Shown: piece after piece, positions 1-64,000 of the stretch
How the letters are laid out: every line of letters begins with the position of its first letter
Position numbering within the stretch: the stretch's first letter is position 1
NCBI RefSeq assembly: GCF_011045215.1
Contig: NZ_CP049201.1
Direction: 5' to 3' (one strand)
Source of the DNA: Escherichia coli
Lineage (GTDB): Bacteria; Pseudomonadota; Gammaproteobacteria; Enterobacterales; Enterobacteriaceae
Length of the DNA stretch: 64,000 bases
Translations under genes and position numbers: made by a program
Notes under the pieces: generated by a model
Databases searched by the model: none
What the model was told of the DNA's origin: nothing
Seen by the model: only the letters and a program-made list of their open reading frames with translations

Positions 1-8894: not shown

Positions 8895-10439
8895 ATGGCT
8901 GACTCGCAACCCCTGTCCGGTGCTCCGGAAGGTGCTGAATATTTAAGAGCAGTGCTGCGCGCGCCGGTTTACGAGGCGGCGCAGGTTACGCCGCTACAAA
9001 AAATGGAAAAACTGTCGTCGCGTCTTGATAACGTCATTCTGGTGAAGCGCGAAGATCGCCAGCCAGTGCACAGCTTTAAGCTGCGCGGCGCATACGCCAT
9101 GATGGCGGGCCTGACGGAAGAACAAAAAGCGCACGGCGTGATCACTGCTTCTGCGGGTAACCACGCGCAGGGCGTCGCGTTTTCTTCTGCGCGGTTAGGC
9201 GTGAAGGCCCTGATCGTTATGCCAACCGCCACCGCCGACATCAAAGTCGACGCGGTGCGCGGCTTTGGCGGCGAAGTGCTGCTCCACGGCGCGAACTTTG
9301 ATGAAGCGAAAGCCAAAGCGATCGAACTGTCACAGCAGCAGGGGTTCACCTGGGTGCCGCCGTTCGATCATCCGATGGTGATTGCCGGGCAAGGCACGCT
9401 GGCGCTGGAACTGCTCCAGCAGGACGCCCATCTCGACCGCGTATTTGTGCCAGTCGGCGGCGGCGGTCTGGCTGCGGGCGTGGCGGTGCTGATTAAACAA
9501 CTGATGCCGCAAATCAAAGTGATCGCCGTAGAAGCGGAAGACTCCGCCTGCCTGAAAGCAGCGCTGGATGCGGGTCATCCGGTTGATCTGCCACGCGTGG
9601 GACTGTTCGCCGAAGGTGTCGCGGTAAAACGCATCGGCGACGAAACCTTCCGTTTATGCCAGGAGTATCTCGACGACATCATCACCGTCGATAGTGATGC
9701 GATCTGTGCGGCGATGAAGGATTTATTCGAAGATGTGCGTGCGGTGGCGGAACCCTCTGGCGCGCTGGCGCTGGCGGGAATGAAAAAATATATCGCCCAG
9801 CACAACATTCGCGGCGAACGGCTGGCGCATATTCTTTCCGGCGCCAACGTGAACTTCCACGGCCTGCGCTACGTCTCGGAACGCTGCGAACTGGGCGAAC
9901 AGCGTGAAGCGTTGTTGGCGGTGACCATTCCGGAAGAAAAAGGCAGCTTCCTCAAATTCTGCCAACTGCTTGGCGGGCGCTCGGTCACCGAGTTCAACTA
10001 CCGTTTTGCCGATGCCAAAAACGCCTGCATCTTTGTCGGCGTGCGCCTGAGCCGCGGCCTCGAAGAGCGCAAAGAAATTTTGCAGATGCTCAACGACGGC
10101 GGCTACAGCGTGGTGGATCTCTCCGACGACGAAATGGCGAAGTTGCATGTGCGCTATATGGTCGGCGGGCGTCCGTCACATCCGTTGCAGGAACGCCTCT
10201 ACAGCTTCGAATTCCCGGAATCACCGGGCGCGCTGCTGCGCTTCCTCAACACGCTGGGTACTCACTGGAACATTTCTTTGTTCCACTATCGCAGCCATGG
10301 CACCGACTACGGGCGCGTACTGGCGGCGTTCGAACTTGGCGACCATGAACCGGATTTCGAAACCCGGCTGAATGAGCTGGGCTACGATTGCCACGACGAA
10401 ACCAATAACCCGGCGTTCAGGTTCTTTTTGGCGGGTTAA
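8895..10439 (+). CDS. ilvA: Threonine deaminase (biosynthetic threonine dehydratase)
   Basis: 514 aa, PLP-enzyme motifs, conserved N-terminus. Confidence 0.95.
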   Translation: MADSQPLSGAPEGAEYLRAVLRAPVYEAAQVTPLQKMEKLSSRLDNVILVKREDRQPVHSFKLRGAYAMMAGLTEEQKAHGVITASAGNHAQGVAFSSARLGVKALIVMPTATADIKVDAVRGFGGEVLLHGANFDEAKAKAIELSQQQGFTWVPPFDHPMVIAGQGTLALELLQQDAHLDRVFVPVGGGGLAAGVAVLIKQLMPQIKVIAVEAEDSACLKAALDAGHPVDLPRVGLFAEGVAVKRIGDETFRLCQEYLDDIITVDSDAICAAMKDLFEDVRAVAEPSGALALAGMKKYIAQHNIRGERLAHILSGANVNFHGLRYVSERCELGEQREALLAVTIPEEKGSFLKFCQLLGGRSVTEFNYRFADAKNACIFVGVRLSRGLEERKEILQMLNDGGYSVVDLSDDEMAKLHVRYMVGGRPSHPLQERLYSFEFPESPGALLRFLNTLGTHWNISLFHYRSHGTDYGRVLAAFELGDHEPDFETRLNELGYDCHDETNNPAFRFFLAG

Positions 10440-11326
10440 TGGTTCGGCAAAATCCTCCAGAACGCCTCAATCAGCGGCTCATGCAGCCGCTTTTTTTGTG
10501 CACACACGCCCAGTTCAAACGGCGTTTTCTCATCGCTGCGATCTAAAATCATTACCCGGTTGCGTACAGGCTCCGGGCTGTTTTCCAGCACCACTTCCGG
10601 CAACAGCGCCACACCACAGCCGAGCGCCACCATCGATACCATCGCTTCATGCCCGCCAACCGTGGCGTAAATCATTGGGTTGCTGATTTTATTGCGTCGA
10701 AACCACAGTTCAATGCGGCGGCGTACTGGCCCCTGATCGGCCATGATAAACGGTACCGTTGACCAGTCCGGCTTCTCTACCGAGACCTGATTACGCACCG
10801 GGCAGGGCAGCGCGGGCGCAATCAGCACTACCGCCAGATTCTCCAGCATCGAAAACGCCACAGCGCCGGGTAGCGTCTCCGGTTTCCCGGCAATCGCCAG
10901 ATCCGCTTCGCCAGTGACCACCTTTTCCATTGCATCTGCCGCATCACCAGTGGTGAGTTTAATCTCCACCGACGGGTGTTCCGCGCGGAAGCGATCCAGA
11001 ATCGGCGGCAGATGGCTGTAGGCAGCAGTCACCGAGCAGAAGATATGTAATTCGCCAGAGAGCGACGGCCCTTGCTGATCGATGGTGTGGCGCAGCTGCT
11101 GATACTGCAACAGCGTTTGCTGGGCGAAAACGCGCAGCTCTTCGCCCGCTTCAGTCAGCGTCACCGTGCGGTTATCGCGCACAAACAGCGGCTGACCGAG
11201 ATCTTCTTCCAGGCGCTGAATCTGCCGTGAGAGCGTGGACGGGCTAACGTGCATCGCCCGCGCGCTGCGGCCAAAATGGCGGCTTTCCGCCAGATGCAGG
11301 AAGGTTTTCAGATCGCGTAAATCCAA
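10436..11326 (-). CDS. ilvY: LysR-family regulator of ilvC
   Basis: 297 aa if started at the TTG giving (M)[21 protein letters not shown]; divergent from ilvC. Confidence 0.85.
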
Positions 11327-11475
11327 TGGCGCAGCCCTCAATGTTGACGTTGCAGAAATTGCAATGTGACGTTGTGAATATATCAATTTCCGCAATAAAT
11401 TTCCTGTCATATATTGAATTCAATCTCGCAAACGCGAACCGAACAATAAGAAGCACAACATCACGAGGAATCACC
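11327..11475. promoter_or_regulatory. ilvY-ilvC divergent promoter/operator region
   Basis: Short intergenic region between divergent ilvY and ilvC. IlvY operators are expected here from established knowledge; not resolved base-by-base. Confidence 0.5.
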
Positions 11476-12951
11476 ATGGCTAACTACTTCAATACACTGA
11501 ACCTGCGCCAGCAACTGGCACAGTTGGGCAAATGTCGCTTTATGGGCCGCGACGAATTCGCCGATGGCGCGAGCTACCTTCAGGGTAAAAAAGTGGTCAT
11601 CGTCGGCTGTGGCGCACAGGGTCTGAACCAGGGCCTGAACATGCGTGATTCTGGTCTCGATATCTCCTACGCTCTGCGTAAAGAAGCGATTGCCGAGAAG
11701 CGCGCGTCCTGGCGTAAAGCGACCGAAAATGGTTTTAAAGTGGGTACTTACGAAGAACTGATCCCACAGGCGGATCTGGTGGTTAACCTGACGCCGGACA
11801 AGCAGCACTCTGATGTAGTGCACACCGTACAGCCACTGATGAAAGACGGCGCGGCGCTGGGTTACTCGCACGGTTTCAACATCGTCGAAGTGGGCGAGCA
11901 GATCCGTAAAGATATCACCGTAGTCATGGTTGCGCCGAAATGCCCTGGCACCGAAGTGCGTGAAGAGTACAAACGTGGATTCGGCGTACCGACGCTGATT
12001 GCCGTTCACCCGGAAAACGATCCGAAAGGCGAAGGTATGGCGATCGCTAAAGCATGGGCGGCAGCAACCGGTGGTCACCGTGCGGGCGTGCTGGAATCGT
12101 CCTTCGTTGCGGAAGTGAAATCTGACCTGATGGGTGAGCAAACCATTCTGTGCGGTATGTTGCAGGCCGGCTCTCTGCTGTGCTTCGACAAGCTGGTGGA
12201 AGAAGGCACCGATCCGGCATACGCAGAAAAACTGATTCAGTTCGGTTGGGAAACCATCACCGAAGCGCTGAAACAGGGCGGCATCACCCTGATGATGGAC
12301 CGTCTCTCTAACCCGGCGAAACTGCGCGCTTACGCGCTGTCAGAACAGCTGAAAGAGATCATGGCACCGCTGTTCCAGAAACATATGGACGACATCATCT
12401 CCGGCGAATTCTCCTCCGGCATGATGGCGGACTGGGCCAACGATGATAAGAAACTGCTGACCTGGCGTGAAGAGACCGGCAAAACCGCGTTTGAAACCGC
12501 GCCGCAGTATGAAGGCAAAATCGGCGAGCAGGAGTACTTCGATAAAGGCGTACTGATGATCGCGATGGTGAAAGCGGGCGTTGAACTGGCGTTCGAAACC
12601 ATGGTCGATTCCGGCATCATTGAAGAGTCTGCATATTATGAATCACTGCACGAGCTGCCGCTGATTGCCAACACCATCGCCCGTAAGCGTCTGTACGAAA
12701 TGAACGTGGTTATCTCTGATACCGCCGAGTACGGTAACTATCTGTTCTCTTACGCTTGTGTGCCGTTGCTGAAACCGTTTATGGCAGAGCTGCAACCGGG
12801 CGACCTGGGTAAAGCTATTCCGGAAGGCGCGGTAGATAACGCGCAACTGCGTGATGTGAACGAAGCGATTCGCAGCCATGCGATTGAGCAGGTAGGTAAG
12901 AAACTGCGCGGCTATATGACAGATATGAAACGCATTGCTGTTGCGGGTTAA
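11476..12951 (+). CDS. ilvC: Ketol-acid reductoisomerase
   Basis: 491 aa starting [23 protein letters not shown]. Confidence 0.95.
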
Positions 12952-12967
12952 TAGCGATTCAGAGTTC

Positions 12968-12992
12968 AAGGCCTTCTCCTGGAGAAGGCCTT
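12968..12992. terminator. Hairpin between convergent ilvC and ppiC (likely bidirectional terminator)
   Basis: Inverted repeat AAGGCCTTCTCC TGG AGAAGGCCTT. Confidence 0.5.
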
Positions 12993-12996
12993 ACTG

Positions 12997-13302
<306 letters not shown>

Positions 13303-13476
13303 TCAGGCGGCGATTTTAGCATGATCCGCAGATGCTAACGTAATTGTCAGTCAGGGAGTGGCTGGTACATATATGGCAAAAGCCCGGAAAATCCGGGCTT
13401 CGCAGGTCCCTCAAGGGGAGAAAACTTAGGGCCTCTATGGGCTACAAAGTCATTATCGGGGATGGTGATTTTATTG

Positions 13477-13926
13477 TCAATTTATGAGCGATATGGCATT
13501 GATTGACTTGATGACCGCCCTCTGTATGTCTGCAACCAACTCATGTGGCAAACATTGATTAAGATACCCTCTGTAAGTTCTTGCTCTGTTTAATCTGTTT
13601 CGACTGACTTGTTGTACCAGGTCGGCTTTGGCCCAACGAATCTGCTGATCAAAGAATTGCAGGTCATTGATAATATTACTGGCTATTTCAACATGCATTC
13701 CACGATTTAACTTGTCATGGTCGCGAGTGGTTGATAATGGAACGACGATACATGCGTTGCCATTAATTTTTCCGTTGAGCACGACAACTAACCTGTTTTT
13801 TATCATTTCAGGAGGAATGCGGCCATCGTAATACGTCGTGCTGAACGGCCCATTTTGGCTAACAGGATAGTTACCAAAGTTGCATTCCAGTATTTCACCA
13901 ACCTTAGGGCTGAAATTAATCGCCAC
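13477..13926 (-). CDS. yifN: YifN-like protein with PemK/MazF-like toxin-fold features, no adjacent antitoxin ORF
   Basis: 149 aa from GTG preceded by a strong RBS (AAGGAGAGG, 7-nt spacer). Motifs GEILECNF and KNRLVVVL resemble the PemK-fold pattern. Conserved position between ppiC and rep. Confidence 0.6.
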   Translation of the reverse strand: MAINFSPKVGEILECNFGNYPVSQNGPFSTTYYDGRIPPEMIKNRLVVVLNGKINGNACIVVPLSTTRDHDKLNRGMHVEIASNIINDLQFFDQQIRWAKADLVQQVSRNRLNRARTYRGYLNQCLPHELVADIQRAVIKSINAISLIN

Positions 13927-14142
13927 GAGTAAACCTCTCCTTAGTAAACTCTGAAAAAGTAATAACACAACGTTACGACCCGATATTTTCTAAGTCTAAT
14001 GGATTCACGATGAACTCCGATTTCGGTCTTCTCTCTCTGATTTAAACATCCGCAGCCAACCGGTTAGCGGCTTACACGCGGTCACATTCAAATGCGATTC
14101 TGCTACAATCCTCCCCCCGTTCGAAGATTGAGCAATACACCT

Positions 14143-16164
14143 ATGCGTCTAAACCCCGGCCAACAACAAGCTGTCGAATTCGTTACCGGCCCCTGCCTGG
14201 TGCTGGCGGGCGCGGGTTCCGGTAAAACTCGTGTTATCACCAATAAAATCGCTCATCTGATCCGCGGTTGCGGTTATCAGGCGCGACATATCGCGGCGGT
14301 GACCTTTACCAATAAGGCGGCGCGCGAGATGAAAGAGCGTGTAGGGCAGACGCTGGGGCGCAAAGAGGCGCGTGGGCTGATGATCTCCACTTTCCATACG
14401 TTGGGGCTGGATATCATCAAACGCGAGTATGCGGCGCTTGGGATGAAAGCGAACTTCTCGTTGTTTGACGATACCGATCAGCTTGCTTTGCTTAAAGAGT
14501 TGACCGAGGGGCTGATTGAAGATGACAAAGTTCTCCTGCAACAACTGATTTCGACCATCTCTAACTGGAAGAATGATCTCAAAACACCGTCCCAGGCGGC
14601 AGCCAGTGCGATTGGCGAGCGGGACCGTATTTTTGCCCATTGTTATGGGCTGTATGATGCACACCTGAAAGCGTGCAATGTTCTCGACTTCGATGATCTG
14701 ATTTTATTGCCGACGTTGCTGCTGCAACGCAATGAAGAAGTCCGCGAGCGCTGGCAGAACAAAATTCGCTATCTGCTGGTGGATGAGTATCAGGACACCA
14801 ACACCAGCCAGTATGAACTGGTGAAACTGCTGGTGGGCAGCCGCGCGCGCTTTACCGTGGTGGGCGATGACGACCAGTCGATCTACTCCTGGCGCGGCGC
14901 ACGTCCACAAAACCTGGTGCTGCTGAGTCAGGATTTTCCGGCGCTGAAGGTGATTAAGCTTGAGCAGAACTACCGCTCTTCCGGACGTATTTTGAAAGCG
15001 GCGAACATCCTGATCGCCAATAACCCGCACGTCTTTGAGAAGCGTCTGTTCTCCGAACTGGGTTACGGCACAGAGCTTAAAGTTTTAAGCGCGAATAACG
15101 AAGAACATGAAGCCGAGCGCGTCACTGGTGAACTGATTGCGCATCACTTCGTCAATAAAACGCAGTACAAAGATTACGCTATTCTTTATCGCGGTAACCA
15201 TCAGTCGCGAGTGTTTGAAAAATTCCTGATGCAAAACCGCATCCCGTACAAAATTTCTGGTGGTACGTCGTTTTTCTCTCGTCCTGAAATCAAGGACTTG
15301 CTGGCTTATCTGCGCGTGCTGACTAACCCGGACGATGACAGCGCATTTCTGCGTATCGTTAACACGCCGAAGAGAGAGATTGGCCCGGCGACGCTGAAAA
15401 AGCTGGGTGAGTGGGCGATGACGCGCAATAAAAGCATGTTTACCGCCAGCTTTGATATGGGCCTGAGTCAGACGCTTAGCGGACGTGGTTATGAAGCATT
15501 GACCCGCTTTACTCACTGGTTGGCAGAAATCCAGCGTCTGGCGGAGCGGGAGCCGATTGCCGCGGTGCGCGATCTGATCCACGGCATGGATTATGAATCC
15601 TGGCTGTACGAAACATCGCCCAGCCCGAAAGCCGCCGAAATGCGCATGAAGAACGTCAACCAACTGTTTAGCTGGATGACGGAGATGCTGGAAGGCAGCG
15701 AACTGGATGAGCCGATGACGCTCACCCAGGTGGTGACGCGCTTTACTTTGCGCGACATGATGGAGCGTGGTGAGAGTGAAGAAGAGCTGGATCAGGTGCA
15801 ACTGATGACTCTGCACGCGTCAAAAGGGCTGGAGTTTCCTTATGTCTACATGGTCGGTATGGAAGAAGGGTTTTTGCCGCACCAGAGCAGCATCGATGAA
15901 GATAATATCGATGAGGAGCGGCGGCTGGCCTATGTCGGCATTACCCGCGCCCAGAAGGAATTGACCTTTACGCTGTGTAAAGAACGCCGTCAGTACGGCG
16001 AGCTGGTGCGCCCGGAGCCGAGCCGCTTTTTGCTGGAGCTGCCGCAGGATGATCTGATTTGGGAACAGGAGCGCAAAGTGGTCAGCGCCGAAGAACGGAT
16101 GCAGAAAGGGCAAAGCCATCTGGCGAATCTGAAAGCGATGATGGCGGCAAAACGAGGGAAATAA
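14143..16164 (+). CDS. rep: ATP-dependent DNA helicase Rep
   Basis: 673 aa, [31 protein letters not shown] (UvrD/Rep Walker A). Confidence 0.95.
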
Positions 16165-16168
16165 TCAA

Positions 16169-16203
16169 GGCCGGAAAAGATGCGTCAGCATCGCATCCGG
16201 CAC
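16169..16203. repeat. REP (repetitive extragenic palindrome) element
   Basis: GCCGGAAAAGATGCGTCAGCATCGCATCCGGCAC consensus-like palindrome between rep and gppA. Confidence 0.5.
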
Positions 16204-16210
16204 TTACTCA

Positions 16211-17695
16211 TTAATGCACTTCCAGCGGCCAGTGGACATAGCTCTGCCACTGGCTTTCCTGAGCAATAATCTCTTTACCCAGCGGATGTTGGGTTAGCCA
16301 ACCTTGCGGAAGCGTCAAGGTCAACAGTTCATGGTTAGCCTGTAATGTCATCTCTGGCACGAGATCGTCACGGCGACGGCTGGCAAAAATGATGGCCAGG
16401 CGGAGTAAACGGCAGAGTTGTTCTGCGACGCGCGGCGGTACGGCATTTTGCTGATGCAGCGATGAGAGATCGACCGGATTAGTCTGGTTGAGCAGTAGCG
16501 TCGCCAGCAATTTTTTCTGTGCGGGGGTAAAACCGGGAAGATCCAGATTACGCACCAGATAAGCAGCGTGTTGCGGCGCTTGTTTAAAGTCAACGCTCAG
16601 GCCGATTTCATGAAGCTGACAGGCGCTGATGAGCAAATCGCGGCTTATTGCTTCAAGATGCCATTCCTTTTCCACCTGATCGAAGAAGTTAGCCGCAACT
16701 TTGGCTACGCGCTGCGCCTGATCAATATCGATCATAAAGCGGCGCTGAATATTACGCAGCGTACGGCTGCGAATATCCTGCTCGACGGCCAGATGCAACA
16801 TGCCGTAGACCAGGCCTTCACGCAGCGCACCGCCCGCCAGGGTCATACACTGAATATTCAGTTCGGTAAAAATGGCGATCAGGATCGCCAGACCACTCGG
16901 GAACACTAACGCACGTTCCAGCGTCAGCCCGTCAATCTCCAGTTCCTCCAGCCGACCGCAATGAATGGCTCGCTGTTTCAATTGCTGCAACTTTTCCAGG
17001 GTAATGCGTTCATCCATCCCCTGTGCCATCATGATTTCCTGTAACGCCTGCACGGTGCCGGAAGCACCAACGCACACTTTCCAGCCGTGATACCGTAATT
17101 CATCGGCAACCGGACGTAACACTTCGCGTGCCGCTTTTTCTGCAGCATCAAAATTTTCCTGCCCCAGATTACGATCGGCAAAATAGCGTTCCAGCCAGGT
17201 GACGCAGCCCATCGACAGGCTGAACAACGAGGTGGTTTGTGCACCCGTGCCGGTTACCAGTTCAGTACTGGCACCGCCTATATCCACCACCAGGCGCTGA
17301 TCGGCACCGCCAGTTGTGTGAGCAACGCCCTGATAAATCAGACGTGCTTCCTCTTCACCGCTGATCACCTGTACCGGACAACCGAGGATTTCCTGCGCTT
17401 TGGCAATAAAATCACCCGCATTGACGGCAAGACGTAATGTCGCCGTAGCGACAACGCGAATTTGCGAGGGAGGGATATCTTGCAGACGTTCAGCAAACAG
17501 GCGCAGACATTGCCAACCGCGCTCCATTGCTTCATTAGACAGGGCATTTTCGCTATTCAGGCCAGCAGCCAGACGCACTTTGCGTTTTATTCGCGTCAGC
17601 GTCTGGATGCTTCCAGCCACCTCGCGCACAACCAGCATATGAAAACTATTCGAACCGAGATCAATGGCTGCATACAGCGACGAGGTGGAACCCAT
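16211..17695 (-). CDS. gppA: Guanosine pentaphosphate phosphohydrolase
   Basis: 494 aa starting [22 protein letters not shown] (Ppx/GppA family). Confidence 0.9.
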
Positions 17696-17828
17696 ACTCT
17701 TCATCCTTCAATCTGTCTCTGTGTTGGCTGCATTCTTTCACCTGAATCACTTACTACAGTATGCTCATCGGGATTCATTCTCTTGCCATCTTGATACAGT
17801 TTGAATGATTTTGAGTATGACATTTTAT

Positions 17829-19094
17829 TTAACCTGAACGACGACGATTACGCGGAGCGCCAGTACGACGCGGACCATTGCCTGTACGTGGGCGCGTGAG
17901 GCGCAGCGGTTTTGGCAGATCGGTCATCAATGCGTCCGGATTGTATTTGCTTACCGGAATTGAGTGACCAATATAGGTCTCAATAGCAGGCAAATTCAAT
18001 GCATACTCTTCACACGCCAGGCTGATAGAGTGACCGCTTGCGCCTGCGCGACCTGTACGACCAATACGGTGAACGTAATCTTCACAGTCATCGGGTAAAT
18101 CGTAGTTAAAGACGTGCGTCACTGCCGGAATATGCAAACCACGCGCGGCAACGTCGGTGGCAACCAGAATATCCAGATCGCCACGGGTAAATTCATCAAG
18201 AATACGCAGACGTTTTTTCTGCGCGACATCGCCTGTCAACAAACCGACACGATGACCATCTGCCGCCAGGTGGCCCCAGATCTCTTCACAACGGTGTTTG
18301 GTATTGGCGAAAATAATCGCTCTGTCTGGCCACTCTTCTTCGATCAGCGTTTGCAGCAAACGCATTTTTTCTTCGTTAGAAGGGTAGAAAAGCTCTTCTT
18401 TAATACGGTGGCCCGTTTTCTGTTCCGGTTCCACTTCAATATATTCGGCATTGTTCATCTGCTCAAACGCCAGTTCACGTACCCGGTACGAAAGCGTGGC
18501 AGAGAACAGCATGTTGAGGCGCTGGTTTGCAGGCGGCATACGGCGGAACAGCCAGCGGATATCTTTAATAAAGCCCAGATCGTACATGCGATCGGCTTCG
18601 TCCAGTACCACTACCTGAATGGCACCGAGGTTAATGTGGTTCTGCTTGGCGTAGTCAATTAAACGACCCGTGGTGCCAATCAGAATGTCAACGCCGCTTT
18701 CCAGCACTTTCAGCTGTTTGTCGTAACCATCACCACCGTAAGCCAGACCCAGCTTCAGGCCGGTAGCTTCCGCCAGCGGTTCCGCATCGGCATGGATCTG
18801 GACGGCAAGTTCACGCGTCGGTGCCATAATTAAGGCACGCGGCTGATTCACCTTGCGATCGGCAATCGCGGGATGAGAGAGAAGATAATGAAACGTTGAC
18901 GTAAGAAACGCCATCGTTTTCCCGGTACCGGTTTGCGCCTGCCCGGCTACGTCACGACCCGCCAGCGTCAGCGGAAGGGCCAGTGCCTGAATGGGCGTAC
19001 AGTTATGAAACCCTTTTTTTTCAAGGGCTTCTACAACCTTCGGATGCAGGGCGAAGTCGGAAAACTTCTGTTCTGTTAAATGTGTTTTGCTCAT
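17829..19094 (-). CDS. rhlB: ATP-dependent RNA helicase RhlB (DEAD-box)
   Basis: 421 aa, DEAD-box motifs (GTGKT, DEAD, SAT), Arg-rich C-terminus. Confidence 0.95.
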
Positions 19095-19224
19095 AGTGTG
19101 GTAGAATATCAGCTTACTATTGCTTTACGAAAGCGTATCCGGTGAAATAAAGTCAACCTTTAGTTGGTTAATGTTACACCAACAACGAAACCAACACGCC
19201 AGGCTTATTCCTGTGGAGTTATAT

Positions 19225-19554
19225 ATGAGCGATAAAATTATTCACCTGACTGACGACAGTTTTGACACGGATGTACTCAAAGCGGACGGGGCGATCCTCG
19301 TCGATTTCTGGGCAGAGTGGTGCGGTCCGTGCAAAATGATCGCCCCGATTCTGGATGAAATCGCTGACGAATATCAGGGCAAACTGACCGTTGCAAAACT
19401 GAACATCGATCAAAACCCTGGCACTGCGCCGAAATATGGCATCCGTGGTATCCCGACTCTGTTGCTGTTCAAAAACGGTGAAGTGGCGGCAACCAAAGTG
19501 GGTGCACTGTCTAAAGGTCAGTTGAAAGAGTTCCTCGACGCTAACCTGGCGTAA
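19225..19554 (+). CDS. trxA: Thioredoxin 1
   Basis: 109 aa, [13 protein letters not shown]...[11 protein letters not shown]. Confidence 0.95.
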
Positions 19555-19694
19555 GGGAATTTCATGTTCGGGTGCCCCGTCGCTAAAAACTGGACGCCCG
19601 GCGTGAGTCATGCTAACTTAGTGTTGACTTCGTATTAAACATACCTTATTAAGTTTGAATCTTGTAATTTCCAACGCTTCCCGTTTTATCTTAA

Positions 19695-19796
19695 ATGCGA
19701 AGTGAACAGATTTCTGGCTCGTCACTCAATCCGTCTTGTCGTTTCAGTTCTGCGTACTCTCCTGTGACCAGGCAGCGAAAAGACATGAGTCGATGA
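19695..19796 (+). CDS. rhoL: rho leader peptide
   Basis: 33-aa ORF MRSEQISGSSLNPSCRFSSAYSPVTRQRKDMSR immediately upstream of rho. Confidence 0.7.
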   Translation: MRSEQISGSSLNPSCRFSSAYSPVTRQRKDMSR

Positions 19797-19880
19797 CCGT
19801 AAACAGGCATGGATGATCCTGCCATACCATTCACAACATTAAGTTCGAGATTTACCCCAAGTTTAAGAACTCACACCACT

Positions 19881-21140
19881 ATGAATCTTACCGAATTAAA
19901 GAATACGCCGGTTTCTGAGCTGATCACTCTCGGCGAAAATATGGGGCTGGAAAACCTGGCTCGTATGCGTAAGCAGGACATTATTTTTGCCATCCTGAAG
20001 CAGCACGCAAAGAGTGGCGAAGATATCTTTGGTGATGGCGTACTGGAGATATTGCAGGATGGATTTGGTTTCCTCCGTTCCGCAGACAGCTCCTACCTCG
20101 CCGGTCCTGATGACATCTACGTTTCCCCTAGCCAAATCCGCCGTTTCAACCTCCGCACTGGTGATACCATCTCTGGTAAGATTCGCCCGCCGAAAGAAGG
20201 TGAACGCTATTTTGCGCTGCTGAAAGTTAACGAAGTTAACTTTGACAAACCTGAAAACGCCCGCAACAAAATCCTCTTTGAGAACTTAACCCCGCTGCAC
20301 GCAAACTCTCGTCTGCGTATGGAACGTGGTAACGGTTCTACGGAAGATTTAACCGCTCGCGTACTGGATCTGGCATCACCTATCGGTCGTGGTCAGCGTG
20401 GTCTGATTGTGGCACCGCCGAAAGCCGGTAAAACTATGCTGCTGCAGAACATTGCTCAGAGCATTGCTTACAACCACCCGGATTGTGTGCTGATGGTTCT
20501 GCTGATCGACGAACGTCCGGAAGAAGTAACCGAGATGCAGCGTCTGGTAAAAGGTGAAGTTGTTGCTTCTACCTTTGACGAACCCGCATCTCGCCACGTT
20601 CAGGTTGCGGAAATGGTGATCGAGAAGGCCAAACGCCTGGTTGAGCACAAGAAAGACGTTATCATTCTGCTCGACTCCATCACTCGTCTGGCGCGCGCTT
20701 ACAACACTGTTGTTCCGGCGTCAGGTAAAGTGTTGACCGGTGGTGTGGACGCCAATGCCCTTCATCGTCCGAAACGCTTCTTCGGTGCGGCGCGTAACGT
20801 GGAAGAGGGCGGCAGCCTGACCATTATCGCGACGGCGCTTATCGATACCGGTTCTAAAATGGACGAAGTTATTTACGAAGAGTTTAAAGGTACAGGCAAC
20901 ATGGAACTGCACCTCTCTCGTAAGATCGCTGAAAAACGCGTCTTCCCGGCTATCGACTACAACCGTTCCGGTACCCGTAAAGAAGAGCTGCTCACGACTC
21001 AGGAAGAACTGCAGAAAATGTGGATCCTGCGCAAAATCATTCACCCGATGGGCGAAATCGATGCAATGGAATTCCTCATTAATAAACTGGCCATGACCAA
21101 GACCAATGACGATTTCTTCGAAATGATGAAACGCTCATAA
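19881..21140 (+). CDS. rho: Transcription termination factor Rho
   Basis: 419 aa starting [40 protein letters not shown]. Confidence 0.95.
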
Positions 21141-21155
21141 ATTTGTCTTATGCCA

Positions 21156-21189
21156 AAAACGCCACGTGTTTACGTGGCGTTTTGCTTTT
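21156..21189 (+). terminator. Rho-independent terminator after rho
   Basis: Hairpin AAAACGCCACGTG TTTA CGTGGCGTTTT followed by a T-rich run. Confidence 0.65.
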
Positions 21190-21379
21190 ATATCTGTAAT
21201 CTTAATGCCGCGCTGGCGATGTTAGGAAAATTCCTGGAATTTGCTGGCATGTTATGCAATTTGCATATCAAATGGTTAATTTTTGCACAGGACTGGTGGG
21301 TTCGGAACGGACTTTCCCTTCTGAATAAAGGTCTTCGTGGTTATACTTCTGCTAATAATTTTCTCTGAGAGCATGCATT

Positions 21380-22483
21380 GTGAATTTACTGACAGTGAGT
21401 ACTGATCTCATCAGTATTTTTTTATTCACGACACTGTTTCTGTTTTTTGCCCGTAAGGTGGCAAAAAAAGTCGGTTTAGTGGATAAACCAAACTTCCGCA
21501 AACGTCACCAGGGATTGATACCTCTCGTTGGGGGGATTTCGGTTTACGCAGGGATTTGCTTCACGTTCGGAATTGTCGATTACTATATTCCGCATGCATC
21601 TCTCTATCTCGCTTGTGCCGGTGTGCTTGTTTTCATTGGCGCGCTGGATGACCGTTTTGATATCAGCGTAAAAATCCGTGCCACCATACAGGCCGCTGTT
21701 GGCATTGTTATGATGGTGTTCGGCAAACTTTATCTCAGTAGCCTGGGTTATATCTTTGGCTCCTGGGAGATGGTGCTCGGACCGTTTGGTTACTTCCTGA
21801 CGCTATTTGCCGTCTGGGCGGCCATTAATGCGTTCAACATGGTTGATGGCATTGATGGCTTGCTGGGCGGGTTGTCCTGCGTCTCGTTTGCAGCAATCGG
21901 TATGATTTTGTGGTTCGACGGGCAAACCAGCCTCGCAATCTGGTGCTTTGCGATGATCGCCGCCATCCTGCCATACATCATGCTTAACCTTGGTATCCTG
22001 GGTCGCCGCTACAAAGTCTTTATGGGTGATGCGGGCAGTACGCTGATTGGTTTTACCGTGATCTGGATCCTGCTCGAAACGACCCAGGGTAAAACCCATC
22101 CCATCAGCCCGGTTACCGCTTTGTGGATAATCGCCATTCCGCTAATGGATATGGTGGCGATTATGTACCGTCGCCTGCGTAAAGGCATGAGCCCATTCTC
22201 TCCTGACCGTCAGCATATTCACCATTTGATCATGCGTGCCGGGTTTACTTCCCGCCAGGCGTTTGTGCTGATTACCCTTGCCGCAGCACTGCTCGCTTCC
22301 ATTGGCGTGCTGGCAGAATATTCTCATTTTGTCCCGGAGTGGGTCATGCTGGTGCTCTTTTTGCTAGCATTCTTCCTCTATGGATATTGCATTAAGCGTG
22401 CCTGGAAAGTTGCTCGCTTTATTAAGCGCGTAAAACGCAGACTGCGTAGAAATCGTGGTGGCAGCCCCAATTTAACTAAATAA
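21380..22483 (+). CDS. wecA: UDP-GlcNAc:undecaprenyl-phosphate GlcNAc-1-phosphate transferase
   Basis: 367 aa polytopic membrane protein, conserved WecA N-terminus. First gene of the ECA cluster. Confidence 0.9.
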   Translation: MNLLTVSTDLISIFLFTTLFLFFARKVAKKVGLVDKPNFRKRHQGLIPLVGGISVYAGICFTFGIVDYYIPHASLYLACAGVLVFIGALDDRFDISVKIRATIQAAVGIVMMVFGKLYLSSLGYIFGSWEMVLGPFGYFLTLFAVWAAINAFNMVDGIDGLLGGLSCVSFAAIGMILWFDGQTSLAIWCFAMIAAILPYIMLNLGILGRRYKVFMGDAGSTLIGFTVIWILLETTQGKTHPISPVTALWIIAIPLMDMVAIMYRRLRKGMSPFSPDRQHIHHLIMRAGFTSRQAFVLITLAAALLASIGVLAEYSHFVPEWVMLVLFLLAFFLYGYCIKRAWKVARFIKRVKRRLRRNRGGSPNLTK

Positions 22484-22494
22484 ATGAGGATGTG

Positions 22495-23541
22495 ATGACA
22501 CAACCAATGCCTGGGAAACCGGCCGAAGACGCTGAAAATGAACTGGATATTCGTGGGTTGTTTCGTACCTTGTGGGCTGGGAAGCTATGGATTATTGGCA
22601 TGGGGCTGGCGTTTGCGTTAATCGCGCTGGCGTATACGTTTTTTGCTCGTCAGGAGTGGAGCTCGACGGCGATTACCGATCGTCCAACGGTGAATATGCT
22701 GGGGGGATATTACTCGCAGCAGCAATTTTTGCGTAACCTGGATGTCCGTTCAAACATGGCTTCTGCCGACCAACCATCGGTCATGGACGAAGCCTATAAA
22801 GAGTTTGTTATGCAACTGGCCTCGTGGGATACCCGCAGAGAGTTCTGGCTGCAAACCGACTATTACAAGCAGCGGATGGTGGGCAACAGCAAAGCCGATG
22901 CGGCGTTGCTGGATGAAATGATTAACAACATCCAGTTTATCCCCGGAGACTTTACCCGCGCGGTCAATGACAGCGTGAAGCTTATTGCCGAAACCGCGCC
23001 TGACGCTAATAACCTGTTACGTCAGTATGTTGCTTTTGCCAGCCAGCGTGCAGCCAGCCATCTGAATGATGAGCTGAAAGGCGCATGGGCGGCACGCACC
23101 ATCCAGATGAAAGCTCAGGTGAAGCGTCAGGAAGAGGTGGCGAAAGCCATCTACGACCGCCGGATGAACAGCATTGAGCAGGCGCTGAAAATTGCTGAGC
23201 AGCATAATATTTCGCGCAGTGCGACAGATGTGCCTGCCGAGGAATTACCTGATTCAGAAATGTTCCTGCTTGGGCGTCCAATGCTCCAGGCTCGACTGGA
23301 AAATTTACAGGCCGTCGGTCCGGCCTTTGATCTCGACTATGATCAGAATCGGGCCATGTTAAACACCCTGAATGTTGGTCCAACCCTGGATCCGCGTTTT
23401 CAGACCTATCGCTATTTGCGTACGCCGGAAGAACCGGTAAAACGCGATAGCCCACGTCGTGCCTTCCTGATGATTATGTGGGGCATTGTCGGGGGGCTGA
23501 TCGGGGCTGGTGTCGCATTAACCCGCCGTTGCTCGAAATAG
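22495..23541 (+). CDS. wzzE: ECA polysaccharide chain-length modulator
   Basis: 348 aa, [24 protein letters not shown], Wzz topology. Confidence 0.9.
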
Positions 23542-23596
23542 CAACACTGCTGCGGTGAGCGCAAAGGTGCTCGCCGCTTATTCGAAGAGAATCGAT

Positions 23597-24727
23597 GTGA
23601 AAGTACTGACTGTATTTGGTACGCGCCCGGAAGCCATCAAGATGGCTCCGTTGGTGCATGCGTTGGCAAAAGATCCTTTTTTTGAGGCTAAAGTTTGCGT
23701 CACTGCGCAGCATCGGGAGATGCTCGATCAGGTGCTGAAACTCTTTTCCATTGTACCTGACTACGATCTCAACATAATGCAGCCAGGACAGGGCCTGACA
23801 GAGATAACCTGTCGGATTCTGGAAGGGCTAAAACCTATTCTTGCCGAGTTCAAACCAGACGTCGTGCTGGTTCACGGCGACACAACGACGACGCTGGCAA
23901 CCAGCCTGGCGGCGTTTTATCAGCGTATTCCTGTTGGTCACGTTGAGGCTGGTCTGCGCACGGGCGATCTCTATTCGCCGTGGCCGGAAGAGGCTAACCG
24001 TACATTGACCGGGCATCTGGCGATGTATCACTTCTCTCCAACCGAAACTTCCCGGCAAAACTTGCTGCGTGAAAACGTTGCGGATAGCCGAATCTTCATT
24101 ACCGGTAATACAGTCATTGATGCACTGTTATGGGTGCGTGACCAGGTGATGAGCAGCGACACGCTGCGTTCAGAACTGGCGGCAAATTACCCGTTTATCG
24201 ACCCCGATAAAAAGATGATTCTGGTGACCGGTCACAGGCGTGAAAGCTTCGGTCGTGGCTTTGAAGAAATCTGCCATGCGCTGGCAGACATCGCCACCAC
24301 GCACCAGGACATCCAGATTGTCTATCCGGTGCATCTCAACCCGAACGTCAGAGAGCCGGTCAATCGCATTCTGGGGCATGTGAAAAATGTCATTCTGATC
24401 GATCCCCAGGAGTATTTACCGTTTGTCTGGCTGATGAACCACGCCTGGCTGATTTTGACCGACTCAGGCGGCATTCAGGAAGAAGCGCCTTCGCTGGGGA
24501 AACCGGTGCTGGTGATGCGCGATACCACTGAGCGTCCGGAAGCGGTGACGGCGGGTACGGTGCGTCTGGTAGGCACGGATAAGCAGCGAATTGTCGAGGA
24601 AGTGACGCGTCTTTTAAAAGACGAAAACGAATATCAAACTATGAGCCGCGCCCATAACCCGTATGGTGATGGTCAGGCATGCTCTCGCATTCTGGAAGCG
24701 TTAAAAAATAATCGGATATCACTATGA
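23597..24727 (+). CDS. wecB: UDP-N-acetylglucosamine 2-epimerase
   Basis: 376 aa from GTG giving (M)[19 protein letters not shown]. Confidence 0.9.
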
Positions 24728-25986
24728 GTTTTGCGACCATTTCTGTTATCGGACTGGGTTACATCGGGCTGCCTACAGCAGCAGCGTTTGCCTCACGGCA
24801 AAAACAGGTGATTGGTGTCGATATCAACCAACACGCGGTTGATACCATCAATCGTGGCGAAATCCATATCGTCGAGCCTGATTTGGCGAGCGTAGTAAAA
24901 ACTGCCGTAGAAGGCGGTTTTTTACGAGCGAGCACGACGCCAGTTGAAGCGGATGCCTGGCTGATTGCTGTACCCACGCCGTTTAAAGGCGATCATGAGC
25001 CAGATATGACCTACGTTGAATCGGCTGCTCGCTCCATTGCGCCAGTGCTGAAAAAAGGCGCGCTGGTGATCCTTGAATCCACCTCGCCGGTGGGGTCAAC
25101 CGAGAAGATGGCAGAATGGTTAGCAGAGATGCGTCCGGATCTCACTTTCCCACAGCAGGTGGGCGAGTTGGCGGACGTCAACATTGCTTACTGCCCGGAA
25201 CGCGTGTTACCGGGCCAGGTTATGGTCGAGCTGATTAAAAACGATCGCGTGATTGGTGGTATGACGCCAGTTTGTTCGGCCCGCGCCAGCGAACTGTACA
25301 AAATTTTCCTCGAAGGTGAGTGTGTCGTCACTAACTCGCGGACGGCGGAAATGTGTAAGCTCACCGAAAACAGCTTCCGCGATGTGAATATCGCTTTTGC
25401 TAATGAATTGTCGCTGATTTGTGCCGATCAGGGGATTAACGTCTGGGAACTGATTCGCCTGGCGAATCGTCACCCTCGCGTTAATATTCTTCAGCCTGGC
25501 CCTGGCGTGGGCGGCCACTGCATCGCTGTTGATCCGTGGTTTATCGTGGCACAGAACCCGCAGCAGGCGCGGCTTATCCGTACCGCGCGCGAAGTGAACG
25601 ATCACAAACCGTTCTGGGTTATCGATCAAGTGAAAGCGGCGGTTGCCGACTGCCTTGCTGCTACCGATAAACGCGCCAGTGAACTGAAAATCGCCTGCTT
25701 TGGTCTGGCGTTTAAACCGAATATTGATGACCTGCGCGAAAGCCCGGCGATGGAAATCGCTGAACTAATCGCCCAGTGGCATAGCGGCGAAACGCTGGTT
25801 GTTGAGCCTAACATCCACCAGTTGCCGAAAAAACTGACCGGGCTTTGTACTCTGGCGCAGCTTGACGAGGCGCTGGCAACGGCAGATGTGCTGGTGATGC
25901 TGGTCGATCATAGTCAGTTCAAAGTTATCAATGGCGACAATGTCCATCAGCAGTATGTCGTCGATGCCAAAGGAGTCTGGCGCTGA
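24724..25986 (+). CDS. wecC: UDP-N-acetyl-D-mannosamine dehydrogenase
   Basis: 420 aa, NAD-binding GLGYIGLP motif, 4-bp overlap with wecB. Confidence 0.9.
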
Positions 25987-27053
25987 TGAGAAAGATTCTG
26001 ATAACAGGTGGTGCCGGGTTTATTGGCTCGGCGCTGGTGCGTTATATCATCAACGAAACGAGCGATGCGGTGGTAGTGGTCGATAAGCTGACCTACGCCG
26101 GAAACCTGATGTCGCTGGCACCGGTCGCGCAAAGCGAGCGCTTTGCCTTTGAGAAAGTTGATATCTGCGATCGGGCAGAACTGGCGCGCGTATTCACTGA
26201 GCATCAGCCAGACTGTGTCATGCATCTGGCAGCCGAAAGCCATGTTGACCGTTCTATTGACGGCCCGGCAGCGTTTATTGAAACCAACATTGTCGGGACT
26301 TATACATTGCTTGAAGCGGCGCGGGCTTACTGGAATGCGCTGACGGAAGATAAAAAATCAGCGTTCCGTTTTCATCATATCTCCACTGACGAAGTATATG
26401 GTGACCTGCACTCGACGGATGATTTCTTTACCGAAACCACGCCGTATGCGCCGAGCAGCCCTTATTCCGCGTCAAAAGCCAGCAGCGACCATCTGGTGCG
26501 CGCCTGGCTGCGGACCTATGGTCTGCCGACGCTTATCACCAACTGCTCGAATAACTACGGCCCTTACCACTTTCCGGAAAAACTGATCCCGCTGATGATC
26601 CTCAACGCGCTGGCGGGTAAATCGCTGCCGGTATATGGCAACGGGCAGCAAATCCGTGACTGGCTGTATGTTGAAGATCACGCCCGCGCGCTGTATTGCG
26701 TGGCGACCACCGGGAAAGTCGGTGAAACCTATAATATCGGTGGTCACAACGAGCGTAAGAATCTCGATGTTGTGGAAACCATTTGCGAGCTGCTGGAAGA
26801 ACTGGCTCCGAACAAGCCGCACGGCGTGGTGCACTATCGTGACTTGATCACCTTTGTCGCTGACCGTCCGGGGCATGATCTGCGTTATGCCATTGATGCT
26901 TCGAAAATTGCCCGTGAACTTGGCTGGTTGCCGCAGGAAACCTTTGAAAGTGGAATGCGTAAAACGGTTCAGTGGTATCTGGCTAATGAAAGCTGGTGGA
27001 AGCAGGTGCAGGACGGCAGCTATCAGGGCGAGCGTTTAGGTCTGAAAGGCTAA
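25986..27053 (+). CDS. rffG: dTDP-glucose 4,6-dehydratase
   Basis: 355 aa, [23 protein letters not shown]-extended family. Confidence 0.9.
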
Positions 27054-27071
27054 TTTTCAGCGGAGGCAAAC

Positions 27072-27953
27072 ATGAAAGGTATTATCCTGGCGGGCGGTTC
27101 CGGCACCCGATTGCATCCGATTACGCGCGGCGTATCGAAGCAACTGTTGCCGATTTACGATAAGCCAATGATTTACTATCCGCTGTCGGTGCTGATGCTG
27201 GCCGGTATCCGCGAAATTCTCATCATCACTACGCCGGAAGATAAAGGTTATTTCCAGCGCCTGCTGGGCGATGGTAGTGAGTTCGGTATCCAGCTGGAAT
27301 ATTCCGAACAGCCCAGTCCGGACGGTCTGGCGCAGGCCTTTATCATCGGTGAAACCTTCCTTAATGGTGAACCTTCTTGTCTGGTGCTGGGCGATAACAT
27401 CTTCTTCGGTCAGGGCTTCAGTCCGAAGCTGCGTCATGTTGCGGCGCGCACGGAAGGGGCGACGGTTTTTGGCTATCAGGTGATGGACCCGGAACGCTTT
27501 GGCGTGGTGGAGTTTGACGACAATTTCCGCGCTATCTCGCTGGAAGAAAAACCAAAACAGCCGAAATCAAACTGGGCGGTGACCGGGCTTTATTTCTACG
27601 ACAGTAAAGTCGTGGAGTACGCAAAGCAGGTGAAGCCGTCGGAGCGTGGTGAACTGGAGATTACCTCCATCAACCAGATGTACCTCGAGGCGGGCAACCT
27701 GACCGTTGAACTGCTCGGGCGCGGATTTGCCTGGCTGGACACTGGCACTCACGACAGCCTGATTGAAGCCAGTACCTTTGTGCAGACAGTAGAAAAACGC
27801 CAGGGCTTTAAGATTGCCTGCCTGGAAGAGATCGCCTGGCGTAACGGCTGGCTCGATGACGAGGGTGTGAAGCGTGCTGCCAGTTCATTAGCGAAAACTG
27901 GCTACGGCCAATATCTGCTGGAGTTACTTCGTGCCCGTCCGCGCCAGTATTGA
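27072..27953 (+). CDS. rffH: Glucose-1-phosphate thymidylyltransferase
   Basis: 293 aa, [18 protein letters not shown]. Confidence 0.9.
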
Positions 27954-28605
27954 GCCACTAACCTGGGAAAACGCCTTCTTTGGTGTTAACAGCGCCATCG
28001 TGCGCATTACGTCTGAAGCACCGCTCCTGACGCCAGACGCGTTAGCGCCGTGGTCACGGGTGCAGGCCAAAATTGCGGCATCAAATACGGGTGAACTGGA
28101 TGCCCTGCAACAGCTGGGATTCTCCCTGGTAGAAGGTGAAGTTGATTTGGCGCTACCCGTGAACAATGCCAGTGATAGCGGTGCTGTAGTGGCACAAGAG
28201 ACCGATATTCCCGCATTACGTCAGTTAGCCAGCGCCGCATTTGCGCAAAGCCGTTTTCGTGCGCCGTGGTATGCGCCTGACGCCAGCAGTCGCTTTTATG
28301 CACAGTGGATTGAAAATGCCGTGCGCGGCACCTTTGATCATCAATGTCTGATTTTACGTGCGGCGTCCGGCGATATTCGCGGCTATGTCTCTTTACGGGA
28401 ACTCAATGCGACAGATGCGCGAATTGGCCTGCTGGCTGGACGCGGTGCAGGTGCTGAGCTGATGCAAACGGCGCTAAACTGGGCGTATGCTCGCGGTAAA
28501 ACAACTTTGCGGGTGGCGACCCAAATGGGCAACACCGCCGCGCTTAAACGATACATACAAAGTGGTGCGAATGTAGAAAGCACCGCGTACTGGTTATACA
28601 GGTGA
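27931..28605 (+). CDS. wecD: dTDP-fucosamine acetyltransferase (GNAT)
   Basis: 224-aa ORF in the conserved position; the exact start is uncertain. Confidence 0.8.
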
Positions 28606-28609
28606 TCAC

Positions 28610-29740
28610 ATGATTCCATTTAACGCACCGCCGGTGGTGGGAACCGAACTCGACTATATGCAGTCGGCAATGGGTAGCGGCAAACTGTGTGGCGATGGCG
28701 GTTTTACCCGTCGCTGCCAGCAGTGGCTGGAGCAACGTTTTGGCAGCGCCAAAGTGTTACTGACGCCGTCCTGCACCGCTTCGCTGGAGATGGCGGCGCT
28801 GCTGCTCGATATCCAGCCTGGCGATGAAGTGATCATGCCGAGCTACACCTTTGTCTCCACCGCCAATGCCTTTGTGCTGCGTGGCGCGAAAATCGTCTTT
28901 GTGGATGTTCGCCCGGACACCATGAATATCGACGAAACGCTGATTGAAGCGGCGATCACCGACAAAACGCGCGTTATCGTGCCTGTGCATTACGCGGGCG
29001 TGGCCTGCGAAATGGACACCATTATGGCGTTGGCGAAAAAGCATAATCTGTTTGTGGTGGAAGATGCCGCTCAGGGCGTGATGTCCACTTACAAAGGGCG
29101 TGCACTGGGAACCATTGGTCATATTGGCTGCTTTAGCTTCCATGAAACCAAAAACTACACGGCGGGCGGTGAAGGCGGCGCGACGCTGATTAACGATAAA
29201 GCGTTAATCGAACGAGCCGAGATCATCCGTGAAAAGGGCACTAACCGCAGCCAGTTCTTCCGTGGTCAGGTCGATAAATATACCTGGCGCGATATTGGCT
29301 CCAGCTATTTGATGTCCGATCTGCAAGCTGCGTACCTGTGGGCGCAACTGGAAGCAGCGGATCGTATCAACCAGCAACGTCTGGCGCTGTGGCAAAACTA
29401 CTACGATGCGTTAGCGCCTCTGGCGAAAGCCGGGCGTATCGAGCTGCCGTCGATTCCCGATGGCTGCGTGCAGAACGCGCATATGTTCTACATTAAACTG
29501 CGGGATATTGATGACCGGAGCGCGTTGATTAACTTTCTGAAAGAAGCGGAAATCATGGCGGTGTTCCATTACATTCCGCTGCACGGTTGCCCTGCGGGGG
29601 AACGCTTTGGTGAGTTCCACGGTGAAGATCGCTACACCACCAAAGAGAGCGAGCGCCTGCTGCGCCTGCCGCTGTTCTACAACCTGTCGCCCGTCAATCA
29701 GCGTACGGTAATTGCGACTTTGTTGAACTACTTTTCCTGA
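28610..29740 (+). CDS. wecE: dTDP-4-amino-4,6-dideoxygalactose transaminase
   Basis: 376 aa, DegT/DnrJ/EryC1 aminotransferase features. Confidence 0.9.
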   Translation: MIPFNAPPVVGTELDYMQSAMGSGKLCGDGGFTRRCQQWLEQRFGSAKVLLTPSCTASLEMAALLLDIQPGDEVIMPSYTFVSTANAFVLRGAKIVFVDVRPDTMNIDETLIEAAITDKTRVIVPVHYAGVACEMDTIMALAKKHNLFVVEDAAQGVMSTYKGRALGTIGHIGCFSFHETKNYTAGGEGGATLINDKALIERAEIIREKGTNRSQFFRGQVDKYTWRDIGSSYLMSDLQAAYLWAQLEAADRINQQRLALWQNYYDALAPLAKAGRIELPSIPDGCVQNAHMFYIKLRDIDDRSALINFLKEAEIMAVFHYIPLHGCPAGERFGEFHGEDRYTTKESERLLRLPLFYNLSPVNQRTVIATLLNYFS

Positions 29741-29741
29741 T

Positions 29742-30992
29742 ATGTCGTTGGCAAAAGCGTCCTTGTGGACGGCGGCCAGTACACTGGTCAAGATTGGTGC
29801 CGGGTTACTGGTCGGTAAGTTGCTGGCGGTGTCATTTGGTCCTGCGGGGCTTGGGCTGGCGGCAAATTTCCGCCAGTTGATTACCGTGCTCGGCGTGCTT
29901 GCCGGGGCTGGCATCTTTAACGGTGTAACCAAATACGTTGCCCAGTACCATGATAATCCCCAACAGCTGCGCCGCGTGGTCGGCACTTCATCAGCGATGG
30001 TACTTGGCTTCTCTACGCTGATGGCGCTGGTTTTTGTGCTGGCAGCTGCGCCAATCAGCCAGGGATTGTTTGGTAATACCGACTATCAGGGGCTGGTGCG
30101 TTTAGTGGCGCTGGTGCAAATGGGGATCGCCTGGGGCAACCTGTTACTGGCGCTGATGAAAGGCTTTCGCGATGCCGCAGGTAATGCGTTATCGCTGATT
30201 GTCGGCAGCTTGATTGGCGTTCTCGCGTACTACGTCAGTTACCGTTTGGGCGGTTATGAAGGGGCGTTGCTGGGTCTGGCGCTGATTCCCGCGCTGGTGG
30301 TCATTCCTGCCGCCATCATGTTGATCAAACGTGGTGTCATCCCGTTAAGCTATCTGAAACCCAGCTGGGATAACGGTCTGGCAGGGCAGTTGAGCAAATT
30401 TACGCTCATGGCGTTGATTACGTCGGTGACTTTGCCTGTTGCTTACATCATGATGCGCAAACTGCTGGCAGCGCAGTATAGCTGGGATGAGGTGGGGATC
30501 TGGCAAGGGGTGAGCAGTATTTCCGATGCCTACCTGCAATTTATTACGGCATCGTTCAGCGTATATTTGCTGCCCACGTTGTCGCGGCTAACGGAAAAGC
30601 GCGATATCACCCGGGAAGTGGTTAAATCGCTGAAATTCGTCTTACCGGCAGTGGCGGCGGCGAGTTTTACCGTCTGGTTGCTGCGTGATTTTGCTATCTG
30701 GCTGCTGTTGTCGAATAAATTTACCGCTATGCGCGATCTCTTTGCCTGGCAGTTAGTGGGTGATGTGTTAAAAGTGGGCGCTTATGTCTTTGGTTATCTG
30801 GTGATCGCCAAAGCGTCACTGCGGTTTTATATTCTGGCGGAAGTCAGCCAGTTCACTTTATTGATGGTATTTGCCCACTGGCTAATCCCTGCGCATGGTG
30901 CACTGGGCGCGGCGCAGGCATATATGGCAACTTATATCGTCTATTTTTCTCTTTGTTGTGGCGTGTTTTTACTCTGGCGTAGGCGGGCATGA
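29742..30992 (+). CDS. wzxE: ECA lipid III flippase
   Basis: 416 aa polytopic membrane protein, conserved position. Confidence 0.9.
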
Positions 30993-32068
30993 CTGTACTG
31001 ATTCACGTACTGGGATCGGATATCCCTCACCATAACCGAACCGTTTTGCGGTTTTTCAATGACGCACTGGCCGCGACGAGCGAGCACGCGCGCGAGTTTA
31101 TGGTTGTTGGCAAGGACGACGGCTTAAGTGATAGCTGTCCGGCGCTTTCTGTGCAATTTTTCCCTGGGAAAAAATCGCTGGCGGAAGCGGTCATCGCGAA
31201 AGCAAAAGCTAACCGTCAGCAGCGTTTTTTCTTCCACGGTCAGTTCAATCCCACACTGTGGCTGGCTCTGCTGAGTGGTGGCATTAAGCCCAGCCAGTTT
31301 TTCTGGCATATCTGGGGGGCAGACCTGTATGAGCTTTCCAGTGGCTTGAGATATAAGCTTTTTTACCCGCTACGTCGCCTGGCGCAAAAGCGAGTCGGCT
31401 GTGTATTTGCCACCCGCGGCGATTTGAGCTTTTTTGCCAAAACGCATCCAAAGGTGCGGGGCGAACTGCTGTACTTCCCGACGCGGATGGACCCTTCTCT
31501 CAATACGATGGCGAACGATCGGCAACGTGAAGGGAAAATGACCATTCTGGTGGGGAACTCCGGTGACCGCAGCAATGACCATATTGCTGCCTTGTGCGCC
31601 GTTCATCAGCAATTTGGCGACACGGTAAAAGTGGTGGTGCCGATGGGATATCCGCCTAATAACGAAGCGTACATTGAGGAAGTTCGTCAGGCGGGGCTGG
31701 AGTTATTCAGCGAAGAAAATCTGCAAGTTCTGAGCGAAAAACTGGAATTTGACGCCTATCTGGCGCTACTTCGTCAGTGCGCTCTCGGTTACTTTATTTT
31801 TGCCCGCCAGCAGGGCATTGGTACGCTGTGCTTACTGATTCAGGCGGGCATTCCTTGTGTGCTTAACCGGGAAAATCCGTTCTGGCAGGATATGACGGAA
31901 CAGCATTTGCCGGTGCTGTTTACTACCGACGATCTCAACGAGGATATTGTGCGTGAAGCGCAGCGCCAGTTGGCGTCGGTGGATAAAAACACCATTGCCT
32001 TCTTTAGCCCTAACTATCTACAAGGCTGGCAGCGGGCGTTGGCGATTGCCGCCGGGGAGGTCGCATGA
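30989..32068 (+). CDS. wecF: TDP-N-acetylfucosamine:lipid II N-acetylfucosaminyltransferase
   Basis: 359 aa, overlaps wzxE stop, conserved position. Confidence 0.9.
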
Positions 32069-33417
32069 GTCTGCTGCAATTCAGTGGCCTGTTTGTGGTC
32101 TGGCTGCTCTGCACGCTGTTTATTGCCACGCTGACCTGGTTTGAGTTTCGCCGTGTGCGCTTTAACTTCAATGTCTTCTTTTCATTGCTGTTTTTGCTCA
32201 CCTTTTTCTTCGGCTTCCCGCTGACCAGCGTGCTGGTATTTCGCTTTGATGTTGGTGTCGCGCCGCCAGAAATCTTGTTGCAGGCGTTGCTTTCTGCGGG
32301 CTGCTTCTACGCGGTTTACTATGTCACCTACAAAACCCGCCTACGCAAACGCGTTGCTGATGTACCGCGCCGTCCGCTGTTTACCATGAACCGCGTGGAG
32401 ACCAATCTTACGTGGGTGATCCTGATGGGCATCGCGCTGGTAAGCGTCGGCATCTTCTTCATGCACAACGGCTTTTTGCTGTTCCGGCTTAACTCCTACA
32501 GTCAGATCTTCTCCAGTGAAGTCTCCGGCGTGGCGTTAAAACGCTTCTTTTACTTTTTCATTCCGGCGATGCTGGTGGTCTACTTTCTGCGCCAGGATAG
32601 CAAAGCGTGGCTGTTTTTCCTCGTCAGCACGGTCGCCTTTGGCTTGCTGACTTATATGATTGTCGGCGGCACTCGCGCCAATATCATCATCGCATTCGCT
32701 ATCTTCCTGTTTATTGGCATTATTCGCGGCTGGATTTCGTTGTGGATGCTGGCGGCGGCGGGCGTGCTGGGGATTGTGGGCATGTTCTGGCTGGCGCTAA
32801 AACGCTATGGAATGAATGTGAGCGGCGATGAAGCGTTCTATACGTTTCTCTATCTCACTCGCGACACCTTCTCGCCGTGGGAGAATCTGGCGTTGCTGTT
32901 GCAGAACTACGACAACATCGACTTCCAGGGCCTGGCTCCAATTGTCCGCGATTTCTATGTCTTTATCCCTTCCTGGCTGTGGCCGGGTCGCCCGAGTATG
33001 GTGCTGAACTCAGCTAACTACTTTACCTGGGAAGTGCTGAATAACCACTCCGGACTGGCGATCTCGCCTACGCTTATAGGCTCACTGGTTGTTATGGGCG
33101 GCGCGTTGTTCATCCCGCTCGGGGCGATTGTTGTTGGCCTGATCATCAAATGGTTCGACTGGCTGTATGAGCTGGGCAACCGCGAGACTAATCGCTATAA
33201 GGCTGCGATATTGCACAGTTTCTGCTTTGGGGCGATCTTCAATATGATCGTGCTGGCACGTGAAGGGCTGGATTCGTTTGTCTCACGCGTAGTCTTTTTT
33301 ATCGTGGTCTTCGGCGCATGTCTGATGATCGCAAAACTGCTGTACTGGCTTTTTGAAAGCGCCGGACTCATTCATAAACGTACAAAATCATCGCTCCGGA
33401 CGCAGGTTGAAGGATAA
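32065..33417 (+). CDS. wzyE: ECA polymerase
   Basis: 450 aa polytopic membrane protein, overlaps wecF stop. Confidence 0.9.
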
Positions 33418-33419
33418 CA

Positions 33420-34160
33420 ATGAATAACAACACCACGGCACCGACCTATACGCTGCGTGGCTTACAGTTGATTGGTTGGCGTGATATGCAGCACGCCCTC
33501 GATTATCTGTTTGCTGACGGGCATCTTAAGCAGGGAACGCTGGTTGCCATTAATGCCGAAAAAATGCTGACCATTGAAGATAATGCTGAGGTCAGGGAGC
33601 TAATTAACGCTGCCGAATTTAAATATGCGGATGGCATCAGCGTTGTACGTTCAGTACGTAAAAAGTACCCGCAGGCGCAGGTTTCCCGCGTTGCCGGTGC
33701 CGATCTCTGGGAAGAGCTGATGGCGCGCGCAGGCAAAGAAGGGACGCCGGTATTTCTTGTGGGCGGTAAACCTGAAGTGCTGGCGCAAACTGAAGCTAAA
33801 CTGCGCAACCAATGGAATGTGAATATCGTTGGCAGTCAGGATGGTTATTTTAAACCCGAGCAGCGTCAGGCGCTGTTTGAACGCATTCATGCCAGCGGAG
33901 CGCAAATCGTCACCGTTGCGATGGGATCGCCAAAGCAGGAGATCTTCATGCGCGACTGCCGTCTGGTGCATCCAGATGCGCTGTATATGGGCGTTGGCGG
34001 GACTTACGATGTTTTCACCGGTCACGTAAAACGCGCACCGAAAATCTGGCAAACGCTGGGACTGGAGTGGCTCTACCGCCTGCTTTCGCAGCCGAGCCGC
34101 ATTAAGCGTCAGCTTCGTTTGCTGCGTTATTTACGCTGGCACTACACCGGCAACCTCTGA
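33420..34160 (+). CDS. wecG: UDP-N-acetyl-D-mannosaminuronic acid transferase
   Basis: 246 aa, last gene of the ECA cluster. Confidence 0.9.
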
Positions 34161-34178
34161 TTTTCCTCTCTTTGTAAA

Positions 34179-34216
34179 GCGACGGAGTGGTCACTTCGTC
34201 GCCTGTCTGCTTTTTT
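34179..34216 (+). terminator. Possible terminator after wecG
   Basis: Imperfect hairpin GCGACGGAGTG..CACTTCGTCGC followed a few nt later by a T-run. Weak. Confidence 0.4.
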
Positions 34217-34350
34217 ATTACACAAAGCATTCAAATTTTTAATGCTTTATTTGCCATTTCTCCTGAATTACGAAAACATTCGCAACACTCGATGTACCCA
34301 TAACGATAACCGGTAACACCGGAAAGCATGCAAACACAACACGAGGATTT

Positions 34351-35736
34351 ATGGCAGATAACAAACCAGAGCTACAGCGTGGGCTGGAAGCTCGACATAT
34401 CGAACTCATCGCCCTGGGGGGCACCATTGGCGTCGGCCTGTTTATGGGGGCCGCCAGTACCCTGAAATGGGCCGGGCCATCCGTATTGTTGGCCTATATC
34501 ATCGCCGGGCTGTTCGTCTTTTTCATCATGCGTTCAATGGGCGAAATGTTGTTCCTCGAACCGGTTACCGGTTCGTTCGCCGTTTATGCGCATCGTTATA
34601 TGAGCCCGTTTTTTGGTTATCTCACCGCCTGGTCTTACTGGTTTATGTGGATGGCCGTGGGGATCTCAGAAATCACCGCCATTGGCGTTTATGTCCAGTT
34701 CTGGTTCCCGGAGATGGCGCAGTGGATACCCGCATTGATCGCAGTGGCGCTGGTGGCGTTGGCGAATCTGGCGGCGGTGCGGTTGTACGGCGAAATCGAG
34801 TTCTGGTTCGCGATGATCAAAGTCACCACGATTATCGTGATGATTGTCATTGGCCTGGGCGTGATTTTCTTTGGCTTTGGCAATGGTGGGCAGTCGATTG
34901 GTTTTAGCAATCTCACAGAGCATGGCGGTTTCTTTGCGGGTGGCTGGAAAGGGTTCCTGACCGCGCTGTGTATTGTGGTGGCGTCCTACCAGGGCGTGGA
35001 GCTGATTGGCATTACTGCCGGTGAAGCGAAGAATCCGCAGGTGACACTGCGCAGTGCCGTAGGCAAGGTGCTGTGGCGGATCCTGATTTTCTACGTAGGC
35101 GCGATTTTCGTTATCGTCACCATCTTCCCGTGGAATGAAATTGGCAGCAACGGCAGCCCGTTCGTACTGACTTTTGCCAAAATCGGTATTACCGCAGCGG
35201 CGGGCATTATCAACTTTGTGGTGCTGACGGCTGCGCTCTCTGGCTGTAACAGCGGCATGTACAGTTGCGGACGTATGCTCTACGCACTGGCGAAAAACCG
35301 TCAGTTACCGGCGGCAATGGCAAAAGTTTCCCGTCACGGCGTACCGGTTGCGGGTGTGGCAGTATCTATTGCTATTCTGCTAATTGGCTCATGCCTGAAC
35401 TACATCATTCCCAATCCGCAGCGTGTGTTTGTCTACGTCTACAGTGCCAGCGTGCTTCCGGGGATGGTGCCATGGTTTGTGATATTGATAAGCCAGCTGC
35501 GTTTTCGGCGTGCACATAAAGCGGCGATTGCCAGCCATCCGTTCCGCTCAATCCTGTTCCCGTGGGCCAACTACGTAACAATGGCATTCCTGATTTGCGT
35601 TTTGATCGGCATGTACTTTAATGAAGATACGCGTATGTCGCTGTTTGTTGGCATCATCTTTATGCTGGCGGTGACGGCGATTTATAAAGTTTTTGGCCTT
35701 AATCGCCACGGGAAAGCGCATAAACTGGAGGAATAA
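34351..35736 (+). CDS. yifK: Amino acid permease (APC family)
   Basis: 461 aa, 12-TM amino-acid transporter features, conserved position. Confidence 0.9.
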
Positions 35737-35838
35737 GCAGCAAAACGCACAAACCGTAACCAAACGCGCAATTTATTTAAAAAGGGACTAGACAGAGGGG
35801 TGGGAAGTCCGTATTATCCACCCCCGCAACGGCGCTAA

Positions 35839-35915
<77 letters not shown>

Positions 35916-35972
35916 TTTAGTCCCGGCGCTTGAGCTGCGGTGGTAGTAATACCGCGTAACAAGATTTGTAGT

Positions 35973-36049
35973 GGTGGCTATAGCTCAGTTGGTAGAGCCC
36001 TGGATTGTGATTCCAGTTGTCGTGGGTTCGAATCCCATTAGCCACCCCA
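35973..36049 (+). tRNA. hisR: tRNA-His (anticodon GUG)
   Basis: Extra 5' G, anticodon loop TTGTGAT, ends CCA. Confidence 0.95.
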
Positions 36050-36069
36050 TTATTAGAAGTTGTGACAAT

Positions 36070-36156
36070 GCGAAGGTGGCGGAATTGGTAGACGCGCTAG
36101 CTTCAGGTGTTAGTGTCCTTACGGACGTGGGGGTTCAAGTCCCCCCCCTCGCACCA
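36070..36156 (+). tRNA. leuT: tRNA-Leu (anticodon CAG)
   Basis: 87 nt with long variable arm, anticodon CAG, ends CCA. Confidence 0.95.
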
Positions 36157-36198
36157 CGACTTTAAAGAATTGAACTAAAAATTCAAAAAGCAGTATTT

Positions 36199-36275
36199 CG
36201 GCGAGTAGCGCAGCTTGGTAGCGCAACTGGTTTGGGACCAGTGGGTCGGAGGTTCGAATCCTCTCTCGCCGACCA
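36199..36275 (+). tRNA. proM: tRNA-Pro (anticodon UGG)
   Basis: 77 nt, anticodon loop TTTGGGA, ends CCA. Confidence 0.95.
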
Positions 36276-36280
36276 ATTTT

Positions 36281-36310
36281 GAACCCCGCTTCGGCGGGGT
36301 TTTTTGTTTT
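36281..36310 (+). terminator. Rho-independent terminator of the tRNA operon
   Basis: GAACCCCGCTTCGGCGGGGTTTTTTGTTTT hairpin plus T-run. Confidence 0.75.
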
Positions 36311-36422
36311 CTGTGCATTCCATCACTTTCCCTTCGCAACAAACGCCCGTGGTAACGCCCTGTCGCGCGGTATGATTTCGCCTTCAAACTCATTGAAGGA
36401 CGACTTCAGGCAAGGAGCGACC

Positions 36423-37658
36423 ATGCTGCAACAGGTTCCAACGCGTGCTTTTCATGTGATGGCGAAACCGAGCGGTTCCGATTGTAATCTGAACTGTGAC
36501 TACTGTTTTTATCTAGAAAAACAATCCCTTTACTGCGAAAAGCCAGTCACGCATATGGACGATGACACGCTGGAAGCGTATATCCGTCACTATATCGCCG
36601 CCAGCGAAATGCAAAACGAAGTGGCTTTTACCTGGCAGGGCGGCGAACCAACGCTACTTGGGCTGGAGTTTTACCGCCGTGCCGTGGCGCTACAGGCGAA
36701 ATATGGTGCTGGCAGGAAGATAAGTAACAGCTTCCAGACTAACGGCGTGCTGCTCGATGACGAATGGTGTGCATTTCTGGCAGAAAATCATTTTCTTGTT
36801 GGGTTATCGCTGGATGGTCCGGCTGAGATCCACAATCAATATCGCGTGACCAAAGGCGGCAGACCCACGCATAAACTGGTGATGCGTGCCCTGACGCTCC
36901 TGCAAAAACATCATGTCGACTATAACGTGCTGGTCTGCGTCAACCGCACCAGCGCGCAGCAACCGTTGCAGGTATATGATTTTTTGTGCGATGCGGGAGT
37001 CGAATTTATCCAGTTTATTCCGGTGGTCGAGCGCCTGGCTGATGAAACGGCTGCTCATGCTGGACTTAAGTTACATGCGCCTGGCGATATTCAGGGTGAG
37101 CTAACGGAATGGTCGGTGCGCCCCGATGAATTTGGTGAATTTCTGGTGGCGATTTTCGACCACTGGATCAAACGCGACGTCGGCAAGATTTTCGTGATGA
37201 ATATCGAATGGGCGTTTGCCAATTTTGTCGGTGTGCCGGGTGCGGTTTACCATCATCAGCCAACCTGTGGGCGCTCGGTGGTTGTTGAGCACAACGGCGA
37301 CGTTTACGCCTGCGATCACTATGTTTATCCGCAATATCGGCTGGGGAATATGCACCAGCAAACAATTGCAGAAATGATCGATTCCCCGCAACAGCAGGTG
37401 TTTGGTGAAGATAAATTTAAGCAGTTACCGGCGCAGTGTCGCAGTTGTAACGTGTTAAAAGCATGTTGGGGAGGCTGCCCGAAACACCGCTTCATGCTCG
37501 ATGCTAGCGGTAAACCGGGGCTGAATTATTTGTGTGCCGGATATCAGCGTTATTTCCGCCATCTACCGCCATATCTTAAAGCTATGGCTGATTTGCTAGC
37601 GCACGGTCGCCCGGCCAGCGACATTATGCAGGCGCATTTGCTGGTGGTGAGTAAGTAA
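36423..37658 (+). CDS. aslB: Anaerobic sulfatase-maturating enzyme homolog (radical SAM)
   Basis: 411 aa starting MLQQVPTRAFHVMAKPSGSDCNLNCDYCFY (CxxxCxxC radical-SAM motif). Confidence 0.9.
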   Translation: MLQQVPTRAFHVMAKPSGSDCNLNCDYCFYLEKQSLYCEKPVTHMDDDTLEAYIRHYIAASEMQNEVAFTWQGGEPTLLGLEFYRRAVALQAKYGAGRKISNSFQTNGVLLDDEWCAFLAENHFLVGLSLDGPAEIHNQYRVTKGGRPTHKLVMRALTLLQKHHVDYNVLVCVNRTSAQQPLQVYDFLCDAGVEFIQFIPVVERLADETAAHAGLKLHAPGDIQGELTEWSVRPDEFGEFLVAIFDHWIKRDVGKIFVMNIEWAFANFVGVPGAVYHHQPTCGRSVVVEHNGDVYACDHYVYPQYRLGNMHQQTIAEMIDSPQQQVFGEDKFKQLPAQCRSCNVLKACWGGCPKHRFMLDASGKPGLNYLCAGYQRYFRHLPPYLKAMADLLAHGRPASDIMQAHLLVVSK

Positions 37659-37689
37659 AAAAGCGGTCATTTGGAGGCCGCCTGCGGTT

Positions 37690-37800
<111 letters not shown>

Positions 37801-37825
37801 GGCAGATCTCAGCGATAGCGCCGGC

Positions 37826-39481
37826 TTAATCAGATTTAATCTGCGCGCGTGGTGGATATTTTTTCAGGATCTCCATATACGCGTGCATTTCGGTCTGTAG
37901 CGGTACACCCATCGGAATATGGCGCACGCCGATGGAGTCGCTTTCCTGCGGATCGGTGTAGAGGTTAAACACCGACGATCCCGCCGTTTGCATTACTGTG
38001 CCGGTGAATCCACCCTGATATCCGCTCTGGGTATAAGCGTAAGGTTGCTGAATCAGGACGTGATACTTGAACTCATCCATACGCACAGCAGCGAGTTTAC
38101 CGTTGAGGAAGTAGTGCTCGGCCTTACGGTTAGACTGACCATTTGTTCCCAGGAAGAAAGATGTCTGGTCCACACCATCGATAAAGGTGGTTTTCGGCAC
38201 TAAATTCGCCACTTTCGCGCCAGGATGCCCTGCCAGATCCAGCGCGGTAGGGAAGAGATCTGCCAGATCGACAATACCGTCAGATTTACGCGGTTGGATC
38301 ATCCCTTTCCAGTACACGAAAGTCGGAACGCGAACGCCGCCTTCCCAGGTAGATCCTTTCGCACCACGGAACGGTGTGCGTCCGTGCGGCGGTACTTCGG
38401 CTTCCGGTCCGTTATCGGAGGTAAAGACAATCAGCGTGTTATCAAGCTGACCGTTTTTCTCCAGTGCTTTATACAGATTAGCGAACACATCGTTCATTTC
38501 CACCATGCAGTCGCCATACGAGGTGCGTGCCGGAGAGCTACCCGCATATTTGGCGTTCGGGTAGTTATCGAAGTGACACCCGCGAGTGCCGTAATAGAGG
38601 AAGAAAGGCTTATCACTCTTCGCCATCTTGTCGAGGAACTTAACGCCATATTCCATCCAGCGTTGATCCAGATCTTCCATATATTTCGGCGTAATGTCGG
38701 CAATGGCCTGTTGTTCGCCGCCGCGCACCGCATGAACGTCATCTTTGCTAAATGGTAATTGCTTGATGTATTCAGAACGGTCCGGACTCAGGGCCACTTC
38801 CGGGTTTACGTGAACATCGCGCCATTCGGTGTACATATCAGACACCGAGTTAAAGCCACGGAAATCATCAAAGCCAACGTTCTGCGGCTGCGACTCTTTG
38901 TTTTCCCCCATATGCCATTTCCCGATGGCCTGGGTGACGTAGCCCTGATCGTGCAGCAGTTGCGGCAGCGTGGTTAACCCTTGCAGCCCGCCCGGTTGCC
39001 CGTACATTGGCGGCATCAGAATGCCGTGGTGGATGGAGTATTGTCCGGTGAGAATGGTGGCGCGGGTTGGGGAAGAGCTTGGTTGAGAATACGCCGAAGT
39101 TAAAATCAGCCCCTGACTGGCAACGGCGTCGATATCTGGTGTAGGGTTACCCACCGCCACGCCGCCACCGTTAAAACCGACGTCCATCCAGCCCACATCG
39201 TCCAGCAAGAAAACAACCACATTCGGTTTCTTACCGGTTTTTTTCTCAAGTTCTGCCAGCTTCTGCTGGGTTTCTTTATCCTGCGCCGGATGCTGCATTA
39301 CTGGCATCATGTTGTCGGCAATAGTGGTCGCCGGTTTAACCAGATACTGGTTTGGGTGATCGTATCCGGCAAAGCCTTTGCGTGCGGTGGCAGTTGACGG
39401 GGTATCTGCTGCGCTGGCCATGAGAGGAAGAGCGGCGGCGACAGCAACAACAAGAAGTTTGGGTGAAAACGAAAATTCCAT
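37826..39481 (-). CDS. aslA: Arylsulfatase
   Basis: 551 aa with signal peptide and sulfatase features, conserved position. Confidence 0.9.
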
Positions 39482-39905
39482 GCAAAATGCTCCGGTTTCA
39501 TGTCAACAAAATGATGACGTAATTAAGCATTGATAATTGAGATCCCTCTCCCTGACAGGATGATTACATAAATAATAGTGATAAAAATAAATTATTTATT
39601 TATCCAAGAAATGAATTTAAAAATCAGGAGAGCGTTTTCAATCCTACCTCTGGCGCAGTTGATATGTAAGGCAGGTTTATTATATCGCGTTGATTATTGA
39701 TGCTGTTTTTAGTTTTAACGGCAATTAATATATGTGTTATTAATTGAATGAATTTTATCATTCATAATAAGTATGTGTAGAATCAAGCTCAGGGTAAATA
39801 TTCACTCAGAAAGTTATTACTCAGGAAGCCAAGAGGATTACAGAATTATCTCATAACAAGTGTTAAGGGATGTTATTTCCCGATTCTCTGTGGCATAATA
39901 AACGA

Positions 39906-40113
39906 GTAGATGCTCATTCCATCTCTTATGTTCGCCTTAGTGCCTCATAAACTCCGGAATGACGCAGAGCCGTTTACGGTGCTTATCGTCCACTGACAGA
40001 TGTCGCTTATGCCTCATCAGACACCATGGACACAACGTTGAGTGAAGCACCCACTTGTTGTCATACAGACCTGTTTTAACGCCTGCTCCGTAATAAGAGC
40101 AGGCGTTTTTTTA
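39906..40113 (+). ncRNA. glmZ: GlmZ small RNA
   Basis: Sequence GTAGATGCTCATTCCATCTCTTATGTTCGCC...CGCCTGCTCCGTAATAAGAGCAGGCGTTTTTTT matches my recollection of E. coli glmZ including its terminator; location between aslA and hemY is as expected. Confidence 0.85.
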
Positions 40114-40159
40114 TGTGTCAGGAAGGCCCCGGAGGTGCTTGCCTCCGGGTGAGAAGGAA

Positions 40160-41356
40160 CTACTGTGGTGGGTTGTTCTGCAACGTTAACATCAAACCGT
40201 CGCGACGCATCGCTGCAGCTTCTTCTGGTTTGTGCAGTCTGTCCAGCGCGTCGGCAAGCCATGCGTAATCGTAGGCGTCCGGACGTTGTTTCAGCGCTGC
40301 GCGGAAGGCGAGCGATGCTTCCTGCCATTCGCCGTGCTTCATCAGTGACTGACCCAGTGTGCTCCACAACAGCGGGCGATCGCCGACGTTTTTGATTTGC
40401 TGGCGCAGCACTTTTTCAAGCTGTTCAGGGTTATTGGTTTTCAGACGCGGGATCGGCAGCAGTAGGCGATCGTCATACTGGCGTTTCAGGCCGTCGATGA
40501 TAATTTGCTGGGCAGTATCATGATCGTCACATTCAATAAGATGTTCCGCCATTGCCACCTGCAACGCTACCTGATGACGCGTTTTCCGGCTTTGGTTTTT
40601 CCACCAGTTACGCAAACCTTCGCTACCGTTATCGGCACGCGCCTGATCCATCAGGCCAATCCATGCCTGTTGTTCCAGCATTGCACGATGTTCTTCATCA
40701 CCAACATGGGCTTTCGCCATTGATGGGATAATATCCAGCAGCGAACTCCATGCACCTGTGCGGATATACGCCTGTTCCGCCAGACGTAATACTTCCGGAT
40801 GGCGTGGCGTAACTTCCAGCAGCTTATCCACGCCGTGGCGTGCAGCATGGTTTTCATTACGGGCCAGTTGCAGACGTACACGGGTGATTTCTACCGGAAT
40901 GGTGTCATTGCCGGCCAGCTCCGCTGCGCGTTCCAGATGTTGGTTGGCGCGCGCTTCATCACCACGTTGTTGCGCGGCTTCGGCAGCCAGTAGATAGTTC
41001 ACCACCGGTTGTTCAGCGTGATCGGCATTTTTCGCCATCAGCTTTTCAACTTGCTGATAATCGCCTTCCGCCAGTTTCAGCAGCGCCTGTTCGGTCTGCT
41101 TACGTGCACGGCGACGCTTACGCCCGACAAACCACCCACGGGTGTGCGCGCCAGTGCGGAAGATCCACCGCAGTAGCCACTCAATGGCAAACAGCACTAC
41201 CATCGCCAGAATCAATATGATCGCCAGGCCCGTGACGCTGGTTTCGATATTGTAGTTGTCGGTCTGGATCAGCACATAACCCTGATGACCGGCAATCATC
41301 GGGCCAACCACGATCCCCGCAATCAGCAACACAAAGAGCAATAACACTTTTAGCAT
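40160..41356 (-). CDS. hemY: HemY protein (TPR-containing membrane protein)
   Basis: 398 aa, N-terminal TM segments, conserved position. Confidence 0.9.
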   Translation of the reverse strand: MLKVLLLFVLLIAGIVVGPMIAGHQGYVLIQTDNYNIETSVTGLAIILILAMVVLFAIEWLLRWIFRTGAHTRGWFVGRKRRRARKQTEQALLKLAEGDYQQVEKLMAKNADHAEQPVVNYLLAAEAAQQRGDEARANQHLERAAELAGNDTIPVEITRVRLQLARNENHAARHGVDKLLEVTPRHPEVLRLAEQAYIRTGAWSSLLDIIPSMAKAHVGDEEHRAMLEQQAWIGLMDQARADNGSEGLRNWWKNQSRKTRHQVALQVAMAEHLIECDDHDTAQQIIIDGLKRQYDDRLLLPIPRLKTNNPEQLEKVLRQQIKNVGDRPLLWSTLGQSLMKHGEWQEASLAFRAALKQRPDAYDYAWLADALDRLHKPEEAAAMRRDGLMLTLQNNPPQ

Positions 41357-41358
41357 GG

Positions 41359-42552
41359 TTATTCTCCTTGCGGCGCGGCTGCCGGAGTATCAGCTTGCGG
41401 TGCAGCTTGCGGTGCAGGTGCAGGTTTAGCTTCCGTTGTCCCCGCTGCCGGTTGTGCCAGCAGGTTACGCACGCGAGTCTGCATCAGTTTTTCCAGCATC
41501 GCCTGGCTTTGCAGGGTTTCCGGAAGATCCATCGAGATATTTTGCTGGCTTAACTGGTCCACCTCGTCGAGGAACGCTTTGGTGGTGGCATCATCAGTAT
41601 CGTAGTAAGCACGTACCCAGGTGGAGACGTTCTCCAGCGCCTGGCGATAAGTCTCTTGCTGGTGACGCGGTACAGCTTGTGCTGCGACCAGCAGGCGAGA
41701 GCGAATATTTTCGCGCAGATAGATATCCTGATTTGGCGCTAACAGCGGTACGGCGGTGTCATCACGACGGCGAATCGTAATGAAGTTGTCCATAAAGTTC
41801 TGCCAGCTTTTTTGCAGATTGATACGCCATTCGCTGATGGAACTGGAAAGCTCTTCACCGTCGGAATCCATCGGCGAACCATCGCTGTCATTATCGGCCA
41901 GACGCAGGTTATCTACCTGATTTGAAAGCTGATTAAGCTTAAGGATGATGCCGTCATAATCCACCTGCGATACTGCAGAAAGGCTGGCGATATCATCGGT
42001 AATTGCCCGACGAACGGTAATCAGACTCGGGTCATTCATATCCGCCAGGCTGGCATCTGCACTTTTCAGCAACGCTGCAGCGGTCGTGACGTCCTGATCG
42101 CTCCACAGCTTCCGTCCGGCGAGTTTCACCAGAAAATCGGCCTGAGCCAGCAGCCAGGTTTTAGCATCGCTGCCGGAAATGGTGGCGACCTTTTGTTGGA
42201 CTTCATCCAACTGTTTTGCCAGCGTTTCTTGCTGACGATTCGCCTGCTTAAGCTGTGCAGCTTGTTGCTTAATAATGCCTTCCAGCTCGGCTTTTTGGCT
42301 CTCCTGGGCTTTTTGCAATGCCGTCAGTTGGTTAGCCAGGGCATCGCTGGTGGCGGTCTGATTGACGGCCTGTTGTTTACCCCAGCCATACAAACCGACG
42401 CCCGCCGCCAGAGCAATAGCGATAGCCACCGCGCTGAGAATCAATGCGGTATTGTTCTTACTCTTTTTTTCTGTTGCGACAGGTTGTGACGTGGTGTCCA
42501 CGGCCTCCCTGGTCTCTTCAACCACGGCGGAGGTTTTTTCTTGTTCCGTCAT
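41359..42552 (-). CDS. hemX: HemX protein
   Basis: 397 aa, Gln/Ala-rich coiled-coil region, conserved position. Confidence 0.9.
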
Positions 42553-42573
42553 TATGGCTTCCTGTTATGAGAG

Positions 42574-43314
42574 TTATTGTAATGCCCGTAAAAGCGCATC
42601 GTTGTCAGCGTTATCGGCGACCTTAATGTCTTGCCAGCCCAGTTCCCGGGCGAGTTTCGCCAAACGCTCACTGACGACCAATAGTCGACAGTGTAGTAAC
42701 CAGTGCTCACGATACCATTGTGGGATCAGCGACCAGAGTTGCTGCAACATTTCACCGCTGGTAACAACGACCGTCGTCACCTCGCGGGATTGCCAGCGCA
42801 TCGCTTCTTCTGCACCATCGTAATGGATTGCGCATCGTTGATAACATTCACAAAAAGTGACCTCAGCACCGCGCGCCGTCAGGGTATCCCCAATTAGCTC
42901 ACGACCGCCATTGCCACGTAATATCAGCGCACGTTTGCCCGCAATATTTTGTAATTCAGGTAATTGTAGCAAGACTTCGCTGATTTCCCGATCCTGCGGG
43001 TAGAGAATCTTCTGTCCGCTTACGGTATATAGTGCCAGTGCGGTGGTGCGTCCAATGGCGAAATAATTAGGTAGTCGGGGCCATTTACGATCTTGCTGAT
43101 GTAGCTGTGATTGGGCAAAAGCAACCGCGTGTTGCGAGAGGGCAAACAACAGATCGCTCTCCCCCAGCGCTGCCAGTTGATCAGCAAGTTGCGGTAATTG
43201 TTGACCCGGAGAAAACTCAATCAGCGGAAAATGCCAGGCCACCTGCCCCAGTGTGCGCAGACGGCTCACTAACTCTTCTCCAGCGGGAGACGGGCGGGTG
43301 ACCAGGATACTCAT
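42574..43314 (-). CDS. hemD: Uroporphyrinogen-III synthase
   Basis: 246 aa, [20 protein letters not shown]. Confidence 0.9.
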
Positions 43315-44252
43315 GCCGGGGCGTCTCCGTTATAGACTTCAGCGAGGATCTCGCGCGCGCCGTTATTCAGTAGCTCTTCTGCCAGCGAAATCCCCATTTG
43401 TTCGGCATCTTGCGGCGCACCGCGGCGTTCACCGCGAATAATCTGCGAGCCGTCCGGCGCGCCGACCAGCGCACGCAGCCAGATTTCGCCATCAATAAGC
43501 TCGGCGTAGCTACCAATTGGCACCTGACATCCACCTTCGAGACGGGTATTCATGGCGCGTTCTGCGGTAACGCGCAGTGCAGTTTCGTGGTGATTCAGCG
43601 CGGCAAGCAGCTCGCGAGTGCGTGTATCATCAAGGCGGCATTCAATACCGACTGCACCTTGTCCTACCGCCGGAAGAGAAATCTCGGGTGGCAACGCGGC
43701 GCGAATGCGGGACTCCAGACCTAAACGTTTTAGTCCGGCTACGGCAAGAATGATGGCATCGTATTCGCCGTTATCCAGTTTGCTCAGGCGAGTGCCGACG
43801 TTGCCGCGCAGGGAGCGGATAATCAGATCCGGGCGGCGTTCAGCCAGTTGGCACTGGCGACGTAAACTGGACGTCCCGACGATACTGCCTGCCGGTAACG
43901 CATCCAGACTGTCATAGTTATTGGACACAAAGGCATCGCGAGGATCTTCACGCTCACAAATAGTGACCAGTCCCAGACCTTGCGGGAATTCAACCGGCAC
44001 ATCTTTCATTGAGTGTACGGCGATATCGGCGCGATTTTCGAGGAGCGCGACTTCCAGCTCTTTTACAAATAAGCCTTTTCCGCCTACTTTCGCCAGCGGC
44101 GTATCAAGAATCACATCGCCGCGCGTCACCATCGGTACCAGTTCAACGACCAGGCCCGGATGGCTCGCCATCAACTTGTCTTTGACATAGTGTGCCTGCC
44201 AGAGTGCAAGTGGGCTTTGGCGTGTGGCAATTCTTAAAACATTGTCTAACAT
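43311..44252 (-). CDS. hemC: Porphobilinogen deaminase (hydroxymethylbilane synthase)
   Basis: 313 aa starting [23 protein letters not shown]. Confidence 0.9.
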
Positions 44253-44638
44253 GCTTGTTACCGTCATTATCATCCGTGGTCCATCCTAACATCCTTGCCA
44301 GAGTGATGTCAGTGTTGTGGTGAAACGTAGACGCCTGCGCAAACCGTAAAATGAGGTCTGGCAGTGGATCCTGACAGGCGTTTCACGCCGTCGTAATAAG
44401 GAATTTACAGAGAATAAACGGTGCTACACTTGTATGTAGCGCATCTTTCTTTACGGTCAATCAGCAAGGTGTTAAATTGATCACGTTTTAGACCATTTTT
44501 TCGTCGTGAAACTAAAAAAACCAGGCGCGAAAAGTGGTAACGGTTACCTTTGACATACGAAATATCCCGAATGCCGCGTGTTACCGTTGATGTTGGCGGA
44601 ATCACAGTCATGACGGGTAGCAAATCAGGCGATACGTC

Positions 44639-47185
44639 TTGTACCTCTATATTGAGACTCTGAAACAGAGACTGGATGCCATAAATCAATTGCGTGTGGA
44701 TCGCGCGCTTGCTGCTATGGGGCCTGCATTCCAACAGGTCTACAGTCTACTGCCGACATTGTTGCACTATCACCATCCGCTAATGCCGGGTTACCTTGAT
44801 GGTAACGTTCCCAAAGGCATTTGCCTTTACACGCCTGATGAAACTCAACGCCACTACCTGAACGAGCTTGAACTGTATCGTGGAATGTCAGTACAGGACC
44901 CGCCGAAAGGTGAGCTTCCAATTACTGGTGTATACACCATGGGCAGCACCTCGTCCGTAGGGCAAAGTTGTTCCTCTGACCTGGATATCTGGGTCTGTCA
45001 TCAATCCTGGCTCGATAGCGAAGAGCGCCAGTTGCTACAACGTAAATGTAGTCTGCTGGAAAGCTGGGCCGCCTCGCTGGGTGTGGAAGTCAGCTTCTTC
45101 CTGATTGATGAAAACCGTTTCCGTCATAATGAAAGTGGCAGTCTGGGGGGCGAAGATTGTGGCTCCACCCAGCATATACTGTTGCTTGACGAATTTTATC
45201 GTACCGCCGTGCGTCTCGCCGGTAAGCGTATTCTGTGGAATATGGTGCCGTGCGACGAAGAAGAGCATTACGACGACTATGTGATGACGCTTTACGCGCA
45301 GGGCGTGCTGACGCCTAATGAATGGCTGGATCTCGGTGGCTTAAGCTCGCTTTCTGCTGAAGAGTACTTTGGTGCCAGCCTTTGGCAGCTCTACAAGAGT
45401 ATCGATTCCCCATACAAAGCGGTGCTGAAAACACTGCTGCTGGAAGCCTATTCCTGGGAATACCCGAACCCACGTCTGCTGGCGAAAGATATCAAACAGC
45501 GTTTGCACGATGGCGAGATTGTATCGTTTGGCCTCGATCCATACTGCATGATGCTGGAGCGTGTTACTGAATACCTGACGGCGATTGAAGATTTTACCCG
45601 TCTGGATTTAGTACGTCGCTGCTTCTATTTAAAAGTGTGCGAAAAGCTCAGCCGTGAACGCGCCTGCGTAGGCTGGCGTCGCGCAGTGTTGAGCCAGTTA
45701 GTGAGCGAGTGGGGTTGGGACGAAGCTCGTCTGGCAATGCTCGATAACCGTGCTAACTGGAAGATTGATCAGGTGCGTGAGGCGCACAACGAGCTGCTCG
45801 ACGCGATGATGCAGAGCTACCGTAATCTGATCCGCTTTGCGCGTCGCAATAACCTTAGCGTCTCCGCCAGTCCGCAGGATATCGGCGTACTGACGCGTAA
45901 ACTGTATGCCGCGTTTGAAGCATTGCCAGGTAAAGTGACGCTGGTAAACCCGCAGATTTCGCCCGATCTCTCGGAACCGAATCTGACCTTTATTTATGTG
46001 CCGCCGGGCCGTGCTAACCGTTCAGGTTGGTATCTGTATAACCGCGCGCCAAATATTGAGTCGATCATCAGCCATCAGCCGCTGGAATATAACCGTTACC
46101 TGAATAAACTGGTGGCGTGGGCATGGTTTAACGGCCTGCTGACCTCGCGCACCCGCTTGTATATTAAAGGTAACGGCATTGTCGATTTGCCTAAGTTGCA
46201 GGAGATGGTCGCCGACGTGTCGCACCATTTCCCGCTGCGCTTACCTGCACCGACACCGAAGGCGCTCTACAGCCCGTGTGAGATCCGCCATCTGGCGATT
46301 ATCGTTAATCTGGAATATGACCCGACAGCGGCGTTCCGCAATCAGGTGGTGCATTTCGATTTCCGTAAGCTGGATGTCTTCAGCTTTGGCGAGAATCAAA
46401 ATTGCCTGGTAGGTAGCGTTGACCTGCTGTATCGCAACTCGTGGAATGAAGTGCGTACGCTGCACTTCAACGGCGAGCAATCGATGATCGAAGCCCTGAA
46501 AACTATTCTCGGCAAAATGCATCAGGACGCCGCACCGCCAGATAGCGTGGAAGTCTTCTGTTATAGCCAGCATCTGCGCGGGTTAATCCGTACTCGCGTG
46601 CAGCAACTGGTTTCTGAGTGTATTGAACTGCGTCTTTCCAGCACCCGCCAGGAAACCGGACGCTTCAAGGCGCTGCGCGTTTCTGGTCAAACCTGGGGGT
46701 TGTTCTTCGAACGCCTGAATGTATCGGTACAGAAACTGGAAAACGCCATCGAGTTTTATGGCGCGATTTCGCATAACAAACTGCACGGCCTGTCAGTGCA
46801 GGTTGAAACCAATCACGTCAAATTACCGGCGGTGGTGGACGGCTTTGCCAGCGAAGGGATCATCCAGTTCTTCTTCGAAGAAACGCAAGACGAGAATGGC
46901 TTTAATATCTACATTCTCGACGAAAGCAACCGGGTTGAGGTATATCACCACTGCGAAGGCAGCAAAGAGGAGCTGGTGCGTGACGTCAGTCGCTTCTACT
47001 CGTCATCGCATGACCGTTTTACCTACGGCTCAAGCTTCATCAACTTCAACCTGCCGCAGTTCTATCAGATTGTGAAGGTTGATGGTCGTGAACAGGTGAT
47101 TCCGTTCCGCACAAAATCTATCGGTAACATGCCGCCTGCCAATCAGGATCACGATACGCCGCTATTACAGCAGTATTTTTCGTGA
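44639..47185 (+). CDS. cyaA: Adenylate cyclase (class I)
   Basis: 848 aa starting at TTG ([22 protein letters not shown]), as in E. coli. Confidence 0.9.
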
Positions 47186-47224
47186 TGAACGTGCCGGAAA
47201 GCGAGGCTTATCCGGCATGCAATC

Positions 47225-47545
47225 TTAGCGGAAACTGACTGTTTCACCCGCCTGCTGCGTCGCCGCCTGTTCCAGCAAATCCCAGAAGGTTTCGCCGCTG
47301 CGATCGCAAATCCACTCATCGCCTTTCAGATCAAAATGGTAGCCGCCTTGTTTGGTTGCCAGCCATACCTGGTGCAGCGGTTCCTGGCGGTTGATAATGA
47401 TTTTGCTGCCGTTTTCAAAGGTAATGGTCAGCACGCCGCCGTTGATTTCGCAGTCGATATCGCTGTCGCCATCCCAGTCGTCCAGACGCTCTTCAATGGT
47501 CAGCCATAGTTGATCAGCCAGGCGATGAAATTCACTGTCGTTCAT
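47225..47545 (-). CDS. cyaY: Frataxin homolog CyaY
   Basis: 106 aa, [33 protein letters not shown]. Confidence 0.9.
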
Positions 47546-48007
47546 TGTTGTATCCTGTTTTTAAGTGATGGCGGCAGTATAGCGGCATGGGGTCAGGGCT
47601 TCAAAGTTTGCACCTCTGCGGCTGCGTTCCGGCACGATTCATCCGTCACCGGAATAATGATGTCTCTGTGTAGCGAAAGATTTGTCTCTTCATTAGGGCA
47701 CAGTTACACCACGCCTTTCCCTGTTTCTGGTAAACATTATGATCAGGTTTACCGAGCGAGCATCCTCACGCTGACGGAACTAAAAAAGCCAACAAACAAA
47801 CCACATTGCGATAGTGCATAAAGCCATCCTGGCGCGAGGTGTTGATCACGAAACTGCCAGCAGAACATAAATCCTCACGAGTAAGCGTTATACTCGCAGC
47901 ATTTCCTCACTTTTCAGACTTCATAAAGAGTCGCTAAACGCTTGCTTTTACGCCTTCTCCTGCGATGATAGAAAGCAGAAAGCGATGAACTTTACAGGCA
48001 ATCCATA

Positions 48008-48211
48008 ATGAAAAACGTGTTTAAGGCACTCACTGTATTACTTACTCTCTTCAGCCTGACGGGCTGCGGTCTGAAAGGTCCGCTCTATTTCCCGCCTGCA
48101 GATAAAAATGCACCGCCACCGACCAAACCGGTAGAGACGCAAACGCAATCCACGGTGCCGGATAAAAACGATCGCGCCACTGGCGATGGTCCATCCCAGG
48201 TGAATTACTAA
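48008..48211 (+). CDS. yifL: Small lipoprotein
   Basis: 67 aa, lipobox LTGC after the signal peptide, Pro-rich. Confidence 0.8.
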   Translation: MKNVFKALTVLLTLFSLTGCGLKGPLYFPPADKNAPPPTKPVETQTQSTVPDKNDRATGDGPSQVNY

Positions 48212-48247
48212 AAGTCAGTTTCTGTACCCGCGTGATTGGAGTAAATG

Positions 48248-49072
48248 ATGCAGTTCTCGAAAATGCATGGCCTTGGCAACGATTTTATGGTCGTCGACGC
48301 GGTAACGCAGAATGTCTTTTTTTCACCGGAGCTGATTCGTCGCCTGGCGGATCGGCACCTGGGGGTAGGGTTTGACCAGCTGCTGGTGGTTGAGCCGCCG
48401 TATGATCCTGAACTGGATTTTCACTATCGCATTTTCAATGCTGATGGCAGTGAAGTGGCGCAGTGCGGCAACGGTGCGCGCTGCTTTGCCCGTTTTGTGC
48501 GCCTGAAAGGGCTGACCAATAAGCGCGATATCCGCGTCAGCACCGCCAACGGGCGGATGGTTCTGACCGTCACCGATGATGATCTGGTCCGCGTAAATAT
48601 GGGCGAACCCAACTTCGAACCTTCCGCTGTGCCGTTTCGCGCTAACAAAGCGGAAAAGACCTATATTATGCGCGCCGCCGAGCAGACAATCTTATGCGGC
48701 GTGGTGTCGATGGGAAATCCGCATTGCGTGATTCAGGTCGATGATGTCGATACCGCGGCGGTAGAAACGCTTGGTCCTGTTCTGGAAAGCCACGAGCGTT
48801 TTCCGGAGCGAGCCAATATCGGTTTTATGCAAGTGGTTAAGCGCGAGCATATTCGTTTACGCGTTTATGAGCGTGGGGCAGGAGAAACCCAGGCCTGCGG
48901 CAGCGGCGCGTGTGCGGCGGTTGCAGTAGGGATTCAGCAAGGTTTGCTGGCCGAAGAAGTACGCGTGGAACTCCCCGGCGGTCGTCTTGATATCGCCTGG
49001 AAAGGTCCGGGTCACCCGTTATATATGACTGGCCCGGCGGTACATGTCTACGACGGATTTATTCATCTATGA
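48248..49072 (+). CDS. dapF: Diaminopimelate epimerase
   Basis: 274 aa starting [19 protein letters not shown]. Confidence 0.95.
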
Positions 49073-49776
49073 AGCAACCAGGGGAAGAACTGCAGGAAAC
49101 ACTCACGGAGCTTGATGACCGGGCGGTTGTCGATTATCTGATTAAAAATCCTGAGTTTTTTATCCGCAATGCGCGCGCAGTAGAAGCGATACGTGTGCCG
49201 CATCCGGTACGCGGCACCGTTTCGTTGGTCGAGTGGCACATGGCCCGCGCACGTAATCATATTCATGTTCTGGAAGAGAACATGGCGCTGTTGATGGAAC
49301 AGGCTATCGCCAACGAAGGCCTGTTTTATCGCTTACTCTACCTGCAGCGCAGTCTCACCGCCGCCAGCAGTCTCGACGATATGCTGATGCGCTTTCACCG
49401 CTGGGCGCGCGATCTCGGCCTGGCAGGTGCGAGTCTGCGCCTGTTTCCGGATCGCTGGCGCTTAGGTGCGCCGTCGAACCACACTCATCTGGCATTAAGC
49501 CGTCAGTCTTTCGAACCGCTGCGTATTCAGCGTTTGGGGCAGGAACAGCACTATCTTGGGCCGCTTAACGGACCAGAGCTGCTGGTGGTGCTACCGGAAG
49601 CGAAAGCGGTGGGATCGGTGGCGATGTCGATGCTGGGAAGCGATGCTGATTTGGGTGTCGTGCTGTTTACCAGTCGCGATGCCAGTCACTATCAACAAGG
49701 GCAGGGAACGCAGTTACTTCATGAAATTGCGCTGATGTTGCCGGAGCTTCTGGAGCGTTGGATTGAACGCGTATGA
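49069..49776 (+). CDS. yigA: DUF484-family protein
   Basis: 235 aa, overlaps dapF and xerC in the conserved dapF-yigA-xerC-yigB operon. Confidence 0.85.
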
Positions 49777-50669
49777 CCGATTTACACACCGATGTAGAAC
49801 GCTACCTACGTTATCTGAGCGTGGAGCGTCAGCTTAGCCCGATAACCCTACTTAACTACCAGCGTCAGCTTGAGGCGATCATCAATTTTGCCAGCGAAAA
49901 CGGCCTGCAAAGCTGGCAACAATGCGATGCAGCGATGGTGCGCAATTTTGCTGTACGCAGTCGCCGTAAAGGGCTGGGAGCAGCAAGCCTCGCGTTACGG
50001 CTTTCTGCGCTACGTAGCTTTTTTGACTGGCTGGTCAGCCAGAACGAACTCAAAGCTAACCCGGCGAAAGGTGTTTCGGCACCGAAAGCGCCGCGTCATC
50101 TGCCGAAAAACATCGACGTCGACGATATGAATCGGCTGCTGGATATTGATATCAACGATCCCCTCGCTGTACGCGACCGTGCAATGCTGGAAGTGATGTA
50201 CGGCGCGGGTCTGCGTCTTTCCGAGCTGGTGGGGCTGGATATCAAACACCTCGACCTGGAGTCTGGTGAAGTGTGGGTAATGGGGAAAGGCAGCAAAGAG
50301 CGCCGCCTGCCGATTGGTCGCAACGCTGTGGCGTGGATTGAGCACTGGCTTGATTTGCGCGACCTGTTTGGTAGCGAAGACGACGCGCTTTTTCTGTCGA
50401 AACTGGGCAAGCGTATCTCCGCGCGTAATGTGCAGAAACGCTTTGCCGAATGGGGCATAAAACAAGGGCTGAATAATCACGTTCACCCGCATAAATTACG
50501 TCACTCGTTCGCTACGCATATGCTGGAGTCGAGCGGCGATCTTCGTGGTGTGCAGGAGCTGCTGGGTCATGCCAACCTCTCCACCACGCAAATCTATACT
50601 CATCTTGATTTTCAACACCTTGCCTCGGTGTACGATGCGGCGCATCCACGCGCCAAACGGGGGAAATAA
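49773..50669 (+). CDS. xerC: Tyrosine recombinase XerC
   Basis: 298 aa; conserved C-terminal [12 protein letters not shown]...[14 protein letters not shown] tyrosine-recombinase motifs. Confidence 0.95.
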
Positions 50670-51385
50670 TGCGTTTTTACCGGCCTTTGGGGCGCATCTC
50701 GGCGCTCACCTTTGACCTGGATGATACCCTTTACGATAACCGTCCGGTGATTTTGCGCACCGAGCGAGAGGCGCTTACCTTTGTGCAAAATTATCATCCG
50801 GCGCTGCGCAGCTTCCAGAATGAAGATCTGCAACGCCTGCGCCAGGCGGTACGGGAAGCGGAACCCGAGATTTATCACGACGTGACGCGTTGGCGTTTTC
50901 GTTCGATTGAACAAGCGATGCTCGACGCCGGGCTGAGTGCCGAAGAAGCCAGTGCAGGCGCACACGCAGCAATGATTAACTTTGCCAAATGGCGCAGCCG
51001 AATCGACGTCCCGCAGCAAACTCACGACACCTTAAAACAGCTGGCGAAGAAATGGCCGCTGGTGGCGATCACCAACGGTAACGCCCAGCCGGAACTGTTT
51101 GGTTTGGGGGATTATTTTGAGTTTGTGCTGCGCGCTGGCCCGCACGGGCGCTCAAAACCGTTCAGCGATATGTACTTTCTGGCTGCGGAAAAACTCAACG
51201 TGCCGATCGGCGAGATCTTACATGTCGGGGACGATCTCACCACTGACGTGGGTGGGGCAATTCGCAGCGGAATGCAGGCCTGTTGGATCAGACCGGAAAA
51301 TGGCGATCTGATGCAAACCTGGGATAGCCGTTTACTGCCGCATCTGGAAATTTCCCGGTTGGCATCTCTGACCTCGCTGATATAA
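50669..51385 (+). CDS. yigB: HAD-family phosphatase (FMN/5-amino-6-ribitylamino-uracil phosphate phosphatase)
   Basis: 238 aa, HAD motif I FDLDDTLY near the N-terminus. Confidence 0.85.
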
Positions 51386-51468
51386 TCAGCAAATCTGTAT
51401 ATATACCCAGCTTTTTGGCGGAGGGCGTTGCGCTTCTCCGCCCAACCTATTTTTACGCGGCGGTGCCA

Positions 51469-53631
51469 ATGGACGTTTCTTACCTGCTCGACAGCCTTAA
51501 TGACAAACAGCGCGAAGCGGTGGCCGCGCCACGCAGCAACCTTCTGGTGCTGGCGGGCGCGGGCAGTGGTAAGACGCGCGTACTGGTGCATCGTATCGCC
51601 TGGCTGATGAGCGTGGAAAACTGCTCGCCATACTCGATTATGGCTGTGACGTTTACCAACAAAGCGGCGGCGGAGATGCGTCATCGTATCGGGCAACTGA
51701 TGGGCACCAGCCAGGGCGGCATGTGGGTCGGCACCTTCCACGGGCTGGCGCACCGCCTGCTGCGTGCGCACCATATGGACGCCAATCTGCCGCAGGATTT
51801 CCAGATCCTCGACAGTGAAGACCAGCTGCGCCTGCTTAAGCGTTTGATCAAGGCGATGAACCTCGACGAGAAGCAGTGGCCGCCGCGCCAGGCAATGTGG
51901 TACATCAACAGCCAGAAAGATGAAGGCTTACGTCCGCATCATATTCAAAGCTACGGTAATCCGGTGGAGCAGACCTGGCAGAAGGTGTATCAGGCGTATC
52001 AGGAAGCGTGCGATCGTGCGGGTCTGGTGGACTTCGCCGAGCTACTGCTACGTGCTCACGAGTTGTGGCTTAACAAGCCGCATATCCTGCAACACTACCG
52101 CGAACGTTTTACCAATATCCTGGTGGACGAATTCCAGGATACCAACAACATTCAGTACGCGTGGATCCGCCTGCTGGCGGGCGACACCGGCAAAGTGATG
52201 ATCGTCGGTGATGACGACCAGTCAATCTACGGCTGGCGCGGGGCGCAGGTGGAGAATATTCAGCGTTTCCTCAATGATTTCCCCGGTGCCGAAACTATCC
52301 GTCTGGAGCAGAACTATCGTTCTACCAGTAACATTCTGAGCGCCGCGAACGCCCTGATTGAAAACAACAACGGGCGTCTGGGTAAAAAACTGTGGACCGA
52401 TGGCGCGGACGGTGAGCCTATTTCCCTCTATTGCGCTTTTAACGAACTCGACGAAGCGCGTTTTGTGGTTAATCGCATCAAAACCTGGCAGGACAACGGC
52501 GGGGCGCTTGCCGAGTGCGCCATTCTCTACCGCAGCAACGCCCAGTCGCGTGTACTGGAAGAGGCCTTATTACAGGCGAGTATGCCGTACCGTATTTACG
52601 GCGGGATGCGCTTCTTCGAACGCCAGGAAATCAAAGATGCGCTCTCGTATCTGCGCCTGATTGCCAACCGCAACGACGACGCGGCCTTTGAGCGCGTAGT
52701 GAATACACCAACGCGGGGTATTGGTGACCGGACGCTGGACGTGGTACGTCAGACATCGCGCGATCGCCAGTTAACACTCTGGCAGGCATGTCGTGAACTG
52801 TTGCAGGAAAAAGCCCTCGCCGGACGTGCTGCCAGCGCCTTACAGCGGTTTATGGAACTGATCGACGCCTTAGCGCAGGAAACTGCCGATATGCCGCTGC
52901 ATGTACAGACTGACCGGGTAATTAAAGACTCCGGCCTGCGCACCATGTACGAGCAGGAGAAGGGCGAAAAAGGTCAGACGCGTATCGAAAACTTAGAGGA
53001 ACTGGTGACGGCAACGCGCCAGTTCAGCTACAACAAAGAAGATGAAGATTTAATGCCGCTGCAGGCGTTCCTCTCCCATGCGGCGCTGGAAGCGGGCGAG
53101 GGGCAGGCGGATACCTGGCAGGACGCGGTGCAGTTGATGACGCTACACTCGGCGAAAGGGCTGGAGTTCCCGCAGGTGTTTATCGTCGGTATGGAAGAGG
53201 GCATGTTCCCAAGCCAGATGTCGCTGGATGAAGGCGGTCGTCTGGAAGAAGAACGCCGTCTGGCCTACGTTGGCGTAACCCGTGCGATGCAGAAACTGAC
53301 GCTGACCTACGCGGAAACTCGCCGTCTGTATGGCAAAGAGGTTTACCATCGCCCGTCGCGCTTTATCGGTGAGTTGCCGGAAGAGTGTGTGGAAGAGGTG
53401 CGCCTGCGCGCCACGGTAAGCCGCCCGGTCAGCCATCAGCGTATGGGTACGCCGATGGTCGAGAACGACAGCGGCTACAAGCTCGGCCAGCGTGTACGCC
53501 ACGCTAAGTTTGGTGAAGGCACCATCGTCAATATGGAAGGCAGCGGTGAACATAGCCGTTTGCAGGTGGCGTTCCAGGGCCAGGGAATCAAATGGCTGGT
53601 GGCGGCTTACGCCCGGCTGGAGACGGTGTAA
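51469..53631 (+). CDS. uvrD: DNA helicase II
   Basis: 720 aa starting [38 protein letters not shown]. Confidence 0.95.
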   Translation: MDVSYLLDSLNDKQREAVAAPRSNLLVLAGAGSGKTRVLVHRIAWLMSVENCSPYSIMAVTFTNKAAAEMRHRIGQLMGTSQGGMWVGTFHGLAHRLLRAHHMDANLPQDFQILDSEDQLRLLKRLIKAMNLDEKQWPPRQAMWYINSQKDEGLRPHHIQSYGNPVEQTWQKVYQAYQEACDRAGLVDFAELLLRAHELWLNKPHILQHYRERFTNILVDEFQDTNNIQYAWIRLLAGDTGKVMIVGDDDQSIYGWRGAQVENIQRFLNDFPGAETIRLEQNYRSTSNILSAANALIENNNGRLGKKLWTDGADGEPISLYCAFNELDEARFVVNRIKTWQDNGGALAECAILYRSNAQSRVLEEALLQASMPYRIYGGMRFFERQEIKDALSYLRLIANRNDDAAFERVVNTPTRGIGDRTLDVVRQTSRDRQLTLWQACRELLQEKALAGRAASALQRFMELIDALAQETADMPLHVQTDRVIKDSGLRTMYEQEKGEKGQTRIENLEELVTATRQFSYNKEDEDLMPLQAFLSHAALEAGEGQADTWQDAVQLMTLHSAKGLEFPQVFIVGMEEGMFPSQMSLDEGGRLEEERRLAYVGVTRAMQKLTLTYAETRRLYGKEVYHRPSRFIGELPEECVEEVRLRATVSRPVSHQRMGTPMVENDSGYKLGQRVRHAKFGEGTIVNMEGSGEHSRLQVAFQGQGIKWLVAAYARLETV

Positions 53632-53645
53632 TTTACAACTCCGTT

Positions 53646-53676
53646 GCCGGATGCGGTGCGCCACACCGCATCCGGC
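53646..53676. repeat. REP-like palindrome
   Basis: GCCGGATGCGGTGCGCCACACCGCATCCGGC just after the uvrD stop. Confidence 0.5.
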
Positions 53677-53685
53677 ATCAGCACC

Positions 53686-54588
53686 TTACTTAGCGCACTT
53701 CTTCACATCAATATTCCAGTCAGCACCAGACGCAACCTGATGTTTCTGCGCGAAATTATCCATATTCAGCGCCACGGAAACATTCAATAAGCTGTTCAGA
53801 TAGACCATCGGCTGGCCTTCCGGCACATCGCCGAAGCTTGCGACATACGGCATTTTCCCTTCGTATTTTTGCTGGGAACCTTCGGAAATGGTTACACACA
53901 ACGTGTCGTTGAGTTTGATTCCTGCCTGATTCAGCAACTCGTCGCTGATATTGCTCCAGACGTTGCCGTACTGAATATCGAGAATCGGGATATTGCCCTT
54001 CACTTCACCTTTTGTTGCTTTGGCTTTCTGATAAGAAAGTTCGACAACTTTTGCCGGAAGCTCTGGCCCCACCTGCTCGAACGTGATCGCTCCGGAAGCC
54101 AGACGCGCACCGGTGTAGGCATACACGTCACGACCGTGGAAGGTATATGACTTTTCGGAACCTTTCAGGCGGTTGGTTTTTTCATCGATTTGCCGGACGC
54201 TCTCAATACCCAGCGATTCCGCCACCAAAGTGAGCGTACCGTTATCTGGTGAAACGAAGTATTGACCGTTTTTGGTTTTCAGCACTACCGATTTACGGTC
54301 TGTACCAACACCAGGATCGACCACACTGACAAATACCGAACCTTGCGGCCAGTAACTGGCGGTCTGATACAGGCGGTAAGCGCCTTCCCAGATGTTATAC
54401 GGTGGAATTTCGTGTGTTAAATCAAATATTTTAAGATTATGGTCAACACCGAATGCGACCCCTTTCATCGCCGAGACGGCACCATCTTTCAGGCTAAAAT
54501 CAGTTTGTAAAATCAAAGCGTTATCCGCATAAGCGGATGATGATCCCAGACACGTTAATAAAAATAACGTTGCGAGCGTTTTTTTCAT
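53686..54588 (-). CDS. Signal-peptide-bearing DUF62-family protein (SAM hydroxide adenosyltransferase / fluorinase-chlorinase fold)
   Basis: 300 aa. N-terminal signal-like sequence MKKTLATLFLLTCLGSSSAYA. Motifs LILQTDFS..DGAVSAMKGV, DLTHEIP, VVDPGVGTDR, VSPDNG and YTFHGRD match the DUF62 signature as I recall it from archaeal/bacterial homologues. About 44% GC in the stretch I counted. Confidence 0.8.
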   Translation of the reverse strand: MKKTLATLFLLTCLGSSSAYADNALILQTDFSLKDGAVSAMKGVAFGVDHNLKIFDLTHEIPPYNIWEGAYRLYQTASYWPQGSVFVSVVDPGVGTDRKSVVLKTKNGQYFVSPDNGTLTLVAESLGIESVRQIDEKTNRLKGSEKSYTFHGRDVYAYTGARLASGAITFEQVGPELPAKVVELSYQKAKATKGEVKGNIPILDIQYGNVWSNISDELLNQAGIKLNDTLCVTISEGSQQKYEGKMPYVASFGDVPEGQPMVYLNSLLNVSVALNMDNFAQKHQVASGADWNIDVKKCAK

Positions 54589-54670
54589 TTTTGTTTCCCT
54601 TCATTTATCTGATGATTTTCCAGCTGTGTAGCCAGCCCCAGTTTGTCTGGCCTCCTCGAGTGTACAATGC

Positions 54671-55435
54671 TTAACCTTTCCGCTCGACGGAAATCATGGT
54701 GACAAAAGGATAGCGTTGCCACGGGATTGCCCCGCCTTTCATATACATATGTGAAATCGTGCCATCAAGATAAAGCAGTTGCTCAACGTTCAGTTTCGCT
54801 TTGGCATAACAGGCAAAATCATAAAAATTTGTCGCCTGCTGGCTCAACAAAAACACGGCATTCCCATGTTTATTAATCCCAACACCGTTACGAATTTTAC
54901 GTGAGGCGACGTTGGGATGAATACGCGGATTAATTACACTGTTTTCCATCAACATTGGCCCTGACTGCACCGCAAACTGAATCTCTTTACTGGTTTTGAA
55001 GGCATCCAGACGAACGATGCCGACTTTATCTCCCGCGACATAAAACACGCCGCCAGGACGGATAAAGAAATTCCCTTCACCTGAAGCGAGATTTAACGCC
55101 ACCTTCTGCTGACCGTTTTCGATGTACAAACCGAGCGGCGCATAGCTTTCATCATAGATGCCGCCGTTCATCGCCATCTGCACCTGACCCTGGCTATTCA
55201 TATCCGCCAGCAGAGCATGTAAAGTTCCCCACGCTTCGCCATTGGCTTTTTGCCAGTACATTTTCACCCGCTCTGTTTGAGGATTAACGGTATACGCCTG
55301 TACGGTCAGCGTCGGATCTGAGAGTGCGCAATCATCAGCGGCAACAGCAAACAAGGGAAGTAAGGTGAGGGCGAGAAAAATCCGTTTGAGATTCAAGGTG
55401 ATCATTCCTTTACCAATGAGTAGCCGATGCGCCAT
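54671..55435 (-). CDS. yigE: DUF2233-family exported protein
   Basis: 254 aa with signal-like N-terminus, conserved position upstream of corA. Confidence 0.75.
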   Translation of the reverse strand: MAHRLLIGKGMITLNLKRIFLALTLLPLFAVAADDCALSDPTLTVQAYTVNPQTERVKMYWQKANGEAWGTLHALLADMNSQGQVQMAMNGGIYDESYAPLGLYIENGQQKVALNLASGEGNFFIRPGGVFYVAGDKVGIVRLDAFKTSKEIQFAVQSGPMLMENSVINPRIHPNVASRKIRNGVGINKHGNAVFLLSQQATNFYDFACYAKAKLNVEQLLYLDGTISHMYMKGGAIPWQRYPFVTMISVERKG

Positions 55436-55804
55436 TATAGGTCCTGGATGTGGGATTTTTTTATCCTGTTAGCGACCTTGACGAGTACCAAAAAGCGCGA
55501 AGTTCAACTATTGTTCTGTGGTGTTCTGTTGCGTGTTGACGGCAAAATTTTGCTGGCGTAACATGCGCGCACGATCACTCTAAGAGGACATTCGCCTTGG
55601 ACACACCCAGTAGATACTGGCTCACTATCCTGTCATCCAGGATCAACTCCTAAGGCTATCCCTTTTTGCTGATAGCCTTAGCGGTTGTCAGCGACCTCAA
55701 TTTTTCCCGTCGCGCTGAGTCAGGCTGTTTAATGGTCTGAAACCCAATTTGTTTCTGTGTGCCCACCGAACTGTCCGATATTTTAAGCATTGGGAGTCCC
55801 GGTC

Positions 55805-56755
55805 ATGCTGAGCGCATTTCAACTGGAAAATAACCGACTGACCCGGCTGGAAGTCGAAGAGTCACAACCCCTTGTAAATGCAGTATGGATTGATCTTGTC
55901 GAACCGGACGACGACGAGCGACTGCGCGTACAATCTGAACTTGGTCAGAGCCTGGCAACCCGCCCGGAACTGGAAGACATCGAAGCATCGGCACGTTTCT
56001 TTGAAGACGACGACGGCCTGCATATTCACTCCTTCTTCTTCTTTGAAGATGCGGAAGATCACGCCGGTAACTCCACTGTGGCATTTACCATCCGTGATGG
56101 TCGTCTGTTTACTCTGCGTGAGCGTGAACTGCCCGCTTTTCGTCTATATCGTATGCGTGCCCGTAGCCAGTCGATGGTAGACGGTAACGCCTACGAGTTG
56201 CTGCTGGATTTGTTCGAAACCAAAATCGAACAGTTGGCAGATGAAATTGAAAATATCTATAGCGACCTGGAGCAGTTGAGCCGGGTGATTATGGAAGGGC
56301 ATCAGGGCGATGAGTACGACGAGGCGCTCTCCACTCTGGCGGAACTGGAAGATATCGGCTGGAAAGTTCGCCTGTGTCTGATGGATACCCAGCGCGCTCT
56401 CAACTTCCTGGTGCGTAAAGCGCGTTTACCGGGTGGGCAACTGGAGCAGGCGCGTGAAATCCTGCGAGATATCGAATCCCTGCTGCCGCATAACGAATCC
56501 CTGTTCCAGAAGGTGAACTTCCTGATGCAGGCGGCAATGGGTTTTATCAACATCGAGCAGAACCGCATCATCAAAATTTTCTCGGTGGTATCCGTCGTGT
56601 TCCTGCCGCCAACGCTGGTTGCTTCCAGCTATGGGATGAACTTTGAGTTTATGCCAGAACTGAAGTGGAGTTTCGGCTACCCTGGCGCGATTATCTTTAT
56701 GATCCTCGCGGGCCTGGCACCGTATCTGTACTTTAAGCGGAAGAACTGGTTGTAA
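55805..56755 (+). CDS. corA: Magnesium/cobalt transporter CorA
   Basis: 316 aa starting [19 protein letters not shown]; C-terminal YGMNF motif and two TM segments. Confidence 0.95.
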
Positions 56756-56797
56756 AAAACGAGAGCGGTGGCTTAGTCTGGCTAAGCCACCTGTTAT

Positions 56798-57178
56798 TCA
56801 AAGGCTCCAGGTATTTAACCCTTTTACCTCTTTCTCATAGAACCATTTGTTCGTGTTAACAGCAACATAGGCTGCTACGGCAATTCCCAGAATGTTAACG
56901 CCAATTAATGCACCAACAAATAGAGATAGAATGCCAAGTAATAGAACTATAATTGCTTTTTTCCATAAGCCCAGAACAAATAAATAGATCCAGGAACAGA
57001 AGAAAGCAATGAAATTCATTTGAATAGTTAATCGTTGTCTTACTTTTAATGCTTTAAATGCTGCTTTATATTCTGGTGTTGCTCCCCAGAATCCAGGAAA
57101 GCCATGTTGATCATAAAAATTAAATCGGTATTTCCATTTTTCACTTAATGAACCATCGTTCATATATTCCTTACTCAT
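56798..57178 (-). CDS. yigF: Small inner-membrane protein
   Basis: 126 aa starting MSKEYMNDGS, two predicted TM helices, AT-rich gene. Confidence 0.7.
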   Translation of the reverse strand: MSKEYMNDGSLSEKWKYRFNFYDQHGFPGFWGATPEYKAAFKALKVRQRLTIQMNFIAFFCSWIYLFVLGLWKKAIIVLLLGILSLFVGALIGVNILGIAVAAYVAVNTNKWFYEKEVKGLNTWSL

Positions 57179-57191
57179 AAATACTCCATAA

Positions 57192-57572
57192 CTATTGTTT
57201 TGATGAATCAGTAGGTGCAAGCATTAGCATACTGAAAGTGGAAAAATAACAAATCAAAAAAATCATCGAACCATTGCCTGAACAGGCAAAATCTTCGGCT
57301 ATCATTGTGATGATAGAGATGATATATACTGCTAATGTACCAAAAACATAAGTTTTTATATAGATGAAACCACTATCACGGAGTCGCTGGCAATTCATGT
57401 TGATGACGAGATAATGGAGTACGATGGTAGAGACTATAACAAGAAAACCTGCTTCCCCATCGTTAAAAAAGATAATAAGAAAGGCAAAAATGAAATTTAT
57501 TAAAATAAATGAAAATATATATCGGCGTCTGGAAATCTTACCGTTAGATGTTGGGATAAACATACGTAACAT
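57192..57572 (-). CDS. yigG: Small inner-membrane protein
   Basis: About 126 aa if started at [11 protein letters not shown]; hydrophobic; AT-rich; start uncertain. Confidence 0.6.
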
Positions 57573-57666
57573 AAATTTTACATCCTTGTGTGAGTCTCCT
57601 GTCAGCATGGCAATATGCCCACTCTCATACAAGAGTCGGCATATTTTTTCAGAATATATTTATTTT

Positions 57667-58557
57667 TTATTTGGACGTTCTACGCTGCGTATAAATCGCA
57701 TCCATCACAAAAATTGCCAGCGCCACCCAAATAAAGGCGAAAGTCACCATCTTATCGGCACCCGGTTTTTCACCATAAAACGTCACAGCCAGCAGGAACA
57801 TCAGCGTCGGGCCAATGTACTGGAAAAAGCCTAACGTTGAGAGACGCAGGCGCGTGGCAGCGGCAGTAAAACACAACAGCGGTACGGTAGTGACAATACC
57901 GGCGGCAATCAGCAGTAAATTCAGCGACATCGGGTTTTGCCCCATATGGCTGGTTGAGCTGTCGGCAATAGCAAACAGGTAAATCGCCGCCACGGGCAGC
58001 AGCCACATGGTTTCAATTAACATGCCGGTTTGTGCTTCTACCGCAATCTTCTTGCGCACCAGGCCGTAGAAGGCAAAACTAAATGCCAGCCCCAGCGCGA
58101 TAATAGGTAGCGAACCAAAAGTCCACAGCTGGACCAACACGCCACATATCGCCAGAATCACCGCCAGCCATTGCATCCGGCGGAATCGCTCGCCGAGGAA
58201 AATCATCCCCAGCACAATGTTCACCAGCGGGTTAATAAAGTAACCAAGGCTCGCTTCCAGCATATGGTGATTGTTCACCGCCCAGATAAACAGTAGCCAG
58301 TTGCCACCAATCAGCACGGCAGAGACTGCCAGCATAAAAATTTTCTGTGGCGTCTGAATCAGCGTTTTTAAATAGGACCACTGGCGGCAAATGCTCATCA
58401 GCACCACCATAAAGAAAAACGACCAGATCACGCGATGCGTCAGGATTTCATCGGCGGGCACGTAGTAAATCAACTTGAAGTACGCTGGCGCAATACCCCA
58501 AATAAAATAAGCGGCAAGAGCGAGTAATACGCCCTGCCGCGTTTGTTTTGCATCCAT
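57667..58557 (-). CDS. rarD: DMT-superfamily transporter RarD
   Basis: 296 aa, 10-TM EamA-like protein. Confidence 0.9.
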   Translation of the reverse strand: MDAKQTRQGVLLALAAYFIWGIAPAYFKLIYYVPADEILTHRVIWSFFFMVVLMSICRQWSYLKTLIQTPQKIFMLAVSAVLIGGNWLLFIWAVNNHHMLEASLGYFINPLVNIVLGMIFLGERFRRMQWLAVILAICGVLVQLWTFGSLPIIALGLAFSFAFYGLVRKKIAVEAQTGMLIETMWLLPVAAIYLFAIADSSTSHMGQNPMSLNLLLIAAGIVTTVPLLCFTAAATRLRLSTLGFFQYIGPTLMFLLAVTFYGEKPGADKMVTFAFIWVALAIFVMDAIYTQRRTSK

Positions 58558-58608
58558 CGGGAATACTCATTTTTAATTGGTAACAGCAGTTTACCTGCTT
58601 TTACGTTA

Positions 58609-59076
58609 TCAACCTACCATATAGGTGGCGGTGGCACTGGCAATATAAAGCTGTTCTTCATTGTGTAATTCAACGCGGGCGACGGCGACTTTATTGCCTG
58701 CACGCAACAGACTACTGGTAGCAGTAAAACGCTCGCCCCTGCCAGGGCGCAGATAATCAACGCGAAGATCAATGGTCCCCATCCGCGATAGCCGCTGGCG
58801 TAGTTCATCTTCACTGATGGTTTCGTGGCGGGTTAAGGTACTTCCCACGCACACCAGACCGGCGGCGACATCCAGCGCCGACGCAATGACCCCGCCGTGC
58901 AAAATGCTTTGCGCCCAGTTGCCCACCATCATTGGCTGATTTTTAAAGGCCAGCTGTGCGAACTCTTTTTCGTAACGCTCCAGTTCCATCCCCAATGCGC
59001 GGTTAAATGGCATGTGATAAACAAACATCTCACCCACTAATTTCAGGGCTTGTTCAGCGGTCAGTACGGCAGACAT
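58609..59076 (-). CDS. yigI: PaaI-type (4HBT) acyl-CoA thioesterase
   Basis: 155 aa starting [29 protein letters not shown]. Confidence 0.8.
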
Positions 59077-59240
59077 ATCATCCTTACACTTCATTGGTTA
59101 ATGAAATGTTGATTTTATGCTTCTTTGTTGTTGGTTTCTACTTTAGGAAGGGATAACTAACGGCTATGGAGTTAAGTATGTAAAATAGCCCGCAGAAAAA
59201 TATTCACCTTATCAATAATTCGTTACGGAGAACACGACCG

Positions 59241-60110
59241 ATGCGGACTCTGCAGGGCTGGTTGTTGCCGGTGTTTATGTTGCCTATGGCAGTATATGCA
59301 CAAGAGGCAACGGTGAAAGAGGTGCATGACGCGCCAGCGGTGCGTGGCAGTATTATCGCCAATATGCTGCAGGAGCATGACAATCCGTTCACGCTCTATC
59401 CTTATGACACCAACTACCTCATTTACACCCAAACCAGCGATCTGAATAAAGAAGCGATTGCCAGTTACGACTGGGCGGAAAATGCGCGTAAGGATGAAGT
59501 AAAGTTTCAGTTGAGCCTGGCATTTCCGCTGTGGCGTGGGATTTTAGGCCCGAACTCGGTGTTGGGTGCGTCTTATACGCAAAAATCCTGGTGGCAACTG
59601 TCCAATAGCGAAGAGTCTTCACCGTTTCGTGAAACCAACTACGAACCGCAATTGTTCCTCGGTTTTGCCACCGATTACCGTTTTGCAGGTTGGACGCTGC
59701 GCGATGTGGAGATGGGGTATAACCACGACTCTAACGGGCGTTCAGACCCGACCTCCCGCAGCTGGAACCGCCTTTATACTCGCCTGATGGCAGAAAACGG
59801 TAACTGGCTGGTAGAAGTGAAGCCGTGGTATGTGGTGGGTAATACTGACGATAACCCGGATATCACCAAATATATGGGTTACTACCAGCTTAAAATCGGC
59901 TATCACCTCGGTGATGCGGTGCTCAGTGCGAAAGGACAGTACAACTGGAACACCGGCTACGGCGGCGCGGAGTTAGGCTTAAGTTACCCGATCACCAAAC
60001 ATGTGCGCCTTTATACTCAGGTTTACAGCGGCTATGGCGAATCGCTCATCGACTATAACTTCAACCAGACCCGTGTCGGTGTGGGGGTTATGCTAAACGA
60101 TTTGTTTTGA
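59241..60110 (+). CDS. pldA: Outer-membrane phospholipase A
   Basis: 289 aa with signal peptide, ends in a beta-barrel terminal F, conserved OMPLA sequence. Confidence 0.9.
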   Translation: MRTLQGWLLPVFMLPMAVYAQEATVKEVHDAPAVRGSIIANMLQEHDNPFTLYPYDTNYLIYTQTSDLNKEAIASYDWAENARKDEVKFQLSLAFPLWRGILGPNSVLGASYTQKSWWQLSNSEESSPFRETNYEPQLFLGFATDYRFAGWTLRDVEMGYNHDSNGRSDPTSRSWNRLYTRLMAENGNWLVEVKPWYVVGNTDDNPDITKYMGYYQLKIGYHLGDAVLSAKGQYNWNTGYGGAELGLSYPITKHVRLYTQVYSGYGESLIDYNFNQTRVGVGVMLNDLF

Positions 60111-60242
60111 TGAACGGTTGAGTGGTTGGCAAATCTGGAATCCAGCATCCAGGATTACCCTCTCAGAGACTAAAAGCATTGCAGTTTCTCGCGCAGGCGC
60201 TGAAAATAGCGCCTGTTTTTATTTCAGGCAATCGGGGTGAAT

Positions 60243-62072
60243 GTGGCGCAGGCGGAAGTGTTGAATCTGGAGTCCGGAGCTAAACAGGTTTTACAAGAAA
60301 CCTTTGGCTACCAACAGTTTCGCCCCGGCCAGGAAGAAATTATCGACACTGTGCTTTCCGGTCGCGATTGCCTGGTCGTCATGCCCACCGGTGGCGGAAA
60401 ATCCCTTTGCTATCAAATTCCTGCCTTATTGCTAAACGGCCTTACCGTGGTTGTTTCACCGCTGATTTCGTTGATGAAAGATCAGGTGGATCAACTGCAA
60501 GCCAACGGCGTGGCGGCGGCGTGCCTTAACTCGACGCAAACCCGCGAACAGCAACTTGAAGTGATGACAGGCTGCCGCACCGGGCAAATTCGTCTGCTTT
60601 ATATCGCCCCGGAACGCCTGATGCTGGATAACTTTCTTGAGCATCTGGCGCACTGGAATCCGGTGTTATTAGCCGTTGATGAAGCGCACTGTATCTCCCA
60701 ATGGGGCCACGATTTCCGCCCGGAATATGCCGCGCTCGGTCAGTTGCGCCAGCGGTTCCCGACGCTGCCGTTTATGGCGCTGACCGCCACAGCCGACGAC
60801 ACCACGCGCCAGGATATCGTGCGCCTGCTGGGGCTGAACGATCCGCTGATTCAAATCAGCAGTTTTGACCGTCCGAATATTCGCTACATGCTGATGGAGA
60901 AATTCAAACCGCTCGATCAGTTGATGCGCTACGTGCAGGAACAGCGCGGTAAGTCCGGCATTATCTACTGCAACAGCCGGGCGAAAGTAGAAGACACCGC
61001 TGCGCGCCTGCAAAGCAAGGGTATTAGCGCGGCGGCCTATCATGCCGGGCTGGAAAATAATGTCCGCGCCGACGTGCAGGAGAAATTCCAGCGCGATGAC
61101 CTGCAAATTGTGGTGGCGACGGTGGCGTTCGGCATGGGCATCAATAAACCAAACGTTCGCTTCGTGGTCCACTTTGATATTCCGCGCAATATCGAATCCT
61201 ATTATCAGGAAACCGGTCGCGCCGGGCGTGATGGCCTGCCTGCGGAAGCGATGCTGTTTTACGATCCGGCTGATATGGCGTGGCTGCGCCGTTGTCTGGA
61301 AGAGAAGCCGCAGGGGCAGTTGCAGGATATCGAGCGCCACAAACTCAATGCGATGGGCGCGTTTGCCGAAGCGCAAACTTGCCGTCGTTTGGTATTGCTG
61401 AACTATTTTGGCGAAGGGCGTCAGGAGCCGTGCGGGAACTGCGATATCTGCCTCGATCCGCCGAAACAATACGATGGTTCAACCGATGCTCAGATTGCCC
61501 TTTCCACCATTGGTCGTGTGAATCAGCGGTTTGGGATGGGTTATGTGGTGGAAGTGATTCGTGGTGCTAATAACCAGCGTATCCGCGACTATGGTCATGA
61601 CAAACTGAAAGTCTATGGCATGGGCCGTGATAAAAGCCATGAACATTGGGTGAGCGTGATCCGCCAGCTGATTCACCTCGGCCTGGTGACGCAAAATATT
61701 GCCCAGCATTCTGCCCTACAACTGACAGAGGCCGCGCGCCCGGTGCTGCGCGGCGAATCCTCTTTGCAACTTGCCGTGCCGCGTATCGTGGCGCTCAAAC
61801 CGAAAGCGATGCAGAAATCGTTCGGCGGCAACTATGATCGCAAACTGTTCGCCAAATTACGCAAACTGCGTAAATCGATTGCCGATGAAAGTAATGTCCC
61901 GCCGTACGTGGTGTTTAACGACGCAACCTTGATTGAGATGGCTGAACAGATGCCGATCACCGCCAGCGAAATGCTCAGCGTTAACGGCGTTGGGATGCGC
62001 AAGCTGGAACGCTTTGGTAAACCGTTTATGGCGCTGATTCGTGCGCATGTCGATGGCGACGACGAAGAGTAG
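60243..62072 (+). CDS. recQ: ATP-dependent DNA helicase RecQ
   Basis: 609 aa from GTG giving (M)[29 protein letters not shown]; DEAH helicase, zinc-binding and HRDC regions. Confidence 0.95.
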
Positions 62073-62135
62073 TCAGCAGCATAAAAAAGTGCCAGGATGA
62101 AGACTCCGTAAACGTTTCCCCCGCGAGTCAAATGT

Positions 62136-62756
62136 ATGTTGATGTTATTTCTCACCGTCGCCATGGTGCACATTGTGGCGCTTATGAGTCCCGGTCCCGA
62201 TTTCTTTTTTGTCTCTCAGACCGCTGTCAGTCGTTCCCGTAAAGAAGCGATGATGGGCGTGCTGGGTATTACCTGCGGCGTTATGGTTTGGGCAGGGATT
62301 GCGTTGCTTGGCCTGCATTTGATTATCGAAAAAATGGCCTGGCTGCATACGCTGATTATGGTTGGCGGTGGCCTGTATCTCTGCTGGATGGGTTACCAGA
62401 TGCTGCGCGGCGCGCTGAAAAAAGAGGCGGTTTCTGCACCTGCGCCACAGGTCGAGCTGGCGAAAAGTGGGCGCAGTTTCCTGAAAGGTTTACTGACCAA
62501 TCTCGCTAATCCGAAAGCGATTATCTACTTTGGCTCGGTGTTCTCATTGTTTGTCGGTGATAACGTTGGCACTACCGCGCGCTGGGGCATTTTTGCGCTG
62601 ATCATTGTCGAAACACTGGCGTGGTTTACCGTCGTTGCCAGCCTGTTTGCCCTGCCGCAAATGCGCCGTGGTTATCAACGTCTGGCGAAGTGGATTGATG
62701 GTTTTGCCGGGGCGTTATTTGCCGGATTTGGCATTCATTTGATTATTTCGCGGTGA
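62136..62756 (+). CDS. rhtC: Threonine efflux protein (LysE/RhtB family)
   Basis: 206 aa, 6-TM LysE-type exporter. Confidence 0.9.
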   Translation: MLMLFLTVAMVHIVALMSPGPDFFFVSQTAVSRSRKEAMMGVLGITCGVMVWAGIALLGLHLIIEKMAWLHTLIMVGGGLYLCWMGYQMLRGALKKEAVSAPAPQVELAKSGRSFLKGLLTNLANPKAIIYFGSVFSLFVGDNVGTTARWGIFALIIVETLAWFTVVASLFALPQMRRGYQRLAKWIDGFAGALFAGFGIHLIISR

Positions 62757-62773
62757 TGCCAGACGCGTCTTCA

Positions 62774-62803
62774 GAGTAAGTCGGATAAGGCGTTTACGCC
62801 GCA
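62774..62803. repeat. REP-like palindrome
   Basis: GTCGGATAAGGCGTTTACGCCGCATCCGAC between convergent rhtC and rhtB. Confidence 0.4.
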
Positions 62804-62817
62804 TCCGACATTATTTT

Positions 62818-63438
62818 TCACGCATGCCTCGCCGATGCTAACAGCGCTCCCACCAGCATAAACAACGAGCCGAAAATCTTATTCAGCGCCTTCATCTGCT
62901 TTGGTCCTTTAATCCATAGAGCAATCCGTTGAGCAAGGGTGGCGTAACCGATCATCACAATAATATCGACCACAATAGTGGTGACGCCGAGCACGATATA
63001 CTGCATCAGTTGCGGCTGTTGCGGCATGATGAATTGCGGAAATAGCGCCGCCAGAAACACAATACTTTTGGGATTGGTGAGATTCACAAAAACTGCGCGC
63101 TGGAACAAATGTCGACGCGATTGAGTAGAGGCCAGCGATTTAAGATCAATTGCGCCAGCGGCGCGCCATTGCTGTATTCCCAGCCAAATCAAGTAAGCCG
63201 CGCCTGCCCACTTCAACACTTCAAACGCAATCACTGAGCGGGAAAATAGCGTCCCCAACCCCACGCCAACCAGCACAATATGAATCGCCAGTCCGGTCTG
63301 AAGCCCAGCAATAGACGCCACCGCGCCGCGATAACCGTGGTTGAGCGAGGTGGTCATAGTGTTGATTGCACCAGAGCCTGGCGACAGGCTTAAAATGATT
63401 GATGTCAGTAGGTAGGCAAACCACCATTCTAAGGTCAT
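62818..63438 (-). CDS. rhtB: Homoserine/homoserine-lactone efflux protein
   Basis: 206 aa LysE-family exporter, convergent with rhtC. Confidence 0.9.
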
Positions 63439-63548
63439 GATGAACTCCCGGTGTGTCTATTTTTGTGCCACAATACGCTACTGTCGCAGCGTTGTGTCAG
63501 GCACGCTAAAAAAAACGATTTTACGTGGTTTAAGAGGCAAATTACCCG

Positions 63549-64000
63549 ATGTTTCAGCAGCAAAAAGACTGGGAAACAAGAGAAAACGCGTTTGCTGCTT
63601 TTACCATGGGACCGCTGACTGATTTCTGGCGTCAGCGTGATGAAGCAGAGTTTACTGGTGTGGATGACATTCCGGTGCGCTTTGTCCGTTTTCGCGCACA
63701 GCACCATGACCGGGTGGTAGTCATCTGCCCGGGGCGTATTGAGAGCTACGTAAAATATGCGGAACTGGCCTACGATTTGTTCCATTTGGGGTTTGATGTC
63801 TTAATCATCGACCATCGCGGGCAGGGACGTTCCGGTCGCCTGTTAGCCGATCCGCATCTCGGGCATGTTAATCGCTTTAATGATTATGTTGATGATCTGG
63901 CGGCATTCTGGCAACAGGAGGTCCAGCCCGGTCCGTGGCGTAAACGCTATATACTGGCACATTCGATGGGCGGTGCGATCTCCACATTATTTCTGCAACG
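63549..64000 (+). CDS. pldB: Lysophospholipase L2, 5' portion (runs off the right window edge)
   Basis: MFQQQKDWETRENAFAAFTMGPLTDFWRQRDEAEF...HSMGGAIS (alpha/beta-hydrolase GxSxG). Confidence 0.85.
   Translation, partial: MFQQQKDWETRENAFAAFTMGPLTDFWRQRDEAEFTGVDDIPVRFVRFRAQHHDRVVVICPGRIESYVKYAELAYDLFHLGFDVLIIDHRGQGRSGRLLADPHLGHVNRFNDYVDDLAAFWQQEVQPGPWRKRYILAHSMGGAISTLFLQ

Follow-up and report, generated by a model that had tools for sequence, protein, structure and literature searches.

Among the closest described systems are the promoters of Escherichia coli glmY and of glmZ in Salmonella and Yersinia, homologous small RNA genes at which a sigma-54 promoter, with or without an overlapping sigma-70 promoter, is controlled through three GlrR sites and IHF; this control does not apply to E. 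coli glmZ (Göpel et al. 2011, NAR 39:1294; PMC3045617). In that study the K-12 fragment from −424 to +32 was examined, GlrR binding was absent in EMSA, and a glmZ'-lacZ fusion was indifferent to ΔglrR, ΔrpoN, and extra GlrR. Deletions from the 5' side, made as multicopy plasmid fusions and assayed under limited conditions, showed that all DNA above −40 is dispensable, the −40 fusions being fully active, and mutation of either the −35 (ATGTTA) or the −10 (CATAAT) element abolished expression; E. coli glmZ is accordingly described there as having one constitutive sigma-70 promoter. In EHEC (86-24), glmZ is unaffected by qseF or qseB (PMC3903284). glmY is listed in the table of sigma-54 ChIP-seq sites (PMC4591121) and in the RpoN SELEX tables (PMC8743547); glmZ and aslA are absent from these tables and from the main text of either report.

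Here, we analyzed the DNA upstream of glmZ in a 64,000-nucleotide stretch of the E. coli contig NZ_CP049201.1 (assembly GCF_011045215.1), hereafter the window, for the absence of motifs, identity with K-12, synteny, the pattern of conservation, and the boundary of the aslA-linked cassette, and we predict a promoter and a leader for aslA.

The aslA–glmZ Spacer and Its Base Composition

The segment between proM and glmZ in the window consists of the aslB and aslA pair (table 1). GlmZ is matched at full length by its Rfam model (218.4 bits vs a gathering score of 60; model positions 1–214), and the edges of the spacer are exact, 39482 being the first base past the aslA start codon and 39905 the base before glmZ +1. 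The MG1655 annotation has an identical 424-bp gap (aslA start codon 3986007 to glmZ 3986432). The spacer is 100% identical to that of strain 88-3493 and 97.6% identical to that of K-12, with equal length, and it was found at coverage of at least 80% in 5406 of the 5426 complete E. coli genomes. It is an ordinary, previously studied, and already known region of E. coli, in agreement with a preliminary description of this stretch that had listed about 420 bp of very AT-rich DNA before glmZ, probably conserved rather than novel.

The G+C content of the spacer is 0.318 compared with 0.521 for the whole window, and 0.17% of 424-bp windows are equally AT-rich; the sole other place in the window that matches it is 56939–57362 (G+C 0.311). 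The long A/T tracts and inverted repeats that had also been reported are present, but they do not exceed what the composition predicts: in same-composition shuffles, 9 W-tracts of at least 8 compare with 6.1 expected (P=0.08), 8 A/T homopolymers with 7.4 expected (P=0.47), and a perfect palindrome with 8-bp arms has P=0.06. Because tracts and palindrome are within chance for the composition, the genuine signal of the spacer is its low G+C content and not its repeats. The inverted repeats TGAATGA-N6-TCATTCA and CAATTAATA/TATTAATTG were also considered as Fur- or CRP-like sites, a reading that was rejected because their spacings, judged by eye, misfit the consensus.

Table 1. Features of the proM–hemY Region in Window Coordinates
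Feature	Position	Strand	Remarks
argX-hisR-leuT-proM tRNA cluster	35839–36272	+	Terminator 36276–36314
aslB (anaerobic sulfatase maturase)	36423–37658	+	Convergent with aslA
aslA (arylsulfatase)	37826–39481	-	Divergent from glmZ; RefSeq annotation
aslA–glmZ divergent intergenic spacer	39482–39905	.	424 bp, 31.8% G+C
Predicted aslA 5' leader (~153 nt)	39482–39634	-	Palindrome, SD, possible anti-SD
aslA SD GGAG (plus-strand CTCC)	39490–39493	-	
Leader palindrome/hairpin GTCAaCA-AAA-TGATGAC	39502–39518		One compensatory change in E. albertii
Possible anti-SD AAUGCUU in predicted aslA leader	39525–39531		Can pair with SD region
AT palindrome AAATAAAT-T-ATTTATTT	39585–39601	.	Quoted in the preliminary description; partly conserved in Escherichia
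Candidate aslA promoter −10 TAGGAT	39641–39646	-	Predicted; inside conserved block 39623–39650
Candidate aslA promoter −35 cTTACA	39665–39670	-	Predicted; kept in three genera
Fast-evolving spacer, probable junction zone of aslA- and glmZ-linked DNA	39765–39837	.	10–35% invariant columns in Escherichia
glmZ's own upstream block (−68 to −1)	39838–39905	+	60–90% invariant across Escherichia species
glmZ sigma-70 −35 hexamer ATGTTA	39870–39875	+	3/6 to consensus; exact match to promoter validated in PMC3045617
Site of the sigma-54 −24/−12 element in other genera	39879–39894	+	Here CCCGAT-TCTCT-GTGGC, essential GG replaced by CC
glmZ extended −10 TGgCATAAT (−15 to −7)	39891–39899	+	PMC3045617; invariant across Escherichia species
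glmZ sRNA gene with intrinsic terminator (stem 40078–40107)	39906–40112	+	Rfam RF00083, terminator scan
hemY, conserved neighbor downstream of glmZ	40160–41356	-	

Sigma-54, GlrR, and IHF Sites

Within 39482–39905, we found no match to the sigma-54 consensus TGGCACN5TTGCW with up to two mismatches, no GlrR box (TGTCN10GACA) with up to one mismatch, and no exact match to the strict IHF site WATCARN4TTR. Across the whole window, the sigma-54 pattern with up to two mismatches gave 45 matches versus a chance expectation of 45.2, and none of these lies between 34152 and 41291. Sites with one mismatch to the IHF consensus (WATCARNNNNTTR) number 5 in the spacer versus 1.9 expected in AT-rich shuffles (P=0.05), and none of them is in a sigma-54 context. 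As a positive control, 103 glmZ loci were fetched from species-representative genomes by the conserved GlmZ pattern, and the same scans recovered TGGCAC-N5-GTGCA starting at −27 together with GlrR boxes near −246, −214, and −151 in most genera.

Scoring with matrices derived from 63 true sigma-54 promoters of glmZ and 99 perfect-core GlrR boxes, all from other genera, gave the same result. The best sigma-54 score in the spacer is −5.6, which equals the shuffle mean (true sites, 18.9–31.0), and the best GlrR score is −14.1, below the shuffle mean of −6.2 (true sites, 14.3–24.4). The position that is in register with the sigma-54 element reads CCCGATTCTCTGTGGC and scores −22.8 versus 18.9–31.0 in the 63 true sites. 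The sigma-54/GlrR/IHF machinery is absent from the E. coli glmZ spacer. The preliminary description had assigned to glmZ overlapping sigma-70/sigma-54 promoters with GlrR and IHF sites upstream, and the scan for sigma-54 and GlrR motifs that it proposed as a check returned the very absence that it had named as contradicting this assignment: there is no −24/−12 element, and the promoter is of the sigma-70 type only.

[quoted passage not shown] Such an arrangement is ancestral and the commonest one for glmZ (60 of the 77 loci without adjacent aslA), the E. coli core resembles it position by position, and the one-mismatch IHF-like sites are in nominal excess; however, the essential GG of the −24 element has become CC with the strongly negative in-register score given above, no GlrR box was recovered and the best GlrR matrix score is under the shuffle mean, and the published record is negative throughout, from EMSA, rpoN/glrR mutants, and 5' deletions in K-12 (PMC3045617) to qseF and qseB in EHEC (PMC3903284) and the sigma-54 ChIP-seq and SELEX tables that list glmY and miss glmZ. 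The main value of this result is a correction, as an annotation with sigma-54, GlrR, and IHF would misplace E. coli glmZ in the QseEF/GlrKR regulon, which in this species controls glmY but not glmZ; GlmZ levels are set posttranscriptionally via RapZ and GlmY. Since nothing above −40 is needed for glmZ, most of the AT-rich DNA is not glmZ-regulatory and belongs to the aslA side.

The glmZ Promoter as a Probable Sigma-70 Remnant

The preliminary description was right that the stretch precedes glmZ and holds its promoter, which is a sigma-70 promoter at the 3' end. The string ATGTTA-N15-tggCATAAT is present exactly at 39870–39899 and ends 6 nt before the G of GTAGATGC, with +1 at 39906; it is the same in K-12 and is kept in E. 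albertii, E. whittamii, and other Escherichia. The K-12 promoter thus shares the locus, the 424-bp spacer, the sequence from −75 to +1, the promoter string, and the start site with that of the window, and the ten substitutions by which the K-12 spacer differs (39506, 39582, 39607/8, 39618/9, 39781, 39794, 39810, and 39830) are all upstream of −75 and in none of the promoter elements. A generic sigma-70 consensus scan returned six promoter-like sites and missed the validated one because its −35 hexamer matches the consensus at 3 of 6 positions, so that such a scan is no guide here. Taken with the published mutations, the sequence indicates that glmZ would be transcribed constitutively from this single promoter (ATGTTA, 18-bp spacer, TGgCATAAT) starting at G39906.

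Anchored at +1, the E. coli sequence from −40 to −1 is identical to the consensus of sigma-54-type glmZ promoters at 20 of 40 positions, a value that was reached by 1 of 5000 shuffles, other registers giving at most 19. Identity over the same positions is 24–28/40 to Raoultella and 21–22/40 to Salmonella, Citrobacter, and Yokenella (core alignment: agggATGTTAtttCCCGATtctctGTGGCATAAT in E. coli vs ggggATGCAAatcTGGCACggcgtGTGCAATAAT in Yokenella), and above −46 similarity is at chance level (11/35). The sigma-54-type promoters and E. coli glmZ, ~50% identical from −40 to −1, have their −10 elements (GTGCAATAAT vs GTGGCATAAT) and their −35-like hexamers (ATGCAA and ATGTTA) in the same registers; unlike those promoters, E. 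coli glmZ has lost the −24 GG and lacks GlrR boxes, IHF sites, and regulation by GlrR/QseF, and nothing can be aligned above about −45 to −68.

We read the E. coli glmZ core as a decayed remnant of an ancestral overlapping sigma-54/sigma-70 promoter of which the sigma-70 half survives. The in-register similarity could partly be convergence, since an extended −10 needs TGnTATAAT-like bases. The phrase "gradually lost" used by Göpel et al. (PMC3045617) fits the relic reading. The Klebsiella/Raoultella promoter (ATGCAA-N15-tgcGATAAT) is sigma-70-only like that of E. coli, with 24–28/40 identity from −40 to −1, and both have tttCC in place of TGGCAC; unlike E. coli, Klebsiella/Raoultella have no aslBA and proM ends at −190, which indicates that the activating region was deleted and not replaced.

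Citrobacter werkmanii, FP75, braakii, and On2M (loci L004, L010, L037, and L073) have an intact or near-intact sigma-54 core from −29 to −10; in the three that were scanned (L004, L037, and L073) the cores score 17.9–26.0 and GlrR boxes are absent. The boxes are absent from all four loci because proM ends at about −147, which leaves what seems to be an orphaned sigma-54 promoter that overlaps a sigma-70 promoter. Decay of the −24 element as well is seen in C. youngae, Cu233, and wls619.

Rearrangement between proM and glmZ in Enterobacteriaceae

About 100 Enterobacteriaceae loci were compared, and promoter types were tallied over 10 loci with aslA adjacent to glmZ and 77 others. Mapping of tRNAs revealed that the usual layout is argX-hisR-leuT-proM, then ~300 bp with GlrR boxes and the sigma-54 promoter, and then glmZ. 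Relative to glmZ, proM ends at about −300 in the sigma-54-type genera versus about −3630 in Escherichia, where the distance of ~3630 bp is due to aslB and aslA in between. In a TBLASTN analysis with AslA, aslA was found to adjoin glmZ divergently with a gap of 402–496 bp in all Escherichia species, Kluyvera, Pseudocitrobacter faecalis, and Superficieibacter electus. All 10 aslA-adjacent loci are without the sigma-54 core and the GlrR boxes, and their G+C content over the 300 bp above glmZ is 0.28–0.38. The 77 loci without adjacent aslA, with a mean G+C content of 0.446, comprise 60 with both elements, 5 with the core only, 1 with the boxes only, and 11 with neither. As these 11 (e.g., Raoultella and the C. 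youngae group) also lost sigma-54 and GlrR elements, insertion is not the only route, and the aslBA insertion may not have been the cause of the loss.

A proM end at −146 to −202, with the activating region simply deleted, is found in the C. freundii complex, Raoultella, Pluralibacter, and Superficieibacter sp. 1612. The proM–glmZ gap emerges as a rearrangement hot spot in which the activating region has been lost by at least two routes, namely replacement by an aslBA segment (Escherichia, Kluyvera, Pseudocitrobacter, and S. electus) and a deletion of ~150 bp (C. freundii complex, Raoultella, and Pluralibacter).

The limits of the aslA-linked DNA were searched for by BLASTN. On the left, the DNA common to other genera ends at the terminator of the proM operon (BLASTN-short), and this terminator alone was recovered in the BLASTN-short search for ancestral DNA flanking aslBA. 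On the right, S. electus, which has aslBA, and Superficieibacter sp. 1612, which does not, share homology only in the proM terminator and from −68 to +4, and this pair places the right boundary at −68. The same edge coincides with the conservation footprint across Escherichia. A BLASTN search with the 424-bp spacer against other genera returned Escherichia matches only.

Taken together, the spacer is very probably a composite of ~68 bp of glmZ sigma-70 core, the decayed sigma-54/sigma-70 remnant, and ~356 bp of aslA-linked AT-rich DNA. The glmZ-proximal ~68 bp (39838–39905) would be glmZ's own DNA, in which the core appears to have kept its sigma-70 half, with the −24 GG gone and the GlrR/IHF upstream activating region absent, and the remaining ~356 bp (39482–39837) would be AT-rich DNA that travels with aslA. 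In Escherichia, aslB–aslA occupies the place where most genera have the ~300 bp with the sigma-54 promoter and its GlrR boxes. These comparisons extend the work of Göpel et al. (2011) slightly; what is new, if modest, is that most of the AT-rich DNA would be aslA's and would have come with aslBA in replacing the ancestral activating region, together with a candidate promoter for aslA.

Several further rearrangements and anomalies were seen among the loci. Enterobacteriaceae bacterium UBA7338 (L087) has another insertion of ~3.3 kb in the proM–glmZ gap, from about −3640 to −344, with one 979-aa ORF that has no similarity to AslA or AslB; it sits above an intact GlrR/sigma-54 region and makes the gap look like an insertion hot spot. 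The proM gene for tRNA-Pro(UGG) is tandemly duplicated above glmZ in Kluyvera cryocrescens and two other assemblies (L071, L097, and L101). Enterobacterial glmZ was also found on a contig labelled Alkalicoccobacillus porphyridii (L046; 279 bp with 95% identity to the E. coli spacer) and on one labelled Chryseobacterium sp. 18061 (L097), which are probably assembly contamination.

Conservation within Escherichia

Across Escherichia, conserved islands on the aslA side cover 39482–39555, 39586–39602, 39623–39650, and 39665–39712, and they are separated from the glmZ block by the fast-evolving zone, in which strain 702/18 has a 15-bp deletion (39804–39818). Among E. coli genomes, the spacer is at 90–95% identity in 1866 and at 80–90% in 87, and a neighboring 424-bp piece of the aslA coding sequence, which is less polymorphic, is at 90–95% in 2 and at 80–90% in none. 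This 5' coding segment (39058–39481) is covered to at least 80% in one megablast place in 3692 of 5424 E. coli genomes, and aslA is annotated at full length in divergent strains despite partial coverage; clustered substitutions (e.g., 39278–39302 in strains 702/18 and uk_P46212) may fragment the aslA alignments. IS1 elements are found in the spacer of several E. coli strains, and in E. coli PSS-16 (L107, 2288–3000) an IS1 abuts −50, the rest of the spacer and the 5' part of aslA being deleted.

The conservation of the glmZ block is relevant to the idea that the AT-rich DNA modulates glmZ, whether through H-NS spreading, through an UP-element-like or activator site between −68 and −41, or through interference from divergent transcription. 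Positions −68 to −41 are 75–90% invariant across Escherichia versus 10–35% for the next 70 bp, both H-NS and RpoD bind the spacer in SELEX (PMC3946193), and the published deletions used multicopy plasmids and limited conditions; yet fusions cut to −40 are fully active, the PSS-16 strain with IS1 at −50 exists, and the −68 to −41 block is without an identified motif. We consider such modulation improbable.

The islands also bear on a hidden gene, either an unannotated small protein (39611–39700 on the plus strand, 29 codons, or 39624–39761 on the minus strand) or an sRNA. The plus-strand frame (MNLKIRRAFSILPLAQLICKAGLLYRVDY) is open in most Escherichia despite its AT-rich context and overlaps the two most conserved blocks. 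Its codon changes, however, are more often nonsynonymous than synonymous (5:1, 9:3, 6:3, and 8:2), variable sites are distributed 8/6/12 over the three codon positions, one Escherichia lineage has two in-frame stops, the start and stop positions shift, and a convincing SD is lacking; within the conserved blocks, third codon positions are invariant too, which fits constraint at the level of DNA or RNA. The small-ORF hypothesis for 39611–39700 was therefore rejected on its noncoding substitution pattern, its stops, and its shifting ends. Rfam returned nothing in the spacer region besides GlmZ, even at E values up to 1, and MG1655 has no annotated feature in the spacer, which leaves a hidden gene of either kind highly improbable. 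The other Rfam matches in the window, Rev39_5p_UTR (3813–4102, 157 bits) and the TrxA 5' UTR thermometer (19155–19254, 78.8 bits), have coordinates that are unrelated to the aslA–glmZ spacer.

A Candidate Promoter and Leader for aslA

AslA has been implicated in E. coli K1 invasion, and to our knowledge the regulation of aslA is essentially uncharacterized. Judged from its sequence, 39482–39837 most likely carries a sigma-70 promoter for aslA (cTTACA-N18-TAGGAT), a leader of ~150 nt, and H-NS sites. The candidate promoter implies a start near 39633–39637 and a leader of ~153 nt. The motif TTACA-N18-TA(G/A)GAT is spaced identically in Escherichia, Pseudocitrobacter, and Kluyvera (TAAGAT), S. 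electus having TAGTAT instead, and outside the SD and this promoter-like motif the DNA upstream of aslA in the four genera is not alignable. Within Escherichia the hexamers are invariant and the intervening spacer is variable. The motif was picked after viewing the alignment, so its per-sequence chance rate of ~1% overstates the significance.

In genomic SELEX in vitro, the K-12 spacer binds RpoD holoenzyme and H-NS, and it is listed among the type-A spacers, which are long, divergent, of ~32% G+C, and bound by both proteins; H-NS in a divergent spacer was argued to be able to affect both promoters (Shimada et al. 2014; PMC3946193). This binding fits an H-NS-silenced aslA promoter, as does the G+C content, which is in the lowest 0.17% of 424-bp windows (0.318 vs 0.521). 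The high-affinity H-NS motif TCGATAAATT is not enriched in the spacer. The promoter strings given in PMC3946193 (aslA TTAACA-18-TGTAAT and glmZ TTGAGA-17-GATGAT) are best-match predictions, and neither was retained here: the glmZ string is not the validated glmZ promoter, and TGTAAT of the aslA string (39842–39837, minus strand) is unconserved in E. albertii and the E69 lineage. For the neighboring aslB, RegulonDB lists an experimentally confirmed RpoN-dependent promoter (PMC8743547), and no sigma-54 consensus was found at up to two mismatches in 36315–36422, from the proM terminator to the aslB start.

A more elaborate proposal is that the aslA-linked part of the spacer is a control module dedicated to aslA, with an H-NS-silenced promoter and a conserved ~150-nt leader in which a stem of AAUGCUU with GGAGCAUU and the 39502–39518 hairpin would sequester the ribosome-binding site, and that its arrival uncoupled glmZ from GlrR/QseF in Escherichia. 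If true, aslA would have a posttranscriptional switch. The predicted leader folds no better than shuffles (z = −0.44), and in the alignment fold the covariation term is −0.42 with most pairs invariant, which gives no evidence of a structured RNA; the proposal is doubtful. An inverted repeat, CCCTCTCCCTGA (39544–39555) and TCAGGAGAGCG (39624–39634), flanks the spacer's most AT-rich core on both sides; its arms are nearly invariant across Escherichia and would allow base pairing between the 5' end of the predicted leader and a segment ~80 nt downstream.

Follow-up and report, generated by a model that had tools for sequence, protein, structure and literature searches.

So far, all known DUF62 enzymes are cytoplasmic and act as SAM hydrolases or halogenases; what they do physiologically is under debate (PMC12120602). 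Two motifs, PxNGL and IDxxFGN, have been reported for the family (PMC4859513). Hydrolases are defined by a His-Arg-Asp triad, which halogenases lack (PMC10491745, PMC4859513). We found no study of an exported member in the literature on DUF62 proteins and SAM hydrolases. Here we describe a DUF62 gene in a 64,000-nucleotide stretch of Escherichia coli DNA (contig NZ_CP049201.1, assembly GCF_011045215.1), referred to below as the window. Its product appears to be a Sec-exported, probably disulfide-stabilised DUF62 enzyme, and we give roughly even odds (a probability of about 0.5) to the reading that it is a periplasmic, adenosine-forming SAM hydrolase that scavenges exogenous SAM.

The DUF62 gene at uvrD–yigE in Escherichia

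The gene occupies positions 53686–54588 of the window on the minus strand, between uvrD and yigE, with an ATG start codon and its stop codon at 53686–53688. It encodes a 300-aa protein with the SAM_HAT domains of the DUF62 family, a predicted periplasmic SAM hydrolase, as identified from the open reading frame (ORF) list, Pfam, PDB sequence matches, and the RefSeq name. RefSeq calls the product ‘SAM hydrolase/SAM-dependent halogenase family protein’; it thus already has a generic family name, and the gene as such is not new. The convergent downstream neighbour is uvrD (DNA helicase II; 51415–53631, plus strand), placed by the ORF list and the RefSeq annotation of matching loci. Position 51415 is the mechanical start of that ORF, and an internal ATG is probably the true uvrD start. 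An inverted-repeat search places a REP-type palindrome (53645–53677, not assigned to a strand) between the two convergent genes. Its perfect 14-nt arms enclose a 5-nt loop, and in the K-12 spacer it aligns with the first REP; a flanking REP element had been described from the sequence alone.

The same-strand upstream neighbour, given here for context only, is yigE (DUF2233/phosphodiester glycosidase family; 54671–55435, minus strand, from the RefSeq annotation of matching loci). An 82-bp spacer (54589–54670, minus strand) separates the yigE stop from the DUF62 start and contains a Shine-Dalgarno-like GAAGGGA (54596–54602, minus strand, from reading the sequence) 7 nt 5′ of the ATG. Since a promoter and terminator scan of this spacer returned no promoter-like or terminator-like match, yigE and the DUF62 gene probably share one transcript in E. 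coli. The sequence-only reading had proposed that the two proteins act together. We reject this partnership: among 85 loci, tblastn places yigE in just four, all from Escherichia, and the adjacency recurs in none of about 80 others. The GC content of the DUF62 gene (47.6%) had been described as lower than that of its neighbours, which holds against uvrD (57.7%) and corA (52.3%) but not against yigE (47.8%).

Presence of the gene is polymorphic within the species. It lies at uvrD–yigE in 2,412 of 5,426 complete E. coli genomes (44%), counting matches over at least 80% of its length; in the remaining 56%, K-12-type O16:H48 genomes among them, the flanks alone match. Its absence from K-12, stated in the sequence-only reading, is therefore confirmed: the uvrD–yigE spacer measures 1,039 bp when occupied (53632–54670) and 146 bp, REP-type, in K-12. 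Carriers include O157:H7, ST131, and ATCC 25922-type strains as well as Shigella. No gene remnant is visible in the 146-bp K-12 spacer, so that there is no scar from which to tell deletion from insertion. Because divergent Escherichia clades carry the gene at the identical locus (dS about 0.3), and because nucleotide identity within E. coli is 95.6–100%, an old Escherichia resident lost from K-12-like lineages is more likely than a recent insertion. The earlier description of an ‘extra segment’ relative to K-12 thus stands as to its absence there, but not as to recent arrival.

The missing copies in 56% of genomes, together with some Shigella entries that are shortened at the N-terminus (276–290 aa), are what one would expect if the gene were decaying in E. 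coli or were a hitch-hiker without function. We consider this reading, which we group with that of an internal start giving a cytoplasmic (R)-SAM repair enzyme, to be highly improbable. The dN/dS ratio is 0.013–0.06, both within Escherichia and between E. coli and Helicobacter pylori, which supports strong purifying selection on the gene. Moreover, at least 80% of the gene is retained in the 2,412 carriers, and each of 44 sampled E. coli copies is full length.

Domain architecture and active site

Pfam assigns residues 26–174 to SAM_HAT_N (PF01887 + PF20257 superfamily; E 4.8e-53) and residues 198–291 to SAM_HAT_C (E 2.4e-18), in agreement with the 300-aa, two-domain DUF62 protein that had been read from the ORF. 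Sixteen PDB sequences match at E ≤ 1e-20, of which DUF62 hydrolases and SalL are the best (down to 4.5e-44). Enzymes of this superfamily form homotrimers, with active sites where subunits meet. Identity to characterised or cytoplasmic relatives is 30–48%. Scores against the two (R)-S-adenosyl-L-methionine hydrolase equivalogs are 131.5 bits for NF058624 (cut-off 350) and 115 bits for NF053629 (cut-off 470), and the fluorinase model TIGR04507 gives 84 bits (cut-off 400). By the two hydrolase scores, the protein is a family relative and not an equivalog.

Examination of 78 orthologues (≥55% identity, about ten phyla) highlights the residues expected of a hydrolase. Asp30, Asp91, Arg98, and Asn209 are found in 78 of 78 sequences and His151 in 73; in the other five, all from Synergistota, the position is Phe. 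Asp91, Arg98, and His151 occupy the position of the hydrolase triad, with the +7 spacing from Asp to Arg also seen in PH0463 (D68-R75-H127). The family motifs are represented by PDNG, starting at P114, and LDIQYGN, starting at L203. In a manual alignment, we take Asp30 and Asn209 to be the counterparts of FlA D16 and N215. Likewise, Asp35, conserved in 77 of 78 orthologues, matches FlA Asp21, which we assume to contact the methionine amino group. At halogenase positions, the same manual mapping places Val94 and Gly152 where FlA has Thr80 and Ser158, and the Tyr of the SalL segment VYPETGT aligns with the triad residue Asp91 (the halide-binding residues of SalL are Y70 and G131). The comparison with fluorinase, chlorinase, and hydrolase residues that had been suggested for this protein therefore gives, at the sequence level, a retained hydrolase triad and absent halogenase-specific residues. 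Family membership and the catalytic triad are both supported by this evidence.

The low equivalog scores count against the best reading, as substrate specificity may differ from that of the (R)-SAM hydrolases. An exported enzyme with the same SN2 chemistry could act on another extracellular 5′-activated adenosine, such as decarboxylated SAM, a 5′-O-sulfamoyl or other nucleoside antibiotic, or 5′-halo-5′-deoxyadenosine, and would then serve in detoxification or competition, not nutrition. Besides the modest identity to known members and the scores under all NCBIfam equivalog cut-offs, eight residues (Lys34, Glu60, Tyr186, Tyr207, Asn209, Trp211, Asn265, and Leu267) are near-invariant in the exported clade and variable or different in cytoplasmic relatives, and the patchy, HGT-prone distribution is typical of a niche gene. 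We nonetheless regard a different substrate as unlikely. The ribose-binding and water-activating residues are unchanged, and Asp35, the putative methionine contact, is conserved. The clade is found in soil, digester, gut, and aquatic bacteria, which favours a universal metabolite over a rare antibiotic, and no resistance-type or biosynthetic neighbours were found at about 78 loci.

Export signal and cysteine pair

Residues 1–21 (MKKTLATLFLLTCLGSSSAYA, encoded at 54526–54588 on the minus strand) read as a signal peptide with a predicted cleavage site at AYA↓DN. A charged n-region (MKK) is followed by a hydrophobic h-region (TLATLFLLTCLG) and a c-region (SSSAYA↓DN), with A-Y-A at −3 to −1. The best 10-aa hydropathy window of the signal region reaches 2.47, and the N-terminal signal contains no twin-arginine motif. 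The Pfam domain begins 4–5 residues past the predicted cleavage site. We judged signal peptides by simple rules, namely charge plus a hydrophobic core and a small-x-small motif, and on this basis we infer the cleavage site and a periplasmic location.

The signal appears to be a feature of the whole exported clade. All 78 orthologues carry an N-terminal hydrophobic extension of 18–38 aa, compared with a median of 3 aa in 25 cytoplasmic relatives. These extensions are seen in Proteobacteria, Bacteroidota, Verrucomicrobiota, Synergistota, Firmicutes, Fusobacteriota, Thermotogota, and Planctomycetota, some with possible lipoboxes. The charge and hydrophobic-core test is passed by 72 of the 78, and most of the other six look like too-short start calls; within the final 10 extension residues, 74 of 78 show a small-x-small motif. 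In a neighbour-joining tree, the exported clade splits from five cytoplasmic DUF62 representatives at 99% bootstrap. Together these observations support a clade-wide export signal. They also bear out the Sec signal peptide of the sequence-only reading, whose character is conserved across the orthologues and accompanied by a co-varying cysteine pair. Of Cys231 and Cys298, 35 orthologues have both, 43 have neither, and none has just one; cytoplasmic relatives lack them. Such perfect co-variation is a disulfide signature, suggesting that the two residues are probably bonded.

The conserved signal also bears on the internal-start alternative introduced above, which the sequence-only reading had named as a possible objection. 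The first internal methionine, Met41, lies downstream of the invariant Asp30, which excludes an internal start: initiation there would leave out Asp30 as well as the first strand of the Pfam domain, which itself starts just after the cleavage site. A signal peptide is moreover present in every orthologue, across phyla. The dN/dS values, the full-length copies, the loss of Asp30, and the conserved signal largely refute both the hitch-hiker and the internal-start readings.

A further alternative is that the N-terminal segment stays uncleaved and anchors the protein in the membrane, directly or through lipid modification of Cys13, so that the tethered enzyme faces the periplasm. Cys13 lies within the weakly lipobox-like L-L-T-C, and possible lipoboxes occur in some Bacteroidota and Aeromonas orthologues. 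The H. pylori homologue HP0709 has been found in outer-membrane vesicle (OMV) proteomes. An OMV proteome that contains HP0709 also contains ribosomal proteins and is for that reason weak evidence of localisation. Thr is non-standard at position −1 of a lipobox, Cys13 is restricted to 8% of orthologues and missing from the divergent H. pylori SA213A, and 74 of 78 orthologues have small-x-small just ahead of the mature domain. A tethered enzyme is accordingly an improbable outcome, and a cleaved periplasmic form is the reading that we carry forward.

The Helicobacter pylori homologue and a proposed scavenging role

The sequence-only reading was silent on a near-identical copy of the protein in H. 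pylori. HP0709 and the E. coli protein share 88.7% amino-acid identity over all 300 residues without a gap; the signal region is less similar (62% identity) than the mature part (91%). In the tree, HP0709 is sister to Escherichia (100% bootstrap) and nested in gammaproteobacterial sequences, which supports the sister relationship. The gene is flanked by an insertion-type duplication and is apparently widespread in H. pylori, as one 90%-identity cluster holds 2,579 member sequences. HP0709 probably arose by transfer of a gene closely related to the Escherichia copy into the H. pylori lineage. At 89% protein identity under strong purifying selection, this would be a clear case of cross-phylum transfer between human-associated bacteria. 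We found neither a functional study of HP0709 nor a report of the E. coli/H. pylori DUF62 relationship in the literature; that relationship supplies a functional hypothesis for HP0709.

Several observations place HP0709 in a nutritional or clinical context. Patients carry antibodies against it, which together with the OMV proteomes is indirect evidence of a periplasmic or secreted location. In SS1 biofilm, a gene annotated salL, presumably HP0709, is up 2.87-fold, and the methionine transporter gene metI is up 2.18-fold. An HP0709 variant has been linked to gastric cancer in a GWAS. H. pylori requires methionine. It is also auxotrophic for purines and relies on their salvage (PMC13328217, PMC13280913).

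Our preferred reading of a periplasmic SAM hydrolase proceeds in four steps. The 21-residue signal peptide would be removed on export. The mature periplasmic enzyme would then bind a 5′-sulfonium adenosine, most likely S-adenosylmethionine from the host or from other cells. The Asp91-Arg98-His151 triad would activate water for an SN2 attack at C5′, by analogy with the family chemistry, yielding adenosine and L-methionine. Both products should be importable, unlike SAM itself; we know of no SAM uptake by E. coli. Export and the catalytic machinery have sequence evidence behind them, whereas the substrate, the products, and the physiological role in this scheme are inferred. The enzyme would act alone, outside any operon.

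All-against-all BLAST of three genes per side at about 78 loci recovered no conserved neighbours across taxa; synteny is seen only at the genus level, within Aeromonas. Where a neighbour cluster spans several taxa, it belongs to a large generic family (ABC ATPases, LysR) and is compatible with chance. No nucleoside or methionine transporter is a conserved neighbour at these loci, and no SAM, purine, or T-box riboswitch lies beside 14 Firmicutes, Fusobacteriota, Synergistota, and Thermotogota loci, where an Rfam scan at gathering thresholds returned an rRNA fragment alone. Both results count against the scavenging model, as do the chemical instability of extracellular SAM and the slow, (R,S)-epimer-preferring catalysis of characterised DUF62 enzymes, a poor fit to a nutritional role.

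Candidate mobile carriers were also examined. Plasmid matches at 75–98% identity proved to be 4.9-Mb chromosomes filed as plasmids, and true plasmids carry only cytoplasmic-type relatives at <50% identity. The sole close phage match comes from a prophage record of H. pylori, with borders that take in the chromosomal uvrA-HP0709-homA stretch. We reject both plasmid and phage carriage.

That a large DUF62 clade carries export signals implies a so far unconsidered extracytoplasmic substrate pool or use of SAM. It is tempting to speculate, though only tentatively, that exported DUF62 proteins are widespread, unrecognised extracytoplasmic SAM cleavers through which bacteria obtain adenosine and methionine from SAM of environmental or host origin, and that the Enterobacterales-to-Helicobacter transfer became fixed in H. 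pylori by serving its purine and methionine auxotrophies. If so, HP0709 would be a nutritional fitness factor of H. pylori. The SAM-scavenging model is easily testable, and since the gene is carried by about 44% of E. coli and also by Shigella and H. pylori, genetics is possible in two model pathogens.

In its logic, the proposed role resembles that of UshA, CpdB, AphA, RNase I, and the H. pylori NucT, periplasmic enzymes that scavenge nucleotides and nucleosides: an exported hydrolase would break a non-importable compound down into parts that can be transported. These enzymes have unrelated folds and chemistry, and scavenging by a DUF62 protein is our proposal only. The halogenases FlA (1RQP) and SalL (2Q6I) share the fold and the SAM-binding scaffold (E 8.5e-36 to SalL, about 1e-23 to FlA) but lack the triad that the E. 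coli protein has. The alignment with FlA is split into two stretches and shows nothing equivalent to the fluorinase-specific loop.

Close known relatives include the adenosine-forming SAM hydrolases, among them PH0463 of Pyrococcus horikoshii (1WU8/2WR8), SaDUF62, StDUF62, the archaeal SaciSAMH and HvSAMH, and the solved homologue 2ZBU. The E. coli protein shares their SAM_HAT_N + SAM_HAT_C architecture, the Asp-Arg-His triad that activates water, the Asp that binds ribose, and two motifs, PxNG and (I/L)DxxFGN, and its predicted chemistry is therefore hydroxide SN2 displacement of methionine from C5′. It differs in its distance from the solved members (best E-value 4.5e-44) and in scoring far under the NCBIfam equivalog cut-offs. 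The cytoplasmic role proposed for SAM hydrolases, removal of (R,S)-SAM, would not apply in the periplasm. The characterised SAM hydrolases are all cytoplasmic and lack an N-terminal extension, whereas the E. coli protein and its clade carry predicted signal peptides, and the proteobacterial exported members add the co-varying cysteine pair and a short C-terminal tail bearing Cys298.

The uvrD–yigE locus and its distribution in Escherichia

The DUF62 (SAM_HAT) coding sequence, a 300-codon entry in the ORF list (53686..54588, minus strand), is convergent with uvrD (plus strand, stop at 53631) and has yigE (54671..55435, same strand) as its upstream neighbour. Pfam SAM_HAT_N (residues 26–174, E 4.8e-53) and SAM_HAT_C (residues 198–291, E 2.4e-18) both match the protein, bearing out the extra DUF62 ORF of the sequence-only reading; solved DUF62 proteins, SalL and fluorinases also match by sequence (PDB sequences, E 4.5e-44 to 1e-20). 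The REP element that it placed beside the extra segment was recovered by inverted-repeat search as a perfect palindrome with 14-nt arms (53645–53677) between the convergent genes. The gene's GC content (47.6%) had been called lower than that of its neighbours, which holds against uvrD (57.7%) but not against yigE (47.8%, an equal value). A Shine-Dalgarno-like GAAGGGA lies 7 nt 5′ of the ATG on the minus strand. A promoter and terminator scan of the 82-bp yigE–DUF62 spacer gave no promoter-like or terminator-like match, and co-transcription of the two genes in E. coli is therefore the simplest reading. In two matching E. coli records, RefSeq places ysgD, a gene for a small protein of 18 codons, between yigE and corA (L001:2805-2861 and L002:3698-3754), corresponding to the window's yigE–corA intergenic region at about 55436–55789. 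Just past corA, a pair of overlapping ORFs of 140 and 146 aa (56798–57632, minus strand) encodes small, hydrophobic, membrane-protein-like products at 33–34% GC, far below the surroundings; we take these to be, in all probability, the yigF/yigG known from K-12.

The suspected presence/absence polymorphism, with absence from K-12, is real. The gene occupies the uvrD–yigE locus in 2,412 of 5,426 complete E. coli genomes, in nearly all the non-carriers matches are confined to the uvrD and yigE flanks, and the spacer between these flanks is 1,039 bp in the window versus 146 bp of REP-like sequence in a K-12-type genome. Strain names place O157:H7, O145, an ST131-labelled strain, ‘Seattle 1946’ and APEC among the carriers, and O16:H48 (K-12 type), O103:H2 and ATCC 43886 among the non-carriers. 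Nucleotide identity across E. coli is 95.6–100%, Shigella proteins are among the closest matches to the E. coli protein, and the gene also adjoins yigE in two species-representative Escherichia genomes, at dS of about 0.3 from the window copy. A peptide-pattern scan did not find it in representative genomes of Salmonella, Citrobacter, Klebsiella, E. albertii and E. fergusonii, where it is probably absent. We infer that the gene has long been part of Escherichia and was lost in K-12-like lineages, and that it did not arrive by recent insertion. True plasmids and phages in the collections searched do not carry it; three PLSDB matches (NZ_CP134663.1, NZ_CP141089.1 and NZ_AP026896.1) are 4.9-Mb records, evidently chromosomes filed as plasmids, and were rejected as false. 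The gene is already known and generically annotated (RefSeq: ‘SAM hydrolase/SAM-dependent halogenase family protein’), and its bare observation is not new.

Export signals and a co-varying cysteine pair in a broad clade

Read from sequence, the E. coli N-terminus (MKK-TLATLFLLTCLG-SSSAYA, then DN) shows the three regions of a classical signal peptide, and the conserved domain starts a few residues on. An internal start, which would have told against the proposed Sec signal, is impossible because the first internal methionine, Met41, comes after the invariant Asp30. Comparative evidence for predicted export is stronger than this N-terminus alone. Orthologues were taken from 80 loci in species-representative genomes of Escherichia, Helicobacter, some 25 Aeromonas species, Pasteurellaceae, Edwardsiella, Thorsellia, Neisseriales and Burkholderiales MAGs, Chitinophagaceae and further Bacteroidota, Verrucomicrobiota, Synergistota, Tissierellia, Fusobacteriota, Thermotogota and Planctomycetota; 78 proteins were usable. 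All 78 carry an extension of 18–38 residues before the first strand (median in 25 cytoplasmic-type relatives, 3 residues), and 72 pass a simple charge and hydrophobic-core test, most of the other six looking like too-short start calls. The extension ends in a small-x-small motif in 74/78; a rival reading is that this N-terminal segment tethers the protein to the membrane instead of being cleaved. The signal region has diverged further than the mature part between E. coli and H. pylori (62% versus 91% identity), as signal peptides usually do.

A neighbour-joining tree sets the exported proteins apart from five cytoplasmic representatives (99% bootstrap). Of the 93 cluster representatives (50% identity, near full length) nearest the query, 56 have signal-like and 32 cytoplasmic-like N-termini; exported members thus make up a sizeable and varied group. 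Cys231 and Cys298 occur together in 35 of the 78 orthologues (34 proteobacterial and one Desulfobacterales MAG), are both missing from 43 and never occur singly. Cytoplasmic relatives have no cysteine at either position. A structural disulfide made under oxidising conditions outside the cytoplasm would be expected to leave this pattern.

No neighbouring gene family is common to the exported-clade loci beyond genus level, and no riboswitch was found near 14 non-proteobacterial orthologues. The proposed joint action with yigE fares poorly, since yigE homologues adjoin the DUF62 gene only in Escherichia; by context, the DUF62 gene appears to stand alone. Nine Aeromonas species have an ORF carrying an RNase T2/RNase I-like motif (FDYYALALSWSPEHC) downstream of the DUF62 gene, at a distance of one to three genes (e.g., L034:8468-9220); this synteny is seen at genus level only.

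A near-copy in Helicobacter pylori

Outside Escherichia and Shigella, the proteins most similar to the E. coli one come from H. pylori and H. acinonychis, at 88–89% identity across the full 300 residues. The H. pylori locus reads uvrA, an OMP gene, rsmH, a small ORF, the DUF62 gene, a 660-aa ORF without Pfam match, and, further on, rpoN; from this order the orthologue was identified as HP0709/jhp0648, beside homA (PMC6083042; PMC6090961). In H. pylori CP079055.1 (L003:6001-6903), HP0709 aligns gap-free with the window gene (53686–54588; both 903 nt) at 88.7% amino acid and 82.9% nucleotide identity. Third codon positions are 64% identical, with dN 0.06 and dS about 1.0, so the apparent cross-phylum transfer was not recent. 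Escherichia and H. pylori are sisters in the tree (100% bootstrap), followed by Edwardsiella (80%) and then other Gammaproteobacteria (70–76% identity). HP0709 has 44.5% GC in a 38% GC locus with neighbours at 33–41%, and nucleotide similarity to E. coli ends at the ORF ends. A 154-nt direct repeat (87% identical; L003:5835-5988 and L003:7009-7162) flanks the gene, duplicating the upstream region and first ∼12 codons of homA (HP0710) (MRKQFTPLLLFRK and a stop versus MKKLFIPLLLFS...). The repeat looks like an insertion scar and would leave HP0709 downstream of a duplicated homA promoter. Identity, tree, GC, similarity ending at the ORF and repeat together favour the H. pylori/H. acinonychis lineage as recipient, the donor being either an Escherichia-like enterobacterium or a shared one outside the sample.

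The record ‘Helicobacter phage Pt11444_1’ (PQ159899.1; locus 4054-12606) was rejected as evidence of phage carriage: it contains the chromosomal uvrA-OMP-rsmH-HP0708-HP0709-homA segment, and its prophage boundary seems over-called. A prophage integration hotspot is reported beside homA and the DUF62 gene (PMC11321410). HP0709 appears in OMV proteomes, patients make antibodies to it, and its D49N variant was associated with gastric cancer in a GWAS (PMC6090961); ‘salL’, presumably HP0709, is 2.87-fold up in SS1 biofilm together with metI. Our literature search found no paper on E. coli/H. pylori transfer and no functional study of HP0709.

Catalytic residues, proposed function and known DUF62 enzymes

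DUF62 hydrolases are defined by a water-activating Asp-Arg-His triad (D68-R75-H127 in PH0463 of Pyrococcus horikoshii), and halogenases use T80/S158 (fluorinase FlA) or Y70/G131 (chlorinase SalL) instead (PMC4859513; PMC10491745). In the E. coli protein the triad is Asp91, Arg98 and His151; the exported clade keeps these in 78/78, 78/78 and 73/78 sequences, respectively. The ribose-binding Asp30 and Asn209 (FlA N215) are invariant, and the PxNG and (I/L)DxxFGN motifs are present. From alignments and manual mapping onto the FlA sequence, we take Val94 and Gly152 to occupy the FlA T80 and S158 positions. NCBIfam scores are far under the cut-offs of two (R)-SAM hydrolase equivalogs and the fluorinase model. 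On this evidence the protein is, at sequence level, a DUF62 of hydrolase type and not a halogenase. The five His151 exceptions are all Phe and all from Synergistota (L042, L052, L057, L058 and L060), with Asp91 and Arg98 kept; confined to that lineage, the substitution may affect the chemistry. Judged by eye, two Fervidobacterium MAGs (L070:5971-7890 and L077:5953-7875) encode exported DUF62 proteins of 640 aa that seem to add a second repeat of SAM_HAT_C type and, at the C-terminus, a domain bearing a CX5R phosphatase signature (HCVEGKDRAG), and other DUF62 proteins are fused to a VanX-like (P0205) or alpha/beta-hydrolase-like (P0161) domain.

Values of dN/dS of 0.013–0.06 indicate strong constraint, and the rival reading of a functionless gene is essentially refuted. 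Sequence evidence supports the export signals, catalytic residues and selection; substrate, products and role are proposals. As the most likely function we propose a periplasmic SAM hydrolase, which would split exogenous SAM, or a close 5′-sulfonium analogue, into adenosine and methionine, both transportable. E. coli is not known to import SAM. H. pylori requires methionine. It also lacks de novo purine synthesis (PMC13328217; PMC13280913), and for these two reasons SAM cleavage would be especially useful to it. Clade members occur in heterotrophs of the gut, digesters, soil and aquatic habitats, a range consistent with scavenging a universal metabolite that dead cells leave behind. Alternatively, the substrate may be a different extracellular 5′-activated adenosine and the role detoxification. 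The SAM-hydrolase hypothesis could be tested at little cost, two model pathogens being available for it.

New to the searchable literature are a broad exported clade, with disulfide signature and intact hydrolase triad, in an enzyme family regarded as cytoplasmic, and HP0709 as a horizontally acquired near-copy, with the direction of transfer inferred. Among known systems, the E. coli protein shares its triad with DUF62 hydrolases of the PH0463 type. The characterised (R)-SAM hydrolases, whose equivalog cut-offs are far from reached, are not its orthologues, and the halogenases FlA and SalL lack the triad that it possesses.

Follow-up and report, generated by a model that had tools for sequence, protein, structure and literature searches.

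Introduction

In Escherichia coli K-12, the stretch carrying yigF and yigG is one of 78 'promoter islands', was recognised as foreign by two independent methods and showed H-NS binding in each of the three compiled ChIP studies (PMC3661553). The same pair has been presented as an example of a small extended protein occupancy domain, or EPOD (PMC8282354), and an intragenic promoter within yigG, yigG1.2, whose activity needs its AT-tract and R451 of sigma-70, is found among the H-NS-repressed intragenic promoters of K-12 (Warman et al., 2020; PMC7229825). On these data, all from K-12, H-NS is reported to coat the stretch and the genes to be mostly silent in laboratory cultures. A second system described from the same gap between corA and rarD is the DUF3289/DUF943 cassette, in which DUF3289 is a colicin-M-like T6SS effector and DUF943 its immunity protein (PMC11148199). 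Like yigGF, this cassette is an AT-rich (GC 0.32) set of two minus-strand genes; its proteins, however, are unrelated to YigG and YigF, and it includes a recognisable toxin fold and an immunity partner backed by experiment, whereas yigGF has neither. A literature search for the corA-rarD gap as a hotspot returned no relevant paper.

Here we analyse this gap in a stretch of 64,000 nucleotides of E. coli DNA (GCF_011045215.1, NZ_CP049201.1; hereafter the window, from whose first letter all coordinates are counted). Genes, position and order are the same as in K-12, and the published promoter fragment inside yigG is identical, so that the window holds the published promoter-island and EPOD example itself in another strain, with AT content and A/T tracts that fit. 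The allele is about 2% divergent from K-12 at the nucleotide level and belongs to a non-K-12 strain, K-12-type genomes being 98.3% identical to the window over the 1601-nt corA-rarD stretch and 98.2% over the cassette. The closest match is E. coli strain 120899, 99.9% identical over the gap, in which RefSeq names the genes yigF (126 aa) and yigG (126 aa). The window and strain 120899 are not collinear over the distance to the window's two other low-GC stretches.

The AT-rich stretch is therefore the known E. coli yigG-yigF operon, and the genes, their foreign composition and their silencing by H-NS were all on record before. The explanation that we favour as a whole, with a confidence only slightly above even, is that of an inner-membrane operon of foreign composition, placed in a replacement hotspot, silenced by H-NS in K-12 and perhaps serving some role in the envelope.

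Location and base composition

The stretch fills precisely the space between the corA stop codon at 56755 (plus strand) and the rarD stop codon at 57667 (minus strand), that is, the 911 nt of 56756-57666. At a GC content of 0.347 it falls far below the whole window (0.521), with z = -4.6 on the distribution of sliding 911-nt segments over the 64 kb (mean 0.521, sd 0.038), and the lowest value of the 64 kb is reached in the segment starting at 56791. The two ORFs that the gap contains lie on the minus strand, count 126 codons each and encode hydrophobic products. Their third codon positions are poor in GC (GC3 of 0.28 in yigF and 0.33 in yigG, as against 0.56-0.62 in corA, rarD, yigI and pldA), and strictly rare codons (ATA, AGA, AGG, CTA, CGA and CGG) are two to ten times commoner in the pair, at 5.6% and 7.1%, than in neighbouring genes, at 0.7-3.1%. 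Runs of six or more A/T occur at 4.4 per kb in 56756-57666 and at 1.2 per kb window-wide, a 3.6-fold difference.

The first-pass annotation, made from the sequence alone, had described yigF and yigG as a strongly AT-rich pair of small hydrophobic protein genes of about 126 codons between corA and rarD, rich in rare codons and in long A/T runs. The ORFs and RefSeq names bear out the genes and their location, the codon and run counts agree, and the windowed calculation excludes a uniform GC content; the H-NS silencing that it also proposed had already been published for K-12 in the three studies cited above. In short, yigG-yigF is a minus-strand cassette of two genes, foreign in composition and, as expected of a xenogeneic islet, far more AT-rich than the host.

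Genes, proteins and transcription signals

The upstream gene, yigG (57192-57572, minus strand), encodes a protein of 126 aa with four predicted transmembrane helices, an assignment that draws on NF008474, AlphaFold2 and dN/dS. Three start codons are available to it, TTG 57632, ATG 57608 and ATG 57572. In the orthologues of Superficieibacter and Enterobacter sp. E76, the reading frame is closed by stops ahead of the position corresponding to 57572, so the conserved start is ATG 57572, which is preceded by an AAGGA Shine-Dalgarno sequence (within 57565-57587). The 138-aa and 146-aa forms of YigG are not conserved, and neither is the 5' extension of the ORF (57573-57632, minus strand) with its alternative starts ATG 57608 and TTG 57632, which on this comparison is probably leader rather than coding sequence. 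An earlier remark that the start codons of both genes are ill defined thus holds for yigG, where the ambiguity was real and is settled at 57572 by the orthologues, and fails for yigF (56798-57178, minus strand), whose Met1 (ATG 57178) is invariant in a 12-sequence alignment and has GGAG six bases upstream, while Met6 is replaced by Ile in the orthologues of Enterobacter sp. E76 and Salmonella.

YigG matches the NCBIfam equivalog model NF008474 (PRK11371, YigG), which spans the 138-aa form, with 274.7 bits (E 1.3e-82), well over the cut-off of 217. To the Pfam family DUF805 (PF05656) it scores 16.7-17.3 bits, below the gathering threshold of 25.7, and 7 of 8 members of the YigG family show weak matches to DUF805 at profile positions 4-89, all of them sub-threshold (best E 2e-4). 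DUF805 is the family of the YhaH/YhaI-type inner-membrane proteins, and the N-terminal S-R-x-x-Y and the R-L-R-D-S-G loop of YigG resemble what we take to be its signature. A YigG profile does not recover the large DUF805 family at large, and a profile search brought up only 26 relatives among 1.84 billion representative proteins; YigG therefore appears to belong to a tiny family of its own, with a distant and weak similarity to DUF805. Two loop motifs, NCQRLRDSG and E-x-F-x-C-x-G, are conserved in the family. The AlphaFold2 model has four helices (pLDDT 79); Lys and Arg are concentrated at both termini and in the helix 2-helix 3 loop (NCQRLRDSG), Asp and Glu in the remaining two loops, a charge distribution that by the positive-inside rule fits a topology with both termini inside.

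YigF is a 126-aa DUF2628 protein, as supported by the ORF, RefSeq, Pfam, AlphaFold2 and dN/dS. It matches DUF2628 (PF10947) at profile positions 9-91 of 93 with 40.2 bits (E 5e-10; threshold 23), and combines a charged N-terminal part of about 55 aa with a hydrophobic helical hairpin (AlphaFold2, pLDDT 86). DUF2628 homologues of Pseudomonas, Pantoea and Budvicia have its invariant F-x-L-G-L-W-K-K and N-x-x-x-Y-x-K-E-V-K motifs as well; the DUF2628 gene is, however, solitary in Pseudomonas and Pantoea and preceded by yigG in the Enterobacteriaceae examined. A paralogous origin of YigF and YigG was considered and ruled out (hhalign probability 0.3%). According to their AlphaFold2 models, both are small inner-membrane proteins without enzymatic domains, and a comparison of their sequence profiles with the PDB gave nothing with E below 0.27.

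Only 13 nt (57179-57191, minus strand) separate the yigG stop codon from the yigF start codon, and they include GGAG at 57184-57187. Order is kept, with a spacing of -4 to +35 nt, in every related locus where a YigG gene precedes a DUF2628 gene. This layout, with a Shine-Dalgarno sequence in the spacer, supports a single operon, in which translational coupling of yigG and yigF is probable. Downstream, a terminator scan placed a bidirectional hairpin terminator of 10-11 pairs at 56767-56791, on both strands and common to the converging corA and yigF. Upstream, a conserved hairpin (57613-57644) follows the rarD stop and precedes the yigG start, with an A-tract on the rarD/yigG sense side and a T-run on the plus strand. 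Its RNAfold energy ranges from -16 to -20 kcal/mol across both E. coli alleles, E. whittamii, Salmonella and Superficieibacter; the sequences of its inner stem differ among these relatives, pairing being preserved in all, and from this pattern it would act as a terminator. No promoter-like site emerged upstream of yigG from a simple sigma-70 scan of the minus strand, which therefore does not locate the operon's own promoter. Inside yigG, the primers and promoter sequence of Warman et al. (2020) match the window exactly at 57272-57421 (minus strand), with the AT-tract and -10 element at the core, 57334-57356; this intragenic sense promoter, yigG1.2, could drive yigF independently of yigG.

Selection, alleles and pairing

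The cassette was surveyed in 5426 complete E. coli genomes and its corA-rarD gap position is occupied by yigGF in 2963 of them, about 556 with a deeply divergent allele; roughly 45% of the genomes lack the pair. Among relatives, it is confined to a few genera of Enterobacteriaceae, so that the distribution is patchy, as that of a xenogeneic islet would be, both within the species and beyond it. The two classes of E. coli alleles share about 78% of their nucleotides and 70-75% of their amino acids. When the two classes are compared, yigF has a dN/dS of 0.16 and yigG one of 0.22, with dS of 1.19 and 0.64, respectively, compared with 0.13-0.15 in the flanking corA and rarD. A dN/dS near 1, which would have spoken against real genes, was not found: yigG and yigF are real genes under purifying selection. 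Since their dS so far exceeds that of the flanks, the alleles are either far older than the flanks or imported.

These values bear on the idea that the pair is a leftover of an old insertion, without present function and neutral only through H-NS silencing. Such decay would account for the loss of the cassette in about 45% of E. coli, for the many truncated or partial protein variants in databases, for the silence of the genes in K-12 under laboratory conditions and for the pseudogenes in two lineages: in C41(DE3), yigG carries an internal stop beside an intact yigF, and in Enterobacter sp. E76 yigG is frameshifted. It is hard to reconcile with dN/dS of 0.16-0.22 across alleles whose silent sites are near saturation, with intact pairs kept in order across at least five genera at YigG identities down to 31%, with the conserved loop motifs and 17 invariant residues, and with the deletion phenotype on record in Salmonella (see below); we hold a decaying remnant to be improbable.

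The pairing itself is a further addition of the present analysis. Of the 8 contexts traced, 7 place a YigG-family gene immediately ahead of a DUF2628 gene transcribed in the same direction, and six such contexts lie beyond Escherichia. The arrangement is seen in Salmonella, Superficieibacter, Atlantibacter/Enterobacter sp. E76, Kosakonia cowanii and three remoter contig sets. Among them, the YigG relatives P0166, P0170, P0174 and P0148 and the orthologues at loci L007, L010/L017, L018 and L103 are each followed by a DUF2628 gene. In the eighth context, the cassette of O157 type, the YigG-family gene is paired with an unrelated membrane protein of 98/99 aa. The rarD-corA gap houses the pair in Escherichia species, Salmonella Typhimurium, Superficieibacter, Atlantibacter/Enterobacter sp. 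E76 and Kosakonia; one pair is found elsewhere, beside LacI and mandelate-racemase-family (MR_MLE) genes and with a 4-nt stop/start overlap, which indicates that yigG and the DUF2628 gene move as a unit. Cassette GC is 0.33-0.39 wherever computed (both E. coli alleles, Superficieibacter, yigF of Enterobacter sp. E76, and Salmonella). The view of the locus as an anciently acquired islet accordingly holds, given its low GC, its presence in the rarD-corA gap of several genera and its absence from about 45% of E. coli.

Linkage of yigG with a DUF2628 gene is almost always observed from the YigG side. In Pseudomonas, Pantoea, Budvicia and others, YigF-like proteins (35-46% identity) are encoded by solitary genes, and YigF-like genes of about 39% identity are found on Pantoea megaplasmids. 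No conserved neighbour accompanied these solo genes across 73 loci, mostly of Pseudomonas and Pantoea; the large neighbour clusters first seen there proved to be overlapping or antisense ORFs in GC-rich DNA.

The first-pass annotation had also likened the pair to an abortive-infection or toxin-like module. Two adjoining small hydrophobic genes in one operon, of foreign composition and patchy distribution, do recall a toxin-antitoxin or abortive-infection pair, in which one protein can depolarise or lyse the cell and is kept in check by its partner until a phage infects or stress sets in, and tight silencing by H-NS in K-12 is what would be expected of potentially harmful genes. The partners are separable, however, since the C41(DE3) stop and the E76 frameshift both hit yigG, YigF occurs solo and the O157-type cassette has a YigG-family gene without YigF, so that neither gene obligately depends on the other. 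Furthermore, searches of PADLOC and PHROGs returned 0 families each for both YigF and YigG, no toxin gene lies inside the cassette, and the site is not in a recognised defence island or mobile element. This reading is disfavoured, and we give it very little credence.

Mobile records were inspected separately. Four 'plasmid' records matching yigG/yigF at 95% or more are chromosomal (two chromosomes of 4.9 Mb and two chromosome pieces), and the two examined carry recQ-rarD-corA-uvrD, with xerC. The matches in phage collections were only two unannotated records of 3.5 and 1.6 kb, which are taken to be host DNA; no link of yigGF to plasmids or complete phage genomes was seen.

Cassette exchange between corA and rarD

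In the same 5426 genomes, the DUF943-DUF3289 cassette occupies the corA-rarD gap in 2632, and a third cassette of 961 bp, typical of O157:H7 and O111, in 1431; the yigGF and DUF3289 totals require the two cassettes to coexist in at least 169 genomes. All three cassettes have a GC of 0.32-0.35. Four haplotypes summarise the gap: corA-yigF-yigG-rarD in the window and K-12 (haplotype A), corA-DUF943-DUF3289-corA stub-yigF-yigG-rarD in C41/BL21 (haplotype B), the same arrangement with the third cassette in place of yigGF in O157 (haplotype C), and corA-DUF943-DUF3289-rarD (haplotype D). The corA-rarD gap is thus a three-way cassette-swap site, or replacement hotspot.

The junctions retain traces of the exchange. 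BLAST of the C41 and O157 loci against the window identified the source of the 'corA stub' as the last 147 nt of corA (56609-56755, plus strand), annotated as a partial CorA where the DUF943-DUF3289 cassette is inserted, and this segment thus marks where the hotspot is bounded by recombination. The two cassettes of Atlantibacter and Enterobacter sp. E76 are set apart by a stub of corA together with one of rarD; such duplicated stubs suggest that cassettes change places through recombination inside the core genes on either side. A remnant of yigG corresponding to 57486-57536 (minus strand; codons ~13-29) survives as 51-52 nt in genomes that lack yigGF and have DUF3289/DUF943 only, with about 929 genomes in the 90-95% identity band and lengths of 50-52 nt among the matches listed. 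In the haplotype D locus, homology to the window covers 57486-57536 and resumes from 57583, in the region upstream of yigG, which points to derivation of haplotype D from haplotype B by deletion.

An unannotated ORF of 128 aa in the third cassette is a member of the YigG family by hhalign (probability 95.7%, E 1e-8) and is omitted from the RefSeq annotation of the gap in O157:H7. The 99-aa membrane protein of the O157-type cassette was considered as a relative of YigF or YigG and found to be unrelated to either. A related version of the third cassette is the sole occupant of the rarD-corA gap on another contig, the YigG-family proteins of the two being about half identical by eye.

The company that yigGF keeps in this gap raises the question of orphan immunity, in which YigG, with YigF, would shield the inner membrane or its periplasmic face from a competitor's toxin while the cognate toxin is absent from the cell. 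The candidate toxins would be a T6SS effector, a colicin or a microcin, in the setting of a small interbacterial-competition islet. An effector and its immunity protein do share the gap in the 2632 genomes noted above; E. whittamii has an orphan DUF943 gene adjoining yigF; the third cassette brings a YigG-family gene to the same site; the products are small inner-membrane proteins without enzymatic domains; and presence/absence polymorphism is combined with a deep split into two alleles (70-75% identical in aa, with dS of 0.6-1.2 as against 0.13-0.15 for corA and rarD). So deep a split, next to a T6SS cassette, would be easier to understand from a role in conflict than from housekeeping in the envelope. 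Against this stands the genomic context, where, unlike in T6SS effector-immunity loci, no gene with a toxin domain adjoins yigGF in any context examined and the cassette itself holds no toxin ORF, and DUF3289 already has its own immunity gene in DUF943. The dN/dS of 0.16-0.22 indicates purifying rather than diversifying selection, the YigF-like genes of Pseudomonas have neither a conserved neighbour nor a T6SS context, and the tight pairing of YigG with YigF suggests one machine more than two independent immunity genes. We regard orphan immunity as possible but unlikely. A wider version, less likely again, would see in the YigG family and its variable small membrane partner (YigF/DUF2628 or the 99-aa protein) an unrecognised class of inner-membrane immunity or protection factors against envelope-targeting toxins, swapped among strains alongside DUF3289/DUF943 in a competition islet between corA and rarD of the Enterobacteriaceae.

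A possible envelope role

The published phenotype of yigG comes from Salmonella, where deletion of yigG in serovars Typhimurium and Saintpaul lowered attachment to polystyrene, spinach and tomato, and where yigG responds to chlorine stress (Salazar et al., 2013; PMC3579871). The recombination arms of that study coincide with the rarD end on one side and with the beginning of the yigF orthologue on the other; since they flank the yigG orthologue exactly, the gene removed was the true one. The phenotype was modest and complementation only partial (PMC3579871); with the cat cassette directly upstream of yigF, a polar effect on yigF is possible, by which the phenotype may be confounded.

Together with the comparisons above, these observations shape the functional part of the inner-membrane operon reading, which we favour. 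YigG and YigF are predicted to form one inner-membrane complex. The module would be dispensable, as the loss from about 45% of E. coli, the yigG stop of C41(DE3) and the yigG frameshift of E76 show that it often is, and it would act only once silencing is lifted. It may then modify properties of the envelope or cell surface, a role to which the lowered attachment and the chlorine-stress response of Salmonella point, and it would not be a toxin-antitoxin or abortive-infection switch. That all these elements hold jointly is a tentative proposal, and we would sooner doubt than affirm it as a set.

Conclusion

To the published record on yigG and yigF, the present analysis adds the evidence of purifying selection, the pairing of YigG with DUF2628 proteins, the counts of cassette exchange between corA and rarD and the placement of the yigG start at 57572. 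In addition, the only published phenotype, that of Salmonella yigG, is confirmed to concern a true orthologue. Two E. coli genes of no known function are thereby seen to be real, selected and almost always linked, which justifies testing them jointly rather than singly. The cassette-swap site that they share with a T6SS effector/immunity pair suggests a concrete hypothesis, namely that they may protect against envelope toxins, and natural E. coli strains with and without each of the corA-rarD cassettes could be used for testing it.

Composition and Neighbouring Genes

Apart from the corA-rarD gap, the window holds only two stretches on the 911-nt scale with a GC content below 0.42, at about 3011-4090 (minimum 0.416) and about 39171-40140 (minimum 0.412), and the sequences of the window and of strain 120899 are not collinear across a distance reaching either of them. 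At 54671-55435 the window carries an intact copy of the neighbouring gene yigE, whose product belongs to the phosphodiester glycosidase family. Judged from the sequences compared, this gene is variable among strains too, since in strain 120899 the interval between the halogenase-family gene and ysgD measures only about 255 nt (L001, about 1943-2197), leaving no room for the 765-nt yigE that lies there in other strains, and since yigE is frameshifted in strain EC21Z-151.

The yigG-yigF Pair and Its Upstream Hairpin

In the B-lineage strain E. coli C41(DE3), a stop codon interrupts yigG internally (L003:6582-6962), and yigF is intact and encodes a protein identical to the YigF of the window. The stop codon of rarD and the start codon of yigG have a hairpin between them (window 57613-57644), and across the two E. 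coli alleles, E. whittamii, Salmonella and Superficieibacter its inner stems vary in sequence yet still pair. As the T-run 3' of this hairpin is on the + strand, the predicted terminator looks better suited to transcription antisense to yigG than to that of rarD itself.

L011 (CASFSC010000152.1) is a contig of 1564 nt assigned to the bin 'uncultured Alistipes sp.'; its YigF, RarD and CorA fragments are 100% identical to the window proteins, and its YigG is 99% identical. The contig almost certainly belongs to E. coli and was mis-binned. Two records of 94-96 kb labelled as 'plasmids' of Salmonella and E. coli (L103, NZ_CP047533.1, and L104, NZ_OY843411.1) carry recQ, pldA, rarD, corA, uvrD and xerC, and appear to be pieces of chromosome submitted as plasmids.

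Alternative Cassettes Between corA and rarD

The O157-type cassette, found in 1431 of the 5426 complete E. coli genomes, is flanked by a corA stub on one side and by rarD on the other in E. coli O157:H7 strain 493/89 (L002, NZ_CP038412.1). The sole gene annotated there by RefSeq encodes a 99-aa hypothetical protein, and adjoining it is an unannotated ORF of 128 aa on the - strand (L002:6169-6555), which an hhalign profile comparison (probability 95.7%, E 1e-8) places in the YigG family. In E. whittamii, an orphan gene for DUF943, the immunity protein to a colicin-M-like effector, stands between yigF and corA (L014, about 5487-5975), and no DUF3289 effector gene accompanies it. In Enterobacter sp. 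E76 (L010:6429-6910) and Atlantibacter subterranea (L017:5432-5907), stubs of the corA and rarD 3' ends lie back-to-back between the yigGF cassette and the DUF3289-DUF943 cassette, and these double stubs look like traces of cassette insertion via recombination in the flanking genes.
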